A stretch of 64,000 nt of DNA from a virus: positions 1 through 64,000 of IMG/VR virus record IMGVR_UViG_3300047359_000671; one strand, 5' to 3'. Under the pieces are notes generated by a model. That model did no database searches. It had not been told where the DNA came from and saw only the letters and a list, made by a program, of their open reading frames with translations. A program made the position numbers and the translations under genes. Numbering within the stretch: position 1 is the first letter of the stretch; each line of letters begins with the position of its first letter. This document shows positions 1-64,000 of the stretch, one piece after another.

Positions 1-33
1 GCGCAATGCAAAATACTTTATTGTCTGTGTTCA

Positions 34-1182
34 TTATAAGATGCCCTTTAGTTCGGGGAAAGTTTCTAGTAAGTTTAATTCTGGTCTTGAGGGTTGAACA
101 AAAGTCTTATACCAGTTAGGTATATCATTCTTTAATCCATCTTCCATCATAAATTTAACAAGCCAGTTATCTTTGCCTACTATTGGATTATTTTGAAATG
201 AAGGGTCAGTCTGTGCTTCTAACTTTTCTTTTACTTCAAGTTTAAATTCATAAGGCAAGTCTCGTACTCCTGCAGGCTCAACAACTATGTTATTGAATAT
301 AGCAACTTCATGCTCTCTGCACCATGCATGAAACTCTGGTAGTCTCCAAACGTTGAGTAAGCCAATGCTGTGTGATATACCCAAGTGTATCTCTCTATTA
401 TCATGCATCTGTTTAAATTTCTTAAATATCTCGTATGTCTCACTCCATTTACCTGGATATCTAATATACTCAAACTGTTCTTCTGTATTATCCAACGATA
501 ACATAATACGTACAAATCTAAAATGTTTAAAATATTTAACAAGTTTCTCAGGCCAGATAGTACAGTTTGTAAACCAACTGATATCAATATCTTTAGCAAG
601 GTCACGTTCTATAAGAAACTTTAATAGTATTTCTTGTTTCTTAATCATAAACGGCTCACCGCCTGCTAACTCAATTTTCTGAATACTATGTGCATATTCG
701 TTTAGTCCATCCCAGAATTCTGTCTTATCGGGCCATCTTTGGTATGGTGCATTGCTCATATCAATTGAACGATAGAATGAACCCCACTTAGAACTAGACC
801 ATGGAGAACATATTGCACACAATAAATTACATGTGTTCCCCATTTTTAAATCGATAGACTGTAGTGTGTCTGTTTTGAACACACCATGAAAGTCTTGGCT
901 GTCTGCACTCCATGTTCGTTCTTCACGTTGTCTTTTACTCTCACCACCGCTTTTCTCTAAGTCGTGGCATTGTCTACAGTCACGTTCTAGTATATCATTA
1001 TTAAAGTTTGCTATCCAGTCTTTTCTATCAGATAATTTCATTATATCTGGTAAAGAATATTGTTGTGCGTTTGCTGGGATACCGTTGATTTCAAACTTCT
1101 TTGTACTGATACAACACGGTTTGTAGTAGCCTGCGGAGTCGATTTCAATGTTATTTGATACGAATGGGCAGAATTTCTTCAT
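34..1182 (-). CDS. Radical SAM protein with N-terminal twitch-like Cys cluster
   Basis: FCPF...KPCC...CRQC at the N-terminus, then CNLLCAIC and AGGEPF. The ORF track starts at 1215; MKKFCPF (1182) matches the paralogue N-termini better. Confidence 0.88.
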   Translation of the reverse strand: MKKFCPFVSNNIEIDSAGYYKPCCISTKKFEINGIPANAQQYSLPDIMKLSDRKDWIANFNNDILERDCRQCHDLEKSGGESKRQREERTWSADSQDFHGVFKTDTLQSIDLKMGNTCNLLCAICSPWSSSKWGSFYRSIDMSNAPYQRWPDKTEFWDGLNEYAHSIQKIELAGGEPFMIKKQEILLKFLIERDLAKDIDISWFTNCTIWPEKLVKYFKHFRFVRIMLSLDNTEEQFEYIRYPGKWSETYEIFKKFKQMHDNREIHLGISHSIGLLNVWRLPEFHAWCREHEVAIFNNIVVEPAGVRDLPYEFKLEVKEKLEAQTDPSFQNNPIVGKDNWLVKFMMEDGLKNDIPNWYKTFVQPSRPELNLLETFPELKGIL

Positions 1183-1231
1183 AATTAAACCTTTTATTAA
1201 CAAAAAATACATCATTTATAGCAGAAAAAAC

Positions 1232-1262
1232 TTGACAAATATTAATTATATGCTACTATAAT
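1232..1262 (+). promoter_or_regulatory. Sigma70-type promoter for the FG-GAP lipoprotein gene
   Basis: TTGACA at 1232-1237; TG-C-TACTAT at 1251-1259, overlapping TATAAT at 1257-1262. Confidence 0.7.
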
Positions 1263-1273
1263 AGATGTAATAG

Positions 1274-1281
1274 TATTTATC
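1274..1281 (-). promoter_or_regulatory. T4-like late promoter box (GATAAATA)
   Basis: The reverse complement of TATTTATC points into the radical SAM gene ending at 34; gp55 is encoded in this window. Confidence 0.6.
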
Positions 1282-1317
1282 TATGACAAAAATGTTAACT
1301 TTATGGAGAATGAGAGA

Positions 1318-2844
1318 ATGAAACTAACAAAAATCGTAGTAGGTAGTTTGTTTGTATTGGGTTTGACTGCTTGCCAAACAACAACACAAGCAGGCGGAAC
1401 TGTATTCCCGTCACCAAGTGATTTGAAAGTATCAACAAAGAATACAACAACTGGTAAACCTAGCACGAATGTATCTGTTAATAATGGTCCGTGGTCAGGT
1501 CCTATGATGGAGATAACAGAGAATACATTAATTAATGGTCCAACTCCAGGTAGGTATTCGTCCTTTCTAAAGGATACTGGTCGTCAACGAGGTGGACCCC
1601 ACCATTGGACTGGAGATTTCAATAATGATGGTTATGTCGATTTCATTTATGGTGGAGCAGTCGATGATGGTAAATATAATTTGATATACTCAAACAAAAA
1701 AGACATCAACAATGGTGCAGACATCGTTGATAATGACCCACTAAAACAAATGTATTCGTGTGGCAAGATGGCTTGTATTACACCTAATATGATGCCTGAA
1801 TTGTTTCTTGGTACTGCAAATGGAACTTGGGAAAGAAGTTCATATCTTCTAATTGATAAGCGCAAAAATGCAGGCATTCGTCATGGTAAACCTGCTGTTG
1901 CTGACTTTAATGGTGACGGTATCCAAGACTTCTGGTTTTATGATGATAAAGCAGACGAAAGCGGGCGAGTATCAAGTAACCAAGTTCGTTGGAGCGGATT
2001 CCGTGACAGTTACTATTTGTCTCAACCTAATGGCACTTGGTTAGAAAGTTCTGATACACATCTAAACAAAGTTGTTAATGATTTTGGTCACGGTGGTCAA
2101 GCAGGCGATATCAATGGCGACGGTTGGATAGATATGTTATCTACAACAAGCGGTAAACATGTTGATTGTTGGATAAACATCGGCGATGGTGTAATGAAAT
2201 ATCGCAAGTGTGTAGATGGCGCGGCGGCATATATTGTTGAACTTGCTGATTTCGACGGCGATGGTGACTTGGATATGTTCACTACACAACAAGAAAACTC
2301 AAATCAACCTGGACGCCCAAAGATATCATGTAATGATGGTAATGGTTGGTTCCGTGTATGTAAAAATATGTCAGTATTCACTGATGGAGATTATGATTGG
2401 GTCGGCTCAGTTGGCGCACGTTCATGGGATTTTGATAATGATGGTGACCAAGATATCATACTTATGCGTTTTAGAAATTTGTATGCCGGTGTCGCTATGG
2501 AGATTAAAGAAAATCTCGGTAATTTGAACTTCAATTCAGAGTTGACAGTACTGATGTCTGGTCCAACTAAAGAAGAATTTTCTAAGTTAACAACTGAGGC
2601 TAATCGATGGAACAAGTACTTTACATTGAAACTACATGATGTAAATGATGATGGCTTAATGGATGTTATATTTTATGATGGCAAATCTGGTTTATATGAT
2701 AATACAATTTGGTTGAACAAAGGTAATTTACAGTTCGAACTGATTAAGAAAAATGATAAAAACAATCCTATTAAGCAGATTAGAGTTTCACAAACAAACT
2801 ATAAAGAAACTGCTAGTGCGGAAATCTTAACGATTATTAAATAG
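1318..2844 (+). CDS. Lipoprotein with FG-GAP/VCBS-type Ca-binding repeats (probable beta-propeller)
   Basis: Signal peptide MKLTKIVVGSLFVLG with lipobox LTAC. Six DxD/NxDG repeats: GDFNNDG, ADFNGDG, GDINGDG, ADFDGDG, WDFDNDG, HDVNDDG. Confidence 0.85.
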   Translation: MKLTKIVVGSLFVLGLTACQTTTQAGGTVFPSPSDLKVSTKNTTTGKPSTNVSVNNGPWSGPMMEITENTLINGPTPGRYSSFLKDTGRQRGGPHHWTGDFNNDGYVDFIYGGAVDDGKYNLIYSNKKDINNGADIVDNDPLKQMYSCGKMACITPNMMPELFLGTANGTWERSSYLLIDKRKNAGIRHGKPAVADFNGDGIQDFWFYDDKADESGRVSSNQVRWSGFRDSYYLSQPNGTWLESSDTHLNKVVNDFGHGGQAGDINGDGWIDMLSTTSGKHVDCWINIGDGVMKYRKCVDGAAAYIVELADFDGDGDLDMFTTQQENSNQPGRPKISCNDGNGWFRVCKNMSVFTDGDYDWVGSVGARSWDFDNDGDQDIILMRFRNLYAGVAMEIKENLGNLNFNSELTVLMSGPTKEEFSKLTTEANRWNKYFTLKLHDVNDDGLMDVIFYDGKSGLYDNTIWLNKGNLQFELIKKNDKNNPIKQIRVSQTNYKETASAEILTIIK

Positions 2845-3732
2845 TAATGTTTTGCGTAACCCGTCTTTAAGTGTAGTGAATTTATAATCACCAACTAAAG
2901 ACAACATCTTAGAAACATCTGCGCATCTTCTGGACACACTTCCGGGAGGTGCGTTTTTGTATATAGGGTCTCTGTCAACACCAACAATCTCTCGTACAAT
3001 CTCTGCTACTTCTCTGATAGTGGATTCATTTGGGTTGCCAATATGAACTGTATCGTTTGTAAATTTTTCACCTACTAATAAAGTTAATTCAGCGGCATCG
3101 TCAATGTAAATGAATGCACGTGTTTCGTTGTGACCATATAATACATCATCTCCTGCTTTTAATCGTTCTGCATATTCAGGAATGAAATGTGCTTTCTGTT
3201 CGCTACCGTATGCGTTATGATATCTAATGATAATGTAATCTAGGTCATGTTCTTTATGTGCGGCGTGTACCGCAATCTCTCCCATTAGTTTGCTACCTGC
3301 ATAACTCCAACGTGTGTTGTCTATCTCATTAATTACCCCAACGTTTACTTCTGGTGTGGGGATATCTGTAATACCTAGTTGAACTGCACCAGCATATATC
3401 TCACTGCTACTTGCATACACGAACTTTGTTTTTGAATGCTTATATCTATGAATTAGATTTATGGTAGGAGTCAATGTACTATCTATGACAGATAATGGCT
3501 TTGTGTAGAAGTGTGCTGTATTGTTATATGCACACAAATGATACACTATATCTGCTTCAGGTAAAGATGCTACTCTTTCATTATCAGTCAAATCACATGT
3601 GTCAAAAATGTGTCCGTATGTGTTAGCAGGCTCATGTATATCAGTTAATCGAACATCATGCTCACTGTTCTCCAGTTGCTTTGCTAATGCTTGACCGATA
3701 AATCCAGAAGCGCCAGTGATTAGTATTTTCAT
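2827..3732 (-). CDS. NAD-dependent NDP-sugar epimerase/dehydratase (UDP-glucuronate decarboxylase-like extended SDR)
   Basis: TGASGFIG Rossmann motif, ASSSEIY, YAGSK (YxxxK), RYHNAYG, TRAFIYIDD. Confidence 0.9.
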   Translation of the reverse strand: MKILITGASGFIGQALAKQLENSEHDVRLTDIHEPANTYGHIFDTCDLTDNERVASLPEADIVYHLCAYNNTAHFYTKPLSVIDSTLTPTINLIHRYKHSKTKFVYASSSEIYAGAVQLGITDIPTPEVNVGVINEIDNTRWSYAGSKLMGEIAVHAAHKEHDLDYIIIRYHNAYGSEQKAHFIPEYAERLKAGDDVLYGHNETRAFIYIDDAAELTLLVGEKFTNDTVHIGNPNESTIREVAEIVREIVGVDRDPIYKNAPPGSVSRRCADVSKMLSLVGDYKFTTLKDGLRKTLLFNNR

Positions 3733-4520
3733 TTCCTCATGCCTTCAAATACTGTTTTCTTAAACAGTTTGTTTTCTTTATCAATATACTCAAATAGTTT
3801 ATTTGGTATGCCTAGTTTCTTACATGCATTGTTCATTGCCAATACATCTTTAGGTAAACAAGCACCACCGTATCCTCGTAGTTCAGGTTTGACATCTAAG
3901 TACTCGTCTGGTAAATCACTGTTACGTAAGAATGCTTCTTTTACTTTATCGTAATCTGCCCCCATCTTATCACTTATCTCAAACATTACATTAGAGAATA
4001 CTACACGCAACGCATTGAATGTATTGTGATAATACTTCATAAGTTCTGCTTCTGTAGGCGAAACTCTCATAATATCTTCTGGTAGTTTGCCATGTGAACG
4101 TTGTACTAGATAGTAATAGTTTACATTATCTGTTCCTACTAGTAATAACTTGTGGTCGAATATAAAGTCATACTCTGCGCTTCTTTCTTTTAAGAACTCT
4201 GGAACAAATACAATTCTATCATCGTATTGTTCTACTAGTCTTTTAGTAGTGCCTGGTTCTACTGTTGACTTAATACCTATTACGCCTTCGTAGTTTGCTT
4301 GTCGTAGTTCTGCTATTACACTTTCTACAATACTTGTGTCGCATTCACCTTTGTCGTTTGTTGGTGTAGGTACACATAGATATATAATCTCTGCTTGTAA
4401 CAAGTCTTCTATCTTTGTGTCGAGTGTAATGTCATGTGGTATAACTGTGTACCCACAATGTTCAAAGCCTGTCTTACATGCGTTGCCTACTACTCCTAAA
4501 CCTACTAATCCTATTTTCAT
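3729..4520 (-). CDS. UDP-glucose/GDP-mannose dehydrogenase family protein (short form)
   Basis: GLGVVG, CVPTP, KSTVEPG, PEFL and catalytic GYGGACLPKD. It lacks the usual C-terminal domain. Likely start is MKIGLVG. Confidence 0.88.
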   Translation of the reverse strand: MKIGLVGLGVVGNACKTGFEHCGYTVIPHDITLDTKIEDLLQAEIIYLCVPTPTNDKGECDTSIVESVIAELRQANYEGVIGIKSTVEPGTTKRLVEQYDDRIVFVPEFLKERSAEYDFIFDHKLLLVGTDNVNYYYLVQRSHGKLPEDIMRVSPTEAELMKYYHNTFNALRVVFSNVMFEISDKMGADYDKVKEAFLRNSDLPDEYLDVKPELRGYGGACLPKDVLAMNNACKKLGIPNKLFEYIDKENKLFKKTVFEGMRK

Positions 4521-5038
4521 AAATTCTTCCACTTTACACTACAACCAAATGATGGGTTCGGTTCCCAATTAATTGGCTTGCCTGCTAATGTTAAATCTAA
4601 TGCATGTCGTAAACTACTACCAGTTGGCATTAAATCATTGCTTGTATGACTTGGGTCTAGTTCGCCATGATACACGATAGTATCATCTTCGTCAATGACA
4701 TAAAACTCTGGAGTACAAACTGCACCATATGTCTTTGCTATACTTTGGTCTTCATCGAATATATAATCACATGCCAATCCATACTTATTCTTAAAATCTT
4801 CCATAAATTCTGGTGCATCTTCTGGGCTACTATCGTCTGTGTCTGGACTTGCATCGTTACTGTTAACTGCAATACAATGCACTCTGTCATTGTAATCTTT
4901 TACTATCTTTGATATTGCTGGCATTCTAAACAAGACATAAGGACAATGGTTACAAATAATCATTACTAGTCTTACGCCCTTAACATCGTCAATTGGATGT
5001 GCTTTCTTACCTATCATATTTTCACTTGTCAATAACAT
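4517..5038 (-). CDS. Thioredoxin-fold (AhpC/TSA/redoxin-like) protein
   Basis: ICNHCPYV, NSND, DEDQSIAKTYGAVCTPEF, GCSVKW. Confidence 0.85.
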   Translation of the reverse strand: MLLTSENMIGKKAHPIDDVKGVRLVMIICNHCPYVLFRMPAISKIVKDYNDRVHCIAVNSNDASPDTDDSSPEDAPEFMEDFKNKYGLACDYIFDEDQSIAKTYGAVCTPEFYVIDEDDTIVYHGELDPSHTSNDLMPTGSSLRHALDLTLAGKPINWEPNPSFGCSVKWKNL

Positions 5039-6231
5039 TAGCCTACTACCTCAAACTCTGGTGTACAGAATACAAGTTTACCACCGTCTTCAATCCAGTC
5101 TTTTAAAATTCTATTAACAAACAGTTCTTTAAAATGAAATGGGAATACTAAGAAGTAATCTGCTTTCTCTTTTGCTTCGTCTTCATGTACAATAGGAATA
5201 CTACTGCCAACTAGATACTTACCAATCTTATCTGGATGTATCTCAGCGGCACCACTAATCACATCACTATCTAGTCCATAGTATTGCATGATTGTGTTAC
5301 CCTTAGTACTAGCACCCATGATATAAACTTTCTTGCCATCTGCTACTTCTGAACGTAAGAAGTTCATAGTCTCATCTCGGTTCTTATCGATATTTGATTT
5401 CCAGTCAGTATATCGTTCTGTTGAACAATCTTCTTCATAAGATATACTACCTTTATTTAGGTGACGTATAAACAACTGGTAACTACCACCATTAATATCA
5501 TTCTCACGTACTTGATAAATCTCAAGTCCATTACGTTCTAATAAGTTTACTAATGCGGTGTATGAATAATATTCTAAGTGTTCATGTATAACATTACCTA
5601 AGTCGTTACTGTCTAGCATAGGCCGTGCAGTCATTAACTGACAAATCCAAACACCAGTATTGCTTAGTATACTCTTAATATCCTGTACAAAAGAGTTTGG
5701 GTTATCTAAATCGTAGAACATAGCAACAGTTGTTATAACTTTTGCTTTTTGAATATACATCTTCTTTTCCCAATTCTTTATGTTAAAGAAGTCTCCAATC
5801 ATAATATCACAATTCTTTTTCAATTCACTGTGTATATTTTGTGCTGGGTCAATACCGACTTTTATAACATTATCAGGATAGAAACTTAGCAGTGTACCAT
5901 CATTTGCACCGATGTCAACTACAATATCATTATCATATAGTTCTATTTCTTTCTGTGATTCGATTGTAATACTTTCTAAATTATCAACAATCTTTTTGTT
6001 TAACCTAGACAAATACCAATAGTTTTTATATAAATCTTCTTCACGCACAGTATGTGTCAGTTGAACTAAGTCGCACTCGTTACAATGCACTAGTGCAAGA
6101 GGAGCCATACCGATATCTGTGTTTGGTTCTTTGACAAATGCATTAATTTTCAAATCACCAATGTCGAATACTACGTTAAGGTCTGTGTTACCACAACTAC
6201 GACACTTTTTAATTTGTTTTACTTTTGTCAT
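5038..6231 (-). CDS. SAM-dependent NDP-hexose C-methyltransferase (TcaB9/EvaC-like)
   Basis: N-terminal Zn motif CRSC...CNEC, DIGANDGTLL, HEHLEYY, NGGS, GASTKGNT. Confidence 0.88.
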   Translation of the reverse strand: MTKVKQIKKCRSCGNTDLNVVFDIGDLKINAFVKEPNTDIGMAPLALVHCNECDLVQLTHTVREEDLYKNYWYLSRLNKKIVDNLESITIESQKEIELYDNDIVVDIGANDGTLLSFYPDNVIKVGIDPAQNIHSELKKNCDIMIGDFFNIKNWEKKMYIQKAKVITTVAMFYDLDNPNSFVQDIKSILSNTGVWICQLMTARPMLDSNDLGNVIHEHLEYYSYTALVNLLERNGLEIYQVRENDINGGSYQLFIRHLNKGSISYEEDCSTERYTDWKSNIDKNRDETMNFLRSEVADGKKVYIMGASTKGNTIMQYYGLDSDVISGAAEIHPDKIGKYLVGSSIPIVHEDEAKEKADYFLVFPFHFKELFVNRILKDWIEDGGKLVFCTPEFEVVG

Positions 6232-6836
6232 TATAAATCCTTTATATAACTGATATCGGGATACGTATACGACCCTGCAATATCTTTGTTAACTGTTTTC
6301 GTCTTCTTAAAGTTTTCAAGACCCATAGTCGCAGTCTCTGGTGTCATAAACATATGATATCCTAAAACTGTCATCTTGTCATCTTCGTATGGTATGCTCA
6401 TATCTCTGCCATCATGCACTGCACGTTGGGCCCAATCATAAAAATCTTTATCGTCTGTGAGTATCATACCACCTTTAATAGTACTTAGTATTTTTTTAAA
6501 TTGAAAACTCAAACATTGGTAAGTTCCCTTGATATACATATTCTCAGTAAAGCGAGGAGCACCATCTACAATGTTTGTTGGTTCGATTGGATATACGCCC
6601 GACCATTGTCTGTCTGTGAATTCAACATCAAATCCGGCATGTATCATTTGCATAGGCGCACTAACATAAGTGTGCTTTGGTATTTTAACAGTACACGTTC
6701 CATGTTTCTTCTTATAGTATATAGCACTTAAAAAAATAGCATGACTACAACAATCGGTTGCAATACTATATGGTGCACCAGAGTAATCTGCAATTACTCT
6801 TTCGAACTCATGTACTTTATCAAATGGATTACTCAT
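6231..6836 (-). CDS. DegT/DnrJ/EryC1/StrS PLP aminotransferase (short form)
   Basis: FERVIADY, DCCSHA, TYVS, VDGA, CLSFQFKKIL..GGMILTDD (PLP lysine region). Only 201 aa. Confidence 0.82.
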   Translation of the reverse strand: MSNPFDKVHEFERVIADYSGAPYSIATDCCSHAIFLSAIYYKKKHGTCTVKIPKHTYVSAPMQMIHAGFDVEFTDRQWSGVYPIEPTNIVDGAPRFTENMYIKGTYQCLSFQFKKILSTIKGGMILTDDKDFYDWAQRAVHDGRDMSIPYEDDKMTVLGYHMFMTPETATMGLENFKKTKTVNKDIAGSYTYPDISYIKDL

Positions 6837-6924
6837 CTCTGTCTCGTCCGTACCAAAGTTCAGCGCCTAAATAAATTGCTGAAATGATTATTGAAGCCCC
6901 AGCCATGATTACAATATCACTCAT
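6829..6924 (-). CDS. 31-aa single-pass membrane peptide (not in the ORF track)
   Basis: MSDIVIMAGASIIISAIYLGAELWYGRDRDE. It exactly fills the cupin-DegT gap and overlaps both neighbours (ATGAGTGA and ATGAGTAA junctions). Confidence 0.65.
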   Translation of the reverse strand: MSDIVIMAGASIIISAIYLGAELWYGRDRDE

Positions 6925-7312
6925 TTCCTGTCACCTTTATAATAGGGTTATTGCATTTATCCCAATGCTTTGTTAACATACTTACAAAAGAATAATCTTC
7001 TAATGCTTTGAACTTATGAGAAGTTCCGGTTGGTATACGAATGCTATCTCCTACTTCTAATACAATAGTGATATCTTCTCCGTTAGAAACGAACTCAGTG
7101 TACTCACACCTTCCTGCAACAACCATCATATACTCGTTAAACTCAGGATGATAATGATACCCTCGTTCATCGTCTTTCTTTGTAACCATAAGATTGTACT
7201 CAGTCAAACTATCATTAACCGGGAAACTGAATATAGTACCTCGTTTATCTTTGAATATATCTGGGTTTACTATTTCTGTCTTACTGTTATCACTTATCTT
7301 TTTGTATCTCAT
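6917..7312 (-). CDS. Cupin-fold NDP-sugar isomerase/epimerase (FdtA/RmlC-like)
   Basis: FKDKRG, RGYHYH...E, GDSIRIP.G..H cupin motifs. Confidence 0.78.
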   Translation of the reverse strand: MRYKKISDNSKTEIVNPDIFKDKRGTIFSFPVNDSLTEYNLMVTKKDDERGYHYHPEFNEYMMVVAGRCEYTEFVSNGEDITIVLEVGDSIRIPTGTSHKFKALEDYSFVSMLTKHWDKCNNPIIKVTGNE

Positions 7313-8492
7313 CTGCTAACCATGAATAAACATCTTCAAAGTATCCCTTTGTGATGTCTCTAAATTCTTTACTAAAATATCTTCTTTTATTATACACTAA
7401 TCTGTCACGGATTTCAAGTGTTTTCTGCTTTAATTCTTCTTGCGTCATACCATTAATCGTTTGCATCTGTTCTAATACCATCTCCGTTCGTTTGAACATA
7501 TCTTCCTCTATATCGTAACTATTATCAAAAACGTCATCGAATGTATCAAATCCCCATTCTCTGAGAACTTCTAATGTTCTGGGTTGTCCTATAATCATAA
7601 AAGGATGCATGAATACAATTGCTTTAAATATAACTTCTGAAACGTAACACCCTGGTCCCATTGGGCTACTCTCTGTTAATATACTCATAAAAGAATTTTG
7701 ATAGAATGACGCTGAACTCCATAATGTATCATCATAGAAGCACCCATTTTCTTGGAAGTCTGTTACATCTAATACTAACGGTAAGTCTTTCATAAACTCA
7801 CTTGCTTGTGTTCTGATTTTATCTATATCAACTAGATTATACTGGTCAAACACTTCATTGTAATCTTCTTTGTCTTTGACAATCCATTCAATATGCTGTT
7901 CAAATGTTTCACCGTCCATCTCTCTTGCACAACTTATCAAGTTGTTATCAATCATTCCCATCTCATGTAATCGTAATAAGAAATACATTCTATGTGGTTT
8001 GTGAATTCTATTAAAACTTAAGAATGCATTATCACATGTTCGTTGGTCTATGAACTCGTCTGTGATATCATATTTTTCTTCCCAGTAGTAGTGATTCCAC
8101 CCAGGAACAAAAAACGTTTTAATGTTTGATTTGTTATGATGTGGTGCAAAGAAGTCACCGGATACCCAACACGTATTGTTTATATCTGCACCCGCTTCTT
8201 CTAGTTTCTCATTCACATTTATGTTTTCATGGTAGAAGAAATCTCCTTCAACACATATTGGTTCTTGTGCTGTACTGATTACGACTCTAGAGTCTTTAGG
8301 TAACTGTTTTGCTACACTACCATCTTTAACATACTCAATACCAGAATTTCCTATCTCTTGTGAGATATTCGGTTCGTATATTAATCTATTACTTTCACCG
8401 AACGCAATATCAAACTTAAAGAAGTTATGTAATAGATATCTCCACCACTGCGAGTCTCCACCTTTGAAATGAGTTGTATTTACTTTTATCAT
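7290..8492 (-). CDS. Glycosyltransferase-like protein (GT10-like C-terminal region)
   Basis: FLSFNR..KPHR and YQNSFMSILTES...SEVIFKAIVFMHPFMIIG...LREWGFDTF, plus context in a sugar operon. Confidence 0.5.
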   Translation of the reverse strand: MIKVNTTHFKGGDSQWWRYLLHNFFKFDIAFGESNRLIYEPNISQEIGNSGIEYVKDGSVAKQLPKDSRVVISTAQEPICVEGDFFYHENINVNEKLEEAGADINNTCWVSGDFFAPHHNKSNIKTFFVPGWNHYYWEEKYDITDEFIDQRTCDNAFLSFNRIHKPHRMYFLLRLHEMGMIDNNLISCAREMDGETFEQHIEWIVKDKEDYNEVFDQYNLVDIDKIRTQASEFMKDLPLVLDVTDFQENGCFYDDTLWSSASFYQNSFMSILTESSPMGPGCYVSEVIFKAIVFMHPFMIIGQPRTLEVLREWGFDTFDDVFDNSYDIEEDMFKRTEMVLEQMQTINGMTQEELKQKTLEIRDRLVYNKRRYFSKEFRDITKGYFEDVYSWLADEIQKDK

Positions 8493-9256
8493 ATATGCTT
8501 CGCAATCATATTTGCAATTTCAGTGTGTCCTTCAGAAGACCAATGTCTGTCATCTTTTGATATATAGTAAACCTCTCTTTCTTCCTTTGAATTAGCACTA
8601 AAAATTTCCATAGGTATAAAAGTAAAGTCTCTGTCATCAATTAGGTTACTATGTGGATTTTGCCAGTTTAAATTTATTTGACTTTCGATATCCCACCAAT
8701 ACGTTTTAAAATTACATATTTTACCTAAGCCTCTGATAAGCAATATATTCTTATTATAGTTTTCTTTATCATTTTCTTCACTTTGCATGTTAATGAAATT
8801 TGAATGAATATCTTTAAACCATTGTTCTCTATCCCTGCTAATAAAACCAACACTTAAATTATTTGGTTTTCCGTCTTTATAATATGTTCTTCTATAAGAG
8901 AAAGTCATTCCTACAATTACAATTTCAATTTGGTTTCCGTATTTTGAACACCAATTAGACAATACATGGGTAATAGCATCATTTGATGCTCCTCGTATTC
9001 CTACATTTATAACTTTATAATCTTTCAATACAGTTTCTTGTAACTTGTTTGACCACGTATCTTTATAGTATACTCCGTCACCGAATGTAAAACTATCGCC
9101 TATACATAGTACAATTCTATCTTCAGGATTAATAGTTTCTTCGGGTGCAAGACTTCTTGTTTGATATTCGTAATTCCAATCATCGCAAATTTTATACCAA
9201 CTATCATTGCATGTCGGATGATGAGGTGTGCGATACATTTCGTCAAAATTAAACAT
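8489..9256 (-). CDS. SGNH/GDSL-fold protein
   Basis: GDSFTFG, NVGIRGASN and C-terminal DDRH. Confidence 0.78.
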   Translation of the reverse strand: MFNFDEMYRTPHHPTCNDSWYKICDDWNYEYQTRSLAPEETINPEDRIVLCIGDSFTFGDGVYYKDTWSNKLQETVLKDYKVINVGIRGASNDAITHVLSNWCSKYGNQIEIVIVGMTFSYRRTYYKDGKPNNLSVGFISRDREQWFKDIHSNFINMQSEENDKENYNKNILLIRGLGKICNFKTYWWDIESQINLNWQNPHSNLIDDRDFTFIPMEIFSANSKEEREVYYISKDDRHWSSEGHTEIANMIAKHI

Positions 9257-10509
9257 TACATGTATCCTTTTAGTCTATCATATAATTCTGGAAATGTTTC
9301 TTCAAAACTTTCACCGCGCATCTTATCTAATGAATGCGTATAGTCCATTGCTTTTTTAAGCAAAGCAAGGTCTGTTGGTTTTTCTCCAAATTGTTTAATC
9401 CCTAATATTTTTCCTGGGTCTTCGTCTTTTGGAAATGCAGGTGTAACCTTTTCAATAATTTCTTTTCTTATTTCTAATGGCAACGCATCTGGGCTAAACC
9501 AACTAGGTTGAGTTACAAAGTTATGATGTACCCATATACCTTTAGAGTTTGCCCATTCTTTCATCTCATCCAAGTAATAAAAATTCATCCAACTAACAGT
9601 CTGTGTTACTGCAAATTGCATAGTATCTTTATGTTCTAACAGCATATCAACTGTTTCATTCACCTTATCCCACTTCGTCGGATGTCTTATGTACTCATTT
9701 CTGTTTCCAATGTCATCAATACTAAACCCAACCTCTACATCATCAAACTGTTTCCAAATATCAATAATCTCTGGCGTCATATTTGTCATATTAATATTAT
9801 ACCAAAGTTTCACATTTGTTCTACCTGCATCAATCATGCGTTGTAGAAATCTGAAATGCTCTTTGATTAATGTGGGTTCTCCACCATTAATGTAGAATAC
9901 TTTTGCACTCTTTGAGTTTTCAAATAAGTCATCCCAGAATTTATCTTGTTCTGGCCAATCGAATTGGTTATGCTCTTTATCAAACAAATCTAATGTAGTG
10001 AATTTACCACGCAATTTGTTATAGTCGGTTATCCATTTACTACTACTCCAAGGGTTACATGTTCTACATTTGACGTTACATATATTACCTAGACGCAACT
10101 CTATGAACTCTAAATCAATATCTTTTAAAGAACCATCTTTTCTAGTTCTATCTCTTGCTTCTTCAATTGTAAAGTGTGAAAATGTTTTATTCTCTTTTGC
10201 TCTTTTACTCCATATGCCTGCTTCTTCTTCTCTGTAGCATCTCTTACACATCTCTGGTTCTTTTCCGTTTAACATATCTAATCTTACATCGTTAAACGAA
10301 TCACCATTCATAATTTCTTCAATAGAATGATTTTTTAAATCTAAAAATATATCACCACTAACACTTCTCGGGTCATCATCTGATTTATTAGTATACATAC
10401 GTGAACGTGAGATTCCATTATGATGGTCTGCAACGCAACATACTGTGGCGCCACCATGAGGATGTGATGCTAGGTGTATCCAAGGTAAGGTGCAAAATGT
10501 TTTACTCAT
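9256..10509 (-). CDS. Radical SAM protein with N-terminal twitch-like Cys cluster
   Basis: FCTLPW...VCC...CKRC, then CNVKCRTC, SSKW, GGEP. Confidence 0.9.
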   Translation of the reverse strand: MSKTFCTLPWIHLASHPHGGATVCCVADHHNGISRSRMYTNKSDDDPRSVSGDIFLDLKNHSIEEIMNGDSFNDVRLDMLNGKEPEMCKRCYREEEAGIWSKRAKENKTFSHFTIEEARDRTRKDGSLKDIDLEFIELRLGNICNVKCRTCNPWSSSKWITDYNKLRGKFTTLDLFDKEHNQFDWPEQDKFWDDLFENSKSAKVFYINGGEPTLIKEHFRFLQRMIDAGRTNVKLWYNINMTNMTPEIIDIWKQFDDVEVGFSIDDIGNRNEYIRHPTKWDKVNETVDMLLEHKDTMQFAVTQTVSWMNFYYLDEMKEWANSKGIWVHHNFVTQPSWFSPDALPLEIRKEIIEKVTPAFPKDEDPGKILGIKQFGEKPTDLALLKKAMDYTHSLDKMRGESFEETFPELYDRLKGYM

Positions 10510-11329
10510 CTCTAATCATCTCCATTAAATGATGAGCGAATGTCTTATGATGTACAAACCCCATGTGTGAACCATCTCTTGCTCGGTTGCTTCTATTTTT
10601 TGGGTTTTCTATCGGATTATAAAATTCGTCATCGACAAATGTGGTTTCTCCAAATCTTTTATGATAAAACTTTATATCTAATATCTCGCATAATGTATTT
10701 ACCGCATTCAAGGTCATTTGCTCTTTATATAGTCTATACTCATTTGCATACAAAAGCATATGCTTATATACTATATTTTCTTCAACATTAGTTGGACACA
10801 TATTCATTGGAGTACCAGTCTTATCGTCTATGATAAACATTCTATCATGGTTTGGAATATTAGCACATATCATCTTCGGATTAAACTTTTTAATGTAAGG
10901 CAAAAATCTTAACCATTCATCTGTAGACCCACCCGGTATACATAAATTAATAAAGTTATATTCTGTATCAAATTTTTCTTCTATCATGCCATGTACTTGG
11001 GCAGTCCATATTTCATCTTCTGGGACCCCTATACCAAACCCATGACTGCAACCTAAGTAGATTATAGATTTCTTATTAATAAAGTCTATGGTGTCAAAGT
11101 TATCACATCTCCAACCCTGTAGGCTTAGTTTGTATGATACACTATCTTTAGTATAGTTAGTTTTAGACGGGTCATAATTTTTACTGCTATCTGCTAGTAA
11201 CCATTGTAGTTCAAAATCATAGTTTTTATTTTCAACTTCATACCCGGTTAATGCCTGTCTTCTTACTACATAGTTTAGAGGCCATGGATTATTAAATGAT
11301 ATTTCACTATGTAAATTATCTTTATCCAT
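10502..11329 (-). CDS. SGNH/GDSL-fold protein
   Basis: LGCSHGFGIG, NLCIPGGS and C-terminal RDGSH. Likely start is MDKDN. Confidence 0.72.
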   Translation of the reverse strand: MDKDNLHSEISFNNPWPLNYVVRRQALTGYEVENKNYDFELQWLLADSSKNYDPSKTNYTKDSVSYKLSLQGWRCDNFDTIDFINKKSIIYLGCSHGFGIGVPEDEIWTAQVHGMIEEKFDTEYNFINLCIPGGSTDEWLRFLPYIKKFNPKMICANIPNHDRMFIIDDKTGTPMNMCPTNVEENIVYKHMLLYANEYRLYKEQMTLNAVNTLCEILDIKFYHKRFGETTFVDDEFYNPIENPKNRSNRARDGSHMGFVHHKTFAHHLMEMIRDE

Positions 11330-12731
11330 TTTCATATTCCATCCACCAGTTATATAATTCTGGACAATACTCTTTGTATATTTCTTCGATTGTTGGCATA
11401 CCAGTTTCTTTATCTTTTCTTATATCACTCAGTTTTGCTTGAAATCTTCTACCACCTACTGATGGTTCGTGGTGGTTGTTCCATTGTTGTGCAAATGTAG
11501 GACGATTTTTCATTTCATGTAATGTTTTGATTAGTGTCTCTTGCTTCGTAGTTGCTCTTGGTTCCATGTAATCTAAGTTGTCTTGTATTACTTTGTCAAG
11601 TATATGTCTTGGCCATGCAAACGGAGAGAACACCATATCGGGATGAAATGCAAACATCATCTTTGTTTCCATACGAACATTTAGTTCTTGGCTTAAGTCA
11701 AACAGTTCTTTCAATGAGAACATACCAGGACCTGTAATAGTCAAGTCCAATAACATTTTATGCTCGCCGCCCGGCAAAGCAACTCCTTGTTTGAAGTTTT
11801 CTAACCACTCTTCCCATACTAACCCAGTTCGAATGAATTCACCAATCTTGCCTGTGCCGTCAATACTTGCACACATCATCCAATCTTTAAACTGTGGCAG
11901 ATAATCATATAGATTTTTTCCTTTAAAGTCAACACGGGATAGATTAGAGTTATATCTCAGATAGCAATCTTTGGCAGTGCCTGCCTGTGTCATCTTCTCT
12001 AATGTCTCCCAATGAATATCATACATGAGTGGTTCGCCACCGACCCAATAGATTTCTTCTACGATTCCGTCATCAATTGCTTTTCTGAATTCTGGTTCAA
12101 CAACATCTATCTGAAATGCATTCATTTTCTTTTTTACATCTGGTATCATAAACGGATGTTCTTCGGGTGACCACAAGTCATGCTTCTTTTTCTCTGCTTC
12201 CCAACTTGAACTCAATAGTTCTCCGCACATTCTACACTTGAAGTTACATAGATTGCTAAAGCGATAGTCAAAAGAAATAGTAGGCATAGATGTTCTACCA
12301 TCGTCATCTGTCTTCTCAAATGCTTCTTCAATCTTATGATTGAATAGATGCCCAGTAAACCATTTCTTATATGAACTCAAACTTAGGATGTCATCGTTGC
12401 AAACGTCACACTGTGGAATAGTTTCGCCTGCCATAAGTTTCTTTCTTATGTTCATCATATATGGCGAGTTCCAATGTTCTTCTAATGTGAGTGGATTGAA
12501 ATCATCTGCTTTAGTTTTGACTTTCTTTTCTATACCATACGAATCATCATTTGATGCATCAATGTATTGCTTCTGAAACTGATGTTCTTCACGTGATGCA
12601 CAACACATTCTTCTCTCACCCTGTGGTGAAATGTAAGTGTGTGTCCACGGAGCCATACAGAAAGTTTTGTTTTCACTTTCTTCTGGTTGTGTTCCATTGT
12701 CATTCCATACTGGTATAATTCTTTTAGTCAT
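11322..12731 (-). CDS. Radical SAM protein with N-terminal twitch-like Cys cluster
   Basis: FCMAPW...MCC...CDVC, then CNFKCRMC and GGEP. Confidence 0.9.
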   Translation of the reverse strand: MTKRIIPVWNDNGTQPEESENKTFCMAPWTHTYISPQGERRMCCASREEHQFQKQYIDASNDDSYGIEKKVKTKADDFNPLTLEEHWNSPYMMNIRKKLMAGETIPQCDVCNDDILSLSSYKKWFTGHLFNHKIEEAFEKTDDDGRTSMPTISFDYRFSNLCNFKCRMCGELLSSSWEAEKKKHDLWSPEEHPFMIPDVKKKMNAFQIDVVEPEFRKAIDDGIVEEIYWVGGEPLMYDIHWETLEKMTQAGTAKDCYLRYNSNLSRVDFKGKNLYDYLPQFKDWMMCASIDGTGKIGEFIRTGLVWEEWLENFKQGVALPGGEHKMLLDLTITGPGMFSLKELFDLSQELNVRMETKMMFAFHPDMVFSPFAWPRHILDKVIQDNLDYMEPRATTKQETLIKTLHEMKNRPTFAQQWNNHHEPSVGGRRFQAKLSDIRKDKETGMPTIEEIYKEYCPELYNWWMEYENG

Positions 12732-15180
12732 AATTTATGTCTCTAATCCAAGGTAATATATCATATATATTTTTATTTCTATATTTGTTAATTCTATCAA
12801 ACACTGATTTATTTGTAATCCATAATTCTTTTCTATCATTATTAATATCAAAATCATCATACATGTCTGTTATGATTGTACGCAATTCATTTACGTTATA
12901 ACCTCTTTCATCTAATTCATCTAATATATCTGTATTTAACAGTTTTCTAGGCATCATCCGTATATCATACTCAGGAGGATTTACGAGTGGAGTGAATCTT
13001 AATCTTTTATTTAAATCTTCTCCGTCAATTTCTTCTAGTTCATTTATAGTTTCAATAAGATTATCATACGTAATCATACTAGTAACCAGGTTATAAGTTA
13101 GTTCTATTTCAGAACAAGATGTTAGTCTAGTCAAATTCTTTTTTATTACTTTCCAAGATGAACCATGTCGCTGGTATTCACCTGCTAATCCACTTGAATC
13201 AATTGAAGCATCTATAACAACTGGCGTTTTCCATTCTTTCCATATGTCTACAAAGTCTGTACCTTTATATTTTAGTGTCGAACAATTAGTGTTGTATCTT
13301 AATTTAACATTAGTATTTTTACTTTCCACTAACCAGAGCAATAGATTGCGATGGTGTTCTAATAGTAACGGCTCTCCTCCAGCAAAATATATCTGAAACT
13401 CTTTTTCTTTTTGTTCTCTTGTTATAGTTTGTAATACTTTTTTCATTTCATTAACCATAACATCAAAGTTATCGTCTTTGACTTCTATAAACTTTTCTCT
13501 TATAAAGTTAGGCCTCATTATATCTTCATTGAGTTGCCAGTGTCCAGAACTTAATCCATGACAACACATCACGCATCCGAAGTTACAATTATTACTTGGG
13601 CGCATATCCCAATAATATATAGTGTTAAATGTTCCATCAAGTATATCAGGTACAAAATGCGAATATCTCTCCCACATAGTTTCGAGTAAACTCGTACCTG
13701 GTGCTTGTTTTTCTTGTTGCCAACATGCATTGCACTCTGTGGGTTTCTCGCCGTTTATAAACTTTCCTTTAAGATTGCGCATTGTAGTAGACGTTAAAAT
13801 CTCATCAAATGTATTTTCGTTTAAGTTACCTACTGAACCTTGATAGATACAGCATGGTTTAACATCACCTTTTGGGTCAACATATGTTGCAGTCCAAGGA
13901 GCAGTACAGAAATTATTAATTTTTTCAGTCATAATGAGATTTTTTTCTTTTATTAAACTGTTCCTAGTATCTGACATATCTTGTCTCTTAACTTTCTTAC
14001 CGCAAAAAACAGAACATGCTCTTAATCTTTTATTTCTTATGTCTCTGTCTTCGAAACTTTCATTCCATCCAGTGGTAAATATCTCTCCATTAATAATGTC
14101 TTCTAATGAATTATGTTTTAATGATATAGTTTCTTCACCATAACTATTTATGAAGTCTCTTACTGGTGCTACCATATTGTTGTCACCGTATGTATCATCG
14201 TATATAGAAGCAGTATAACAGCATGGAAAAACTAATCCATTACTATTAATAAAAATCTTATTATCCTTTATTGCTTCACAATTTATATCACACTCACCTA
14301 ACTCTTTTTCACGTTGTGTTAATTCTCTGTTTGGGTCTAATGTTTCATGTTGGTTACTAGGCCATATAATAGGATGCAACGGTGTAGTTGATTTTTTCAA
14401 TTGTAGATTTATATCGCCAATAGTTCCTTTATCTAACTCAGTAGATAATTTATTTTTCTCAGTGATTGAAAGTGTACCTAAGTTTCTATTCGATATCTCT
14501 GCACTCGTATGTTCTCCTATTTCATATATCGGTGATTTAATAGTATACTGAAATTCTCCCATATTACCATGGACGTTTATACTATTATCTCTATTGAAAC
14601 CAATTGGCCTCTTTGCAAAGAATTCAGCAAACCCTAGTTCTTCTGCAAGTTTTGTTGCTTCGTCTATTTGATGTTCATTGTGTCGGAAGACTAGAAATTC
14701 CCACTTTGCTTTTGCCCCAGTAGAAATGTAACTAGTCATTGCTGTGATTATTTTATCCCAATGTGTACCTCTTCTGTATATGTGATTAGTATCTTCAAGA
14801 CCGTCAACACTAAATATGCAGACACCTTTTGGGTAGAATACTTCACCCAACTCACGCCAGAATGCCTCATCTCTGCCACTTGCATTTGTATTCATAACAA
14901 ATCTAATCTCTGGATTAATAGACTTCATATATTGTAAAATAGGAATCAAATCAGGGTTAGTCATTGAGTCGCCGTAGTTACCACACATAGTCACTAATTC
15001 TAACTGTGACAAAATATCCTCTGTAAACCAAAGTTTTGCTTGTTCTAATGTAACATATGTTTCTGTGAATCTTTCATTCTTTAGTCCGCCATTTGCTCTA
15101 CGAGAGCAAACAGGACATATAGCATTGCACAGACTACTAGTTTCAAAATCTATTCTTTTAATATCTTTGTATTCAATCAT
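12724..15180 (-). CDS. Tandem double radical SAM protein
   Basis: Domain 1: CNAICPVC with C-terminal Cys motifs (INC...PCC...CSVFC). Domain 2: FCTAPW..PCC..CNAC, CNFGCVMC and GGEP. The ORF track start is 15201. Confidence 0.88.
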   Translation of the reverse strand: MIEYKDIKRIDFETSSLCNAICPVCSRRANGGLKNERFTETYVTLEQAKLWFTEDILSQLELVTMCGNYGDSMTNPDLIPILQYMKSINPEIRFVMNTNASGRDEAFWRELGEVFYPKGVCIFSVDGLEDTNHIYRRGTHWDKIITAMTSYISTGAKAKWEFLVFRHNEHQIDEATKLAEELGFAEFFAKRPIGFNRDNSINVHGNMGEFQYTIKSPIYEIGEHTSAEISNRNLGTLSITEKNKLSTELDKGTIGDINLQLKKSTTPLHPIIWPSNQHETLDPNRELTQREKELGECDINCEAIKDNKIFINSNGLVFPCCYTASIYDDTYGDNNMVAPVRDFINSYGEETISLKHNSLEDIINGEIFTTGWNESFEDRDIRNKRLRACSVFCGKKVKRQDMSDTRNSLIKEKNLIMTEKINNFCTAPWTATYVDPKGDVKPCCIYQGSVGNLNENTFDEILTSTTMRNLKGKFINGEKPTECNACWQQEKQAPGTSLLETMWERYSHFVPDILDGTFNTIYYWDMRPSNNCNFGCVMCCHGLSSGHWQLNEDIMRPNFIREKFIEVKDDNFDVMVNEMKKVLQTITREQKEKEFQIYFAGGEPLLLEHHRNLLLWLVESKNTNVKLRYNTNCSTLKYKGTDFVDIWKEWKTPVVIDASIDSSGLAGEYQRHGSSWKVIKKNLTRLTSCSEIELTYNLVTSMITYDNLIETINELEEIDGEDLNKRLRFTPLVNPPEYDIRMMPRKLLNTDILDELDERGYNVNELRTIITDMYDDFDINNDRKELWITNKSVFDRINKYRNKNIYDILPWIRDINYD

Positions 15181-15832
15181 ACCGTAGTCGTCCGTTATCA
15201 TCCCACGACCACTGTTTTAATAGTTTCCAAAAACATTCTCTCACTACTGCTTCATTGTCGAATAGAGATAATTTATCTTCCAACGAATTTTGTTTTACTA
15301 TTGTAGTATGTACTGGAATAACTTTACTAACCTTGCCAGTTGTATTCAGTTGTTCATATGATATGGGTAAGATATTATATTTTTGATGTAATCTAATTTG
15401 GTTGAAGTACCAACGATTAAATGTATCGTTCATCTCACCGCCACATTGAGTTAAGATATCATAAGATTTTTCTGTATCTATTGGTTTATATTCATGTTTT
15501 GTTTCACTATTCCAAACCTCAGAATGTCTTGCTATGACATTACTAAGATAGGTGTCAAATATATCTTGTCTATATGAGAAATAGATGTTGTCTACTTGTT
15601 CACTATCAATAAAATATTCTAGTAAGTTAGAGTGACGGTCTATAGTAATACCAGTGTCGATATGCATTTTCATAGTCCAGTCACTATTTGACTTTGTATA
15701 AGATACTGCATTCATAAAATTATCATTATGCATTTCAGATACATCGCCTCTGGACATGGAGTAATGATGTAATAAACTACTATACAACATCGTGCTACCT
15801 GTTCTTCCGTAGAATATTATCAAATTTTTCAT
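15173..15832 (-). CDS. Sulfotransferase-like (Stf0-type P-loop) protein
   Basis: YGRTGSTML (5'-PSB-like), R.D....YLS (3'-PB-like), ISYEQL. Confidence 0.62.
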   Translation of the reverse strand: MKNLIIFYGRTGSTMLYSSLLHHYSMSRGDVSEMHNDNFMNAVSYTKSNSDWTMKMHIDTGITIDRHSNLLEYFIDSEQVDNIYFSYRQDIFDTYLSNVIARHSEVWNSETKHEYKPIDTEKSYDILTQCGGEMNDTFNRWYFNQIRLHQKYNILPISYEQLNTTGKVSKVIPVHTTIVKQNSLEDKLSLFDNEAVVRECFWKLLKQWSWDDNGRLRYD

Positions 15833-15834
15833 GT

Positions 15835-17370
15835 CTAACTCCCTAGACTATCTGTTTCAGTATTCCATCCAGGTTGTGTTTTTTCATGTGCATCATCGCC
15901 ACCTGCATATTCGTCTTGTGTTGCTGGGTCAGATGCATTAATTACTTCGATTCCGAACTTACCACTTAAGATATCATCTTTATTAGGCACTTCTGCTTTT
16001 AACGTTGTATACCAATCGGCAATCGGCCCAGGAAAAGTATCAACAAAGTTCTTATTTCGACGGATATCATATTGTTCAAAAAATGATTTAAAGTCATTAT
16101 ATAGTTTATCTTGGTCTGCCGTATTCTTGTGTGGGGTCTTAACGATATCTAAGTAATCAATTAGACGTTGTATACTTGCTACTTCGCCTTCACTTAACAT
16201 ACGAACAGGTCTTGAACTATTTAACCACTTCTCTAACTTCTCTTTATAAAATGTTTTGATTTCGATTGGGAGAATAGCCGCACTTTGAAAAGACGGGAAA
16301 CGTAAGATGTTTAATGTCATTGATGGCGCACGTAGACCGTATTCAATACGGAAGTCTAACATTTCGTCCATAAATTCTGTGATTGTAGTTAAACATAATG
16401 CATTAATTGTCATCATCATATGTAATTTAGATACGTTTGATTCTTTTAGAACACGATGAATATTTTCTTTCCAGAAGTTATAATCTAGGCCATCACGTAT
16501 ATATTCTGCTTGTTGGCCAATTGCTTCCATTGAAGTATAGATTTCAAAGTTAGGAATATGATGTGATTTTTCAATCAACTTATCTAATACTTTATTAGTT
16601 TCTGGGCATAAGTTACTATTGATGGCAAAACGCATGTTGCGTCCTCTATCTGGATTCTGTTCGAACCAATCGAACAATTGCCACGTGCCTTTGTGCATAA
16701 TAGGTTCACCACCAGTAATACGAATTTCTTCTAAACAATCTGCTAAGTCACTCTCCCACCACTTATGAAATGCTTGTACATACGGATTGTCTTCTTGCCT
16801 TTTTGTCGGCGAGTCGGCCCACGGTGCAGTATCGATAAAGTGCCCACGACCATCAGATTGAATATTCTGATATCCGCCATAGTCTTTAATATCTTTAACC
16901 CATGCTGTACTAAACGCTGGATTACAATAAGAACATTTAAAATTACATGCCTTATCAAACGAGATTTCCATAGTCTTTAGATTGACATTTTCATCCCATG
17001 GCATTGTAGCACTTGCTTCTACATCTTCATCTTTAAAAATTTCTGTTTTGAAAACACGGTCTGAGATATGGTTTTTACCCATATCTTCAACTTTCCAACA
17101 GTATTCGCATTCTGCTGGGCGTTCACCCTCTTGCATCATCTTACGCATTTTCTTCTTATGTGGCGTATTGTGAATTGCTGATGGATTACTTTCAAGTTCT
17201 TCTAATGGAATCCAATGTCCTGGCGGGTGATGACAACTTGTAGTTTGTCCGTGACCCAACCAGATAGTAGCATTGTACCACTTAGCGGCACAATATGACG
17301 GACTAATCGAGTCAATCATTCTTGTTTTGTACTGATGGAGTGTCTCTCCATCCCAATGTTTTCTACCCAT
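15835..17370 (-). CDS. Radical SAM protein (N-terminal C..KW...SCHH...CEYC cluster)
   Basis: YCAAKW, SCHHPP, CEYCW, CNFKCSYC, TGGEP. Likely start is MGRKHW. Confidence 0.9.
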   Translation of the reverse strand: MGRKHWDGETLHQYKTRMIDSISPSYCAAKWYNATIWLGHGQTTSCHHPPGHWIPLEELESNPSAIHNTPHKKKMRKMMQEGERPAECEYCWKVEDMGKNHISDRVFKTEIFKDEDVEASATMPWDENVNLKTMEISFDKACNFKCSYCNPAFSTAWVKDIKDYGGYQNIQSDGRGHFIDTAPWADSPTKRQEDNPYVQAFHKWWESDLADCLEEIRITGGEPIMHKGTWQLFDWFEQNPDRGRNMRFAINSNLCPETNKVLDKLIEKSHHIPNFEIYTSMEAIGQQAEYIRDGLDYNFWKENIHRVLKESNVSKLHMMMTINALCLTTITEFMDEMLDFRIEYGLRAPSMTLNILRFPSFQSAAILPIEIKTFYKEKLEKWLNSSRPVRMLSEGEVASIQRLIDYLDIVKTPHKNTADQDKLYNDFKSFFEQYDIRRNKNFVDTFPGPIADWYTTLKAEVPNKDDILSGKFGIEVINASDPATQDEYAGGDDAHEKTQPGWNTETDSLGS

Positions 17371-19153
17371 ATTTTTCCCTATATTCGTCTTGTGCTTCAT
17401 ACCAAAACTCTTCCATTTCAGGAAAAGTTTCTAAAAAGTTAAGTCCTCGTCTTTGGTCATATTGCTCAAAGTATTCATAAAAACGAATTAGCCTGTTACT
17501 AAGGTCTTCATCGTAAATATTTTCACCTTCTTTAGCCCATGCCAAATCTCTTTCTAATTTTAAAACTTCGTACTCTTTAAATCCTTCATAGGTAACTCCG
17601 TATTCCATGTTGCCCAGAACTTTTGATTTCATATAGTCGATGTTCAATTGGATTGTATCTAACATAGCATCGTCACACAGTTGAATATTAAACCAGTTCG
17701 GGTCTCTCATATAAGGAACATCAAACCATACTTTCTGTGCTAAAACTTTGTGTCGCTTTTCGACTTGATATTTATATCCGAATTTTTCTCTAAGTTCTAA
17801 AATATAATCTAAGAATCCACGTAATGCCGGCACACTCAGTAAGTTAAATGTGTTAATGAATGTTACACTAACTCTTGTAGTCTCTGACAATAATCTGTCA
17901 ACATTACGTTTTAGTTTATCCCAATCAAGACCATCACGGATATATTCGGCTTGCTTACCGATACTATCAACACTGATAAACACACTAATATGCTTACATG
18001 AAACATTATCGTATACGTGGTCCCATATATTCCAATCTGGGTTCTTTTTGTATTCACTCAAGTATATGAAACTATTATCATCTGTTTCTTCACATGGTCC
18101 CAAACCTTTGAATGTTTGAGTTATATCTTCCCATGACATAACCTCTGTGTTTGGCATAATTCTAAATGCTTCTGCGCCATGCAATGTTTCTTCAATAATA
18201 TACTGTGGCCATTTTTTCCAGTCGCTACCGTCTTTTGGGTCTTTTGCATAGAATAGAATATTTCTATAATTTGGATTTGCAGGTAGTTTGAATAATTGAT
18301 TAAAGTCTACTTCAGTAACACTGCTATCATTATCAGAAATTAATGGTTGCTCTAGTAGTTTTACTTTTTCAATAAATTTATCAAACAATGCATCGTCTGG
18401 TGGACACATGTTTGTTGTTAAAGAAATTTCTAAATCAGGATTTGGGTTATCTCTAATATAGTCTAAGACTTTAAATGTATTCTTATCCATTAGAGGTTCA
18501 CCACCTGTCATACGGAATATCTTTAGATTAGGATAAGCATCAGGCCACCATTTCCAAAACGCTTCAATATAAGGATTGTCTTTACGTGCAACTTCTAAAG
18601 GCATTAAGCCAATAGTTTTAAGTTCTTGTATATTATTATGACCACCGCCATCAGAAAATAAGAAAGGTCTATTTTCTTTAATATCATCTTCCCATGCAGT
18701 AGATAAGTGAGGAGAACAATATGCACACTTAAAGTTACATGCTTGATTGAAGTTTACTTCAACATAGCGTGGAGAGATGTCATGGTCCCAAGGACTGTTT
18801 ACTACCTCTTCCCATGCATCTTTGACCCACCACTCACTTGAACGATAATGTCTATCACTTAACGCATCTTTATTTGCATCTTCTACATTCCAACAATACT
18901 GACATCCTTCTGGTCTTGTGCCATTTTTCATTTGCCTACGTTCTTCTAATTTGAACTTAGTATTATGAAGTGCATTAGGATTTGCTTTTAACTCATCTAG
19001 TGGAATAGGATGTGTTGGTGGATGATAGCAACTATGTGTGCGTCCTTGAGGCAGGTGCATACTGACTTGTAGCCATTTTGCCATACACATCGATGGCGAT
19101 AATTCATTTAGTTTAACTCTGCATGCCTTAGCATCATCGTCATAGTTTGCCAT
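17363..19153 (-). CDS. Radical SAM protein, paralogue of 15835-17370 with an internal insertion
   Basis: MCMAKW, SCYHPP, CQYCW, CNFKCAYC, TGGEP. Confidence 0.9.
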   Translation of the reverse strand: MANYDDDAKACRVKLNELSPSMCMAKWLQVSMHLPQGRTHSCYHPPTHPIPLDELKANPNALHNTKFKLEERRQMKNGTRPEGCQYCWNVEDANKDALSDRHYRSSEWWVKDAWEEVVNSPWDHDISPRYVEVNFNQACNFKCAYCSPHLSTAWEDDIKENRPFLFSDGGGHNNIQELKTIGLMPLEVARKDNPYIEAFWKWWPDAYPNLKIFRMTGGEPLMDKNTFKVLDYIRDNPNPDLEISLTTNMCPPDDALFDKFIEKVKLLEQPLISDNDSSVTEVDFNQLFKLPANPNYRNILFYAKDPKDGSDWKKWPQYIIEETLHGAEAFRIMPNTEVMSWEDITQTFKGLGPCEETDDNSFIYLSEYKKNPDWNIWDHVYDNVSCKHISVFISVDSIGKQAEYIRDGLDWDKLKRNVDRLLSETTRVSVTFINTFNLLSVPALRGFLDYILELREKFGYKYQVEKRHKVLAQKVWFDVPYMRDPNWFNIQLCDDAMLDTIQLNIDYMKSKVLGNMEYGVTYEGFKEYEVLKLERDLAWAKEGENIYDEDLSNRLIRFYEYFEQYDQRRGLNFLETFPEMEEFWYEAQDEYREKYG

Positions 19154-20130
19154 TATCTATCCCAACCAGTTTGTTTTTCTGTTGCTAAAGGATTAGGGTT
19201 TCTTGGTGGGTTTGTATACACACGTTTAAAAAATGTTGCCAACTCGGCAGTTGGGTCTGCAATTTCCATACCAATCTTGTCTAATAAAACATCACCTATA
19301 CGAATTGATTCGTCATATAGTTTATCAAAGTCCCATGTTACTTTTGTCGCTTCGCATTTTTCATCGCCGCCTTCAAACTTAGGCAGTACTGTACCTTCAA
19401 AATATTCTTTGAACCAATCATAACTTGAAATATTTTCTAATAGATAATCTTCTACGAAGTTCACATCATAGCAACCTAGTCTTGCACCATAGCATGCCCA
19501 TATACCATTCTCTACGTCTGTTCCAACATTACACCAAGTAAGTAGACGTTCATAGTTCTTAGGCCAGATACGCTTCTTAAAGTCTTCTACTGGGACAGTT
19601 TTTCCTTCGTCTAGTGACATCTTAACACCTTCACGGTATCCTGCTCTAAATGCCTGAAACGGAGAACCTGCATTAAATACTTGCGAGTACACATTATTCA
19701 TTTGAATATAATTCAAATCCCAACAGAAATCTACTTTCTTTGTTTCGTCTACTGCATTTTCGTGTGTTTGCATTTCTAGTACTAAGTCTACTGGCCAGCA
19801 CTTAATACCGCCATTTCCATATACTAATCCGTTTACTACATTCTTAGCACTCCAACTAATAACTGAATTTGCTAAATCGGTACCATCAGGAAATGTGATT
19901 GCTAAATCAAAAAACTTCTCATCAACAATATTGTCACCATCAATTGTAATAAATCTTTCTGTCTCGCTTTGTCTTGCACATTCTTTGTGTGCGTTGTCAA
20001 ATCCTTTAACACCATCGACTCGTTTCGCATAAGGAAACTTCATCATTATATTTGCCCAATGTTCTTCTTTATTGGGTTCATCGTAACTTAAATAGAATAC
20101 ATCTAAATCGCCTATGACTATCTCTGCCAT
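19153..20130 (-). CDS. Glycosyltransferase-like (GT-A, DxD) phage protein
   Basis: YLSYDEPN, RVDGVKG..AH, ITIDGDN, GLVYGNGG. GGAGG RBS precedes MAEIV. Confidence 0.65.
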   Translation of the reverse strand: MAEIVIGDLDVFYLSYDEPNKEEHWANIMMKFPYAKRVDGVKGFDNAHKECARQSETERFITIDGDNIVDEKFFDLAITFPDGTDLANSVISWSAKNVVNGLVYGNGGIKCWPVDLVLEMQTHENAVDETKKVDFCWDLNYIQMNNVYSQVFNAGSPFQAFRAGYREGVKMSLDEGKTVPVEDFKKRIWPKNYERLLTWCNVGTDVENGIWACYGARLGCYDVNFVEDYLLENISSYDWFKEYFEGTVLPKFEGGDEKCEATKVTWDFDKLYDESIRIGDVLLDKIGMEIADPTAELATFFKRVYTNPPRNPNPLATEKQTGWDR

Positions 20131-20131
20131 A

Positions 20132-20698
20132 CTACCTCCATGAATAATTATCAAAATACTTCTGCGTATATACGCTTACATTGTATTTATTATATTCGAC
20201 TTTAACGTTTTTCCCAGTTGTCAATAGTTCTGAAAATGGGACTGTGATTGTTTGAATTAAGAAATCAGGTCTATCTTTGTGTGTGACAAAGAAGACATGA
20301 TGAGATTTTCCTGCAACTGTAATATCTTGACCTTCGTTTAATTCAAGTTTGTCCTTTAGTTCATCGCTACATGATATTGATAGAATATCATTCTTCATAG
20401 ATATCATAATATCCGGACTGTCAATTCTTTCAATCTTATACAATTGGTTATTTTTACTACGTCTTTTTATATCAACTTTGCTTTTTACAATCTCAAAAAC
20501 TAGAGGGTTAGATGTTCGTTTAATTACATAATCTGAGAGTTTCAACGAACCATCTAGTAATCCCATAACATCTTCAATTTCAAACCAAGCAAAAAGTTCT
20601 TTTCTGTCAATCTCTCTATTAGATATTTGTACAATTTTATTATACTCATTAAAATAGACTGCACGACATGTATCAGTTTTTACTAAACTACTTTTCAT
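20132..20698 (-). CDS. Hypothetical protein
   Basis: Long ORF coupled to both neighbours; no motif recognised. Confidence 0.7.
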   Translation of the reverse strand: MKSSLVKTDTCRAVYFNEYNKIVQISNREIDRKELFAWFEIEDVMGLLDGSLKLSDYVIKRTSNPLVFEIVKSKVDIKRRSKNNQLYKIERIDSPDIMISMKNDILSISCSDELKDKLELNEGQDITVAGKSHHVFFVTHKDRPDFLIQTITVPFSELLTTGKNVKVEYNKYNVSVYTQKYFDNYSWR

Positions 20699-21560
20699 TA
20701 ACTGCATCCTCTAATATTTTAATTTTATCTTCACTCATCCATTCTTTTTCTACATAGTGAAATGGCAAACTTTGTGTATAGTTACCGACACGAATAGATA
20801 AATCAGAACTCATTTCGCTAGGAATACTCTTTGTCCAATCATTATCAATTTGATTATGCGGTACATTTTGAATTTTACTTTTCATATGCACAAATGTAGG
20901 GACATCTTTGATATCGTAATCACATGTTTCTTCTTCTAAATCTAGTAAACGTATAGCCAATGCATAGGCCAAATCTGCACTCATCCACTTTTGACCTACT
21001 CCTTTAAGAAACTTATCATAATACACTCCCCAATTTTTCATAATTACCTCTACCATTTTAAAGAACTGGAATGTTAATTCACTCTCAGTGAAATATGTAA
21101 AGTTGCTGTATACGTTGGGCAATTCTAATTCTGTAAATTTCTTTCTATAAAAATCGTCAACAATGTCTTCATTGCGGAATGTCTTAACATTTGTACAAGC
21201 CCACATATCTTTCTTAGAAAGATAATCCCACCAATGGTCTACACTTGTAGTGAATACCATGTCACTATCAAGTATAATAGTCTCTTTAAACGGTGTCATA
21301 TGTGGATATTTCCACTTATTATGAATCTTCCATTTTGCATCTGGGTCTGCATCACCCCACGGAATATCTACAATATAGTCAAATACTTTTCTGTGCTTGT
21401 CTTCAATTAACGATTTAGTATACTCATCAACACATACGCAAATTGCATTTTCTTTTTGTGTTGCCTTGAGTGACAATGCCAAAGCATAAGTCATTTCTAA
21501 GTAGTTGTGTTCGCTATTGTTTTGTGCAATTACGATGTAGCCTTTGCCTTTTCTTTCCAT
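20688..21560 (-). CDS. GT8-like glycosyltransferase
   Basis: YLEMTYALALSLK, TPFKETIILDSDM (DxD), FVHMK, PFHY. Confidence 0.7.
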   Translation of the reverse strand: MERKGKGYIVIAQNNSEHNYLEMTYALALSLKATQKENAICVCVDEYTKSLIEDKHRKVFDYIVDIPWGDADPDAKWKIHNKWKYPHMTPFKETIILDSDMVFTTSVDHWWDYLSKKDMWACTNVKTFRNEDIVDDFYRKKFTELELPNVYSNFTYFTESELTFQFFKMVEVIMKNWGVYYDKFLKGVGQKWMSADLAYALAIRLLDLEEETCDYDIKDVPTFVHMKSKIQNVPHNQIDNDWTKSIPSEMSSDLSIRVGNYTQSLPFHYVEKEWMSEDKIKILEDAVNEK

Positions 21561-22429
21561 TATACTTTTTCTCCAAAAGATAACAAGTCATCCGTACAAC
21601 GTTCTACTGCCTTTTTATTCATAATATGTAAATCTGTCTTTGTAAATCTAGTTAACACGTGTCTTTCTGATGATTCAGGTGTAGCACAAAACATAATAAT
21701 GTCATTGTGTGAGTTTACTCTGTAAATATCATCTAAATCAAAACTGTTATTCAGATATTCAATAGGCAATCTAGGTACTTCAAATTCAACACCACCATTT
21801 AGAATATGCAGTGCCATGGAGAATGCAAAGTCGTTTCTAAACAAGTTACCTGTACAATTATACAAGTAATAATAATATTTAAAGTTGTATTTAATATGGT
21901 TGATTAGCGTAAATAAATGTCTGGTGTAATCTGATTTCTTAAAATAAAAAACTGTTGCCCAATACATAGGAATACTAAAGTTATCGATATAGGAAACATT
22001 GCCGCCATGTCTACCAGCAACGTCCCTATACTGACAATTTATCATAAAGTCATTTTCACTGCCCCATACTTGGTCCAGTACATCATTCATAATAAAATAA
22101 TCTCCATCAATGACAAGAGTTTCATCATATGGGGATAACTCATACACGTCTGCACGTGACATGTTTCTAAATGAAGCATATTCCGGTGCAGATGAAGTAT
22201 CTTTAAATAACCTGATATTAGCAGGCTGTGAACTTTCTGAAACAATTACTCTATCAAAGTATTCATTAATCAGTTTTTCATCGCTCTTTAATGTGTATTC
22301 ATCGGTGATGAGACAAATCTCATCAAACTCTGACATATTCTTACGTACAAGACCTGCACATGCACATGCTGTTCTTCCGTAATTTATGTAGTCATTATTT
22401 TGAGCAAATATAATAATTCCCTTGCTCAT
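21560..22429 (-). CDS. GT8-like glycosyltransferase, paralogue of 20688-21560
   Basis: KGIIIFAQNN matches KGYIVIAQNN of the neighbour; SPYDETLVIDGDY (DxD), RNDFAFSMA, HIMNK. Confidence 0.7.
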   Translation of the reverse strand: MSKGIIIFAQNNDYINYGRTACACAGLVRKNMSEFDEICLITDEYTLKSDEKLINEYFDRVIVSESSQPANIRLFKDTSSAPEYASFRNMSRADVYELSPYDETLVIDGDYFIMNDVLDQVWGSENDFMINCQYRDVAGRHGGNVSYIDNFSIPMYWATVFYFKKSDYTRHLFTLINHIKYNFKYYYYLYNCTGNLFRNDFAFSMALHILNGGVEFEVPRLPIEYLNNSFDLDDIYRVNSHNDIIMFCATPESSERHVLTRFTKTDLHIMNKKAVERCTDDLLSFGEKV

Positions 22430-22803
22430 TAGATTTCCAACACCTTCTCAATCTTACGTGAACTACGTAACTTCTGATACTCATTGTAGTAGTCATTAGT
22501 TACTTCAAAATACAAACTAGATATTTCTTCAAGGAACTTTTCAGTATCTTCGATATGAATCGGAATACTGTTTTTATCTAGTATTTTAATTTCAGTTTTA
22601 CCGTTACTCACAGCAAAATGCACGAATGAAATCAATGATTGGTCTACAATAAATGAGCCACCCGCAGTACTGTAACTTAATAGATTTTGTGTTTTAACTT
22701 TTAGGTTGTTTTTAGATAAATTGAACGTCTTCATTGTGTTAGAAAAATCTAACGCTTGTGTTAGGCGTTCTTGTTGTTCGGTATTGTTTTTTTCGTTTGA
22801 CAT
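22429..22803 (-). CDS. Hypothetical phage protein (first gene of the modification operon)
   Basis: AGGAG RBS; its stop overlaps the next start. Confidence 0.75.
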   Translation of the reverse strand: MSNEKNNTEQQERLTQALDFSNTMKTFNLSKNNLKVKTQNLLSYSTAGGSFIVDQSLISFVHFAVSNGKTEIKILDKNSIPIHIEDTEKFLEEISSLYFEVTNDYYNEYQKLRSSRKIEKVLEI

Positions 22804-22826
22804 GGTTAATCTCCTGTATTATTACT

Positions 22827-22855
22827 ATAATACATTAAATTTATACCAATGTCAA
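22827..22855 (-). promoter_or_regulatory. Sigma70-type promoter heading the modification operon
   Basis: TTGACA-17 nt-TATTAT on the minus strand. The spacer also contains a late-like TATAAATT. Confidence 0.75.
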
Positions 22856-22863
22856 GTGAATTT

Positions 22864-23850
22864 TTAAGAAAGTGTAGACAGAGTTGTGTATGTTCGTGTC
22901 CAATCAGAGTTTGTGCCATCAGTCATTTCAACACCGTCAGGAGAGTCGTCTGCTACTAGTTCTCCTACTTCAACAGTTAGTGTGCCTGCAACATAGTCAG
23001 TACCAGTCCAAGAACCACCACCATTATTTGACCAGGTCCCAGTGTCAGCCGCATGTGCGTCATCAAATGATATTTTTACATCAATTGCATCTGTTCCAGT
23101 TAGTTTTGCATTGATATTTAATTGGTTAGCGGAGTAATCACCTGTACCACCTTTTGTATATACATTTTGATAAGTTGAAGTTAGTTGATTAAACCCAACA
23201 CCAGGAGTTCCTACACTAGCAGAACTTTCTGTTGCTGTGAGACTAAGTTTTACTGTTGCAATTGCATTGAGTACGCTTTGCCAGTCTAAACTCTGTGCGT
23301 CTGACCCTACGTTAGATAACGTAGAGTCAAACCTAATTTCACCACCCGCATTGAAAAACTGTCTTCTTGAATCTTCTGAAGCGAAAGTAATTCTAACTTC
23401 ATAATATACTTGATTTGCATTTGTCCAGTTAGGAGTACCATTATTCGGGTCTACATAGGTCTCGGACGCTGAAATTGTATTTGAAACAACAGTCATGTAT
23501 GAAATATCACTATTTAATTTATTAGCAACGATATTTGCTATATCTGTTTCTAATGTAGGTAGTATACTTACAACATTGCCAGGCGCTGGCCATGCCGCAT
23601 CACTTGATGAACTTGGGACGTTGATTGATGTGCCTTGGTGTTGAGCGGCATAGTTAATGGATGATAACAACTCATCCCAAAGTGCCGCTGTTATAGAGTT
23701 ACCAGCAATTGCTTGTGTAACAACAAGATGGTCTTGGCCGTAACCTGAGTCTCCGCTTCCTATACCAACTATATCATTGATATCGCCTGCAAATATATTA
23801 AAATCAGATGCCCTGATTTTTCCTCCCAAATAGTAACTTTGTGGTGCCAT
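22864..23850 (-). CDS. Virion structural protein (fibre/baseplate-associated)
   Basis: Ser/Thr/Gly-rich with an F...FFNAGGEIR motif; lies at the end of the baseplate operon. Confidence 0.65.
   Translation of the reverse strand: MAPQSYYLGGKIRASDFNIFAGDINDIVGIGSGDSGYGQDHLVVTQAIAGNSITAALWDELLSSINYAAQHQGTSINVPSSSSDAAWPAPGNVVSILPTLETDIANIVANKLNSDISYMTVVSNTISASETYVDPNNGTPNWTNANQVYYEVRITFASEDSRRQFFNAGGEIRFDSTLSNVGSDAQSLDWQSVLNAIATVKLSLTATESSASVGTPGVGFNQLTSTYQNVYTKGGTGDYSANQLNINAKLTGTDAIDVKISFDDAHAADTGTWSNNGGGSWTGTDYVAGTLTVEVGELVADDSPDGVEMTDGTNSDWTRTYTTLSTLS
22996..23022. repeat. 27-bp exact direct repeat, copy 1
   Basis: GTCAGTACCAGTCCAAGAACCACCACC, encoding GGGSWTGTD on the minus strand. Confidence 0.9.
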
Positions 23851-23864
23851 CTTGTATTACTTCC

Positions 23865-24776
23865 TTATAATGCTTCTGTTACAGAGAATGTCGGTTGTGT
23901 AATACTTACTGAACCTGATGCATTTGTCATTTTTAATGAAGCAGTTTCTACTGTTGTAGTACCAGTCGCAACGTCAGTACCAGTCCAAGAACCACCACCG
24001 TCATTAGACCATGAGCCAGAATCTGCTGTGTGTACATCTGATAAGTATACTTTAATTTTAACTGTTGTTGAAGTTTCTAAAGCAGAAATTTCAATATAGT
24101 TACCAGAGTAATCTGATGCATCTGCATACTCACGTTTGTGTACGACATATGATGATGTTAAATCAGAATACTTATAACGTGTACGAGTGTCTACGTCAGA
24201 TGTGTCTTGTGGTCTTACTGAATATCTGAATGTTCCTACTTCTGCTGTAAGTTGTTCCCAAGAGTCACCTTGGTTTGTATTTGTTGTGTCACTGTGTGAC
24301 ATTGAAACACGAATTTCGCCACCAGCGGCGAACCATGCGTTTTTAGTGGCTTCATTTGTAAAAGTCACTGTAATTTCTGTTGATATTGCGCCGTTCCAAT
24401 TTGATTTTGTTTCAGATGTCTCAGTAGTTACTGATGTGTCCCACCCTGATGAATAAGACCATGGTGAATCAAAACGTGTATTAATATCTGAATTAAATGT
24501 TGATGCTGATGCCCCATAATGGTCCCAGTCAACTTTTGTTCCTGCATTCACTGCCGTAAATGGATTTGAAATGTTGTAATAGTTTGAAATCTTTGCCGCC
24601 GCACTGTAAAGCGAATCGTGATATGCATCATCGATTAAATCACCCGTAGATGGGTTAGCCGCTACTGTGTGACCCTGATTATACCCGCCATGAACGCCTG
24701 TACCATTTAGAATGGTATTCATCGTGTTACGCAAAGTACTTAAGTCGTTATATGTAATTGTTGAGCCCGAAGCCAT
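23865..24776 (-). CDS. Virion structural protein, paralogue of 22864-23850
   Basis: WFAAGGEIR and WSNDGGGSWTGTD are shared with the neighbour; very Ser/Thr-rich. Confidence 0.65.
   Translation of the reverse strand: MASGSTITYNDLSTLRNTMNTILNGTGVHGGYNQGHTVAANPSTGDLIDDAYHDSLYSAAAKISNYYNISNPFTAVNAGTKVDWDHYGASASTFNSDINTRFDSPWSYSSGWDTSVTTETSETKSNWNGAISTEITVTFTNEATKNAWFAAGGEIRVSMSHSDTTNTNQGDSWEQLTAEVGTFRYSVRPQDTSDVDTRTRYKYSDLTSSYVVHKREYADASDYSGNYIEISALETSTTVKIKVYLSDVHTADSGSWSNDGGGSWTGTDVATGTTTVETASLKMTNASGSVSITQPTFSVTEAL
23973..23999. repeat. 27-bp exact direct repeat, copy 2
   Basis: Identical to 22996-23022. Confidence 0.9.
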
Positions 24777-24839
24777 TTTTATACTCCTAAAGTTTACCTA
24801 ATGTTATTTGTCATCATATAGTCGTCCCCTACCCTATGA

Positions 24840-25499
24840 TTAACTAATTTGTATTGTAACTGTGTAGTCAATTACAATTGTTCTATTTGCTGATAGTAAC
24901 ACAGGATGAAAAGTCACATGTGTTAGCATCAATGATTTTGTTTTATCTAGCAGGTTATTATCTGTAACTCCTGCTATCAGACCAATTTCATCAAATGTAA
25001 ATGCCGTTACAGCATCCGTGTCTGTCGAACTGTCACTCGCTGGAACAGACTCGCCAACTGCCGTTGCATACGCACTATGTGTCATATCTACGGTAAAGTT
25101 AATTTTTGATGTATTATTTGGAACAAACACTCCGCCGCCCAAGTCTTCACCTGGGTAATAAACTGTTGAAACAGTTTCTTGTTCATATGTCGGAGAATAT
25201 AGCGCAGAGTTACTGGCAGTTATTGCTAGTCCTTCATATGTTGGGAATACTCTAGGAGAGCGATATGATAATGTAGTTGTTGAATTACTACCACCATTAC
25301 CGAATTGCATCCAATTAATCGATGGTGCGCCGCCACTTGAATTTATATCAACAGGTTTCCCTGCTAATGCGCTCGCCATGACATAGGCCATATTACCTGG
25401 ATGAATTGCATTTTTCTTTTGCACAAGCACTTCGCCTGAGTCTTTGTCGAAAATCTTCAACTGACCTACTACTTGTGACTGTATTTTATCATTAAACAT
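24840..25499 (-). CDS. Baseplate/tail-fibre-proximal structural protein
   Basis: G.LKIFD..SGEVLV.KKNAIH, FDEIGL, THVTFHPV..SANR motifs, plus position after the giant baseplate protein. Confidence 0.65.
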   Translation of the reverse strand: MFNDKIQSQVVGQLKIFDKDSGEVLVQKKNAIHPGNMAYVMASALAGKPVDINSSGGAPSINWMQFGNGGSNSTTTLSYRSPRVFPTYEGLAITASNSALYSPTYEQETVSTVYYPGEDLGGGVFVPNNTSKINFTVDMTHSAYATAVGESVPASDSSTDTDAVTAFTFDEIGLIAGVTDNNLLDKTKSLMLTHVTFHPVLLSANRTIVIDYTVTIQIS

Positions 25500-25530
25500 G
25501 TTTTTCTCTCTTAGATATCGTATCTTATTA

Positions 25531-25538
25531 TATTTATC
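25531..25538 (-). promoter_or_regulatory. Late promoter box GATAAATA
   Basis: Intergenic, about 30 nt upstream of the ATG at 25499. Confidence 0.7.
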
Positions 25539-25559
25539 ATTTTATCACAGAACGCATAC

Positions 25560-28500
25560 CTAAACTAAGTCATGTAATACAATTTGTAGAGGTGTGCCTA
25601 AAATATAGACTTTACTTCCAGTTTCAAATGCATACCCTAATCCAGTATATAGTGTTCTATCAGATATTGTTAAAGATGTATTTGCTTTAGCGTCATACAT
25701 CATAAATTCAATTTGTGAACTATTTGGGCGTTCAACCGCTATTAATTTTTTATCTTTTCCTGAAGCAGTTTTAAATTTGCTTTGAGTGGTAACTTCTAAT
25801 GTTGTACCGTCAAACGATGATATTGTATCGCTATCAGTCACATCAATAGAATAACCTCTACCTAACTTATCATACACGTAAAACTTCGTATTGTCAATAG
25901 TGTTTCCACCAATACCACCAGTAATATCTCCGTTGTATGTTTGTAGTCGTAACACTGCCGCATCTAAGTAACCACTTCTAACTAATCCAGTATCAAACCC
26001 AGTTGTTGACGAAGTTGGAGTATACCTATTTCTTAATAGTGTGCCCTGTTCCCAGGTACCGTCTCCTATTTCATCTAAGTTTCCTGGTTCAGAAAGTATT
26101 TCGTAATCACCACCGTCAAAAGTTTGGTCTTCATATCGGCTATTATTGCCAAAGTTTAAGGTAATATTCATGCGTTCTGCAATTGTAGTTTTAGTATTAG
26201 CAGTTTCGTTTGTTGAATAAATGCGTTCAATATCTCTAACCTTAACATGATATGGTTTAGTTTCATTAATATACTCAATAGTATCTTCTTCACTATCTCT
26301 TTGATATACTGCATACTGTCTTAAATCTCTATTATAGAGTTTTAAATCAATATAACTAGTTTTAAATACCCAATCAGGATATGTCTTTTCAGTAAACAAA
26401 TACTTAATCATAGTAAAGAATGTTTCATTTATAAACTTATCAGTTTCAAATGTGTTTAGCATATTCATAAACTCATAAATTTGTATACCAATAGCATTAT
26501 TATAATATGTAGTATAATTTGCATCTGGGTATACAATATTTTGGAAGGACAACTTAAGCGAGCCGTCACTCATATTCACTAATTTCAATGACCCATTGTC
26601 TTCAAAGTAATACTCATCGTGTGTTGGTAATTGAATTTTAAATGACTTTGTGCCTTTTTTATATTCTTTTAGCATATCAAAATTTCTAGTCGTAGACAAA
26701 TATGAGAATTGTTTTATGTCTTTATAACTGTCATTAAAATACCAATCCGTTAGCCCGAATATCAACTCATTATTGTTAATATATTGATTATATTTTGGGA
26801 ATGTACTTAGTAATAATTTATTTGCTAGTTTGCTATTCATAAAAGTTGCAAAGTTTATTCTTGCTTGTGCTAAATTCCCAAACCAATTGTCTGTCTTTTC
26901 ATCAACTTGATATGCTCTCAATATATCACCCACAACCATAGTATACTGTTGGCTGACTTGCAAGTTAGCCCCATTAATACTAATGTGTTTTGCAGGAATG
27001 ATACTATTGTTTAATGTGACAACAATATCATTTATAGATAAATCTTCTATCCAAGATATGTTAATAATTGCGTTATTAACATCTGCTAATTGTGCCGAGT
27101 CTAAGTCATCTGCAAATATATTTGGTACTTTCATATTTGCTAATGATTCTGTCATGTCATTTACTAACATTGCTGGTACTTTAGTATCAGTGTTTTCTCC
27201 AATTAATTCCCAATCACTTACAACTTTTGCATTACCGGGATTGGCTACTGGCCTGTATTCTACTGTTATTTTTATTGTTTCTTCTCCATAGAGATATGCA
27301 TTATTGCTTAACAATATACTTGTAGGTCCTACTGGTATAAATTTGTTTTTTATCTGACCTGTTGAAATTAATACTGCTAATTCTTCAGCGACATCATTCG
27401 ATGTGTCCCAATAAAAGTATTCAGTAATCTCTTTATCTAACTCTGTATCAAAATACTTCTTAACGTTAAATTGGGATACAGTTGCAGGTAATGTTCTTGT
27501 CTTTGTCCAACGTTTTACCGATACTGTAGAACCAGGAACAATTTGTCCCCAATGACGTGTTACATAATCTACTTGTAAGTTTGCATTTTCGTCCCCATAG
27601 TCATTATAACGATAAAAACGTACATCGTCAGTATCCCACCAGATTTCACCGACTTTTTCATCTAACCATATATCTATGCTACCAGTATAATCATAACGAG
27701 CAGGGTCACTCCATGATACATAGTCTAATTTAGATACAATCGCTCCTGGCATTTTTAAATTTAGTGGGTCATATAAGTTATGTACGATAAACGTTTCCCC
27801 ATCCTTCACAACTACTCTATGTACTAACTCAGTATCAATTTCTGCTGATTGTCTTGCATGAATAGACAATGAACCTGTTGTGCTTCTTTTTAACACTGCC
27901 CAACCAGTACCTTGAAAAGCGTCTGCCCAAATAAGACTTCCTGAATTAAGACCCAATGCAGAATAAAATTCATTAAATGAAGATGCTCCAAAATTCGGAG
28001 TGTATCTCAACGACTTCCAGAACATTGCTTTATAATTCGAGTTACTTGTAACACTAGAATAATATGATACTAAACCGATAGTAGTCAATAGCGCACTGTC
28101 CGAACCGACAAACGACATCGAAGTACCATTACTAGTAAAAATCATTCTACCATCACTAGATATGTTCACTACGATAGAAGAAGAAGCAGAGTTAATTTGA
28201 CTTGCAAATTCAACGGCTGATGTACTTACTGTCGCAGTATTTGAATATGTACCAGTAGGTATGCCAATATCTGTTAGTGGATTTCCTTGTATGTTTGCTA
28301 CAACAATACTCTGTTCGTTACTTGATATTTTTACTTGTTTGTCATCTTTTTGTGCGGTAGTTGATGCTGAAGTAAATACTTGATTATTTAAATCATCAAC
28401 AATATTGTCTGTTGCATTTACAGTAACCGTTGTAGTTGCAAATCCTAATCTGGACATTGCACCTGAAGTTACTTCTGCAATTTCTAAGTCGTGGTTGATA

Positions 28501-31500
28501 CTTTCAATTCTAATTTGACCCGATGTAACTGATGCATTCACTCCAGGAGTAACAAGTGCAGTAATCTGGTCTACAATACTTGCTTGTGTCGGTGCTTGAT
28601 TTCTTTCATATGTACCAGCATTAAGTCCTATCTGAAGTAATGCTGTTCCTGAAATCACCATAGATGCGGCAGAACTTTCTATTACTAATTTATTATCAAT
28701 GTTAACTGTTGCAGTAATGTTCGTTATTGTATCAAGTTCTACGGCTAGATTTTCAAGTTTACTTTCAGAATATGTAGTACCACTTGAAATGCCCAGTTCA
28801 ATCAGCGCACCGCCCGACATAACTAATTTCGGAAATGAGGATAAAATTTGTAATTGATTTGATGAATCTGATGCTTGAACCGAACTTGACCCGGCGTTAA
28901 TGGCATCGACAATTGCTGTCAAGTCATCACCAGCCGTTAATGTTATAGTTTCTCCGTTAATAACTAACGGTGTAGTTGATGAAATTACTGGACTTGTTGT
29001 AGTTCCAGTTACTAGTATATCTGCGACTGCTTTTGACACCCCATCAATAACAACTGTCTTTCCTGTATCAAGTGTAGATGATGTTGTCCCGTTGCTTTCT
29101 AAATTTATATCATTTGTAGCACTGTAATCTACTGTTAGTGTTGCTCCATCAATTGTTATTTGGTCACCATATGTAGAAGAAAATCCACCAGTAGTCTGTG
29201 CAACTGTTCCTGTAAATATTACAGTAGTATTGGTGTTTACAACCAACCCGTTAGCATCATAGATTACAAAACTTGCTCTTTCGCCTGGTTCAACTACTGG
29301 GTTAGCAGTTGAGCCTAAAATAGTAATACCACTTGCGCCGCCACCGGCTACTGAACTATATACAAATTCTGTACCATCAATATATAGCGTATCTCCTATG
29401 TTTATTATAGGGTTACTTGCTGTGCCTATCGCTTCTACACCCGAGTCAGTAGATGTAGGTACATATATACTATTTGTTGTACTAACATCAATCTCAACAA
29501 TAACAGGTTCAAAGTCCTGTTCAAATACTAAGTATTCATATATTGTTACACTGTCAACATCTCTTGTTCCGTCCAGTGTTAGCAAATAGTAATCTGCGAT
29601 AGATGGGTCGATTTCAGAACCTGAAATCTTTAAGTATATCGGTTGGTCAAGATAATCTGCATCAATCTCAGAAGTCAAGCCTAAGTATAGTTGGTTATCA
29701 TTTGTTTCACCGATATAACTTATTTCTGCAATCTCACTTAATCTAGCAACATCCCAATCTCTGTCTTTATCAAACTGAATCCAAGCAGTATCACCTTCAT
29801 ACAAATTTGAAGTATCTAAATTTGATAATCCATCATAATCTTTAACTATATAATTTACATCATTTGAGTCAACATATCCTGCATTTTTAATTGCAGGTTT
29901 TCTCTTAGAACTCTTATATTTCATTGGATTTTCTACTGCATCGAATTCTACTAAGAATGGGTCAGAAATCATATCAGTAACTAAAATATTATCGTTTGTT
30001 AGAGTATATGTAGATTTAATATGTCCGTAACTTCCTAATTTAAATGCCCATATAGTTTCATGCTGAATGTCTTTAAAGTTTGAATTATTATTAAGAATTC
30101 TATTAATACTAGAATTCGTACCTTTATGAGACAAGAACCCTTTATAAAATTCTAATTGCGATTCTCTTTCAACACCATGATTTGTCAGATATGTTCTTTC
30201 AGTATATCCAATCTGACTTGCTTTTAACTTGTTTATAATAGATAAACTTTGGTCTACTAATGTATCTCTATAGAATTCTGTTTCAGCAATCATTGTATCA
30301 AAGTTAGGTATTAGTTTATTATCATACACTATGTAACCATCTGCTGTTAGTGTTCCATCCCAATCCACTGTTCGGTTACAGTCAATCTTCATTCTAAGAT
30401 TTCTGTCATGTGTCAATGGATTATAAATGACATCATTATAACTATCTACTCGGTCAACAACAAATGCATGTTCAACGTCTGATATATCCATTTTCATACC
30501 ATATACAGGAACATTGCTTCTAAATGTAATTGTCTCGCCGTTTGTATAAAATTTTATTTCTGTATTAGGTATAAGCCTAGACGATGCATCTACTACACGA
30601 TAAAAGTTCTTATGTGTTTCTGTTCTGACACTCGCAACACCGTATGGTGCTGAGAACGAACCACTCATTAACATTGGCGTCAATGTTATGAAGTCACCTA
30701 CTTGGTGTTGTTCTGCTTGCCAATCTAAGAATTTATATAGTAAGTTTTCCCAATCGACTACCTCACCTGTGTCATCTAGGTCAGTAAAATCCCAACCTAC
30801 TGCTTTTAAGTATTCTTGGTAACCCATTATTAAGTGAGTGACATCATCAATGCTTTCTAAAATATCACCGTAATTGTATGTTTTAAGAGTATCATCTAAT
30901 AACTCTTTATATCCGTTTGATTGTATTCTGTTTTCTCTAGGCCATTCACTTAACGCTTTCCAATCTGCATAATTATCATCAAATATTGATGTTGCAGTAT
31001 GTGATACTAAACAAACATACGGTTGCTTGTTGTATACAACATATGAGTCTTGTCTATAATATTCGCCCTCTTGCCAGTTTTGCAAGTTTGCTAAATCACC
31101 TTCTGTAGAAAATACTTTTTCACCACTTGCTTTATCCCATGCCATAGAATAAAATACTGGGTTTATTTCATCATACCCATGCACTCTGTAGCCAAACTTT
31201 CCTGTTTTGGGTTGTGAAATTAATGTCCAACCACTATAATCAAAATATGTTGCACTAGGAGGTGTCTGTTCTTTTGTAGTCAACTCTGATACTTTTCTTT
31301 TATAATATTTGTTATCATTTAGATTTAGTACAATCATTCCGGCAGTATAATTTGACAAGTCTGCAAATGCATATACAGGATGAGGGCTATCTAATGAGAC
31401 TTTTTCAATAATCAATGCACTGAAGAATTCGCTTCTATTTGGTTCACCTGTATGCACGAACAAATCATAATTATCTTCAGGTATCTCAGTAAATCTACTA

Positions 31501-34430
31501 TTAGATAATGAGTTGTTTTCTGTTAACAGTTTAAAGTTGTTAACAAATCCACCCAATTTAGAACCTAGTTTAAATGTGTAGTCTTGTTTTTCTTCCACAA
31601 TGGCAGTTGTGTCAATACCGTTATGTGTGTTGAAATATGTAATGATATCTTTTACTTGCAATGAATAATTGTATAGTACCTCAAACGGACTGCTCAACAT
31701 CATTAATAAAAAGTTTGCGAATGGGTATTCACTACTTCTAGTCCATGCTAACTCTACTGGTGAATTGTCTCCAAATTCCCAGTCTTGGTCCATATTTGCA
31801 ATGTCTTCACTTGATATATTACCGCCGAAGAATAACTCTTTCGGTTCTTTTAAGAAACCGTTAGAATCAATTGGTACTGGAATAGTTAATGAGTTTTTAT
31901 TGATAAAGTCATTCCAAAAAGTATGAGTGTAGTAATTGCCATTACCTAGATATGTTTGGTCAAACCCTGATGGTTTTTGTGAAAGTTTCAAAACTCTCCA
32001 AGGTTCTATCATTGGTTTATCAGTGCCATAAATATAGATAAACAATCCTCTCCAATGACCACTTGCGTCTTCGTTTTTTGCACGATAGTTCCACGTTTTC
32101 CAATCAGTTGCATCATATATATCATTGTATAAATTATCAATGTTGTTTCTCATCATCCATTTCTTAAAGAAAGGATATAACATATATTTCTTTTCAGCAT
32201 TAGAGTAATCACTTTGTGCATCATATAATCCATAGTTCATACTATCAATATTAGTGCTGTGTGTATCCAATCTGTTGTATATTAATGTTTCAAACATCAA
32301 CATAACTTTATCTATTCTGTCATTAAACTTTGCAATACCGGTACCAACTCCAACTCCTGTCGCAGTGAATATAGTACCAACATCGTTGTCTGCGGCTCCG
32401 ATTAATGTAAAATCAGTATTACCTTTTTTTGTTATTTCGTATTCTGTTCCTATTGCGAATTCACCTGCAAGAAAAGACTGCGAATACGCTGGCATCAATG
32501 ACCCATCATGTCCTTGAATAAATCCTACTTCATCGTCATACTCCAAGTCTGTGATAATCTTTGGTTCAAATGCTGGGTGTATTTTTAATGATGTGGCACT
32601 TGGTGGTATATATGTTAATTTAATATTTTTGTATAACCTGACAAATGCAGTTTCAGTACCTGATAATGGAGAAGTGAAGTCTACAGAGTTACCCGCAATA
32701 GGAATAGTATAATCTAATCCAAACCTTTGTACTACATTATCTACTATCACCACAATATCTTCATCATTTACAATGTTAGATACAAAGTTAGGCATAACTT
32801 GTTCAGATGAGCCTGGCGTTATAGTAATTTGAAGTTCTTCATAATGTGCGAATTCTTCACCGAAATTAATCATTTTGCTATCTCTAAAGATACTAATACT
32901 TTGTTGTTTGCCTAGAGATATAGTAGAAACTGCCTCTTCTAATATTTGTAAGTCTGTTTTTGTTTTACTAGCAGATGATGATAGAATATCAATTACAGTA
33001 GTAAGAATTTTATTTTTATATCCATTGTACGCATTTGATAAGAATTCAGTAGCCAAGAATGGGTCATAATCATCACGGGTGATTGCAAAGTATGCCTCTT
33101 TGATATCAACTGTATTTCTAATTAATACACTACCTTGATTAGCATGCCTTAGTTTATCTGAATTATCTCCCAAGTTTCTATAATTGCTAACACCGTTTGG
33201 TTTTCCCACTAAACTATTTGTAGTTTCGATAATACGCACTATATGTTCGTATATTGTAGAATACGGAATGTCTATATTAACATATGAAAGATTATCTACA
33301 TTATATTCTAACGCTGGTTGTAATCTTTGAAATACTTCATCACCGTCATATATTACTTCATCTTTTGTGCAATAATCTACATATATGTAACCAGTTAATT
33401 CACTAGTTGTATTAATTTTATTTGTTACATTATTGTATGTGTAATTTCCTATCTGTTTAATTCCATCTACGTACAAATCAATGTCATTAACATTTTTTGC
33501 TTCTTGTAAAAGTTCTATTTGAGACAAGTTCTCTACATTGCCTAATTCTTGTCTTAGGTTTCTGTAATCAAACGTTGATGTAGTATATAGATTTTTATAT
33601 TCTGAATTATACTTGTAATTCAAATTATCTAATAAGTCTATATTAAAAATGAATTCACTTTGATAATCGCCTGCTTTTAGTTTAGGCTGAATGTCAAGTT
33701 CTTGGTCTACTGCAAATTCTGAACCTGTCACATAATGAAAGATTTTAATATCTTGCACAAATGTATTAGTGCTATCATACGCTTTAAACTCAGGAATATC
33801 GAATTCTGTTGCGGTAGCACTACCGTTACTTAATTCAATATTATTATCAAATTCTATGATAGGTCTTAATGCTTGTGATATTAGTGTATAATTTGAGTCT
33901 GTAATCTGACTTCTAATATCATCATAATGATACCAAGAGTTATTGGAACTCCACCAATCAGATGCCCCTTTATCAATAGTTATATAATGTTTATTCGTTG
34001 TAGACTGTTCACTACCACTAAAGAACCCTGGACTAACCCAGTAATACATTGCATAGTTTATAAACTTATCTAAATCGATAGGCAGTTGTACTGTTTCTAA
34101 ATCAGTTTTAAATAATCTACGATGGTCATTAGTTAATGAACCTTTATTGAATAATGCATTGAATAAATCTTCATAAAAAACATTATCTGTTGCATTTACA
34201 TTAGTAAATGTAGGTTCAAGACCATAATTATCACGTGAAAAAGCATGTGCGGGAAACGACAAATAAATGTCGTTTTCGTTATAGATTCCTTTTTCTTTTC
34301 GACCAACAAATGCTTTAGTCTTTTCCATTTCTCCTTGAGAGAAAGCACGGTCAAGTGTTGTTTCGACAATTGTTTCTAGTTCACTATTTTTTAAATGTGC
34401 TGGAAGAAAATCATAAATCTTTTTTGCCAT
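25560..34430 (-). CDS. Giant (2956 aa) baseplate wedge/virion structural protein
   Basis: Follows the gp25- and gp6-like genes. IDLDKFINY..YYW near the N-terminus and YINETKPYHVK near the C-terminus; internal repeat modules. Confidence 0.75.
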   Translation of the reverse strand: MAKKIYDFLPAHLKNSELETIVETTLDRAFSQGEMEKTKAFVGRKEKGIYNENDIYLSFPAHAFSRDNYGLEPTFTNVNATDNVFYEDLFNALFNKGSLTNDHRRLFKTDLETVQLPIDLDKFINYAMYYWVSPGFFSGSEQSTTNKHYITIDKGASDWWSSNNSWYHYDDIRSQITDSNYTLISQALRPIIEFDNNIELSNGSATATEFDIPEFKAYDSTNTFVQDIKIFHYVTGSEFAVDQELDIQPKLKAGDYQSEFIFNIDLLDNLNYKYNSEYKNLYTTSTFDYRNLRQELGNVENLSQIELLQEAKNVNDIDLYVDGIKQIGNYTYNNVTNKINTTSELTGYIYVDYCTKDEVIYDGDEVFQRLQPALEYNVDNLSYVNIDIPYSTIYEHIVRIIETTNSLVGKPNGVSNYRNLGDNSDKLRHANQGSVLIRNTVDIKEAYFAITRDDYDPFLATEFLSNAYNGYKNKILTTVIDILSSSASKTKTDLQILEEAVSTISLGKQQSISIFRDSKMINFGEEFAHYEELQITITPGSSEQVMPNFVSNIVNDEDIVVIVDNVVQRFGLDYTIPIAGNSVDFTSPLSGTETAFVRLYKNIKLTYIPPSATSLKIHPAFEPKIITDLEYDDEVGFIQGHDGSLMPAYSQSFLAGEFAIGTEYEITKKGNTDFTLIGAADNDVGTIFTATGVGVGTGIAKFNDRIDKVMLMFETLIYNRLDTHSTNIDSMNYGLYDAQSDYSNAEKKYMLYPFFKKWMMRNNIDNLYNDIYDATDWKTWNYRAKNEDASGHWRGLFIYIYGTDKPMIEPWRVLKLSQKPSGFDQTYLGNGNYYTHTFWNDFINKNSLTIPVPIDSNGFLKEPKELFFGGNISSEDIANMDQDWEFGDNSPVELAWTRSSEYPFANFLLMMLSSPFEVLYNYSLQVKDIITYFNTHNGIDTTAIVEEKQDYTFKLGSKLGGFVNNFKLLTENNSLSNSRFTEIPEDNYDLFVHTGEPNRSEFFSALIIEKVSLDSPHPVYAFADLSNYTAGMIVLNLNDNKYYKRKVSELTTKEQTPPSATYFDYSGWTLISQPKTGKFGYRVHGYDEINPVFYSMAWDKASGEKVFSTEGDLANLQNWQEGEYYRQDSYVVYNKQPYVCLVSHTATSIFDDNYADWKALSEWPRENRIQSNGYKELLDDTLKTYNYGDILESIDDVTHLIMGYQEYLKAVGWDFTDLDDTGEVVDWENLLYKFLDWQAEQHQVGDFITLTPMLMSGSFSAPYGVASVRTETHKNFYRVVDASSRLIPNTEIKFYTNGETITFRSNVPVYGMKMDISDVEHAFVVDRVDSYNDVIYNPLTHDRNLRMKIDCNRTVDWDGTLTADGYIVYDNKLIPNFDTMIAETEFYRDTLVDQSLSIINKLKASQIGYTERTYLTNHGVERESQLEFYKGFLSHKGTNSSINRILNNNSNFKDIQHETIWAFKLGSYGHIKSTYTLTNDNILVTDMISDPFLVEFDAVENPMKYKSSKRKPAIKNAGYVDSNDVNYIVKDYDGLSNLDTSNLYEGDTAWIQFDKDRDWDVARLSEIAEISYIGETNDNQLYLGLTSEIDADYLDQPIYLKISGSEIDPSIADYYLLTLDGTRDVDSVTIYEYLVFEQDFEPVIVEIDVSTTNSIYVPTSTDSGVEAIGTASNPIINIGDTLYIDGTEFVYSSVAGGGASGITILGSTANPVVEPGERASFVIYDANGLVVNTNTTVIFTGTVAQTTGGFSSTYGDQITIDGATLTVDYSATNDINLESNGTTSSTLDTGKTVVIDGVSKAVADILVTGTTTSPVISSTTPLVINGETITLTAGDDLTAIVDAINAGSSSVQASDSSNQLQILSSFPKLVMSGGALIELGISSGTTYSESKLENLAVELDTITNITATVNIDNKLVIESSAASMVISGTALLQIGLNAGTYERNQAPTQASIVDQITALVTPGVNASVTSGQIRIESINHDLEIAEVTSGAMSRLGFATTTVTVNATDNIVDDLNNQVFTSASTTAQKDDKQVKISSNEQSIVVANIQGNPLTDIGIPTGTYSNTATVSTSAVEFASQINSASSSIVVNISSDGRMIFTSNGTSMSFVGSDSALLTTIGLVSYYSSVTSNSNYKAMFWKSLRYTPNFGASSFNEFYSALGLNSGSLIWADAFQGTGWAVLKRSTTGSLSIHARQSAEIDTELVHRVVVKDGETFIVHNLYDPLNLKMPGAIVSKLDYVSWSDPARYDYTGSIDIWLDEKVGEIWWDTDDVRFYRYNDYGDENANLQVDYVTRHWGQIVPGSTVSVKRWTKTRTLPATVSQFNVKKYFDTELDKEITEYFYWDTSNDVAEELAVLISTGQIKNKFIPVGPTSILLSNNAYLYGEETIKITVEYRPVANPGNAKVVSDWELIGENTDTKVPAMLVNDMTESLANMKVPNIFADDLDSAQLADVNNAIINISWIEDLSINDIVVTLNNSIIPAKHISINGANLQVSQQYTMVVGDILRAYQVDEKTDNWFGNLAQARINFATFMNSKLANKLLLSTFPKYNQYINNNELIFGLTDWYFNDSYKDIKQFSYLSTTRNFDMLKEYKKGTKSFKIQLPTHDEYYFEDNGSLKLVNMSDGSLKLSFQNIVYPDANYTTYYNNAIGIQIYEFMNMLNTFETDKFINETFFTMIKYLFTEKTYPDWVFKTSYIDLKLYNRDLRQYAVYQRDSEEDTIEYINETKPYHVKVRDIERIYSTNETANTKTTIAERMNITLNFGNNSRYEDQTFDGGDYEILSEPGNLDEIGDGTWEQGTLLRNRYTPTSSTTGFDTGLVRSGYLDAAVLRLQTYNGDITGGIGGNTIDNTKFYVYDKLGRGYSIDVTDSDTISSFDGTTLEVTTQSKFKTASGKDKKLIAVERPNSSQIEFMMYDAKANTSLTISDRTLYTGLGYAFETGSKVYILGTPLQIVLHDLV

Positions 34431-34432
34431 CT

Positions 34433-37400
34433 TTATTCGCCTTGTAATTCAGATTGTGATAATTGTTTAATAATTGATACATCGCTTGATGTAGTGACCG
34501 ACATGAATATTTCATTCAGTTCACTAGAGATACTTAGCAATTTTGTAAATGTGTTTCCTGAGTACTTAGGTGTAATTACTACACTTGAAATATAATCTCC
34601 TAGTTCTTTGTGCAAGTATGCCGCAAGTTCTGAGAAGTAGAATGTAGCACCAAAGTCCCAGTTATCAATTGAAAAATATTCATTGACTTTACTTGATACC
34701 ATTGCTTTTGTTTCACTGTCTGTGTATCCGGAACCTAGTTTCTTAATTACTTTAAATACTGCTTGGTTTTCTGGTTCAGCATAAGCCCCGAATAGATACT
34801 TAAACTGTACCGGAATATAACTAATGTGGTCTGAGATTGATGCTTTGCTTTCAATACTAGACATTGTTTGTGATAGTTCATAACTATTAGGTGCAACTGG
34901 TAATGCTCTTGTAAAGTTACTTGATATCCAATTATTAACATTTCTAACATAGTCGGATGATAATACATACACATCAACAATGTTACTTGTGCTTGGGTCT
35001 ATTCGTTTATCGGTATCTGCATAATGGTCCCATCTAAAACTCATAAACACATCTTTAGCAAATGATATGCCTTCTACCACTCTATACGTAATGCCAGAAG
35101 TTGTCATAGAACCATCTGCATTGATTGTTTTCTGTGTCAGCAACAACCAACCATCACCTAATCTTATATACCATTCTGTATTAGTTGTGTTATACCATAA
35201 CGTAGCAGTTGGCGGGAGAGAAACATCAGGCAGTGGGCCTGAGCCAGGAGTTGCAAAAGCAACACGTGATGCACGTTCATACGTTATATTATTTTCTGAG
35301 TATTGCTCTAATACCATATGATTATTTTCAGCAATGTCAAGCATCGCATATGGGTAATTATTTACGTTAAATGTTAATAATTTTACTTTGGTATTGTCTA
35401 CATACCCTTCTGGTGTCAGATATTTGTCATATACATAACTTGCATCAGTATCGTATGTAGTTGTTTGAGTACTATTCATAACTGATAAATCAAATGATGC
35501 TTTTACTTTAACACCGAAACCAACAAGTGATGTCGTACCTGATGCATCACCGATGTAAGCATCTATCAACGTACCTACTCCTGGGTCAATAGTCCAGAAA
35601 ATAACTTTATAATTGTTACCACTTAGATGCGTTACTGTTGTATGTACAGTACTAATGATTGCCTGTGTTGATGAATTTTTAAGAATTAAGTTATCAGTGG
35701 TCAATGCTGTTGAACTTACTAAATCTAATTCTGCGTATGCCCATTGCTTAAAATATATGTCTAAGTCTAAACTATCAATTCGTATGTCCAATGCTGGTAA
35801 TGTAAATGTATACTGATTACCAACAACCGATACCACATATTCCCATTGCACACCCGGGTCGCCAATTGCCGCAGATTGTCTGCCGGAGGCGTTATTACCT
35901 CCTGGCAACTCATCACTGTCTAAGAATGCAAAATTCTTGTCATTCTGTTGTTGACTAAAATATGTTGTCGAAACTTCACCTTTGAATCCACGTGACACTA
36001 AGTCTGTATCACTCATTGTCGTATATGATGAGTTTGCATTTGCCCAATCACCATCGGTATTAATCAAAATTTGTGTACCGTCAGATAACGCATATTCTGT
36101 TGTACTCATTGCTTGTACATCATCTGTAATAGAAGTTAGTGATGAAATGTACTGTGTAATGTCATCGACTTCTAAACTTATTTTGTATTCTGGAGATTCT
36201 CCGATATCACGCCAAGTAGGGTCAACAGGGTATACAACTTCTGTGGTAGTATCGATTGGGTATTCAATTCCTTCTGGAGTTACTAAACAAGACGTTACAT
36301 TTGTATTTGAGACTGCTGGGTTATCCGTATTACCGTCTAACTCATAAAATGTATAATTTACATCTGCACCAGTGTGTTTAAATTCAGCATCAAATGTGGC
36401 GCCGCCTGAGCCGTCATCTACATAGTTAGATATTGTAGTATAACCGATAGTTACATCACCTTCAACTGTAGTAGAAGGTTGTGTCGATGATACCCCGTCT
36501 GCGCCTTTATAATTTATTAAAATTAAATCACGCTCTGCAAGACTAGTTTCGTTATCAATTACCATATCACTATTACTGTAGTAAAATTTAACTTGGTCAC
36601 GGCTTTCAAATGCAATCTTTTTGCCAGGAATAGTAGCAACATATTCTGATTCCATGTCTCTTAGGCCTGAGGTATATGTAAATGTGATTTGGATATCTGA
36701 TACACCGCCAGATAATGCCCAGCCCCAAAGACCTGCCTCAAATGTATAATACAATGTAAATGTAGACACACCATTGTTAACTTGCGTTTTAATTTCAGTA
36801 ATTTCACTTTCTGTGAATTTAGTTCTAAATCCTCTGACTATCGTTTTTATAGTTCCATCTTCTGGGATATATTCATTGAGAGTATATGGTGTTGAAGAAT
36901 CTGTTACTTTTGTCCAGATATCTTCTCCACTTGCCGTTAATAATTGTAAATAATCGCCATCGTATAATGTATCAGTTAGGAGTGGTGAATTTATTTGCAT
37001 AGAATTTGTTGTACCCACTGTATATACTACATCAACGTTAGTGATTGTTACTGTCGCCGCATCTTTGTTTGTATGATAATATTTGTTCACTAAACTAGGA
37101 TGCTTAATTGCTTTCACTAGAACATTACGAATAAAGTTATCAGCATCACCACTCAATTTATTAAAACTCAAAGACATTTTAGTAGTTTCGTTTTCAACAA
37201 AAATACTTCCATCTGTACCAGTAACACTCAAGTTTGAGTGATGACCTGTAGTGTCATCCATCTCAAAGAAACGAGATGAACCTGCAAAGGTCGTGTTGAC
37301 TGCTTTAGTTTTTCTAACTACATTGTTTCCTAATGTAAGAGGATAAACGTTATAGTCCTGGGCATTTACCATTCTATCTTGTGCATAATAACTTCTTGGT

Positions 37401-38659
37401 GCTACACGTCTTACACTCGCATATGTCTCGCCTGCATAGTTTTCACCAAAATCTTTTGTACTCGATACTGTTAGTGACAATCTATAAGTTCTTCCGTCTG
37501 CACCTACATATGGTATTGTAATTAGTTTCTCTATAACATCTTCTGCATTTACTGAAAAGTTTTCATTATCAGCCTGACGATACCAAACACGATAATTACC
37601 AAAAGCCGCATTTCCGAAAACACCATCAGGATAATGTAAAGATATTGCGTTGTTATCTAATGTTGTTACATTTACGATATCACCATTACCATTTCGCAAT
37701 GAGTTGAAAATCGCCGTTTCTCTCGTATCATTATCAACTTTAGTCACACTAGAACTATATTCACCTAAGTTATTAATCTTTTGAACCCATACATCTGAGT
37801 TAGAAACATTATTAATATCCATAGGTTCAACCCTATTTGATATCTTAGTGTTATATTGAAAATCTTTATATGCTAATGTCCCTGCTTTTGCAAACACAAA
37901 GAAGCCAGTTCTGTCTGATGCCGGTCCCAAGTTATCATTACGATTAATAATAGTAAAGTTTTTATTAGGATTAGGTTCTGCTTCAACAACTTTATTATTG
38001 ATAAACTCAGTACGAACTGTGTCAAACGTTCTGGAGCCACCGTCAATATTTGCATTGAAAGTATATGTCACTGCTTTTGTATTAACATCTTCATTGATTT
38101 CATATGAGTAATGCTCTACATTTGCTACAGTTAAAGATGCATTTGGATTTTGAATTTTTGTTGTTCCAGCAAAAGATGAATTAATGATGCTGATAAAATC
38201 TTCATACCAATCAACATTGTTTGCATCATTCCAGTTGATAACACTACCAGCGAGAGAGTTGCCTTCGTTATCATACACATCTTCGTTTGTTGAAATGCTT
38301 GTGATTTTCATAAACCCCTTTGCATTGATAGGTCGTGTCTTATTATAACCTAAAGTCTTCGCCATCTGTAGAATACTTGCTCTACGTTCTGCTAAGTCTA
38401 AGAAATTCTCACGTGTGTTCATGTCCAGTCTGAACGATAAACTGTGTCCTAAGTATGCAACTAGGTCAAGAATTGCTATAAATTCTGAACTTGCAATAAA
38501 GTCATTAAATTTTTCTGGGTACGTTTGCTTTGTGTACGCTAGTAACGCCTCTCTGATTGTATCAAAGTCGTATGCTTTTAAACTAACGTTTGTGAATGCA
38601 GTATAGACTGCTGTCCAACTTTCACTTGCAAATAAATTGTCCACTCTGTCTTGGCTCAT
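34433..38659 (-). CDS. Baseplate wedge subunit (T4 gp6-like, extended)
   Basis: YDFDTIR..L..Y, NDFIASSE..AILDLVAY, ENFLDLAERR.S...AK.LGY, FPDG-like YPDGVFG, QDRMVNAQDY. Confidence 0.85.
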   Translation of the reverse strand: MSQDRVDNLFASESWTAVYTAFTNVSLKAYDFDTIREALLAYTKQTYPEKFNDFIASSEFIAILDLVAYLGHSLSFRLDMNTRENFLDLAERRASILQMAKTLGYNKTRPINAKGFMKITSISTNEDVYDNEGNSLAGSVINWNDANNVDWYEDFISIINSSFAGTTKIQNPNASLTVANVEHYSYEINEDVNTKAVTYTFNANIDGGSRTFDTVRTEFINNKVVEAEPNPNKNFTIINRNDNLGPASDRTGFFVFAKAGTLAYKDFQYNTKISNRVEPMDINNVSNSDVWVQKINNLGEYSSSVTKVDNDTRETAIFNSLRNGNGDIVNVTTLDNNAISLHYPDGVFGNAAFGNYRVWYRQADNENFSVNAEDVIEKLITIPYVGADGRTYRLSLTVSSTKDFGENYAGETYASVRRVAPRSYYAQDRMVNAQDYNVYPLTLGNNVVRKTKAVNTTFAGSSRFFEMDDTTGHHSNLSVTGTDGSIFVENETTKMSLSFNKLSGDADNFIRNVLVKAIKHPSLVNKYYHTNKDAATVTITNVDVVYTVGTTNSMQINSPLLTDTLYDGDYLQLLTASGEDIWTKVTDSSTPYTLNEYIPEDGTIKTIVRGFRTKFTESEITEIKTQVNNGVSTFTLYYTFEAGLWGWALSGGVSDIQITFTYTSGLRDMESEYVATIPGKKIAFESRDQVKFYYSNSDMVIDNETSLAERDLILINYKGADGVSSTQPSTTVEGDVTIGYTTISNYVDDGSGGATFDAEFKHTGADVNYTFYELDGNTDNPAVSNTNVTSCLVTPEGIEYPIDTTTEVVYPVDPTWRDIGESPEYKISLEVDDITQYISSLTSITDDVQAMSTTEYALSDGTQILINTDGDWANANSSYTTMSDTDLVSRGFKGEVSTTYFSQQQNDKNFAFLDSDELPGGNNASGRQSAAIGDPGVQWEYVVSVVGNQYTFTLPALDIRIDSLDLDIYFKQWAYAELDLVSSTALTTDNLILKNSSTQAIISTVHTTVTHLSGNNYKVIFWTIDPGVGTLIDAYIGDASGTTSLVGFGVKVKASFDLSVMNSTQTTTYDTDASYVYDKYLTPEGYVDNTKVKLLTFNVNNYPYAMLDIAENNHMVLEQYSENNITYERASRVAFATPGSGPLPDVSLPPTATLWYNTTNTEWYIRLGDGWLLLTQKTINADGSMTTSGITYRVVEGISFAKDVFMSFRWDHYADTDKRIDPSTSNIVDVYVLSSDYVRNVNNWISSNFTRALPVAPNSYELSQTMSSIESKASISDHISYIPVQFKYLFGAYAEPENQAVFKVIKKLGSGYTDSETKAMVSSKVNEYFSIDNWDFGATFYFSELAAYLHKELGDYISSVVITPKYSGNTFTKLLSISSELNEIFMSVTTSSDVSIIKQLSQSELQGE

Positions 38660-38660
38660 T

Positions 38661-39017
38661 TTATTCTCTCTCTAAATCTATGTTTAAATCTACCTCAGTA
38701 TTTGATGGTAGAATACTAATTCTAAGTGATGCATTTACTCTATGTCCACTATCGCTTACCGCAATACTTGTTAAGTTGCATCGTGGGTCATCATTAACAA
38801 TATTTGTTAAATCTTCTTCTATCAACTCTGTAACTTCAGGAGTAAGTGGTTCGAATATCATATCATGTATAATTGAACCATATGTTGGCAACATTACTCT
38901 TTCGCCTTTGCGAGTCATAATGTGATTCATTAAGTCTTCAACAACTAAATCATTTCCTGTTAGAATATGATTGATTGCTTTTTTGTTCTTGGTACTAAAA
39001 CCTGTAAATTTTGCCAT
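38661..39017 (-). CDS. Baseplate wedge subunit (T4 gp25-like)
   Basis: TRKGERVMLPTYGS.I.D.IFEP...DPR. Confidence 0.9.
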   Translation of the reverse strand: MAKFTGFSTKNKKAINHILTGNDLVVEDLMNHIMTRKGERVMLPTYGSIIHDMIFEPLTPEVTELIEEDLTNIVNDDPRCNLTSIAVSDSGHRVNASLRISILPSNTEVDLNIDLERE

Positions 39018-39052
39018 AACTTATTCTCTCTGTAGTTATTTTCTATTAAGAG

Positions 39053-39080
39053 TATTTATCACTGCATAAACTTCGAAGTT
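39053..39080 (-). promoter_or_regulatory. Bipartite late promoter: AACTTCGAAGTT-N9-ATAAATA
   Basis: Perfect palindrome at 39069-39080 and late box at 39053-39059; same spacing recurs at 49273-49300 and 56938-56965. Confidence 0.8.
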
Positions 39081-39094
39081 TTGGAAACAAGCAC

Positions 39095-39123
39095 TTGACA
39101 AGACTATTTTTTAATGATATAAT
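39095..39123 (+). promoter_or_regulatory. Consensus sigma70 promoter (clpP operon)
   Basis: TTGACA-17 nt-TATAAT with an extended -10 TG. Confidence 0.9.
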
Positions 39124-39148
39124 ATCAAGCATAATATAGGAGAATATT

Positions 39149-39451
39149 GTGTCAAATGAAATACAACTGGATTTATTTCCAGAACTAGCAAAAGAAAGAG
39201 ACTGGTTAATTCCGAATGAATGGTCATTATCGCACGAATATACACATGAAGAAGTGTTAGATTTCGCAAACTTCAAGCACTATGATGATGTAGAGATTAC
39301 AAAATATACATTCGAATCAGACCCAGAGTTATTGATTGCGCAGGAAACTATTAAATTACAAGAACTAACTATAGAAAATTTGAAAGAAAAAATCAGTTCA
39401 TTAGAAGAACAATTAAACAGCAAAGTACACCCAAACAGAATTAGATTTTAA
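39149..39451 (+). CDS. Hypothetical protein with C-terminal coiled coil
   Basis: AGGAG RBS, GTG start, heptad pattern IENLKEKISSLEEQL. Confidence 0.7.
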   Translation: MSNEIQLDLFPELAKERDWLIPNEWSLSHEYTHEEVLDFANFKHYDDVEITKYTFESDPELLIAQETIKLQELTIENLKEKISSLEEQLNSKVHPNRIRF

Positions 39452-40215
39452 TGAAAGTAGGAATTGTTGGTTCTAGTTATAGTGTAGGCATGCACTACAA
39501 TCCAGACGGAGAAGACCCATTGGCGTTGCCATTTGAAAAGTGGTTGTATGAGCATACTGATGGTATAGAATTCTTTAACAGCGCATGTGCTGGTAAGGGA
39601 AGTGAATTATACCTCAACAAACTAGTTTATTTAAAAGAAAAACATGATATTGATGCAATGCTTATTGAATTTGCTTGGCATAGGTCTAGTTTAAACTTTA
39701 GAGTTATGCAGGATTCATATACACAAATTCAAACTGAAACTGACTTATCAGTAATTGAAGATGATGTATACAGAGATAGCGCAAGTGCATGGGAGTATCT
39801 ACGCTCAATAACTCAACCAATGAACGAGCCCACCTTTGCAGTGGGTAATGATTTTGAAACATGGAAATCAGTACAATGGAATATAACTGCTATCGAAAAT
39901 TCACAACAATTTTGGGGATTATTAGACACATTACAAACAATTAATCTATGTAATATGTTAGGAGTTAAACCAATATTATGGAGTTTCTTTGCACACTTAG
40001 AAGATTTCCCAAGTTTTGAAAATCTAAAATCTAAAACTGAATGGATTCAGTTTAATGATAAAAGTAATGCAACTGCATACTATACAAATAAATATAGTAA
40101 AGAAGCAATATTATGTGACCATACACATTTTAATGATGAAACGAACAATGAAATGATTAGAGATTTCATTGCACCGAAGTTAACTACAATAAAGGAACAA
40201 TTATGCCTAACCTAG
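39451..40215 (+). CDS. SGNH-fold protein
   Basis: [18 protein letters not shown] and C-terminal DHTH. Confidence 0.6.
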
Positions 40216-40799
40216 TCCCAATGGTCATTGACCAATCAGCAAATGGCGAGAGAAGTTACGATATCTTTTCACGTTTGCTAAAAGAACGAGTTATATTTTT
40301 AACAAGTGAAGTTAATGATTATCAAGCAGATTTGATTTGCGCTCAACTATTATTTTTAGAAGCAGAAAACCCAGATAAAGATATTCATTTCTATATCAAT
40401 TCGCCAGGTGGTGTAGTGACTTCTGGTATGGCAATTTATGACACAATGCAATTCATCAAACCAGATGTATCCACAACAGTCATGGGACAAGCATGTTCAA
40501 TGGGGTCATTACTTGCGCAGGCTGGTGCTAAAGGAAAACGATATGCATTACCAAATGCAAGACATATGGTTCATCAACCAAGCGGTGGTGCAGGCGGACA
40601 AGCAACTGATATGCAAATTCAAGTTGATGAGATTCTTAAGATGAAGAAGAACTTAACTGAAATTTATGTTAAGCATAATTCTAAACGCAAAACTTTCAAA
40701 CAATTAACAGAAGACATGGAACGTGATAAGTTTATGAGTGCTGAGGAATCGCTTGAGTACGGACTTATTGATAAGATTTTAACAGAAAGACCTGTTTAA
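40203..40799 (+). CDS. clpP: ATP-dependent Clp protease proteolytic subunit
   Basis: [26 protein letters not shown]; catalytic triad motifs ACSMG, HQP and RD are intact. Confidence 0.97.
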
Positions 40800-41437
40800 A
40801 ATCCAGGAACGTAACTAAACATCTTAGCAGTTTTAATTCTCATAACGGCGGCTTGTTCATCAACTCTGCCGTTATTTGTTTTTATATCTGCTTGTATTTC
40901 ATCTGTTACATTGAACCAATCTTCTGCATTGATTAAGTCCATAACTGAACTGTTTTCGATTTTTGAAACGCCCAGATTAAAGAAATAGTATAGCATCGCA
41001 TCATATTGTGGTTGTGCAAATCTAACATAATGTATGTATTTTTCTAGTATATTTCCAATATTTCTTAATTGTTTTTCTAAAATAAATGCCGCGGCATCTT
41101 TAGTTATTTTGTTTTGTGATATATCTATTCGTGTCGATGCAACAGTAATATAACCATATTTTAACTCAGTCTCAGAAATCTTATAGTTATACCCAATAAT
41201 ATTATCATCTGTTTTTGTTAATATTGGTGTATTGTCTTCGATAATTGCATCTTTACTTAGTGATGAAAAAGTAAGGTCTTCAAGCCTCTCTGTACTAACT
41301 TTTATATGAGAAAGTATATACGTGGGTTTATTGTTATCATCGTACCCAGTACCTAAGTAGGTACCGTACGGCGTTATCACATGCAACGGTAGTTGAATGT
41401 AATTTAACAACGAGCCTTTCTTTTTATCAAAAATCAT
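40796..41437 (-). CDS. Degenerate lysozyme-like (GH24-fold) baseplate-associated protein
   Basis: IGY and [15 protein letters not shown] resemble the GH24 QxQFDALVSFxFNxG motif. The catalytic Glu motif is not evident. Confidence 0.55.
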
Positions 41438-41447
41438 TTATTATCCT

Positions 41448-41654
41448 TTAACTTAATTTTCTTTTAATCCACAATACTAATGCATATACTACTAATGCAT
41501 AGACTGTTGCTATCCCTACGTCTACTAAATGCTCACGCATATGATATATGAATTCTATGCCCGCTTGGACATCGCCTTCTGGTCCTGAACTTTCAACTAT
41601 TACTGTTTTAGAAAAGTCTCCACCTACATCACCAACTGTTTGTTCCATTTCCAT
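41448..41654 (-). CDS. Small protein with a C-terminal transmembrane helix
   Basis: AAGGAG RBS; VGIATVYALVVYALVLWI followed by KRK. Confidence 0.65.
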   Translation of the reverse strand: MEMEQTVGDVGGDFSKTVIVESSGPEGDVQAGIEFIYHMREHLVDVGIATVYALVVYALVLWIKRKLS

Positions 41655-41675
41655 TACTTTCTCCTTTGATATTTA

Positions 41676-43493
41676 TTATACCATAATATTTGTTAACCAA
41701 CTAGGTGAATTTCTCAATCGTCCACCCGCACCCCATCTATTTGCTCCTGATGATGCTGTTGTGACACCAAGTGCAATATCAACATGGAATGTATTACCAG
41801 ACATGTATCCCGGACCAGCACCAATACTTTTAGCGCCGGCGCCTTTCGCCGCCTCACAGAATGCAATAATTATTGCCAAGTCTGCTCTTTTATTTACACT
41901 CAAACGATTACCATTACTATATAATGCAACATCAGCCGCATAACCACCATCATGTCTGGTAGACCCTGTTCTTCTAGTTCCTTGACCTTTAATATCTTGA
42001 CCACCACTTGTAATTACAGCATCAACACCTGATGCTTTTGCGGCTGTATCTAATATACTCATTAATGCGGCTTGGATTGCTTTGTTTCTAGTCTTGCCTG
42101 CTGAACCAATCTCATAACCATAAGTTACTACACCTGTACCTTGGCCTACTGCGCCAGGAGGAATATTACTTGTAATTGACTCTTGGTTTGCGGCTCCGCT
42201 GGCTCCACCCGAACTTGATGAGTTAGGAGCAATACTACCTGCTTGTGAATGAGGATTTGGTGTCCCGGCATCTGTTTGTGCTGTTCTTAAATAAGGCTCA
42301 TGTGTAATTATTTTAGGAATAATAGAGTCTTGTATCTGTGTATTCTCTCCATCTTGCATATCTTCTCTTGCATCTCTTTTAATTAATTGAGCAATTGAAG
42401 CCTGAGGTCCATTTAAATGCATAAGTCCGCCTGTAGATGCATACATGTTTTCTCCAATATTCATATGCAACGAACCTTTTGATTCTAAGAATGATGAACC
42501 TTCACTAAGAATATGTATTTGGTCATCTGAATTTAATAATGTATTACTCTTACTATGTATGTTTATTTTATCGCCTGCTTCTAAGTTAATATTCTTATCA
42601 GCACGTACATTAAAATCTTTTTCTGTTCTCATGGACAATGAGCCTTTTGCATATACCATTACTTCACCAGAAGCACCAATCTCTAACCATCCAGTCCCGC
42701 TACTATTGATTACGTATATAAAATCGTTTGTTCCATCAAGTACTACACTTGCGCCAGTACCAGTTGTCATTCTAATTTGATTTGGATGGACTGTACCATC
42801 ATCACTCACGCTACCATCATCAAATGTTAATGCAGAGCCTCCAGGTGTTTTTAGACCTGTAACTTTATTCTCTTGTGGTGTTTCGTAGTTCGCATCTCTA
42901 TGCGGAGAAGCGGTAGACTTGCCTCTTTTATCATCAGTGTATATTCCTTGCTGTGCAGTGTTTGTGTTGAAGTCACTATTTGCTAACTTGTCTTTGTCTG
43001 CATAACTGTCACCTATAGATGGCGGTGTTACTTTTGCTGAAGATACTCCGACAAATGCACCTTGGCCAAGTCCTGTACCGTCATCTAGTGCTTCACCAGA
43101 AGCGGCGCCACCTGCTACTACGTCTGGTATTTCTTGTGCGACTGCGAACCAATACCCCTTATTAACATCTCCTCCGTCTGCAAAGAAAACTAATATAGTA
43201 ACATTTTCTCCATTAGGTACTCCAAAAAATCCGTAGTTTCCGCCTTCGCCTGCACCACCGAATGGGCTTGCATAATCAAAGAACTGTGGGTCTTCAGGAT
43301 TGCCATTTAATGCTGGAATATATGCGGCTAATCTGCCTCTGCCTTCAGGGTCAACATATGTTTCACCAGTTTTTGGATTAGTGAGAACGGTAACTGCCTG
43401 ATAAATGCCCTTTCCTAACAACTCAATTATCGGCTGTTCTGAATGCTTTCCTGCTGAATCTAGTGCTTTTGTTAATCTGGATTTATTTAACAT
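41676..43493 (-). CDS. Baseplate central spike (gp5/VgrG-like) with C-terminal Zn peptidase (M15-like) domain
   Basis: DPEGRGRL OB-fold motif, KTPGG and beta-helix repeats, MHLNGP. The C-terminal domain has ITSG...STRHDGGYAAD...FHVD. Confidence 0.8.
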   Translation of the reverse strand: MLNKSRLTKALDSAGKHSEQPIIELLGKGIYQAVTVLTNPKTGETYVDPEGRGRLAAYIPALNGNPEDPQFFDYASPFGGAGEGGNYGFFGVPNGENVTILVFFADGGDVNKGYWFAVAQEIPDVVAGGAASGEALDDGTGLGQGAFVGVSSAKVTPPSIGDSYADKDKLANSDFNTNTAQQGIYTDDKRGKSTASPHRDANYETPQENKVTGLKTPGGSALTFDDGSVSDDGTVHPNQIRMTTGTGASVVLDGTNDFIYVINSSGTGWLEIGASGEVMVYAKGSLSMRTEKDFNVRADKNINLEAGDKINIHSKSNTLLNSDDQIHILSEGSSFLESKGSLHMNIGENMYASTGGLMHLNGPQASIAQLIKRDAREDMQDGENTQIQDSIIPKIITHEPYLRTAQTDAGTPNPHSQAGSIAPNSSSSGGASGAANQESITSNIPPGAVGQGTGVVTYGYEIGSAGKTRNKAIQAALMSILDTAAKASGVDAVITSGGQDIKGQGTRRTGSTRHDGGYAADVALYSNGNRLSVNKRADLAIIIAFCEAAKGAGAKSIGAGPGYMSGNTFHVDIALGVTTASSGANRWGAGGRLRNSPSWLTNIMV

Positions 43494-43496
43494 GAA

Positions 43497-46400
43497 TTAC
43501 CTCTTAATATAAAATCTATCTGGTTGAATCTCTATAACTAGACCTTCACTTGTTTTTGCTTTTGCTTTTTCATTTGCTGTCTGTGGTGGGACCCCAACTT
43601 CGACATCTGGGAATAAGTCTGCGATATCAGTTTTCAATTTATCATAATCTCCCATACTTACAGGATATGAATCTGCACCATCACTTGAATTAAATCCAAA
43701 GTGTGCTGATGGATTAGAAATAGTCTGTGTCAAACCATTTGCATCGACATATGTAATATCAGGAATATTATCAAAATCTCTAATTTGATATTGATACCCA
43801 TCTTCTTCTGTCACTGTTACAAACGGTACATTATCTGTATGTGTCATCATGCCTTCGTATATTTTGTGTGCTTGTTGATACTGTTCAATCTGGTTAGATG
43901 ACACTGGTAAATTACTATCTTCTAATTGTGATGGTAATATAATATTATGTGTATCAATTACTGCATCATCTTGTCCTGCTACGTGTCCATTCCAAGTTGT
44001 TTGTGCATCATTGTCGGATGGGTCATGTTGGACAAGTACAGATATTTCTTCAACATCTACATTGCCACTGTCATTTAATGGTAATGTGTGTGCCGCTTCT
44101 GTAATAATAGTAGGTTTGGCTCCAGTTCCTTTGTCGATACTTGCAACTGTTGAAACTTTTGAAGATTCCATACCGTGCTGAATTGCTGACATCTCTGATT
44201 GTATTTCGATTAATCTTTCTGTATCTCTGTCTCTACCCCACCAATTAAAATAAGTACCATCTAAGTCTTCTTTAAGTTCAGCCTCTTCAACCTTCAAGTC
44301 CATCATTCTTTGTTCGTATTCACGTGTCTTTACAGACTTATTCAGGTCACCTCTAAATCCAGTGGTCACTGCTTCATCTAATGTTATTATACCCTGTTCT
44401 AATTGTTTAACTCTAGTATATTGTATTTCGGTTAAGTCATCTAATGTCTCCGAACCTTGCATAATATCATTAATTTCGTTCTGTATTGTTTCTCTTGCTT
44501 TTAATTCTTTTGCAGTATATGTTCCGGCTTCAACTTCTGGCAAATATAACGTTCTTCCTTGTGCTAGAACTGACGGAGGATAAATCCCTTCAGGAATGAC
44601 GATTTTCTTACTATCAGTGTCAAGTGATGTTTCTGCATTTACGACTTCAATCGAAGGGTCGCTCATAAGCGGGACATACCCTTCATTCAACAATCTTGCT
44701 GGGACTCCTCCCCAATCTGGGTATTCGACTGGTGCGATTATTTCATCTTGTACACTTTCGTCCTTATGAAAACCCAAATCTTCCAATGATACATCTGTTG
44801 GTAATACAAATGCTTTACTTTGTGATTCTCTCGTTTCATCAAACTCATCGACTAGTGCTTGGTTGACACCAGTAATATTAAGAGGTGTACCGTATGCATC
44901 ATTCAATATCGAAACTACTTCAGGTGACATAGTAATATCTCCGTCTGCAATTTGTTCATTTATTTGTGCTTCGGCATCCGAAGCATCACCGTATATACGT
45001 CTTATATCGTTATAAGTTGTTTGTATAGCACTACACGCCGCTACTTCACCTACTTTGCAAAGTCCATCTAGTTGTCCCAAAGTAAATGCTAATTGCTTGG
45101 CATCGGCAGCCGATGCGCCATTTCCATTGCCATCGGTAGAAGCATCAATAAAGACATTCTTTGCACCCATATTTGCAATATTCATAGATGTGTAAGACTC
45201 ATCTGCATCTATCACATTTAGCGTTTCAGTTTCAGTAGTTGTACTATTTTCAACGATAACTCCGTTTTCAGTCCTTATAGTTGAATTAGTTCGTGTTATT
45301 GTGACTTCACCTTTGTTACCTGCACCTACAGGTTTTTCAATTGCATTGAAGTCGCTTTTTTCTTCTTCTGTTTCACCACCTAGTACCATACCAGCAGTGT
45401 TCAAATATGTTCTTCCAGGATAATGACCGAATGCGGTAGTGTAGTTTGTTTGGATTTTTGCTGGTTCTTCAATTTCCCCACCGATAAGATAATTCATATC
45501 TTCAAATTGTTCTGCCGCAGTAAATTTAGATAATTCTAAATTCTGCGTAAACTGTCCTCCACTAAACTGTGACGTTATATTATTTACAGTATATAAACTA
45601 GATATAAATTGAGATAATATAGGATTACCAAATTCATCAGTACCTTCAGTAACATCTGACCTCACGATACAACCGTTGATTCCATTTAATGATGTTAAAA
45701 TTTGTAGTTCAGTGTCAGTGCCTTGTTCTCCAAAATGTTCTTTTATTTTTGCAGGCCTGCCGATATATCCTTCAATCCAATAAGGGTCACCTTTAATAGA
45801 CATGTCTGCATTAATCATACTAGTACTCATACCAATCCTTGACTCATAATATTTTTCTCTTGCAATTTCTACGTTTTCAATATCTGTAGATTTTATGACT
45901 GATAGTTTTCTTGGGTCAGCATATGCTTTTGTTATTCTATTGAATACTACTGGATTGTTTAATTGTGTTGCCAAAATAGAATTAAACGTTGATGTTTCTA
46001 ATTTAGATATAACATCATTATCTATATCTTCAACTAATAAAATAGGATTACTCGAACTAGCACGTCTGACTACACCAGCAGTTACTAAATTTCTATCTGC
46101 AACATCTAATGGGGTATTACCACTAAGTTGAGTTGCTATTACATCTTGGTATACTTGGTCTACTTCTGCAAGTAACTGTCGTTCTCTAGCCCTTGCCGAT
46201 TCATCTTCCGCCTGAATTTTGTCTAATGCTTCGTGTAATGCTGTTAATCTTTCTTTTCTTTCAGGTGTAAATACTGCTTCTTCGCCTTGAGCAAATAACT
46301 GAAGTTTTTCATCACCGTTCTTAGTTGCTAATATATCACCTGCTTCTTTCAGCGTCATGCCTTGAGATGATGCCCACTGTGCTGTCATGTCATCGGTTAA

Positions 46401-48374
46401 TGACATAATTTCATCGCTTACTTGGTCAACTTGACCTTGAATACCTGTTTGTATTTCAACTGCTTGATTATATTCTTGTTCTATATCATTAATAATTTGT
46501 AGATTACTATCGTCTATTGCAATTCTGGCACCTGAACCTTGTTTAACAAATGCTTCATACATAAACGCATCTGCTGGTTGAACATACAGTTTTGTTAATT
46601 TGTTATTCATAGAAATATTAAAATCAAGTATTTGGTCATTCTTACCAGTGTATTGATAATTGTAAATCTTGTTAACATGATTTTTACTAAAATAATCTAT
46701 AACTTGTTGTTTGTTTTTTGTATACTTGTTAACTTGGTCTAGTTTGTTTTGTACTACTTCTCTATAATCATATGAAAAGAAATACTCAATATCATATGCG
46801 TATGAACCAGCAACAGAGTTCCAGCCATTTTGTTTTGGAATCAAATGTGGTGTAATTTTAAAACATTTTGTAAACTCTGCTTGTTCTTTTATGAGTTCAT
46901 CTTTTACTAAATTAGATTTGATGGTAATGTCTTGTAGAATGTTATATATTCCCATTCCAGGAGAAACTGTTCCTATCTGTTCAGAAGAATTATTACCACT
47001 TGACGAAAACTCAACACGCATATTTCTATTTGTATATTCTGACCCACCTTTCATCATTCCACTTGCAAAAGAATTTTTAAAATCTTCTGACATAGACCAT
47101 GTATACTCATTACATAAGTTCTTCCCTAGCCCAGGTCTTGACTTCTTGTAATTGTTATTTAATTCGGTAAAAAAAGTATCTAGGGTTTCTTGTAATGTAT
47201 CTCCAACTTTAAATGTGAATGGATAAGAACACGTACTTACATCATGGTCATATATCGCTTCGTCTGAGAATATTCTACCAGTTAACGTTGTTGAAGTTCC
47301 TCTTTCATCTGTTGTTGTTGGGACATCACGCAGTTTATCTATTTTGAATGGAAAAACTTTAGTTGCTTTAAGTTTTTCTTGTTTCCCATAAGAATCATAA
47401 CCTATAAAGTTTACTTTCATAAACCATGTAGCAGTACCTATTGATTGGTATCCCATTAAGACTAGAGCGTTCTGTAGATTATCTGTTAAACTTGTTTCTC
47501 CTACCTGCACTATTTCAAACTGCAAAGATGTGGCTGTACCTGCCATTCTGCTATTAGTAGCATTACCTACACCAATAGATTGTACTTGTAATCCATCAAT
47601 ATTAAATTCAGTAGATACACCAGTCTTTGCTATTGTTATTTTATTAATTCCATTACTAGGCCATGCATCACTTGATATTTCTTCAACATTGAATCCTTCA
47701 GAAGCGTGAAACTTTCTTTCCTCTATTATGTCTACACAAAAGAATTCTAATATATATGTGTAGTTAGAAAATCTATCTAATTTATTTTCAAGGAAATTCC
47801 AGTTCTGAGTTATGTCATCTAATGATGTTGCTTTTCTTAATACTTGATGCGTGTCAGTAAGTCCTTCACTAGTTGTCAGTGTTTTTATTTCTTCTAAGTT
47901 GTTTCGAGCCGCAATGTTATCTTCAATAATATCTTCAATTTCTTCTTCTCGTATACTTGCTATCTGGGCTAGTTTTTTGCCTGTATTAAGTACTGCATCA
48001 TTCCAATAATTATCTGCTCCTTTTGTACCACGTACTTTTGCATACGCAGGTATAAACGTATTAGTAAAACTGTCAAGGTCTTCTGGGATAATAACATCAT
48101 TTGGGCCGATGCCCATTGCTTTTGATACTAAAATAATATCGTCATCTCTACTTCCAGATGGAATATCAACTGATTCAACGATACCTGTAATTGTAGTTTT
48201 GCCAGAATTATATAAATCAGTTATTGTTTGCCTTGCCGCAACAACTCCGTGTTCTGGTGAACTAAATCTAATATATGTACCAGCAGTACCGGTCGTACCG
48301 TCGAAAGGTATATCAGAACTCCTAATCATCATAGGATTATTATAAATTTGATTTAGTGGTTGACCCGCCGCCAT
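43497..48374 (-). CDS. Large baseplate hub/virion protein (1625 aa)
   Basis: Lies between the gp53-like and gp5-like genes. K.YNY.YTGKN..ILDFNI, IKGDPYW, Y.V....S.FSGGQFTQ.L hub motifs. Confidence 0.7.
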   Translation of the reverse strand: MAAGQPLNQIYNNPMMIRSSDIPFDGTTGTAGTYIRFSSPEHGVVAARQTITDLYNSGKTTITGIVESVDIPSGSRDDDIILVSKAMGIGPNDVIIPEDLDSFTNTFIPAYAKVRGTKGADNYWNDAVLNTGKKLAQIASIREEEIEDIIEDNIAARNNLEEIKTLTTSEGLTDTHQVLRKATSLDDITQNWNFLENKLDRFSNYTYILEFFCVDIIEERKFHASEGFNVEEISSDAWPSNGINKITIAKTGVSTEFNIDGLQVQSIGVGNATNSRMAGTATSLQFEIVQVGETSLTDNLQNALVLMGYQSIGTATWFMKVNFIGYDSYGKQEKLKATKVFPFKIDKLRDVPTTTDERGTSTTLTGRIFSDEAIYDHDVSTCSYPFTFKVGDTLQETLDTFFTELNNNYKKSRPGLGKNLCNEYTWSMSEDFKNSFASGMMKGGSEYTNRNMRVEFSSSGNNSSEQIGTVSPGMGIYNILQDITIKSNLVKDELIKEQAEFTKCFKITPHLIPKQNGWNSVAGSYAYDIEYFFSYDYREVVQNKLDQVNKYTKNKQQVIDYFSKNHVNKIYNYQYTGKNDQILDFNISMNNKLTKLYVQPADAFMYEAFVKQGSGARIAIDDSNLQIINDIEQEYNQAVEIQTGIQGQVDQVSDEIMSLTDDMTAQWASSQGMTLKEAGDILATKNGDEKLQLFAQGEEAVFTPERKERLTALHEALDKIQAEDESARARERQLLAEVDQVYQDVIATQLSGNTPLDVADRNLVTAGVVRRASSSNPILLVEDIDNDVISKLETSTFNSILATQLNNPVVFNRITKAYADPRKLSVIKSTDIENVEIAREKYYESRIGMSTSMINADMSIKGDPYWIEGYIGRPAKIKEHFGEQGTDTELQILTSLNGINGCIVRSDVTEGTDEFGNPILSQFISSLYTVNNITSQFSGGQFTQNLELSKFTAAEQFEDMNYLIGGEIEEPAKIQTNYTTAFGHYPGRTYLNTAGMVLGGETEEEKSDFNAIEKPVGAGNKGEVTITRTNSTIRTENGVIVENSTTTETETLNVIDADESYTSMNIANMGAKNVFIDASTDGNGNGASAADAKQLAFTLGQLDGLCKVGEVAACSAIQTTYNDIRRIYGDASDAEAQINEQIADGDITMSPEVVSILNDAYGTPLNITGVNQALVDEFDETRESQSKAFVLPTDVSLEDLGFHKDESVQDEIIAPVEYPDWGGVPARLLNEGYVPLMSDPSIEVVNAETSLDTDSKKIVIPEGIYPPSVLAQGRTLYLPEVEAGTYTAKELKARETIQNEINDIMQGSETLDDLTEIQYTRVKQLEQGIITLDEAVTTGFRGDLNKSVKTREYEQRMMDLKVEEAELKEDLDGTYFNWWGRDRDTERLIEIQSEMSAIQHGMESSKVSTVASIDKGTGAKPTIITEAAHTLPLNDSGNVDVEEISVLVQHDPSDNDAQTTWNGHVAGQDDAVIDTHNIILPSQLEDSNLPVSSNQIEQYQQAHKIYEGMMTHTDNVPFVTVTEEDGYQYQIRDFDNIPDITYVDANGLTQTISNPSAHFGFNSSDGADSYPVSMGDYDKLKTDIADLFPDVEVGVPPQTANEKAKAKTSEGLVIEIQPDRFYIKR

Positions 48375-48375
48375 G

Positions 48376-48675
48376 TTACTTCATCCCATCGATATTTGTT
48401 TTGCTAGGTATTTTGATTGTTTTGCCAACTGAGAAATCTCTTATTGGGTCTTTGATAATGTCTGGGTTTCTTTGTGCAAACACCCACCAATACTTTGCAG
48501 TTCCATATAATTCATAACTGCATAAATCAGGACGTTCATCAAAGTTTTGTGGTATGATATAATCTTCGTCATATGGGTCTTTAAATATAAAACGCTTTTT
48601 AAGTATATCTAAAACTTGATTGTTGATAATTGGAGTTTTACTCCAAGGTGATTTAATATCATACATAACCGTCAT
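48376..48675 (-). CDS. Baseplate wedge subunit (gp53/LysM-like)
   Basis: ERPDL.SYELYGT..YWWVFA.RN....DP....GKTIKIP. The true start may be 48666. Confidence 0.8.
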   Translation of the reverse strand: MTVMYDIKSPWSKTPIINNQVLDILKKRFIFKDPYDEDYIIPQNFDERPDLCSYELYGTAKYWWVFAQRNPDIIKDPIRDFSVGKTIKIPSKTNIDGMK

Positions 48676-49246
48676 TCCTTAATTTGCCTTGCATATAATC
48701 TCTAACACTAAAATTCTCTCTAACATCTTTAGGAGCATATGTAGTTGATAATGATAATACAAATGTGTTCATTACAGGTATTCGTACAATTCCTCCTGTA
48801 GACTTAGAGTTGTATTCTAAGTAGTCAATATCCGAATCTAAGTTCCATGCAAAATCTCTTATCATACATGGTACTGCTGTATATAATCCATGTGCATAAA
48901 AACGCAACACAGGAGGTGGGAGTCCAGGACTACTATCTTGACCGAAATTCATTTTCATAGCACTTCTAACCCACAATCCTGCCTTTACTATATACTCTGC
49001 TTGTTCTTCACTTCGTACTACCATAGGCGCAGTAATGTTAATTTCAACGTTTTGTCCACTTTCAAATGCACGTTGTTGAAAGTTATTATGAGTAAGTGCA
49101 TATTCTGAATAGTTTGCACCTTGCATCGATGATACAGTAGGAGTGTACGGAAAGTTTAGTATATTATCTTTCAGACCAGCCAAAGAAAGTCTGCCACTTG
49201 GGTCCCAGAGTCTAACTGGTTGTTTAGTTTCATATGGATTTGCCAT
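48659..49246 (-). CDS. Baseplate tail-tube initiator/cap-like protein (gp48/gp54-like)
   Basis: FPYTP, THNNF, G.PPPVLRF motifs and position at the head of the hub operon. Confidence 0.65.
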   Translation of the reverse strand: MANPYETKQPVRLWDPSGRLSLAGLKDNILNFPYTPTVSSMQGANYSEYALTHNNFQQRAFESGQNVEINITAPMVVRSEEQAEYIVKAGLWVRSAMKMNFGQDSSPGLPPPVLRFYAHGLYTAVPCMIRDFAWNLDSDIDYLEYNSKSTGGIVRIPVMNTFVLSLSTTYAPKDVRENFSVRDYMQGKLRNDGYV

Positions 49247-49272
49247 GAATCTCTCCTAGTAAATTATAACAG

Positions 49273-49300
49273 TATTTATCGCCACATTAACTACGAACTT
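49273..49300 (-). promoter_or_regulatory. Bipartite late promoter: AAGTTCGTAGTT-N9-ATAAATA
   Basis: Plus strand reads TATTTAT at 49273-49279 and AACTACGAACTT at 49289-49300. Confidence 0.78.
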
Positions 49301-49305
49301 TTTAA

Positions 49306-49360
49306 GATAAATACTATAAAGAAGAAAGGACTTGACATTGAGTTTTAAATAGTGTAATAT
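49306..49360 (+). promoter_or_regulatory. Late box plus sigma70 promoter upstream of gp55
   Basis: GATAAATA at 49306-49313; TTGACA (49332-49337)-17 nt-TAATAT (49355-49360). Confidence 0.72.
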
Positions 49361-49385
49361 AGTACTAATTCAGGAGAAATAAACT

Positions 49386-50255
49386 ATGGCAAGAAGACAA
49401 AACTATCTTAATAATAAAGATATGTTAAAACAAATTCACATTTCAAAGGCAAACTATTCATGGTTTGTTGACCGAGAGATGCATCATCAACATGATATTA
49501 TCTTGTATAGTACAGACGAAATTTCAGAATCCGTCGAACAAGCAAGACAAAATCGTGCAGACAGATTGCAGAAACTGGCTTGGGATGCGAATGAAGATAA
49601 AAAGAAGAAACAAGTAGATTTTTTAGTAGACCCTACTTCTTTCTCAGAAGAACAAATAGTATTCAGAGTTATGACTTTCGAACATATTCCAGATGAGCCT
49701 GGAAGAAAGCAGAACCCAAAAACTATTGCAGACACTAAAGTTAAACTAAATTTCCCACCATTCAAACACTACACTTATGTAGATGGCGTTATTAAAGAAG
49801 TGGGATATTCGCATCACAACAGCGATAAAGAATTTGATTTAAGAACAGGTAAAATTACAGCGACATTGGCAAACATGTACATCAAACTAGTAGAACGTTA
49901 TTCACAACGTGCTAACTGGCGTGGTTACACATACATTGATGAAATGCGTGGACAAGCATTGTTACAATTGACACAGATTGGTCTTCAATTTAATGAAGAT
50001 AAATCAGATAACCCATTTGCATATTACACAGCCGCAGTAAACAATTCATTTACACGTGTTCTAAACATTGAAAAGAAAAATCAAGGTATCAGGGACGACT
50101 TGCTAGAAAAAGCAGGTCAGGCACCGAGTTGGACTAGACAATTAGAACATGAGATGAAATCACAAGAACGTTGGCAAAAAGTCATTAAGGCTAAGATTAC
50201 CGATGATGTGATACCTACTGAAACAATCAAAGAGATTTACGCTGATAATGACTAA
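49386..50255 (+). CDS. Late-transcription sigma factor (T4 gp55-like)
   Basis: NYLNNKD, Y..R.NWRGYTY.DEM, FN..KS.NPFAYYT....NSF.R....EKK. Directly precedes gp47. Confidence 0.92.
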   Translation: MARRQNYLNNKDMLKQIHISKANYSWFVDREMHHQHDIILYSTDEISESVEQARQNRADRLQKLAWDANEDKKKKQVDFLVDPTSFSEEQIVFRVMTFEHIPDEPGRKQNPKTIADTKVKLNFPPFKHYTYVDGVIKEVGYSHHNSDKEFDLRTGKITATLANMYIKLVERYSQRANWRGYTYIDEMRGQALLQLTQIGLQFNEDKSDNPFAYYTAAVNNSFTRVLNIEKKNQGIRDDLLEKAGQAPSWTRQLEHEMKSQERWQKVIKAKITDDVIPTETIKEIYADND

Positions 50256-51267
50256 TAATTTATTTAAAAGAGCGGCCTGTTTTACCGACATTCATTATGG
50301 AATGAGGAACAACGCAAAGCAACACAATGAAGATTGTGATGGGTTTGTAGAATGGTTTATCGATGAAGCAAAGAAGAAAGACTGTGATACATGTATCTTT
50401 CTTGGTGATTGGCATCACAATCGTGCTAGTCTTAATATTTCTACAATGAAATATAGTTTAGACGGTTTACGAAAACTAAGTGCCGCGTTTGAGAAAGTTT
50501 ATGTTATCTTAGGTAACCACGATTTATTTTACCGTGAAAGCCGTGATGTAAACTCTGTAGAATTTGTCGAAGAACTAGAGAACGTTGTTCTAGTCAGAGA
50601 CAAACTAGTTGAAGGTGACGTAGCCATTGTAAGTTGGTTAGTTGGCGAAGAATGGAAGAAAGTACCAAAGATTAAAACAAAATATATGTTTGGTCACTTC
50701 GAACTTCCTGCGTTCAAACTAAACGCAATGGTAGAAATGCCAGACCACGGTGGTCTTAAAGGCAACATGTTTGCTAACCAAGATTACGTATTCACCGGGC
50801 ATTTTCACAAACGTCAAGTCAGAGACAATGTGATTTATATGGGGAACGCCTTCCCTCATAACTTTTCAGATGCATGGGACGATGACCGAGGATGGATGTT
50901 CCTCGAATGGGACAAAGAACCAGAGTTCTTTGCTTGGCCTAATGCACCGAAATACAAGACTATTACATTGTCCACTTTATTAGATGAACCAGAGAAGTAT
51001 CTATTGCCTAAAACAAGCGCAAAGATTTCTTTAGACATCGATATCTCTTATGAAGAAGCAAACTTTATTAAAGATACTTTCGTAGAAACATACGACCTAC
51101 GTGATGTGACACTTGTACCTGTAAAAAATACAGAACACGAAACTGATACAGGTGTAGATTTACATTTTGAAACAATCGATGAAATTGTTGTATCACAGTT
51201 AGCATCATTAGATGATAATGGTAGTTTTGACCGAAACGTACTAATTGAGATTTATAATAGTCTCTAG
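50248..51267 (+). CDS. Recombination endonuclease subunit (gp47/Mre11/SbcD-like)
   Basis: TDIHYG, LGDWHH, GNHD, GHFE, GHFH metallophosphoesterase motifs. Confidence 0.95.
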   Translation: MTNNLFKRAACFTDIHYGMRNNAKQHNEDCDGFVEWFIDEAKKKDCDTCIFLGDWHHNRASLNISTMKYSLDGLRKLSAAFEKVYVILGNHDLFYRESRDVNSVEFVEELENVVLVRDKLVEGDVAIVSWLVGEEWKKVPKIKTKYMFGHFELPAFKLNAMVEMPDHGGLKGNMFANQDYVFTGHFHKRQVRDNVIYMGNAFPHNFSDAWDDDRGWMFLEWDKEPEFFAWPNAPKYKTITLSTLLDEPEKYLLPKTSAKISLDIDISYEEANFIKDTFVETYDLRDVTLVPVKNTEHETDTGVDLHFETIDEIVVSQLASLDDNGSFDRNVLIEIYNSL

Positions 51268-51271
51268 CAAT

Positions 51272-51886
51272 ATGAAAAAAATACTGATTACCGGAAACCG
51301 TAACTATGGACTTTGTCAGGCTATTTGTGACCTTTTTGATACTATGGATGATATGCGTTACGATACTGCTAGTCGTAGTACCAATTTTCATTTAGATAGA
51401 CATGATGAACAAGTTCGACTAGCCCAACATTTTATTGATGGAGATTATAATGTTTTCATCAACTGTTCTGCTATTTGGAAGTTTCATCAAGTTATGATAG
51501 CAGAAGAAGTATATAATAAGTGTAATGATAATAACAAAATTGCACATATTATTAATATTGGTTCAACCGCAGATACAGGTGTAAAAGGCAGAACATGGCG
51601 TTATCCTACAGAAAAGAAAGCATTAAAGGCATATAACAGAGACTTGACGTATATGACTATGGGTGGTTCAAATGTTAAAAGCACATTGATATCATTCGGT
51701 AGTTTGACTACTCCTAGTGTTATGAAAAAGCATCCAGATAGAGAGTTAATGGATGTAGAGTACGCCGCACAACTAATTTTGTGGTTGCTTTCTCAACCAG
51801 AATATGTTAATATAAATGAATTATCGGTAGACCCTATACAGATGGGTCATTTTGCCAGGGAGAGGAATAAGTTTGTTAAAGATTAA
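51272..51886 (+). CDS. Short-chain dehydrogenase/reductase family protein
   Basis: KILITG...G, VFINCSA, IINIGS, YPTEK (YxxxK), LLSQPEYVNINE. Confidence 0.8.
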   Translation: MKKILITGNRNYGLCQAICDLFDTMDDMRYDTASRSTNFHLDRHDEQVRLAQHFIDGDYNVFINCSAIWKFHQVMIAEEVYNKCNDNNKIAHIINIGSTADTGVKGRTWRYPTEKKALKAYNRDLTYMTMGGSNVKSTLISFGSLTTPSVMKKHPDRELMDVEYAAQLILWLLSQPEYVNINELSVDPIQMGHFARERNKFVKD

Positions 51887-53669
51887 GAATATAACAGTAC
51901 GAAATTTTATGAGTGTCGGTAATGTCACTCAAGCCGTAACATTAGAACAAGATAATCTAACACTTGTGCTAGGTAATAACTTAGATTTAGGTGGAGATGG
52001 TTCTCGTAATGGTACAGGTAAGACTACACTAATTAATGCATTGTCATATGGATTATACGGCAATGCTCTTACTAATATTCGTAAAGATAACTTAATTAAT
52101 AAAACAAATGGCAAAGGAATGCTTGTCACTATTGATTTCGAATACAATGGAAGTCAATACCGAATTGAACGTGGTCGTAGACCTAATGTCTTTAGATTCA
52201 TCAAAGACGGGATTGACTTAAATGATTCACATGATGCCGCTCAAGGCGAAATGCGTCAAACACAAACTGAACTTGTAGATATTATTGGTATCTCACATGC
52301 AATGTTTAAACATGTTGTGGCTCTAAACACATACACAGAACCGTTCTTATCATTACGTGCCGCAGACCAACGTGAATTAATTGAAGAACTTCTTGGTATC
52401 ACTGAACTTTCTAAGAAAGCAGAAAAACTTAAAGAAGCAATCAAAACAACTAAAGACCAAATCAAAGATGAAGAATACAATCTTAAGTCTGTAGAAGATG
52501 CAAACTCTCGTATTCTAAAATCTATTAAAGATATTGAACGCAGACAACGTATCTGGAATGAAAAACATGACACTGAACTTTCTGAACTTGAAACAGGTCT
52601 TGATGCGTTATCGCATGTAGACATTCAAACAGAAATTGCAAATCACCAAGCATTAATTACATACAACGAACAATCTACTAAATTAACCGAAGCAAAACGT
52701 TGGATTACAAGTATCGAAGCAGATGATGAGAAACAAGAAAGTCTAATTTCAAAATTAAAAAATGAAATTAAATTACTTGAAGACCATAAATGTCATGCGT
52801 GTGGACAAGAATTACACGATGGTAAACAAGAAAAAATTCTTACATCTAAGCAAGAAACTATGAGAGAAGCATCAATGCAAATCTTAAGCAACAGTTCTCA
52901 ATTAGCAGAACACTTAGAAGTAGTAAATGAAATTGGTGAACTTGGTGATAAACCTGCAACGTTCTATCAAAATCTTACAGATGCATACGAGCATCAAAAT
53001 TCCGTAAAAAGTTTAGAAGAACAGATAGAAAAGATTAAGAATACAGAAGACCCTTATGCAGAACAAATCGAAGATATGCGTAATGGTCATTTAGAAGAAT
53101 TAGATTACTCACACATGAATACACTGATTTCATTACGTGAACATCAGGAGTTTCTAATCAAACTATTAACGAATAAAGACAGTTTTATTCGTAAAAAGAT
53201 TATTGACCAAAACTTAAACTATCTAAATTCACGTTTAGATTTCTACTTAGAGAAGTTAGGATTACCACATGATGTTAAATTCTTAAGTGACTTAACAGTA
53301 GAAATAACAGAACTTGGTAGAGATTTAGACTTTGATAATTTATCACGTGGTGAACGCAATAGACTTATCTTAGGTTTAAGTTGGAGTTTTAGAGATATAT
53401 TTGAATCATTGTATAGTACAATTAATGTGTTATTTGTAGACGAATTGATTGACAGTGGTTTAGATACTAATGGTGTGGAAGCCGCATTAGCAGTTCTTAA
53501 GAAGATGGTACGTGAAAGAAATCGTAGCATATTCTTAGTTTCACACCGAGAAGAACTACAAGGACGTGTATCAAATGTTCTTAACGTAGTTAAAGAGAAT
53601 GGGTTTACTAACTTCTCACAAGAAGATGAACCAGTTGACCCTGGAATCGAGTTGGACACAATTATTTAA
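51873..53669 (+). CDS. Recombination ATPase subunit (gp46/Rad50/SbcC-like)
   Basis: NFMSVGN, NGTGKTT Walker A, CHAC zinc hook, LSRGE signature, LFVDE Walker B, VSH. Likely TTG start at 51873 after GAGG. Confidence 0.95.
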   Translation: MLKIKNITVRNFMSVGNVTQAVTLEQDNLTLVLGNNLDLGGDGSRNGTGKTTLINALSYGLYGNALTNIRKDNLINKTNGKGMLVTIDFEYNGSQYRIERGRRPNVFRFIKDGIDLNDSHDAAQGEMRQTQTELVDIIGISHAMFKHVVALNTYTEPFLSLRAADQRELIEELLGITELSKKAEKLKEAIKTTKDQIKDEEYNLKSVEDANSRILKSIKDIERRQRIWNEKHDTELSELETGLDALSHVDIQTEIANHQALITYNEQSTKLTEAKRWITSIEADDEKQESLISKLKNEIKLLEDHKCHACGQELHDGKQEKILTSKQETMREASMQILSNSSQLAEHLEVVNEIGELGDKPATFYQNLTDAYEHQNSVKSLEEQIEKIKNTEDPYAEQIEDMRNGHLEELDYSHMNTLISLREHQEFLIKLLTNKDSFIRKKIIDQNLNYLNSRLDFYLEKLGLPHDVKFLSDLTVEITELGRDLDFDNLSRGERNRLILGLSWSFRDIFESLYSTINVLFVDELIDSGLDTNGVEAALAVLKKMVRERNRSIFLVSHREELQGRVSNVLNVVKENGFTNFSQEDEPVDPGIELDTII

Positions 53670-53684
53670 AGGAGGTGAAAACCA

Positions 53685-53861
53685 ATGAGCATACACGAAC
53701 AAATTGTAGAACAATACGAAGCATACCTAAGCGAACACGAAGCGTGGGAAACAAAGGGTGTAAAGGCTGCGGCCGCTAGAGCAAGAAAGGCTTTAGGTGA
53801 AATTGGAAAACTTACGAAAGAAAGACGTAAAGAAATCCAAGAAAAGAAAAATAATATGTAA
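53685..53861 (+). CDS. Histone H1-like (Hc1-family) small basic protein, 58 aa (not in the ORF track)
   Basis: MSIHEQIVEQYEAYLSEHEAWETKGVKAAAARARKALGEIGKLTKERRKEIQEKKNNM, with a strong AAGGAGGTG RBS. Confidence 0.82.
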   Translation: MSIHEQIVEQYEAYLSEHEAWETKGVKAAAARARKALGEIGKLTKERRKEIQEKKNNM

Positions 53862-53879
53862 AAAATGTTCAAAAAGGTG

Positions 53880-53909
53880 TTGACAATTGTAATACTTTTG
53901 TGTTATAAT
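53880..53909 (+). promoter_or_regulatory. Consensus sigma70 promoter
   Basis: TTGACA-18 nt-TATAAT with extended TG and an A-rich upstream tract. Confidence 0.85.
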
Positions 53910-53914
53910 TAATA

Positions 53915-54032
53915 CATAATCAAAGACGCTAAGTGTCTCCTCTCAACCTCTCTCAACGAGGCGTCTAAGATTAGTTTCTCAACACAGAGAACAAAAAACT
54001 AAAAGCCCGGTTCTAGTAACTGGGCTTTTTTT
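53915..54032 (+). ncRNA. Candidate small RNA (~118 nt)
   Basis: Bounded by a promoter and a terminator and contains no ATG. AGACGC/GCGTCT stem; TCTCAAC occurs three times. Confidence 0.68.
54001..54032 (+). terminator. Rho-independent terminator
   Basis: AAAA-GCCCGGTT-CTAGT-AACTGGGC-TTTTTTT. Confidence 0.9.
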
Positions 54033-54035
54033 ATA

Positions 54036-54043
54036 CATAAATA
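54036..54043 (+). promoter_or_regulatory. Late promoter box CATAAATA
   Basis: Immediately after the terminator and upstream of the ORF at 54070. Confidence 0.65.
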
Positions 54044-54069
54044 CTATCAAGCAACGAAAGGAAATCACA

Positions 54070-54252
54070 GTGGCAAATCAACTATCAACAGAACGAATGG
54101 AAGAAATCGAAAGAGTTCGTAAACTAGCAGAAGACTTTAAGAAAAAGGGAGGCAAGATTACTGTCTGTGAAACCGGTGAAGTAACTGACCAAGGTAAGAT
54201 TAGTTACAAATTTAGACGACCTCGACCTAAAGTAAAGAATGAACTTAAGTAA
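54070..54252 (+). CDS. Small basic hypothetical protein
   Basis: AAGGA RBS, GTG start, F.KKGGKITVC motif. Confidence 0.7.
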   Translation: MANQLSTERMEEIERVRKLAEDFKKKGGKITVCETGEVTDQGKISYKFRRPRPKVKNELK

Positions 54253-54469
54253 ATTCCTAGAATGGTTCCAAATGATAACTGGTTGCACCGCGGCCGCCAT
54301 TGTCTCCTTAAATCTAGGAGACGAATGGGTATTTTGGGCAATGGTGTTGTTTGTAATCAAAGATAGTATGATGGGCATTTTTGCATACATCAATAAGTAT
54401 CCTGGCATAATTATGAGTAGTGCTATCTATGTTCCCATAGATTTAATTGGTGTCATACGTTGGTATTAG
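54239..54469 (+). CDS. Small three-helix membrane protein
   Basis: Three hydrophobic segments; ends DLIGVIRWY. Confidence 0.7.
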   Translation: MNLSKFLEWFQMITGCTAAAIVSLNLGDEWVFWAMVLFVIKDSMMGIFAYINKYPGIIMSSAIYVPIDLIGVIRWY

Positions 54470-54505
54470 TTAGATAACATCGTTGTTTGCTTTTGGCATG
54501 TATAC

Positions 54506-54513
54506 CATAAATA
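54506..54513 (+). promoter_or_regulatory. Late promoter box CATAAATA
   Basis: Lies 5 nt before the ATG at 54519. Confidence 0.62.
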
Positions 54514-54518
54514 CATGT

Positions 54519-54725
54519 ATGAAGATATACTTAATCATTACTTTCGTTCTCATTAGTGGTTCAGAACAAATTATGCCACAGTTCCCACCAAAAGAGGTTA
54601 CAACTATGGAGATTTGTGAACGTAAAAAAGCGGCAGCGGAAGAATACTTTACATATCAATTAGAGAATAAACCAGTTAAGTCTATAGCAGGATTTAACGT
54701 ACAGTGCCAGGAAATAGAATCATAA
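54519..54725 (+). CDS. Small secreted or membrane-anchored protein with two Cys
   Basis: MKIYLIITFVLISG hydrophobic N-terminus; MEICE and VQCQE. Confidence 0.65.
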   Translation: MKIYLIITFVLISGSEQIMPQFPPKEVTTMEICERKKAAAEEYFTYQLENKPVKSIAGFNVQCQEIES

Positions 54726-55157
54726 TTTTTTACTAATGCTTTCTAAGTATTCAGTTAATATTTTAGAACTTCCTACTCTAACATTAATAATCCCGTTGTA
54801 ATATTCATCGGTTTCTAACACTCGTCGGTCAAACTGTTCTTTTGCTTCGACATAACTCAAAGCACCACGACTCGGACAGTAGTGTAGAATTTCACGCATA
54901 AACTTGTTGGGACCTAATTTTTTTACATCAGCAATTAAATGTTCAGAAGAACCCCAATAGTCTCGCCAATCACTCTCTTTAAACCCACGTCTTTTGTTTT
55001 TTCTTCCTTTAAGAGGTGGTTTCGTTGTTTTAAATCTTGCTAACTTCTTACCCACATACTTTCGGTTGTTTTCAAGATTCGTAATTAAATACACAAATCC
55101 CTCAACATCTTCGGGTAATTCATTTACCACTTCTCCGTTATATTTCCAATCGCTCAT
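54720..55157 (-). CDS. GIY-YIG endonuclease (T4 endonuclease II/DenA-like)
   Basis: GFVYLITN...RKYVGKK, ESDWRDYWGSS, F.REIL, E..EQF, YYNG.I. Confidence 0.88.
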   Translation of the reverse strand: MSDWKYNGEVVNELPEDVEGFVYLITNLENNRKYVGKKLARFKTTKPPLKGRKNKRRGFKESDWRDYWGSSEHLIADVKKLGPNKFMREILHYCPSRGALSYVEAKEQFDRRVLETDEYYNGIINVRVGSSKILTEYLESISKKL

Positions 55158-55179
55158 AGTATTCCATTTGTTTTATTCT

Positions 55180-55760
55180 AAAAGGTCTAAAGACCTAATT
55201 CCTTCATAAATTTCATTCGCTTTCGCTCAATCAATTTATTCGGTATTTCTTTTATATCTATAATATACTTATATATTCTATTATTATGGTATTATAATAT
55301 TATCTTTTATACTTGTTCCGTTTAGAAGCCATAATTGCCCTGTTGCCAGGACAATAAAAAAATGGCGGAAACTTGTTCCTTGCTCATCAGCCTCTGTGTC
55401 TAAGTTAGCCTCCAGCAAAGGCGAGGTCGGTTGGCGATTCCCTCATCACTTAGTATTGCGTCTTTCGACCCAACGGCACACTATTCAACTCACACAGTTC
55501 AACTTGAATAATGCAACTAGATTGCCTAGTTCGGTTTGTACAAATGTACGGTATTCTCTGGTCATCCTAATATCCTTTAGAGATATGGATGTTTTATATT
55601 ATAAACAGTCTTTTGTGGTTTACGAGAAGAATGTAGGAGTTCATCCCTACTAGTCTGAACGTATGTAGAATATACGCCCTCAATCCCGGAACGGCAACCC
55701 GCTCAACAGTCCCACTATATCGATTATATTAGTTTTCATATTAGTCCCCATTGTTGAGCC
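55180..55760 (-). ncRNA. Candidate large structured non-coding RNA (boundaries approximate)
   Basis: About 12 consecutive hairpins in the longest intergenic gap of the window. The GNRA loops and G-U pairs read correctly only on the minus strand. Confidence 0.65.
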
Positions 55761-55809
55761 ATATTAGTTATAAAAAGATGTATTAGTTTTATATTAGTTT
55801 TATATTAGT
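55726..55809. repeat. Six ATATTAGT-type direct repeats (iteron-like)
   Basis: ATATTAGT at 55726, 55738, 55761, 55791 and 55802; GTATTAGT at 55780. Confidence 0.85.
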
Positions 55810-55813
55810 ATTG

Positions 55814-56035
55814 TTAGATTATAGGCGTCCCAGCCTGTTTGCTCATTTCGAAATTCTCATTGACAATTTCGTTTAGATAGTCTATGTGACCTGCGGGCAT
55901 TTCGTGTATTTCACTAATGCTAACCCCACCTCTCATATACCAACTTAACTTTAACATATTCTTATGTAGTTTGTCAAGTCTTTTTTGATATTTTTCTTGT
56001 TTTTCTGCAATTTCTTCTGGGCTGGCGTTAACCAA
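55814..56035 (-). CDS. Baseplate hub/tail assembly chaperone C-terminal module (gp51-like), probably made by -1 frameshift
   Basis: KLSWYMRGGVS..E...M motif. TTG start with no clear RBS; in the -1 frame of the upstream ORF. Confidence 0.7.
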   Translation of the reverse strand: MVNASPEEIAEKQEKYQKRLDKLHKNMLKLSWYMRGGVSISEIHEMPAGHIDYLNEIVNENFEMSKQAGTPII

Positions 56036-56040
56036 CCAGC

Positions 56041-56871
56041 CTAAGAAAAATTTACAGGATTAATCTCAAGCGTTATTTCGTCTTTATGTCCACAATCAGC
56101 ACATGTAAATTCAAACTTTGATAAATCGTCAGGCTTTTTGCTTAACTCTTTTACTTTACTTTGAATTGTCTTTACAATAGGTGCAGGGATATCATTTAGA
56201 AATTGTCTAATTTCTTCTTCATCAACCACATCACCTTCTGGTGTTTCTATTCTAGCAATAGACGTTGTAACTAAATCAATATTCTGAATTGCAACTTTTC
56301 TAAAGCCGTCTGAAAAAGTCTTGGCTAAAGTTAGTTCGTCTTCTTCTTCATTTACTGATTTACGAACACTTTCAAGTATTCGTCTTTGTTCAACTTCCAT
56401 TAATGCTAAACGTGTTATGCTTTCAATTTTTGCTGGTTGAACGTGAATTTTTAAATCATCGAATTCAATCGGTTCAACTTCTGAGATATCAGGGAATTTA
56501 TCTAATAGATAGTTGATATCTATATTATAATCTCCCTGCGCTTTACACTCTGAACAGGTGTGAGTATGTGTAATATCTTTTCCGTATGTTGCATATTTGA
56601 TAGCAAGAAACAACGCTTCCACATCAATGTTACACAATTGTCTTGCGTCTTCGATAGATGGAACACAACTTTGAATAAGATTGATTAAAGCCTCACCATT
56701 TAGTAATGCATCTGGGTTCTCTAATGAAATCTCATCCACTGCCGTCATGGGCAAAATACCGATTTCATCTAATATCGTTTTATCTATTTCCGGGTTAAAC
56801 TTCCCACCAGTTGGTATTTGCACATACAACTGTGGTTTACGGAAATATTTTGATAATAAGTTTTTGCTCAT
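56041..56871 (-). CDS. Baseplate hub assembly protein/tail chaperone (T4 gp26-like)
   Basis: L.KYFRKP.LY..IPTGG, PMTA.DEI....PDALLNG, two CxxC pairs (CSEC, CADC), ends ..PVNFS. Confidence 0.82.
   Translation of the reverse strand: MSKNLLSKYFRKPQLYVQIPTGGKFNPEIDKTILDEIGILPMTAVDEISLENPDALLNGEALINLIQSCVPSIEDARQLCNIDVEALFLAIKYATYGKDITHTHTCSECKAQGDYNIDINYLLDKFPDISEVEPIEFDDLKIHVQPAKIESITRLALMEVEQRRILESVRKSVNEEEDELTLAKTFSDGFRKVAIQNIDLVTTSIARIETPEGDVVDEEEIRQFLNDIPAPIVKTIQSKVKELSKKPDDLSKFEFTCADCGHKDEITLEINPVNFS
56047..56053 (-). other. -1 ribosomal frameshift slippery heptamer A AAU UUU
   Basis: GTA-AAT-TTT-TCT-TAG in the zero frame. The -1 frame continues TTC-TTA-GGC-TGG-TTG into the ORF ending at 55814. 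Confidence 0.72.
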
Positions 56872-56885
56872 ATATTTCTTCCTTT

Positions 56886-56893
56886 GATAAATA
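56886..56893 (+). promoter_or_regulatory. Late promoter box GATAAATA (tape measure)
   Basis: Intergenic, upstream of the ATG at 57000. Confidence 0.65.
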
Positions 56894-56937
56894 CACTATG
56901 ATAGTAAATAATTAAGTATATACTTATTCACCACTAG

Positions 56938-56965
56938 TATTTACTCTATTATAAACTACGAAGTT
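56938..56965 (-). promoter_or_regulatory. Bipartite late promoter: AACTTCGTAGTT-N9-GTAAATA
   Basis: Plus strand reads TATTTAC at 56938-56944 and AACTACGAAGTT at 56954-56965. Confidence 0.75.
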
Positions 56966-56999
56966 ACAGAAGTCAACCTTTTTTTTGAGAGAGAACAAC

Positions 57000-59057
57000 A
57001 TGGCAGACACACAAGATGTATATATTTCTGGTTATGACCCCAATTTACCAGACTGGGCGCTCGAAGCCACACAAAAACAGATAGCATCAGCACTTACGTT
57101 AGCCAATGTGGGCTCTACAAACATGCTTAAATTTCTTAAAGCAATATCTAATAATGAACAGATTTCGGTATCAGAACTTACCAAAGCAGTCAACGAACTA
57201 AAACAAGTAAAAGGTAAGATTGATGAAGGTACAAAACAAGAACAGAGGTCGTCACAACAAGAGGCAGCCCAAGATAGAAAAACAAATTCGTTCTTTGAGC
57301 GTCTAGTTAATTTACAAACTAAACAAAATAATTTAGAAAAACAACTACTAGATGAAACTAAGAAGAAACAAGCAGAACGACAGATACGTGGCGGTTTCAC
57401 AGACGAAGACTTACAGACACAAGAGTCTATGGACAAGTTAAAAAACCTAGGTAAGGGATTCAAAGCAGTAGCATCTGCATCAGCAGTAGCATCAGCAGGA
57501 ATTGAATCTGCATTTAGGCAAGGTTTTATGGACAGATTTGATATGGCACAAGAAATGCGACAATCTGGATTGTTGGCAGGGCTAGATTCTGCTTCTGCTG
57601 GATTATTGAATATGTCAGAAACAATTACAGATGCTAACTTTACTTTTGGTGAAGCCGCAGAATTCACAAAAAGATTTTCACAAGCAGTAGGTGTAACTGG
57701 GGTGCAGAGTGCGTTGCAGTTTGCAGACTCTATAGCAACAGGTGATGACGGGATGATGGCGAAACTAGGTATAGAGTTTGGCCAAGTTGCAAATATGACA
57801 GGCATGTATTTAGAGTCATTAAGAATTGCAGGTCAATTGAACGGTCGTTCTGACCAACAACTGCGTTCTGGTATGGATGACTTTATGAATAATGTAGTTA
57901 GCACAGCAAACGTATTAAAAGTTTCAGTTGAAGAGGCCGCAGAAATGATGATGAAAACGTTGGATACATCAGATACTGGTTTATTAGCAACTATGAATCA
58001 AGACCAAGCCGCAACGATTGAAAATGCACTAAGGTCTTTCGGTTCGCAAGGTGGACCTTTGATGGAAGCACTTTCTGCCAGATTGACAGCAGGTGACCAA
58101 GGAACATTCTTAAGAACAGAACAGTTTCAAGGATTACAAGGTACTGCATTAGGTCAAGAAATGTTACCATTTATTGAACAGATGGCACGTGTAGTTGAAG
58201 AAGGTGGAGATTTTCAAGGGTTCTTATCTAACAATATGGGGGATATGGCAGAGCGTGTTAGAGATTTGGCGTCACAAGCGGGTGTACGAGAACAACTTGT
58301 GGATGACCCACAATTAGCATCATTAGTCGGTGCGCTAATGCAACAAGCACAAAATATCGAAGATGCGGCAAAAGGAATGCCACAGTTAGATGAAGCAGGT
58401 AGAACTGGTCTTGTTAAGACAGAGTTAGATAGACAGGCTATCATTGCATCAGAAGATGTTGTAAACGAAAGTATGGGCGACTTTGTAGGAAATATGCAAA
58501 TATTGAATACGACACAAGCAGAATTAATAGAACAAGCACGTAAATCATTTAAAAATATATCAGGAATAACTGACATTGTTAATAACGTAGGAACTGCCCT
58601 AACCGTATTGACTAGAGTTGCAACTGAATTTGGTCTTTCACTTATAGACCTAGGAATTAATTCTGACCGATATGACGGGTTAGAAGATGCGATGAAATTA
58701 CAAGATATACAGAATAATCTAAATGGAAATGAAACACCTTCTGATAGAACTAATGTACAATCTATAGTAGATGTACAAAATGCGGCAGTTGAGTTGAGTG
58801 CTAAAGTAGATGCACCACAAACACATGAAGCAGTGTTTAATACATTAGCAGAACAATTGCGCAATTCTAATGTTACGTCTGAAGAACAATTAACACAACT
58901 CATTGACCTATTAAAACAAAATCAAGCAAATGCAGAAACAAGAATGAATGCTTCGCCAATAGGTTCGGATGAAAGACAAATAGAAATGCAAAATAACAAT
59001 GAATATAATCAATTAATATCATCTATTAATGACCTTCTAACGGAATTGAGACAATAA
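57000..59057 (+). CDS. Tail tape measure-like protein
   Basis: Long helical Ala/Gln/Met-rich protein with no Cys, divergent from the tail chaperone. Likely ATG at 57000. Confidence 0.7.
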   Translation: MADTQDVYISGYDPNLPDWALEATQKQIASALTLANVGSTNMLKFLKAISNNEQISVSELTKAVNELKQVKGKIDEGTKQEQRSSQQEAAQDRKTNSFFERLVNLQTKQNNLEKQLLDETKKKQAERQIRGGFTDEDLQTQESMDKLKNLGKGFKAVASASAVASAGIESAFRQGFMDRFDMAQEMRQSGLLAGLDSASAGLLNMSETITDANFTFGEAAEFTKRFSQAVGVTGVQSALQFADSIATGDDGMMAKLGIEFGQVANMTGMYLESLRIAGQLNGRSDQQLRSGMDDFMNNVVSTANVLKVSVEEAAEMMMKTLDTSDTGLLATMNQDQAATIENALRSFGSQGGPLMEALSARLTAGDQGTFLRTEQFQGLQGTALGQEMLPFIEQMARVVEEGGDFQGFLSNNMGDMAERVRDLASQAGVREQLVDDPQLASLVGALMQQAQNIEDAAKGMPQLDEAGRTGLVKTELDRQAIIASEDVVNESMGDFVGNMQILNTTQAELIEQARKSFKNISGITDIVNNVGTALTVLTRVATEFGLSLIDLGINSDRYDGLEDAMKLQDIQNNLNGNETPSDRTNVQSIVDVQNAAVELSAKVDAPQTHEAVFNTLAEQLRNSNVTSEEQLTQLIDLLKQNQANAETRMNASPIGSDERQIEMQNNNEYNQLISSINDLLTELRQ

Positions 59058-59069
59058 ACAAAATAAAGG

Positions 59070-59099
59070 TTGACATATACGATATAAATATGTTAATAT
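59070..59099 (+). promoter_or_regulatory. Nested sigma70 and late promoter upstream of portal
   Basis: TTGACA at 59070-59075; TATAAATA at 59083-59090; TG-T-TAATAT at 59091-59099. Confidence 0.72.
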
Positions 59100-59119
59100 A
59101 GAGAAATCGGGAAATAATT

Positions 59120-60805
59120 ATGACTTGGAAAAAATATTTTAAAACTTATGACGGGATGCCTGAGCGTTCTAAATCATCTACCTCTGGTGGTGGTGATGCT
59201 TCTAGTAAGAAGTATAGTAGTTGGCTACCTGAAGTTTATCAAGGGCAACCGAACAGAGTACAGCGTTATGGTCAATATGACCAGATGGATATGGACTCAG
59301 AAGTAAATGCGGCTTTAGATACTATTGCTGAATTCTCTACGCTATTCAATGAAACATCGAAACTAGCATTCCAAGTCGAGTTTAACGAAGACCCATCATT
59401 TACTGAAAATGAAATCATTCAAAAATCACTAAGACAGTGGTCAAATATGAATGAAATGAGTAAGCGTGTGTTTAGAATATTTAGAAACACAATTAAATAT
59501 GGTGACCAAATCTTTATTCGTGACCCAGAAACATATAAATTATATTGGGTTAACCCAGTTAAAATTGATAAGGTCGTTGTCAACGAAGGCAAAGGTAAGA
59601 AAGTAGAAGCATATTATATTAAAGATTTAGACCTCAACTTACAGAGTTTGAATATTACGGCTGACAGTACTAAATTAGCACAGACCGGCGCTGGTGCAAT
59701 GGGAATCCCAACACATAATGCTAGTACTACTCAAGGGTATACTGGTGGGACAGCGGGTGGTTCACGTTTTGCAACAGATGAGACATCAACTCCAGTTGAC
59801 GCAAAACACGTAGTTCATATCTCATTAAGTGAAGGTATCGACAGTTATTGGCCATTCGGCACAAGTATACTTGAACCAGTATTTAAAGTATACAAACAAA
59901 AAGAATTATTAGAAGATAGTATTATTATCTATCGTGTACAACGTGCACCAGAACGTAGAGTATTTTATATTGATGTTGGTGATATGCCAACTCATAAAGC
60001 ACGCCAGCACTTAGAACGCATTAAGAGTGATATTCATCAAAGACGTATTCCATCTAAAACAGGTGGTGGACAAAATGTTACAGATAGTGCATATAATCCA
60101 CTATCAATAATGGAAGATTATTTCTTTGCACAAACGGCTGAAGGTCGTGGCTCTAAGGTTGAAACATTACCTGGTGGTGAAAACTTAGGTCAAATTGATG
60201 ACTTAAAATATTTTAACGACAAACTATTACGAGGATTGCGTGTCCCACCTAGTTATTTAGGTGGTATTGATACTGGTGGTTCTGCGTTTAATGATGGTAG
60301 AACAGGTACTGCAATGATACAAGAGTTTAGATTTACTAAATTCTGTGAAAGATTACAGCAACTTATTATTGAAGAAATTGACCGTGAATTTAAGATGTTT
60401 ATAAAACATCGTGGTGTTATGATTGAAAGTAGTACGTTTGACTTGAAGTTCAATGTAGTTCAGAACTTCGGTAAGTTCCGTCAAGCAGAAGTAGACCAAG
60501 TTGCAATGAACGTATTCACTGGTATTGAAGGCGCAGATTACATTAGTAAGCGTTTTGCATTGAAACGTTTCTTAGGATTGTCAGATGAAGAAGTATTAGA
60601 GAATGAAATGTTATGGAAAGAAGAACATGATGTTGAAGACCCTCTAGCACAAAACCCTGATGGGTTGAAAGGTGTAGGCGCAAGTCCTGGTCCTGATATG
60701 GACATGGGCGGTGATGACTTCGATTTAGATGATGCAGAAGGCGATATTGAAGACGGTTCTCCAATATCAGGTGCGGAAAACGCCGAAACGGACGAAGAAG
60801 TATAA
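59120..60805 (+). CDS. Portal vertex protein (T4 gp20-like)
   Basis: LLEDSIIIYRVQRAPERRVFYIDVG.MP, MEDYFF, TLPGGENLG.IDD.KYF, L.VP.S. Confidence 0.97.
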   Translation: MTWKKYFKTYDGMPERSKSSTSGGGDASSKKYSSWLPEVYQGQPNRVQRYGQYDQMDMDSEVNAALDTIAEFSTLFNETSKLAFQVEFNEDPSFTENEIIQKSLRQWSNMNEMSKRVFRIFRNTIKYGDQIFIRDPETYKLYWVNPVKIDKVVVNEGKGKKVEAYYIKDLDLNLQSLNITADSTKLAQTGAGAMGIPTHNASTTQGYTGGTAGGSRFATDETSTPVDAKHVVHISLSEGIDSYWPFGTSILEPVFKVYKQKELLEDSIIIYRVQRAPERRVFYIDVGDMPTHKARQHLERIKSDIHQRRIPSKTGGGQNVTDSAYNPLSIMEDYFFAQTAEGRGSKVETLPGGENLGQIDDLKYFNDKLLRGLRVPPSYLGGIDTGGSAFNDGRTGTAMIQEFRFTKFCERLQQLIIEEIDREFKMFIKHRGVMIESSTFDLKFNVVQNFGKFRQAEVDQVAMNVFTGIEGADYISKRFALKRFLGLSDEEVLENEMLWKEEHDVEDPLAQNPDGLKGVGASPGPDMDMGGDDFDLDDAEGDIEDGSPISGAENAETDEEV

Positions 60806-60808
60806 ATA
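60801..60808 (+). promoter_or_regulatory. Late promoter TATAAATA
   Basis: Exact T4 late consensus overlapping the portal stop codon, 5 nt before the next ATG. Confidence 0.72.
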
Positions 60809-60813
60809 GTAGT

Positions 60814-61035
60814 ATGAGATATACTGATTTAAAAGAAAACTACTCACCCGAAGACGATGAGTTTACAAATACTAATTTAGACGATACTCGTAAGATTCGC
60901 CTAACACTTGAACACCTCTCTAAGTTAAGAAAAATTAGAGAATACAGGAAATATCAAAAAGGTATTGAAGCAGTACAAGTAAAACAACAATATGGTGCAA
61001 GTGGCGGAGACGATTCTGGAGCCGTAGAACTTTAA
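60814..61035 (+). CDS. Small head-morphogenesis protein
   Basis: DTRK.RLTL..L.KLRK.RE...QYG; lies between the portal and core genes. Confidence 0.72.
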   Translation: MRYTDLKENYSPEDDEFTNTNLDDTRKIRLTLEHLSKLRKIREYRKYQKGIEAVQVKQQYGASGGDDSGAVEL

Positions 61036-61146
61036 TTAAGTAGTATGTTTATGACATACAAAAATCACTAAATATCTTTTGAACCAAACAAAAGCGTCAA
61101 AAAACAGCCGTTTTTTGATATTTCCCTTATATACACACATTATCCC

Positions 61147-61154
61147 TATAAATA
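61147..61154 (+). promoter_or_regulatory. Late promoter TATAAATA
   Basis: Exact consensus upstream of the core-protease-scaffold-capsid operon. Confidence 0.8.
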
Positions 61155-61237
61155 CTTTTGAAACAAAGTAAAACGTTTCTATAACCTTGCCGCAATCTTA
61201 AGTGGCTAGACCAGAATAGATTTTAAGGAGACTTATA

Positions 61238-62083
61238 ATGTCAAGAAGTACACTAGAACAAGTGCTAGAATTGTTAATCAACGAAGAAAATGGCAAAGCA
61301 GAAGAATTGCTACATGACTTTGTTGTTGAACAAGCACGACAAATCCATGAGGCTTCTCTAAACGAAAGCGATAACGTTGTAGAAGAAGAACTTGAGGAAA
61401 TCGAAGAAGCATCAGAAGAAGTTGAAGAAGGTTTTGATTTAGAATCAGAATCCGATGAAATTGAGGCAGATGCAGATGAGATTGAAAACGAAGAAATTTA
61501 TGACGAAGACGACATGGAAGACGATGAAGCAGTTGATGACCTAGAAATGGGTGACGATGCTCCAGAAGGCGACATGGAAGACCGTGTAGATGATTTAGAA
61601 TCAGCACTTGCTGATTTAGAAGCAGAATTTGAAAAAATTATGTCAGGTGAAGAAGACGACATGGAAGACGAAGGCGAAGAAGCCGACGCTGAAATGGAAG
61701 AATCACTAGAACTAGACCTTGAAGAAGCAGAAGAAGTGGAAGAAGACCTAGAAGAAAGTGACGAAACAGAAACCGATTTAGAAGAGTCAGAAGAAGACGA
61801 ACAGTTAGACGAGTATGTAACTCCAGTAACTGCTTCAACTGGTGACAACGGTGATGCATCAGCAAAAACAACTGTTAATGCAAACCCAAAGAGACCAGGT
61901 GACGATTCAAACGCAAAACCAGTAGGCCAAAACGATGGTAACACATCAGGCGGCAAAGGTGATGCACCAAAAGATATGTCAACAGGTAATGTGAACACAT
62001 CAGGTAATAAAGCACCTAAGATGTCAACACAAACAGCAAAACCTGGTGATGATGGTGTAAATAAAAAAGCAATTACATCATAA
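61238..62083 (+). CDS. Highly acidic prohead core protein (gp67/gp68-like position)
   Basis: Extremely Asp/Glu-rich, AAGGAG RBS, lies between portal and protease. Confidence 0.72.
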   Translation: MSRSTLEQVLELLINEENGKAEELLHDFVVEQARQIHEASLNESDNVVEEELEEIEEASEEVEEGFDLESESDEIEADADEIENEEIYDEDDMEDDEAVDDLEMGDDAPEGDMEDRVDDLESALADLEAEFEKIMSGEEDDMEDEGEEADAEMEESLELDLEEAEEVEEDLEESDETETDLEESEEDEQLDEYVTPVTASTGDNGDASAKTTVNANPKRPGDDSNAKPVGQNDGNTSGGKGDAPKDMSTGNVNTSGNKAPKMSTQTAKPGDDGVNKKAITS

Positions 62084-62107
62084 GACTATAAACCTTAGGA
62101 GTAACCA

Positions 62108-62737
62108 ATGACCGTTCTTATTGAAAGATTATCACACAATCAAGCGAATGTACAAGCACGTATCGTTGAGAGTGAGAATGGTGAAAAGAGTATGTTCATG
62201 GAAGGCATTTTCGTCCAAGGCGGCGTTAAAAATGCTAACCAAAGAGTATACCCGGTGAAAGAGATAGCGAATGCAGTGGAGAAAGTTCAGCATAAAATTG
62301 CTGAAGGTTACCCAGTGCTTGGCGAATGCGACCACCCACCAGAATTGACAGTCAACGTTGACCGTGTTTCACATATTATTGAGAATATGTGGATGGATGG
62401 TCCAAACGGCTTTGGTAAACTTAAAGTTGTTCCTACACCCATGGGTAACATCATTAGAACACTAATCGAATCAGGCGCTACATTAGGTGTCTCATCTCGT
62501 GGTTCTGGTGAAGTTGACAACAGTGGTAACGTGAGTAATTTTGAGATTGTCACAGTTGACATCGTGGCGCAACCAAGCGCCCCGGACGCATATCCAAAGG
62601 CGATTTACGAAGGATTAATGAACATGCGTGGTGGTTTCCAAACATGGCAATTAGCACAAGATGTTCAACAAGATAAGAATGCTCAAAAATTCTTATCAAA
62701 CGAAATAGTTAAGTTCATTAGAGAACTCAAACTTTAA
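62108..62737 (+). CDS. Prohead core protease (T4 gp21-like)
   Basis: MEGIFVQ...KNANQRVYP, GECDHP, VSH.I, PTPMG, LGVSSRGSG, DIVAQPSAPDA. Confidence 0.96.
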   Translation: MTVLIERLSHNQANVQARIVESENGEKSMFMEGIFVQGGVKNANQRVYPVKEIANAVEKVQHKIAEGYPVLGECDHPPELTVNVDRVSHIIENMWMDGPNGFGKLKVVPTPMGNIIRTLIESGATLGVSSRGSGEVDNSGNVSNFEIVTVDIVAQPSAPDAYPKAIYEGLMNMRGGFQTWQLAQDVQQDKNAQKFLSNEIVKFIRELKL

Positions 62738-62751
62738 TAGGAGAACCAACA

Positions 62752-63870
62752 ATGGCACAAAACGAAATCCTTGCTGGTCTTCTTGAGTCAGGTATACTAG
62801 ACGAAAATGCTAGTACTCAAATATCTGAGGCTTGGGAAGCACAAATAAATGAAGCAAGAGAGGAGATTACAGCCGAACTGCGTGAGGAATTCGCTCAAAA
62901 GTTTGAACACGACAAATCAGTAATCGTTGAAGCAATGGATACAATGCTTACTTCAACAATAACTACTGAAATGGAAGAGTTTAAAAAAGACCGCGAAGAC
63001 TTGATTGCAGAACGTGTTGCATATAAGAAAGCAATTTCTGAACATGCAAAACTCCTTGAAAAATTCATTACTTCTCAGTTAGCAACCGAAGTTAAGGAAC
63101 TACGTGACGACCGTGCGAAAGTTAGCGAAAATTTAGAAAAAACTAAAGCATTCGTTGTTAAACAACTTTCACGTGAACTTGCAGAATTCCATGATGACAA
63201 ACGTGATTTAGTAGAAACTAAAGTACGTATGGTAGCAGAAGGTAAAGAACTTCTTAAGAAAACTAAAGAAGCCTTTATCAAACGTTCTGCTGAATTAGTT
63301 GAATCAACAATTGATAAAGCACTACGTTCAGAACTGGCTGTTCTTAAAGAGGACATTCAAGCGGCTAAAGAAAACGAATTTGGTCGTAAGATTTTTGAAA
63401 CATTTGCAGGCGAATTCATGTCTTCACAAATAAATGAAGGCACTGAAGTAGCGAAAATGAACAAAAAGTTAGACGAGTCTGCTCAGAAAGTTGCAGAACT
63501 AGAAGCAGTGATTACAGAGAAGGAAGAAACTATTACTAATGCTCAAAAGGCAGAGCGTGTACTACAAGACCGTATGAACCGTAAGGACGTACTAGAAGGT
63601 CTTTTAGCACCACTAGGCAAAGAAAAGCGTGATGTAATGGTGGACTTGCTGGAATCAGTAAAAACTTCAAACCTTAAAACTGCATTTAAAAAATATCTAC
63701 CAGCAGTTTTAAATGAAACCGTTTCAACGAAAGAAGAAACACAAACGTTAACAGAAGGCAAAGTGACTGAACACACTGGTAACCGCGAAGTTGAAGCAAC
63801 TTCAACGTCCGAGAGTCAGAGTGGCGATGCCAATATAATCCAGTTAAAGAAATTAGCCGGATTGAATTAA
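62752..63870 (+). CDS. Prohead scaffolding protein (T4 gp22-like)
   Basis: Coiled-coil, Glu-rich, FGRKIFE.F..E motif; lies between protease and capsid. Confidence 0.88.
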   Translation: MAQNEILAGLLESGILDENASTQISEAWEAQINEAREEITAELREEFAQKFEHDKSVIVEAMDTMLTSTITTEMEEFKKDREDLIAERVAYKKAISEHAKLLEKFITSQLATEVKELRDDRAKVSENLEKTKAFVVKQLSRELAEFHDDKRDLVETKVRMVAEGKELLKKTKEAFIKRSAELVESTIDKALRSELAVLKEDIQAAKENEFGRKIFETFAGEFMSSQINEGTEVAKMNKKLDESAQKVAELEAVITEKEETITNAQKAERVLQDRMNRKDVLEGLLAPLGKEKRDVMVDLLESVKTSNLKTAFKKYLPAVLNETVSTKEETQTLTEGKVTEHTGNREVEATSTSESQSGDANIIQLKKLAGLN

Positions 63871-63895
63871 TTAACCAGATACAGGAGATAAAAAG

Positions 63896-64000
63896 ATGGA
63901 AAATCTTTTTGAAGGAAATAACTGGGACACAACACGTGAAACACTTTTAGAAGGTCTAGAAGGTAACAAGCGTGACGTAATGTCATCAGTTTTAGAAAAC
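63896..64000 (+). CDS. Major capsid protein (T4 gp23-like), N-terminus only, truncated by the window edge
   Basis: AGGAG RBS; MENLFEGNNWDTTRETLLEGLEGNKRDVMSSVLEN; follows the scaffold gene. Confidence 0.85.
   Translation, partial: MENLFEGNNWDTTRETLLEGLEGNKRDVMSSVLEN

Follow-up and report, generated by a model that had tools for sequence, protein, structure and literature searches.

Positions 53916 to 54032 (+ strand) of the DNA analysed here, a stretch of 64,000 nucleotides to which we refer as the window, constitute a bona fide small-RNA gene, ~117 nt long, that was uncatalogued before. The RNA consists of a first hairpin (P1) with its loop, a second hairpin (SL2), a linker, and a terminator, an architecture known from trans-acting base-pairing sRNAs. 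As the best explanation of its function, favoured tentatively and at slightly less than an even chance, we propose that the frozen CU-rich loop pairs in trans with purine-rich ribosome-binding sites (RBSs) and thereby blocks initiation.

The window belongs to an IMG/VR virus record of 91 kb (estimated to be 24 % complete), and family searches of the window revealed that a T4-type gene module surrounds the RNA gene. Small ORFs, a SegE-type GIY-YIG nuclease, and a baseplate hub gene are located on its 3' side. The following genes are relevant to the argument:

50248–51267: SbcD/gp47-like gene
51873–53669, + strand: SbcC/gp46-like gene with an apparent TTG start at 51873
53685–53861, + strand: 58-aa Hc1-like (chlamydial histone H1-like) gene, upstream of the RNA (Pfam Hc1, 8e-12)
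54070–54252, + strand: gene of a 60-aa SutA-RBD-type small protein with a GTG start, downstream of the RNA
54720–55157, − strand: SegE-type GIY-YIG homing endonuclease gene (Pfam, 1.8e-34), beside a gene-free stretch

As judged by gp46, the closest isolates are Pseudomonas phage PA5oct (51 % amino acid identity), Sinorhizobium phage Phosso, and Agrobacterium phage Atu_ph07. Since a relative with the same RNA (G001) is a complete genome of 342,607 bp with terminal repeats, the phage can be regarded as an uncultured marine giant phage. In the collection of phage isolates, no DNA homologue of the RNA locus was found, and the Hc1-like gene occurs there only in two unannotated 'Marine virus AG-345' records. 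Relatives of the Hc1-like gene are encoded at more than 517 viral-contig loci, and the slot 3' of the gene is highly variable between phages; in relatives that lack the sRNA (L045, L052, L056, L058, L063, and L084), for example, a cspA-type cold-shock gene that is preceded by a GC-rich hairpin fills this slot after the Hc1-like gene (at ~3175–3450).

The initial annotation had described a sigma70 promoter and a terminator around ~118 nt without ATG, i. e., a stand-alone and presumably early small non-coding RNA gene, and this description holds. With its extended −10 element, the promoter reaches 12/12 and is the sole perfect match within the 3 kb scanned; as it is of the host sigma70 type and near-perfect, transcription is presumably early and strong. 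Neither an ATG nor an ORF of at least 30 aa is present in 53916–54032, and the terminator, although missed by a simple terminator scan, is evident from the fold and the relatives. The gene and its immediate surroundings comprise these elements:

53880–53909, + strand: sigma70-type promoter with TTGACA (53880–53885), an 18-nt spacer with TG (53901–53902), and TATAAT (53904–53909); predicted start at ~53916
53917–53973, + strand: P1 hairpin with arms 53917–53930 and 53960–53973, including AGACGC/GCGTCT (fold and covariation)
53931–53959, + strand: pyrimidine-rich apical loop of ~29 nt (fold)
53933–53955, + strand: invariant single-stranded core GUGUCUCCUCUCAACCUCUCUCA of 23 nt with two anti-SD-like elements, UCUCCU and CCUCUCUC
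53976–53991, + strand: SL2 hairpin with a UCUC/GAGA stem (fold; double changes in 3 of 4 pairs, with clear compensatory variants in group E)
54001–54032, + strand: intrinsic terminator with a 12-bp stem, a 5-nt loop, and a U7 tail (fold and relatives)
54037–54043, + strand: ATAAATA, a putative late-promoter-like box of the T4 type, located after the terminator and ahead of the following gene

The ~117-nt RNA folds with a minimum free energy (MFE) of −34.1 kcal/mol (z = −5.1), which was equalled by none of 200 shuffles. The stem AGACGC/GCGTCT, recognised at the outset, indeed lies within P1, and an A-rich linker connects SL2 with the U-tailed terminator. Judged from the sequence, its own promoter and terminator and the absence of an ORF would make the RNA an independent transcription unit, as is typical of trans-acting sRNAs. 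A peptide translated from a GTG at 53935 was considered and rejected, as it would comprise 11 codons here, has no nearby stop in the relatives, and lacks an SD; moreover, no third-codon-type variation occurs in the invariant core of 21 sequences, which thus evolves unlike coding sequence. Rfam 15 gave no match at gathering thresholds across the whole window. The best permissive hits were all below threshold (L10_leader with 29.4 vs. 44, MicC with 27.6 vs. 90, and RF02278 with 25.1 vs. 50), and in the two permissive alignments that were displayed the conserved match is the terminator. tRNA or tmRNA genes were not detected in the window by ARAGORN.

The RNA represents a family that is found on ~50 uncultured aquatic, mostly marine, giant-phage contigs (IMG/VR) and comprises 29 distinct sequences; exact loop-word searches accounted for 33, 9, and 4 viral contigs, to which the variant groups F and G are added. 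Every relative has a TTGAC(A/T) −35 element, a TATAAT-like −10 element, and its own terminator with a GC-rich hairpin and a U-run, the sequence of which differs from group to group at a constant position. In the 342-kb genomes G001 (complete) and G005, the RNA is present in a single copy. A search of PA5oct and Atu_ph07 with a covariance model (R1) returned no credible copy, and the four ncRNAs published for PA5oct are other loci (PMC7318152).

A joint treatment of all groups with MAFFT and RNAalifold gave no structure because the loop lengths differ between groups, and a covariance model from one subgroup was used instead to align 21 distinct sequences. In this alignment, which was fitted to the model and thus favours structure, 93.2 % of the P1 and SL2 cells are paired, as compared to 46–53 % with the 3' partner slid, and double changes are found in 10 of 15 pairs; none of 500 shuffles attained the observed values. 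P1 itself shows double changes in 7 of 11 pairs (alignment A5), with the arms GACGC/GCGUC, GAUGC/GCAUC, GAAGU/ACUUC, or GAAGUC/GGCUUC depending on the group. In addition, all 29 variants independently fold into the same three elements, and G-U pairs establish the strand of the RNA.

The loop core GUGUCUCCUCUCAACCUCUCUCA does not vary among the 21 aligned sequences, whereas the neighbouring SutA-like and Hc1-like proteins retain only 26–41 % and 65–98 % identity, respectively. Motif conservation and covariation, by which the initial annotation had suggested its proposal be checked, were hence both found. Its exposed CU-rich, anti-SD-like loop was likewise borne out: the mean unpaired probability of the core across the 29 variants is 0.90, so that the RNA possesses the conserved and accessible seed that is characteristic of trans-acting sRNAs. 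More distant groups have a shorter core around CUCUCAAC or CUCUCUAAC, and tandem repeat units of the type CUCUCA(A/U)C occur in the loops of all groups. The three UCUCAAC copies on which attention had initially been focused are present (at 53941, 53951, and 53977, i. e., within 43 nt), yet they do not form a conserved unit, since UCUCAUC replaces the second in most relatives and the third is simply the 5' arm of SL2. With 8 occurrences as compared to 10 expected, the heptamer is not enriched in the whole window, and only its local clustering is therefore special. Similarly, the inner CCTC/GAGG hairpin (CCUC/GAGG in the RNA) exists but is restricted to this lineage. Contigs of Stahlbacteria/WOR-3 metagenome-assembled genomes (L115–L117) contain an exact shared 20-mer but lack the terminator, both arms of P1, and the remainder of the core; they were discarded as unrelated, the match probably being due to chance or to low-complexity coding sequence.

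Public data furthermore attest to the presence of the stretch in nature. It was found in 20 runs from 19 studies, six of the runs being RNA libraries, and can thus be called abundant in seawater data sets. In four metatranscriptomes from four studies, contigs extend over gp46, the Hc1-like gene, and the RNA as far as 53961–53987, while contigs on the 3' side of the terminator begin at 54053 and 54065; contig data of this kind give no 5' end, strand, or level, and the gap at 54005–54051 is no evidence when taken alone. Summed depth falls across the terminator from 24 to 5, 16 to 4, 7 to 0, and 10 to 0, which hints, weakly to moderately, at a terminator that is active in nature and is read through by about one fifth of transcription. 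As contigs bridge the Hc1-like gene, the promoter, and the RNA at equal depth, the RNA also constitutes the 3' end of the Hc1-like message.

How might such an RNA act? According to the explanation that we prefer, host sigma70 RNA polymerase would transcribe the ~117-nt RNA up to the intrinsic terminator, and the covarying P1 stem would display the ~29-nt unstructured, pyrimidine-rich loop with a 23-nt core that is frozen across the clade. The loop could then pair with purine-rich RBSs, and translation initiation would be blocked on a set of mRNAs, which may be host messages and perhaps a few phage ones, with the gp46 start as the best conserved phage candidate. In several lineages, in which the SutA-type gene would be transcribed by terminator read-through only, the RNA may double as a terminated leader. 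RBS pairing appears to be the most likely mechanism because the loop complements both the AGGAGA SD and GAGAGAGG-type sites: UCUCCU is the exact complement of AGGAGA, the commonest SD of the phage, and CCUCUCUC that of the GAGAGAGG-type sites. By complementarity, the loop would accordingly qualify as an anti-SD loop of the AbcR/RsaE-like class. The commonest 5-mers upstream of starts are GGAGA (21 of 79) and AGGAG (18 of 79). Purine-rich candidate start regions are those of gp46, of the gene starting at 57000, and of the AGGAGACA type; together with two matches in G001, the individual sites are:

51858–51875, + strand: gp46 start region GGGAGAGGA-N6-TTG with a 7-nt complement of UCCUCUC
56985–57010, + strand: start region of a 685-aa gene with TTGAGAGAG, the ATG at 57000, and then GGCAGACAC
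G001, C1:4132–4722, − strand: 196-aa accessory membrane protein with a predicted signal peptide and C-terminal anchor; 13-nt complement at the start codon
G001, 218231–218596, + strand: 121-aa acidic, His-rich accessory protein; 11-nt complement at the start codon

The gp46 leader is long and purine-rich and overlaps the end of an upstream 213-aa ORF. All sRNA-bearing relatives retain the TTG start, and all sRNA-bearing loci have GCAAGAGAGAGGUA-N-UUG at this position, which is complementary to ACCUCUCUC or UCCUCUC; relatives without the sRNA have an unrelated gp46 start region. In the ranking of start regions, the site is placed 6th of 79, 3rd of 446, 32nd of 452, 2nd of 97, and 6th of 75 in five genomes, and gp46 is 2nd among 46 orthologue groups. 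It is therefore a suggestive, and the best conserved, phage candidate target, with the reservation that the genomes are related, that its selection was partly post hoc, and that the site lies inside the upstream ORF. In G001, a 13-nt perfect match, AGAGGAGACACUU, directly abuts the ATG of an accessory gene (P = 0.011 vs. shuffles) and is complemented by a further match of 11 nt; both correspond to the 5' half of the loop. An extended target (at least 13 of 16 positions) was found neither in G001 nor in four other records, except for the RNA gene itself, and C or CA is only slightly enriched after GGAGA. Several observations argue against the preferred explanation. No target is statistically secure, start regions with a loop complement of at least 7 nt being no more frequent than for dinucleotide-shuffled loops (see below); a frozen loop of 23 nt exceeds the 6–9 nt that a seed needs; RNA contigs enter the RNA from the Hc1-like gene across the promoter without a change in depth; and a role purely in trans leaves the close association with the SutA-like gene unexplained.

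This linkage is, in our view, the most interesting unexplained feature of the RNA. In 26 of the first 27 variants, the SutA-like gene is located directly 3' of the RNA, with 11–68 nt between the U-tail and its start, and the 27th locus is cut off. The upstream gene in turn varies (Hc1-like, gp46, and at least four others), which indicates that the RNA and the SutA-like gene move as a cassette. Pfam PF20661 (SutA-RBD) matches 12 of 12 tested members of the protein family (best 1e-8); the copy in the window reaches 16.6 bits against a cut-off of 29.3, and many database homologues have the domain precomputed. A match to Pseudomonas aeruginosa SutA in the PDB (7f0r_G, a chain of 109 residues) has a value of 4.5e-5, the proteins discussed here being ~60 aa long, and NCBIfam assigned 11 of 12 to the PFL_1563 small-protein family and 9 of 12 to SutA. 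Characteristic is the motif FxKKGGKI...EG..T...YKFR, followed by a conserved basic, YKFR-K-rich tail that replaces the acidic tails of SutA. More than 130 SutA-like homologues of ~60 aa occur in marine data, and no match was found in isolate phages.

The arrangement suggests an unlikely, albeit not far-fetched, alternative in which the repeats of the loop bind a protein such as S1, Rho, cold-shock proteins, Hfq, or the SutA-type protein, so that the RNA would titrate its partner or be carried to RNA polymerase. A run of 23 invariant nt, longer than a seed requires, the tandem repeats seen in the loops of every group, the joint occurrence of both genes behind at least five different upstream genes, the conserved basic tail, and the fact that no secure RNA target was found would all fit such a partner. 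However, Rfam scans gave no match to a known protein-binding RNA motif, and in G005, in which the RNA follows gp46, a promoter and a 381-aa gene intervene before the SutA-like gene is reached at a distance of 1.3 kb. In addition, a stoichiometric sponge for S1 or Rho would presumably need a very high copy number. A particularly elaborate scenario, which we judge to be quite improbable, is a two-part host-takeover module in which the basic tail of the protein (or a conserved host factor) would recognise the loop and bring the RNA to RNA polymerase or the ribosome. If true, this would be an RNA-protein device for reprogramming host transcription or translation; we know of no counterpart to it described among phage sRNAs.

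Clearly unlikely as a complete account is also a role purely in cis, by which the RNA would be a leader or attenuator and regulated termination would set the amount of SutA-like mRNA. The short distance between the two genes speaks for it, as does the downstream depth of about one fifth of that upstream in two RNA runs. In groups B, C, and D as well as the L087–L109 types, only an SD is found between the U-tail and the SutA-like start, and expression of the gene therefore needs read-through. In groups A and F, however, a late-type ATAAATACT box intervenes between the terminator and the SutA-like gene, and a full sigma70 promoter does so in groups E and G. As G005 likewise has a new sigma70 promoter 3' of the terminator, the RNA is its own unit in these three lineages. 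In some lineages it hence stands alone as a unit, and in others it is a terminated leader of the SutA-like gene. Furthermore, none of the 29 MFE folds contains an alternative antiterminator pairing, and the 1.3 kb that separate the genes in G005 are difficult to reconcile with a leader. Pairing of the loop with the start of the downstream SutA-like gene, in the manner of c4 RNA, was also considered and rejected, as its median quantile of 0.57 is no better than that of random start regions. The ATAAATACT-type box is a variant of the T4 late promoter that, in five genomes (L161–L170), is also found ahead of the gp25-like and 219-aa late genes.

Of still lower probability is the target set proposed by the initial annotation, namely that an early sRNA silences premature translation of late tail and baseplate mRNAs with AGAGAG-type RBSs. 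Such sites do exist at 25499, 38659, 39017, and 57000 (the fifth one listed, at 49246, reads AGGAGAG), and groups A, C, and E retain this type of site at their orthologues of the gp25-like, 219-aa, and 57000 genes, which is mildly interesting for the gp25-like and 219-aa late genes. In G005, the loop of which lacks the CUCUCUC run, two of the sites read GCGAGAC and GGAGUAA instead. The computed duplex of GAGAG sites is stronger with the loop than with the canonical 16S tail, and the start region at 57000 is the best in the genome, its bipartite site of 9 + 8 nt forming a computed duplex of −24.1 kcal/mol that ranks first among 78 start regions and second in the 91 kb. Several results nevertheless contradict this proposal. 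Start regions with a loop complement of at least 7 nt were not in excess over dinucleotide-shuffled loops in any of five genomes (P = 0.19, 0.16, 0.09, 0.71, and 0.98), and the gp25-like gene and the 57000 orthologue rank only 7th and 10th of 46 groups. GAGAG, of which the loop likewise contains an exact complement, differs from the consensus GGAGA by a single base and occurs in only 6 of 79 start regions. The 9-mer TTGAGAGAG at 56985–56993 is, as had been noted, a perfect complement of 53948–53956, but a single match of 9 nt is at chance level; in the orthologues, the GAGAG part persists and the GGCAGACAC half is not conserved, which weakens the case for this strong site as a target. The 'tape measure' label of the gene is putative, as the 685-aa protein (57000–59057, + strand, immediately 5' of the portal gene) matched neither Pfam nor PHROG families. 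Finally, late genes with late-type promoters should need no early silencing. Pairing of the loop with conserved host rRNA (for example in the helix-12 loop of 16S or the sarcin-ricin loop of 23S rRNA) so as to disturb ribosomes would supply an invariant partner for an invariant loop, but is highly improbable because the best duplexes with E. coli, used as a host proxy (−24.6 near 2640 of the 23S and −21.6 near 293 of the 16S rRNA), were equalled or surpassed by 43 % of composition-matched shuffled loops on the same operon.

To our knowledge, a role has been assigned to few small RNAs of lytic phages, and hardly any such RNA has been described from giant phages of uncultured marine origin. Against this background, the present RNA offers unusually clean functional evidence, that is, covarying stems, a frozen loop of 23 nt, a single copy per genome, and presence in RNA libraries, and as a defined and short element it can be synthesised. 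What is new is its position nearly always directly 5' of the gene for a ~60-aa SutA-type polymerase-binding protein in a movable cassette. Among known systems, structured RNAs such as lambda nut, recognised by N, and HK022 put resemble it insofar as a structured RNA lies behind a strong early promoter, the gene of a small basic, polymerase-directed protein adjoins, and a terminator is to be read through. The RNA described here differs by its one copy per genome and by the separate promoter after the terminator in three lineages. If the SutA-type protein were indeed its partner, a new kind of polymerase-directed RNA-protein module would emerge.

The c4 antisense RNA of phages P1 and P7 (Rfam C4, RF01695), the loops of which are thought to mask an RBS, is likewise a phage-encoded small RNA upstream of associated genes. 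It is processed from an operon transcript, whereas the RNA in question has its own terminator, has no Rfam match to c4, and carries a loop that does not match the start of the next gene. Closer in design are the trans-acting sRNAs that block the SD with CU- or C-rich loops, i. e., AbcR1/2 of alphaproteobacteria, RsaE/RoxS of Firmicutes, and the toxic sRNA RF02278 of Betaproteobacteria. They share with the phage RNA an own promoter and terminator, a size of ~100 nt, and duplicated unpaired, pyrimidine-rich anti-SD-like motifs. Homology is not apparent, the weak match to RF02278 (25 vs. 50) takes in the terminator, and the RNA stands apart by its origin from a lytic-type giant phage, its frozen core of 23 nt, and targets that are candidates only. 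A functional parallel may conceivably be found in T4 RegA, a protein that acts as translational repressor of early mRNAs: provided that gp46 and other early messages are targeted, both would dampen translation at early T4-type starts, RegA as a protein and the present molecule as an RNA. Should RBS blocking hold true, the latter would thus represent an RNA counterpart of protein repressors such as RegA.

What the first reader, a model, noticed from the sequence alone, without database searches (positions are those of the whole stretch)
55180..55760. Large ornate non-coding RNA candidate directly upstream of a GIY-YIG nuclease
Seen (minus strand, 5' to 3'): GCUCAACA...UGUUGAGC; CGUAU/AUACG; GUAGG/CCUAC; CAUCC-AUAUC/GAUAU-GGAUG; GUACA/UGUAC; AACUAG-GCAAU-CUAGUU; UAUUCAA/UUGAAUA; GUC-GAAA-GAC; GAGG/CCUC; GCCUUU/GGAGGC; GGAA/UUCC; GCCAU enclosing AUUGUCCUG-GCAA-CAGGGCAAU; then AUAAAUU..GC-GAAA-GC..AAUUUAU. 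GNRA tetraloops and G-U wobbles fix the strand. GGAACAAGU is repeated (55371-55379 and 55311-55319). I cannot match it to tRNA, tmRNA, RNase P, or group I/II intron cores. A ~650-bp gap is exceptional in this genome. Inference: an undescribed structured RNA. It could be a ribozyme or scaffold, a partner RNA for the co-oriented small nuclease (by analogy to RNA-plus-nuclease loci such as HEARO/IscB), or a replication primer RNA.
Basis: partly seen in the sequence, partly recalled or inferred. Interest (0 to 1): 0.85.

Follow-up and report, generated by a model that had tools for sequence, protein, structure and literature searches.

The report
New large knotted RNA, marine jumbo phages
The gene-free gap holds a real gene for a large, intricately folded non-coding RNA of an uncatalogued family that uncultured marine giant phages keep once per genome; what it does is unknown, and it is probably not a guide for the small DNA-cutting enzyme next to it.

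Summary
Confirmed. Window 55183-55810 (minus strand) encodes a ~0.63-kb non-coding RNA. It has a 5' leader with 6-7 CUAAUA repeats, a 392-nt core (55329-55720), an AU-rich linker and two 3' hairpins.

- **Distribution:** homologues occur in 135 fetched marine viral or metagenome loci (58 distinct cores), one copy per contig. None were found in bacterial genomes or cultured phages.
- **Structure:** on 22 diverse sequences, 94.6% of 127 proposed pairs are kept, against 37-42% in slid controls. 49 pairs show compensatory changes. Two pseudoknots are supported.
- **Known families:** no Rfam 15 family matches.
- **Neighbouring nuclease:** it is not a fixed partner. It is GIY-YIG in one clade and a PD-(D/E)XK resolvase-like protein in another. 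In a third context the RNA is a separate unit between a terminator, its own promoter and the next promoter. The same GIY-YIG gene occurs without the RNA in many other phages.
- **Synteny:** cultured jumbo phages place endonuclease VII or a Holliday-junction resolvase in the same slot.

Function is unknown. My best guess is a free-standing folded RNA. The scan flagged this family earlier in relatives from other genomes, and I reach the same verdict.

The parts
55727..55808 (-). 5' leader with 6-7 CUAAUA repeats, some spaced 11-12 nt apart
   Evidence: This is the only CTAATA cluster in the 91-kb record. All 58 distinct family members have 3-7 copies just upstream of the core. In relatives the repeats lie downstream of the promoter.
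55329..55720 (-). Conserved RNA core, about 392 nt with at least 17 helices
   Evidence: nhmmer and alignments. 94.6% of pair cells are kept against 37-42% in slid controls, and 49 pairs show double changes.
55615..55720 (-). Domain 1: GUGG/CCAC and CGGGA/UCUCG enclose three hairpins (P3 GAGCGG/CCGUUC, P5, P6)
   Evidence: P3 has 4 of 6 pairs with compensatory changes, P5 has 5 of 8, and P6 has 3 of 5.
55563..55591 (-). P7 hairpin with the nearly invariant loop UCUAAAG (55575-55581)
   Evidence: 5 of 9 pairs covary. The loop is CUAAAG in 20 of 22 sequences and is complementary to the loop of the last hairpin.
55482..55510 (-). P10 hairpin UAUUCAA/UUGAAUA; its loop carries the 5' strand of pseudoknot 1 (CUGUGU, 55492-55497)
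   Evidence: Helix 10 has 5 of 7 covarying pairs.
55394..55399 (-). 3' strand of pseudoknot 1 (ACACAG)
   Evidence: UUCUAUGU/ACAUAGAA in most members becomes UAAUGUAU/AUACAUUA in L084, L151 and L153. 97.2% of cells are paired and 4 of 8 pairs show double changes.
55430..55474 (-). Pseudoknot 2: GUUGG (55470-55474) pairs with the loop CCAAC (55430-55434). It spans the GNRA hairpin GUC-GAAA-GAC (55460-55469).
   Evidence: The fifth pair is G-C in 15 sequences and A-U in 7, with no exception. The GNRA loop varies as GAAA, GCAA or GUAA.
55400..55453 (-). Three-way junction P13 (CUAAGU/ACUUAG), P14 (GAGG..UCG/CGA..CCUC) and P15 (GCCUU/GAGGC)
   Evidence: P13 has 3 of 6 pairs with double changes, P14a has 2 of 4, and P15 has 3 of 5.
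55371..55379 (-). Direct repeat, copy 1 (GGAACAAGU)
   Evidence: Exact repeat. Both copies change together across the family.
55311..55319 (-). Direct repeat, copy 2 (GGAACAAGU)
55328..55366 (-). P17 hairpin AUUGUCCUG-GCAA-CAGGGCAAU, extended by GCCAU/AUGGC
   Evidence: P17 is 100% paired. The extension is read from the alignments (GCCAU/AUGGC here and in L154; CGCA/UGUG or ACAC/GUGU elsewhere) and competes with a terminal helix ACAUA/UGUGU.
55247..55327 (-). AU-rich linker, variable in sequence and length
   Evidence: Alignments.
55183..55246 (-). 3' tail: a long hairpin (55198-55246), then a short hairpin AGGUC-UUUA-GACCU (55183-55196) with the invariant CUUUAG
   Evidence: Helices 20-22 covary. 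The stem is GGGUC/GACCC in L084 and AUGGAAAC/GUUUCCAU in L180 with the same loop. The tail is lost in L105 and L126.
54720..55157 (-). 145-aa GIY-YIG nuclease gene. It is a neighbour, not shown to be part of the RNA's function.
   Evidence: Pfam PF19835, E 1.8e-34; phrog_447.
55814..56871 (-). Upstream neighbours: gp26-like baseplate hub gene (56041-56871) and a 73-aa ORF in the -1 frame (55814-56035)
   Evidence: Pfam PF12322. The synteny is kept in nearly all loci.

Best explanation
The gap is the gene of a ~0.63-kb non-coding RNA of an uncatalogued family carried once per genome by uncultured marine jumbo myoviruses.

Shown:
- The core is conserved more strongly than the flanking baseplate gene.
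- It folds into at least 17 helices with two pseudoknots and a GNRA hairpin, all kept by compensatory changes.
- In most relatives a host-type (sigma-70-like) promoter lies just upstream.
- In one lineage the RNA sits between a terminator plus its own promoter and a separate downstream promoter.

Inferred:
- It is made as a discrete RNA. In this phage, which lacks that promoter, it would be made by read-through from the gp26 operon or from a promoter-like site inside the 73-aa ORF.
- It works as a free-standing folded particle: a scaffold or ribonucleoprotein, a self-assembling RNA like ROOL or GOLLD, or a ribozyme.
- It is not a guide for, or a mere leader of, the nuclease gene.
- The nuclease next to it most likely fills the phage's junction-resolvase slot, and the adjacency is conserved synteny.
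For: - **Homologues:** 135 loci and 58 distinct cores. There is one copy per contig, up to 187 kb.
- **Conservation:** core nucleotide identity is 70-75%, while gp26 protein identity is only 58-64%.
- **Structure:** 94.6% paired against 37-42% slid; 49 compensatory pairs against 9-13. Pseudoknot 1 has 4 of 8 pairs covarying. The pseudoknot 2 pair is G-C 15 / A-U 7 with no exception.
- **Coding:** no conserved ORF.
- **Promoter:** TTGACA-17-TAGTAT with TG upstream in relatives, found in 50 of 58.
- **L180:** terminator, promoter, RNA with tail hairpins, then a separate 11/12 promoter.
- **L105 and L126:** a radical-SAM gene lies between the core and GIY-YIG, and the tail is lost.
- **Nuclease:** families swap and are mutually exclusive on long contigs. 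CBB has endonuclease VII in the same slot, and Phosso has a phrog_244 resolvase, the same phrog as the clade B protein. GIY-YIG occurs without the RNA elsewhere.
Against: - No transcript ends or strand have been observed. The metatranscriptome data are contigs only and could include DNA.
- The window's own phage lacks the upstream promoter.
- In three of four contexts a small nuclease gene still follows within 0.1-1.4 kb, and an HNH gene lies 1.3 kb downstream in L180. A functional tie to a nuclease is therefore not excluded.
- Nothing indicates what the RNA binds or does.
Confidence: 0.55

Rival explanations
1. It is a cis-acting leader of the resolvase-type nuclease mRNA. The folded RNA would delay or gate translation of a DNA-cutting enzyme that would be harmful if made early. 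This is an elaborate version of the RBS-masking hairpins known for T4 gene 49 and I-TevI (from my own knowledge).
For: - The RNA is co-oriented and directly upstream of a small nuclease in clades A and B.
- Cultured jumbo phages also have 0.8-1.0-kb non-coding gaps in front of endonuclease VII or a resolvase in the same synteny.
- No strong terminator lies between the RNA and the gene in the window.
Against: - L180 has a separate promoter after the RNA and no adjacent nuclease.
- L105 and L126 have another gene in between and have lost the tail.
- The conserved hairpins do not cover the ribosome-binding site.
- A 390-nt double-pseudoknotted core is far more than masking needs.
Confidence: 0.17
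2. It is a replication origin. Phased CTAATA iterons and a promoter would produce a structured primer RNA that forms an R-loop in the downstream AT-rich tract, in the manner of ColE1 RNA II or T4 oriF/oriG.
For: - The CTAATA cluster is unique in the record, and some copies are 11-12 bp apart.
- Relatives have a promoter upstream.
- An AT-rich tract follows the core.
Against: - Selection acts on RNA pairing, including two pseudoknots.
- The AT tract lies about 400 nt from the repeats, varies in length, and is replaced in L105.
- The window lacks the promoter.
Confidence: 0.1
3. It is an RNA partner of the nuclease: a guide, an activator or an RNA inhibitor (type III toxin-antitoxin logic) that binds the neighbouring enzyme.
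For: Persistent adjacency to a small nuclease. Repeats lie in the leader.
Against: - Unrelated folds (GIY-YIG, PD-(D/E)XK) would need to bind the same conserved core.
- GIY-YIG is found without the RNA, and the RNA without an adjacent nuclease.
- Proteins of 145-181 aa have no RNA-binding domain in Pfam.
Confidence: 0.08
4. It is a self-cleaving or self-splicing ribozyme, or the remnant of a mobile intron that once carried the endonuclease gene.
For: Both GIY-YIG and PD-(D/E)XK enzymes occur as intron homing endonucleases (from my own knowledge). The core is pseudoknotted. A conserved CUGAUGA is present.
Against: - No group I or II, hammerhead or other ribozyme model matches, even at E 10.
- Genes downstream of the nuclease are convergent, so there is no 3' exon.
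- The RNA stands alone in L180.
Confidence: 0.05

Closest known systems
GOLLD (RF01998) and ROOL (RF03087), large ornate RNAs often carried by phages and prophages (PMC12286853)
   Same: It is large, multi-domain, pseudoknotted, phage-borne and conserved by covariation, with no known function. A complementary pair of invariant loops (CUAAAG and CUUUAG) could make kissing contacts of the kind that hold those RNAs together.
   Different: No covariance-model match. It is smaller than GOLLD. No tRNA genes are nearby. It occurs in marine lytic jumbo phages at a fixed spot after a baseplate gene. Oligomerisation was not tested.
HEARO / IscB omega-RNA and other guide RNAs next to nucleases
   Same: A large structured RNA lies directly upstream of, and co-oriented with, a nuclease gene.
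   Different: The nuclease is 145-181 aa, belongs to changing families, and is separable from the RNA. No HEARO match. No guide-like variable segment facing a target was identified.
Group I introns carrying GIY-YIG or PD-(D/E)XK homing endonucleases (T4 td/I-TevI type)
   Same: A structured, pseudoknotted RNA lies next to a small endonuclease gene whose family can be swapped.
   Different: It does not interrupt a gene and no 3' exon is possible. No Rfam intron model matches. The helix order does not follow the P3-P7 topology.
Translational masking hairpins of T4 gene 49 (endonuclease VII) and I-TevI
   Same: It lies upstream of a junction-resolving or DNA-cutting enzyme in a T4-like phage.
   Different: Those are single hairpins that cover the ribosome-binding site. 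This is a 390-nt core that can stand alone.
Non-coding gaps before endonuclease VII in Rak2/CBB-like phages and before the resolvase in Sinorhizobium phage Phosso
   Same: The order is the same: gp26-like gene, small ORF, 0.8-1.0 kb without genes, then the resolvase-type nuclease.
   Different: No detectable homology by nhmmer or by the covariance model. The CBB element has five copies per genome.

Membership tests
Any Rfam 15 family (including group I/II introns, RNase P, tmRNA, GOLLD, ROOL, HEARO, OLE, hammerhead) | Covariance-model score at or near the family's gathering threshold | tested here: not met
   No hit at gathering score in the 64-kb window. At E up to 10 on 54900-56100 there are only three chance-level hits, none in the core.
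Group I intron with homing endonuclease | Interrupts a host gene, with exons on both sides | tested here: not met
   The upstream ORF ends at 55814. Genes beyond the nuclease run on the opposite strand and abut it.
Group I intron with homing endonuclease | P3-P7 pseudoknot core with a guanosine-binding site | tested here: inconclusive
   Two pseudoknots exist, but their order (loop of P10 to after P13; strand before the GNRA hairpin to the loop of P14) does not follow the group I scheme. No 3D test is possible.
HEARO/omega-RNA type guide RNA | Obligate pairing with one nuclease family (IscB/TnpB, about 400 aa or more) | tested here: not met
   The neighbour is GIY-YIG (145 aa), PDDEXK_15 (181 aa), or not adjacent at all. 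GIY-YIG occurs without the RNA.
GOLLD/ROOL-like large ornate phage RNA (a descriptive kind, not a homology family) | More than 400 nt, many helices and pseudoknots kept by covariation, carried by phages | tested here: met
GOLLD/ROOL-like large ornate phage RNA | Frequent adjacency to tRNA genes | tested here: not met
   No tRNA in the window.
GOLLD/ROOL-like large ornate phage RNA | RNA-only homo-oligomeric assembly | not testable with these tools
   The only hint is that the P7 loop CUAAAG and the terminal hairpin loop CUUUAG are complementary.
Type III toxin-antitoxin (ToxIN-like) | Tandem repeats of a ~36-nt antitoxin RNA before an endoribonuclease toxin | tested here: not met
   Only 6-nt CUAAUA repeats are present. 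The neighbours belong to DNA nuclease families.
T4-type or ColE1-type origin with primer RNA | Promoter followed by a DNA-unwinding AT-rich element where the transcript stays hybridised | tested here: inconclusive
   The promoter is present in 50 of 58 relatives but absent in the window. The AT-rich tract is present but variable and dispensable in L105.

The most novel reading that the evidence does not exclude
The RNA is a new class of functional large RNA. One option is a ribozyme. The other is a self-assembling particle that joins head to tail through its two complementary invariant loops. Its twin, co-varying 7-9-nt motifs would each pair with a phage-specific nucleic-acid target. This would link it to DNA processing by the resolvase-type nuclease encoded next door.
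Probability: 0.15. Interest if true: 0.92.

Novelty: new variant of a known kind. Interest (0 to 1): 0.78.

Why it matters
Only a handful of large, intricately folded bacterial or phage RNAs of unknown function are known (OLE, GOLLD, ROOL, HEARO, raiA). Those that have been studied have given new biology or new structures. This RNA is abundant in ocean viral data and strongly constrained, with two pseudoknots. It sits at a fixed place in giant phages next to the enzyme that probably debranches DNA before packaging. Its size and number of relatives suit cryo-EM and biochemical work. The concerted twin motif is a concrete, testable handle on what it recognises.

Tried and rejected
- **Rfam:** searches of the window, the locus and the cultured-phage gaps gave nothing.
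- **GenBank phages:** blastn of the gap found no match.
- **Intron in a gene:** rejected because there is no room for a 3' exon.
- **Leader pairing with the AU-rich linker:** duplex energies equal those of shuffles (mean z about 0).
- **Internal or nearby complement to the twin motif:** none is consistent across the family. There is one extra genomic match to its complement in the window, which is not significant.
- **Homology with the gaps of CBB, Phosso and Melnitz:** none by nhmmer or by the covariance model.
- **Pattern hits in 24 bacterial genomes and 18 metagenome contigs:** all chance.
- **Metatranscriptomes:** Logan contigs of four seawater runs cover the locus, and relatives' cores appear at depth 13-26. 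Contigs give no strand, ends or level, and DNA carry-over cannot be excluded, so there is no verdict on expression.
- **PDB sequence search with both nucleases:** no hit.
- **Literature:** searches found no description of this RNA. A catalogue of more than 10,000 candidate structured RNAs from IMG/VR (PMC10690425) may contain pieces of it, but its tables are not held.
- **All-against-all covariation scan:** too noisy to use. It was replaced by a helix-run scan.

Full report
**What is there.** On the minus strand, a gp26-like baseplate hub gene (56041-56871; Pfam T4_baseplate) comes first. A 73-aa ORF in the -1 frame follows (55814-56035). Then come about 650 nt without a gene, and then a 145-aa GIY-YIG protein (54720-55157; PF19835, E 1.8e-34). 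Beyond the nuclease the genes run the other way. This is the longest stretch of the 91-kb record without an ORF of 90 aa or more. It has raised G+C (0.42-0.45 against about 0.34). Its minus strand folds better than shuffles (z -3.46) and the plus strand does not (z -0.89).

**Relatives.**
- The record is an IMG/VR fragment of an uncultured marine phage, with an estimated completeness of 24%.
- Its nearest cultured relatives are jumbo phages: SbcC is 50% identical to PA5oct, and gp26 is 32% identical to CBB.
- blastn and nhmmer first found the gap conserved at 70-75% in about 20 contigs with the same gene order.
- Two motif scans of IMG/VR raised this to 73 contigs.
Of the 80 loci fetched, 62 carry the RNA.
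- In all, 135 loci carry it, with 58 distinct full-length cores.
- A covariance model of the central domain finds exactly one copy on each long contig, up to 187 kb. It finds none in the 378-kb CBB genome, Phosso or Melnitz.
- Pattern hits in bacterial genomes are chance.
- The core is better conserved than the neighbouring gp26 protein, which is 58-64% identical at the amino-acid level. No ORF is shared across the gap.

**Structure.**
- I wrote a structure of 127 pairs from RNAalifold output and inspection. I then counted it on 22 diverse sequences from both clades.
- 94.6% of cells are paired, against 37-42% when partners are slid.
- 49 pairs have changes on both sides, against 9-13 in the slid controls.
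- No shuffle out of 500 reaches the observed values.
The outermost GCUCAACA/UGUUGAGC is not: that segment forms the covarying hairpin GAGCGG/CCGUUC.
- Pseudoknot 1 joins the loop of P10 to the strand after the P13-P15 junction. It reads UUCUAUGU/ACAUAGAA in most members and UAAUGUAU/AUACAUUA in three lineages.
- Pseudoknot 2 joins GUUGR, just before the GNRA hairpin, to the loop YCAAC. The R-Y pair is G-C in 15 sequences and A-U in 7, with no exception.

**Flanking modules.**
- All members have 3-7 CUAAUA repeats before the core. In this record that cluster is unique.
- After an AU-rich linker come a long hairpin and a short one whose loop, CUUUAG, is invariant while its stem covaries.
- That loop is exactly complementary to the nearly invariant P7 loop CUAAAG. 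This could be an intra- or intermolecular kissing contact, which is inference only.
Both copies change together across the family: UGAACAAG, UAUCAAG, UGACAAG, UAACAAG, GGGACAGA, AGGACAGA. I found no conserved complement in cis. This remains unexplained.

**Transcription.**
- Most relatives (50 of 58) have TTGACA-17-TAGTAT with an extended -10 just upstream of the repeats.
- The window's phage and some clade B members lack it.
- A promoter-like site lies inside the 73-aa ORF (55977-55948).
- Seawater metatranscriptome contigs cover the locus and relatives' cores. Being contigs, they prove neither strand nor ends.

**The nuclease.**
- The link to GIY-YIG is not obligate.
- A second clade has a PDDEXK_15 protein in its place (PF24608; phrog_244 'RusA-like Holliday junction resolvase').
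- The two nucleases are mutually exclusive on five long contigs.
- L105 and L126 have a radical-SAM gene between the core and GIY-YIG and have lost the tail.
- In L180 the RNA follows a strong terminator and its own promoter. It keeps the tail hairpins and is followed by a separate 11/12 promoter. The nearest nuclease there is an HNH gene 1.3 kb away.
- Conversely, about 60 loci and phage Melnitz carry close GIY-YIG homologues without the RNA.
- CBB shows gp26, a small ORF, a 786-nt gap and then endonuclease VII. Phosso shows a 1-kb gap before a phrog_244 resolvase.
- I therefore read the neighbour as the phage's junction-resolving enzyme, replaced non-orthologously between lineages. The adjacency would then be synteny. 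This reading is inferred, not shown.

**Verdict.** This is a real RNA family absent from Rfam 15 and, as far as I could find, from the literature. In kind it is closest to GOLLD and ROOL (PMC12286853) but is not related to them. I rate a free-standing folded RNA as most likely. A cis leader, an origin primer, a nuclease partner and a ribozyme remain open. The scan noted the same family earlier in other genomes and reached the same conclusion. Those notes are not independent evidence.

Noticed in passing
window 56035-56065 (minus strand): The gp26-like ORF ends GUA AAU UUU UCU UAG. This contains an in-phase A_AAU_UUU heptamer, and the hairpin GCUGG-N10-CCAGC starts 5 nt later. The 73-aa ORF is open in the -1 frame. 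All relatives keep the two ORFs overlapping in that frame relation. CBB and Phosso have a separate small ORF there.
   Followed up: partly
L157:4044-4829 and L167-L170 (Pectobacterium phage CBB, KU574722.1): The 786-nt gap before endonuclease VII is conserved at 67-93% in 65 Rak2/CBB-like jumbo phage records. It has four paralogues of about 0.5-0.7 kb in CBB. All five lie on the same genome strand, four of them antisense to their neighbours. There is no Rfam hit, and the fold z-score is -2.2. This may be an undescribed multi-copy non-coding element.
   Followed up: partly
L158:5233-6246 (Sinorhizobium phage Phosso): A 1-kb gene-free stretch lies directly before a Holliday junction resolvase of the same PHROG (244) as the clade B nuclease. 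It is near the gp26-like gene. No homology to the marine RNA or the CBB element was detected.
   Followed up: partly
L105:5209-6417 (also L126): A 402-aa radical SAM protein (PF04055) is inserted between the RNA core and the GIY-YIG gene. It replaces the RNA's 3' hairpins.
   Followed up: partly
window 55948-55977 (minus strand): A sigma-70-like site (TTGACA-18-TAAAGT with TG) lies inside the 73-aa ORF and is also present in L084. It could drive the RNA in phages that lack the intergenic promoter, or it could simply reflect coding constraint.
   Followed up: no
window 56945-56980 (minus strand): The gp26-like 'late' baseplate gene is preceded by a near-consensus host-type promoter (TTGACT-17-TATAAT) with an A-tract upstream.
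   Followed up: no
window 54720-55157: This 145-aa GIY-YIG family is very common in marine phages: more than 599 IMG/VR stretches and 802 GenBank phage records. It is often annotated 'NAD synthetase' (phrog_447), which looks like a propagated misannotation.
   Followed up: partly
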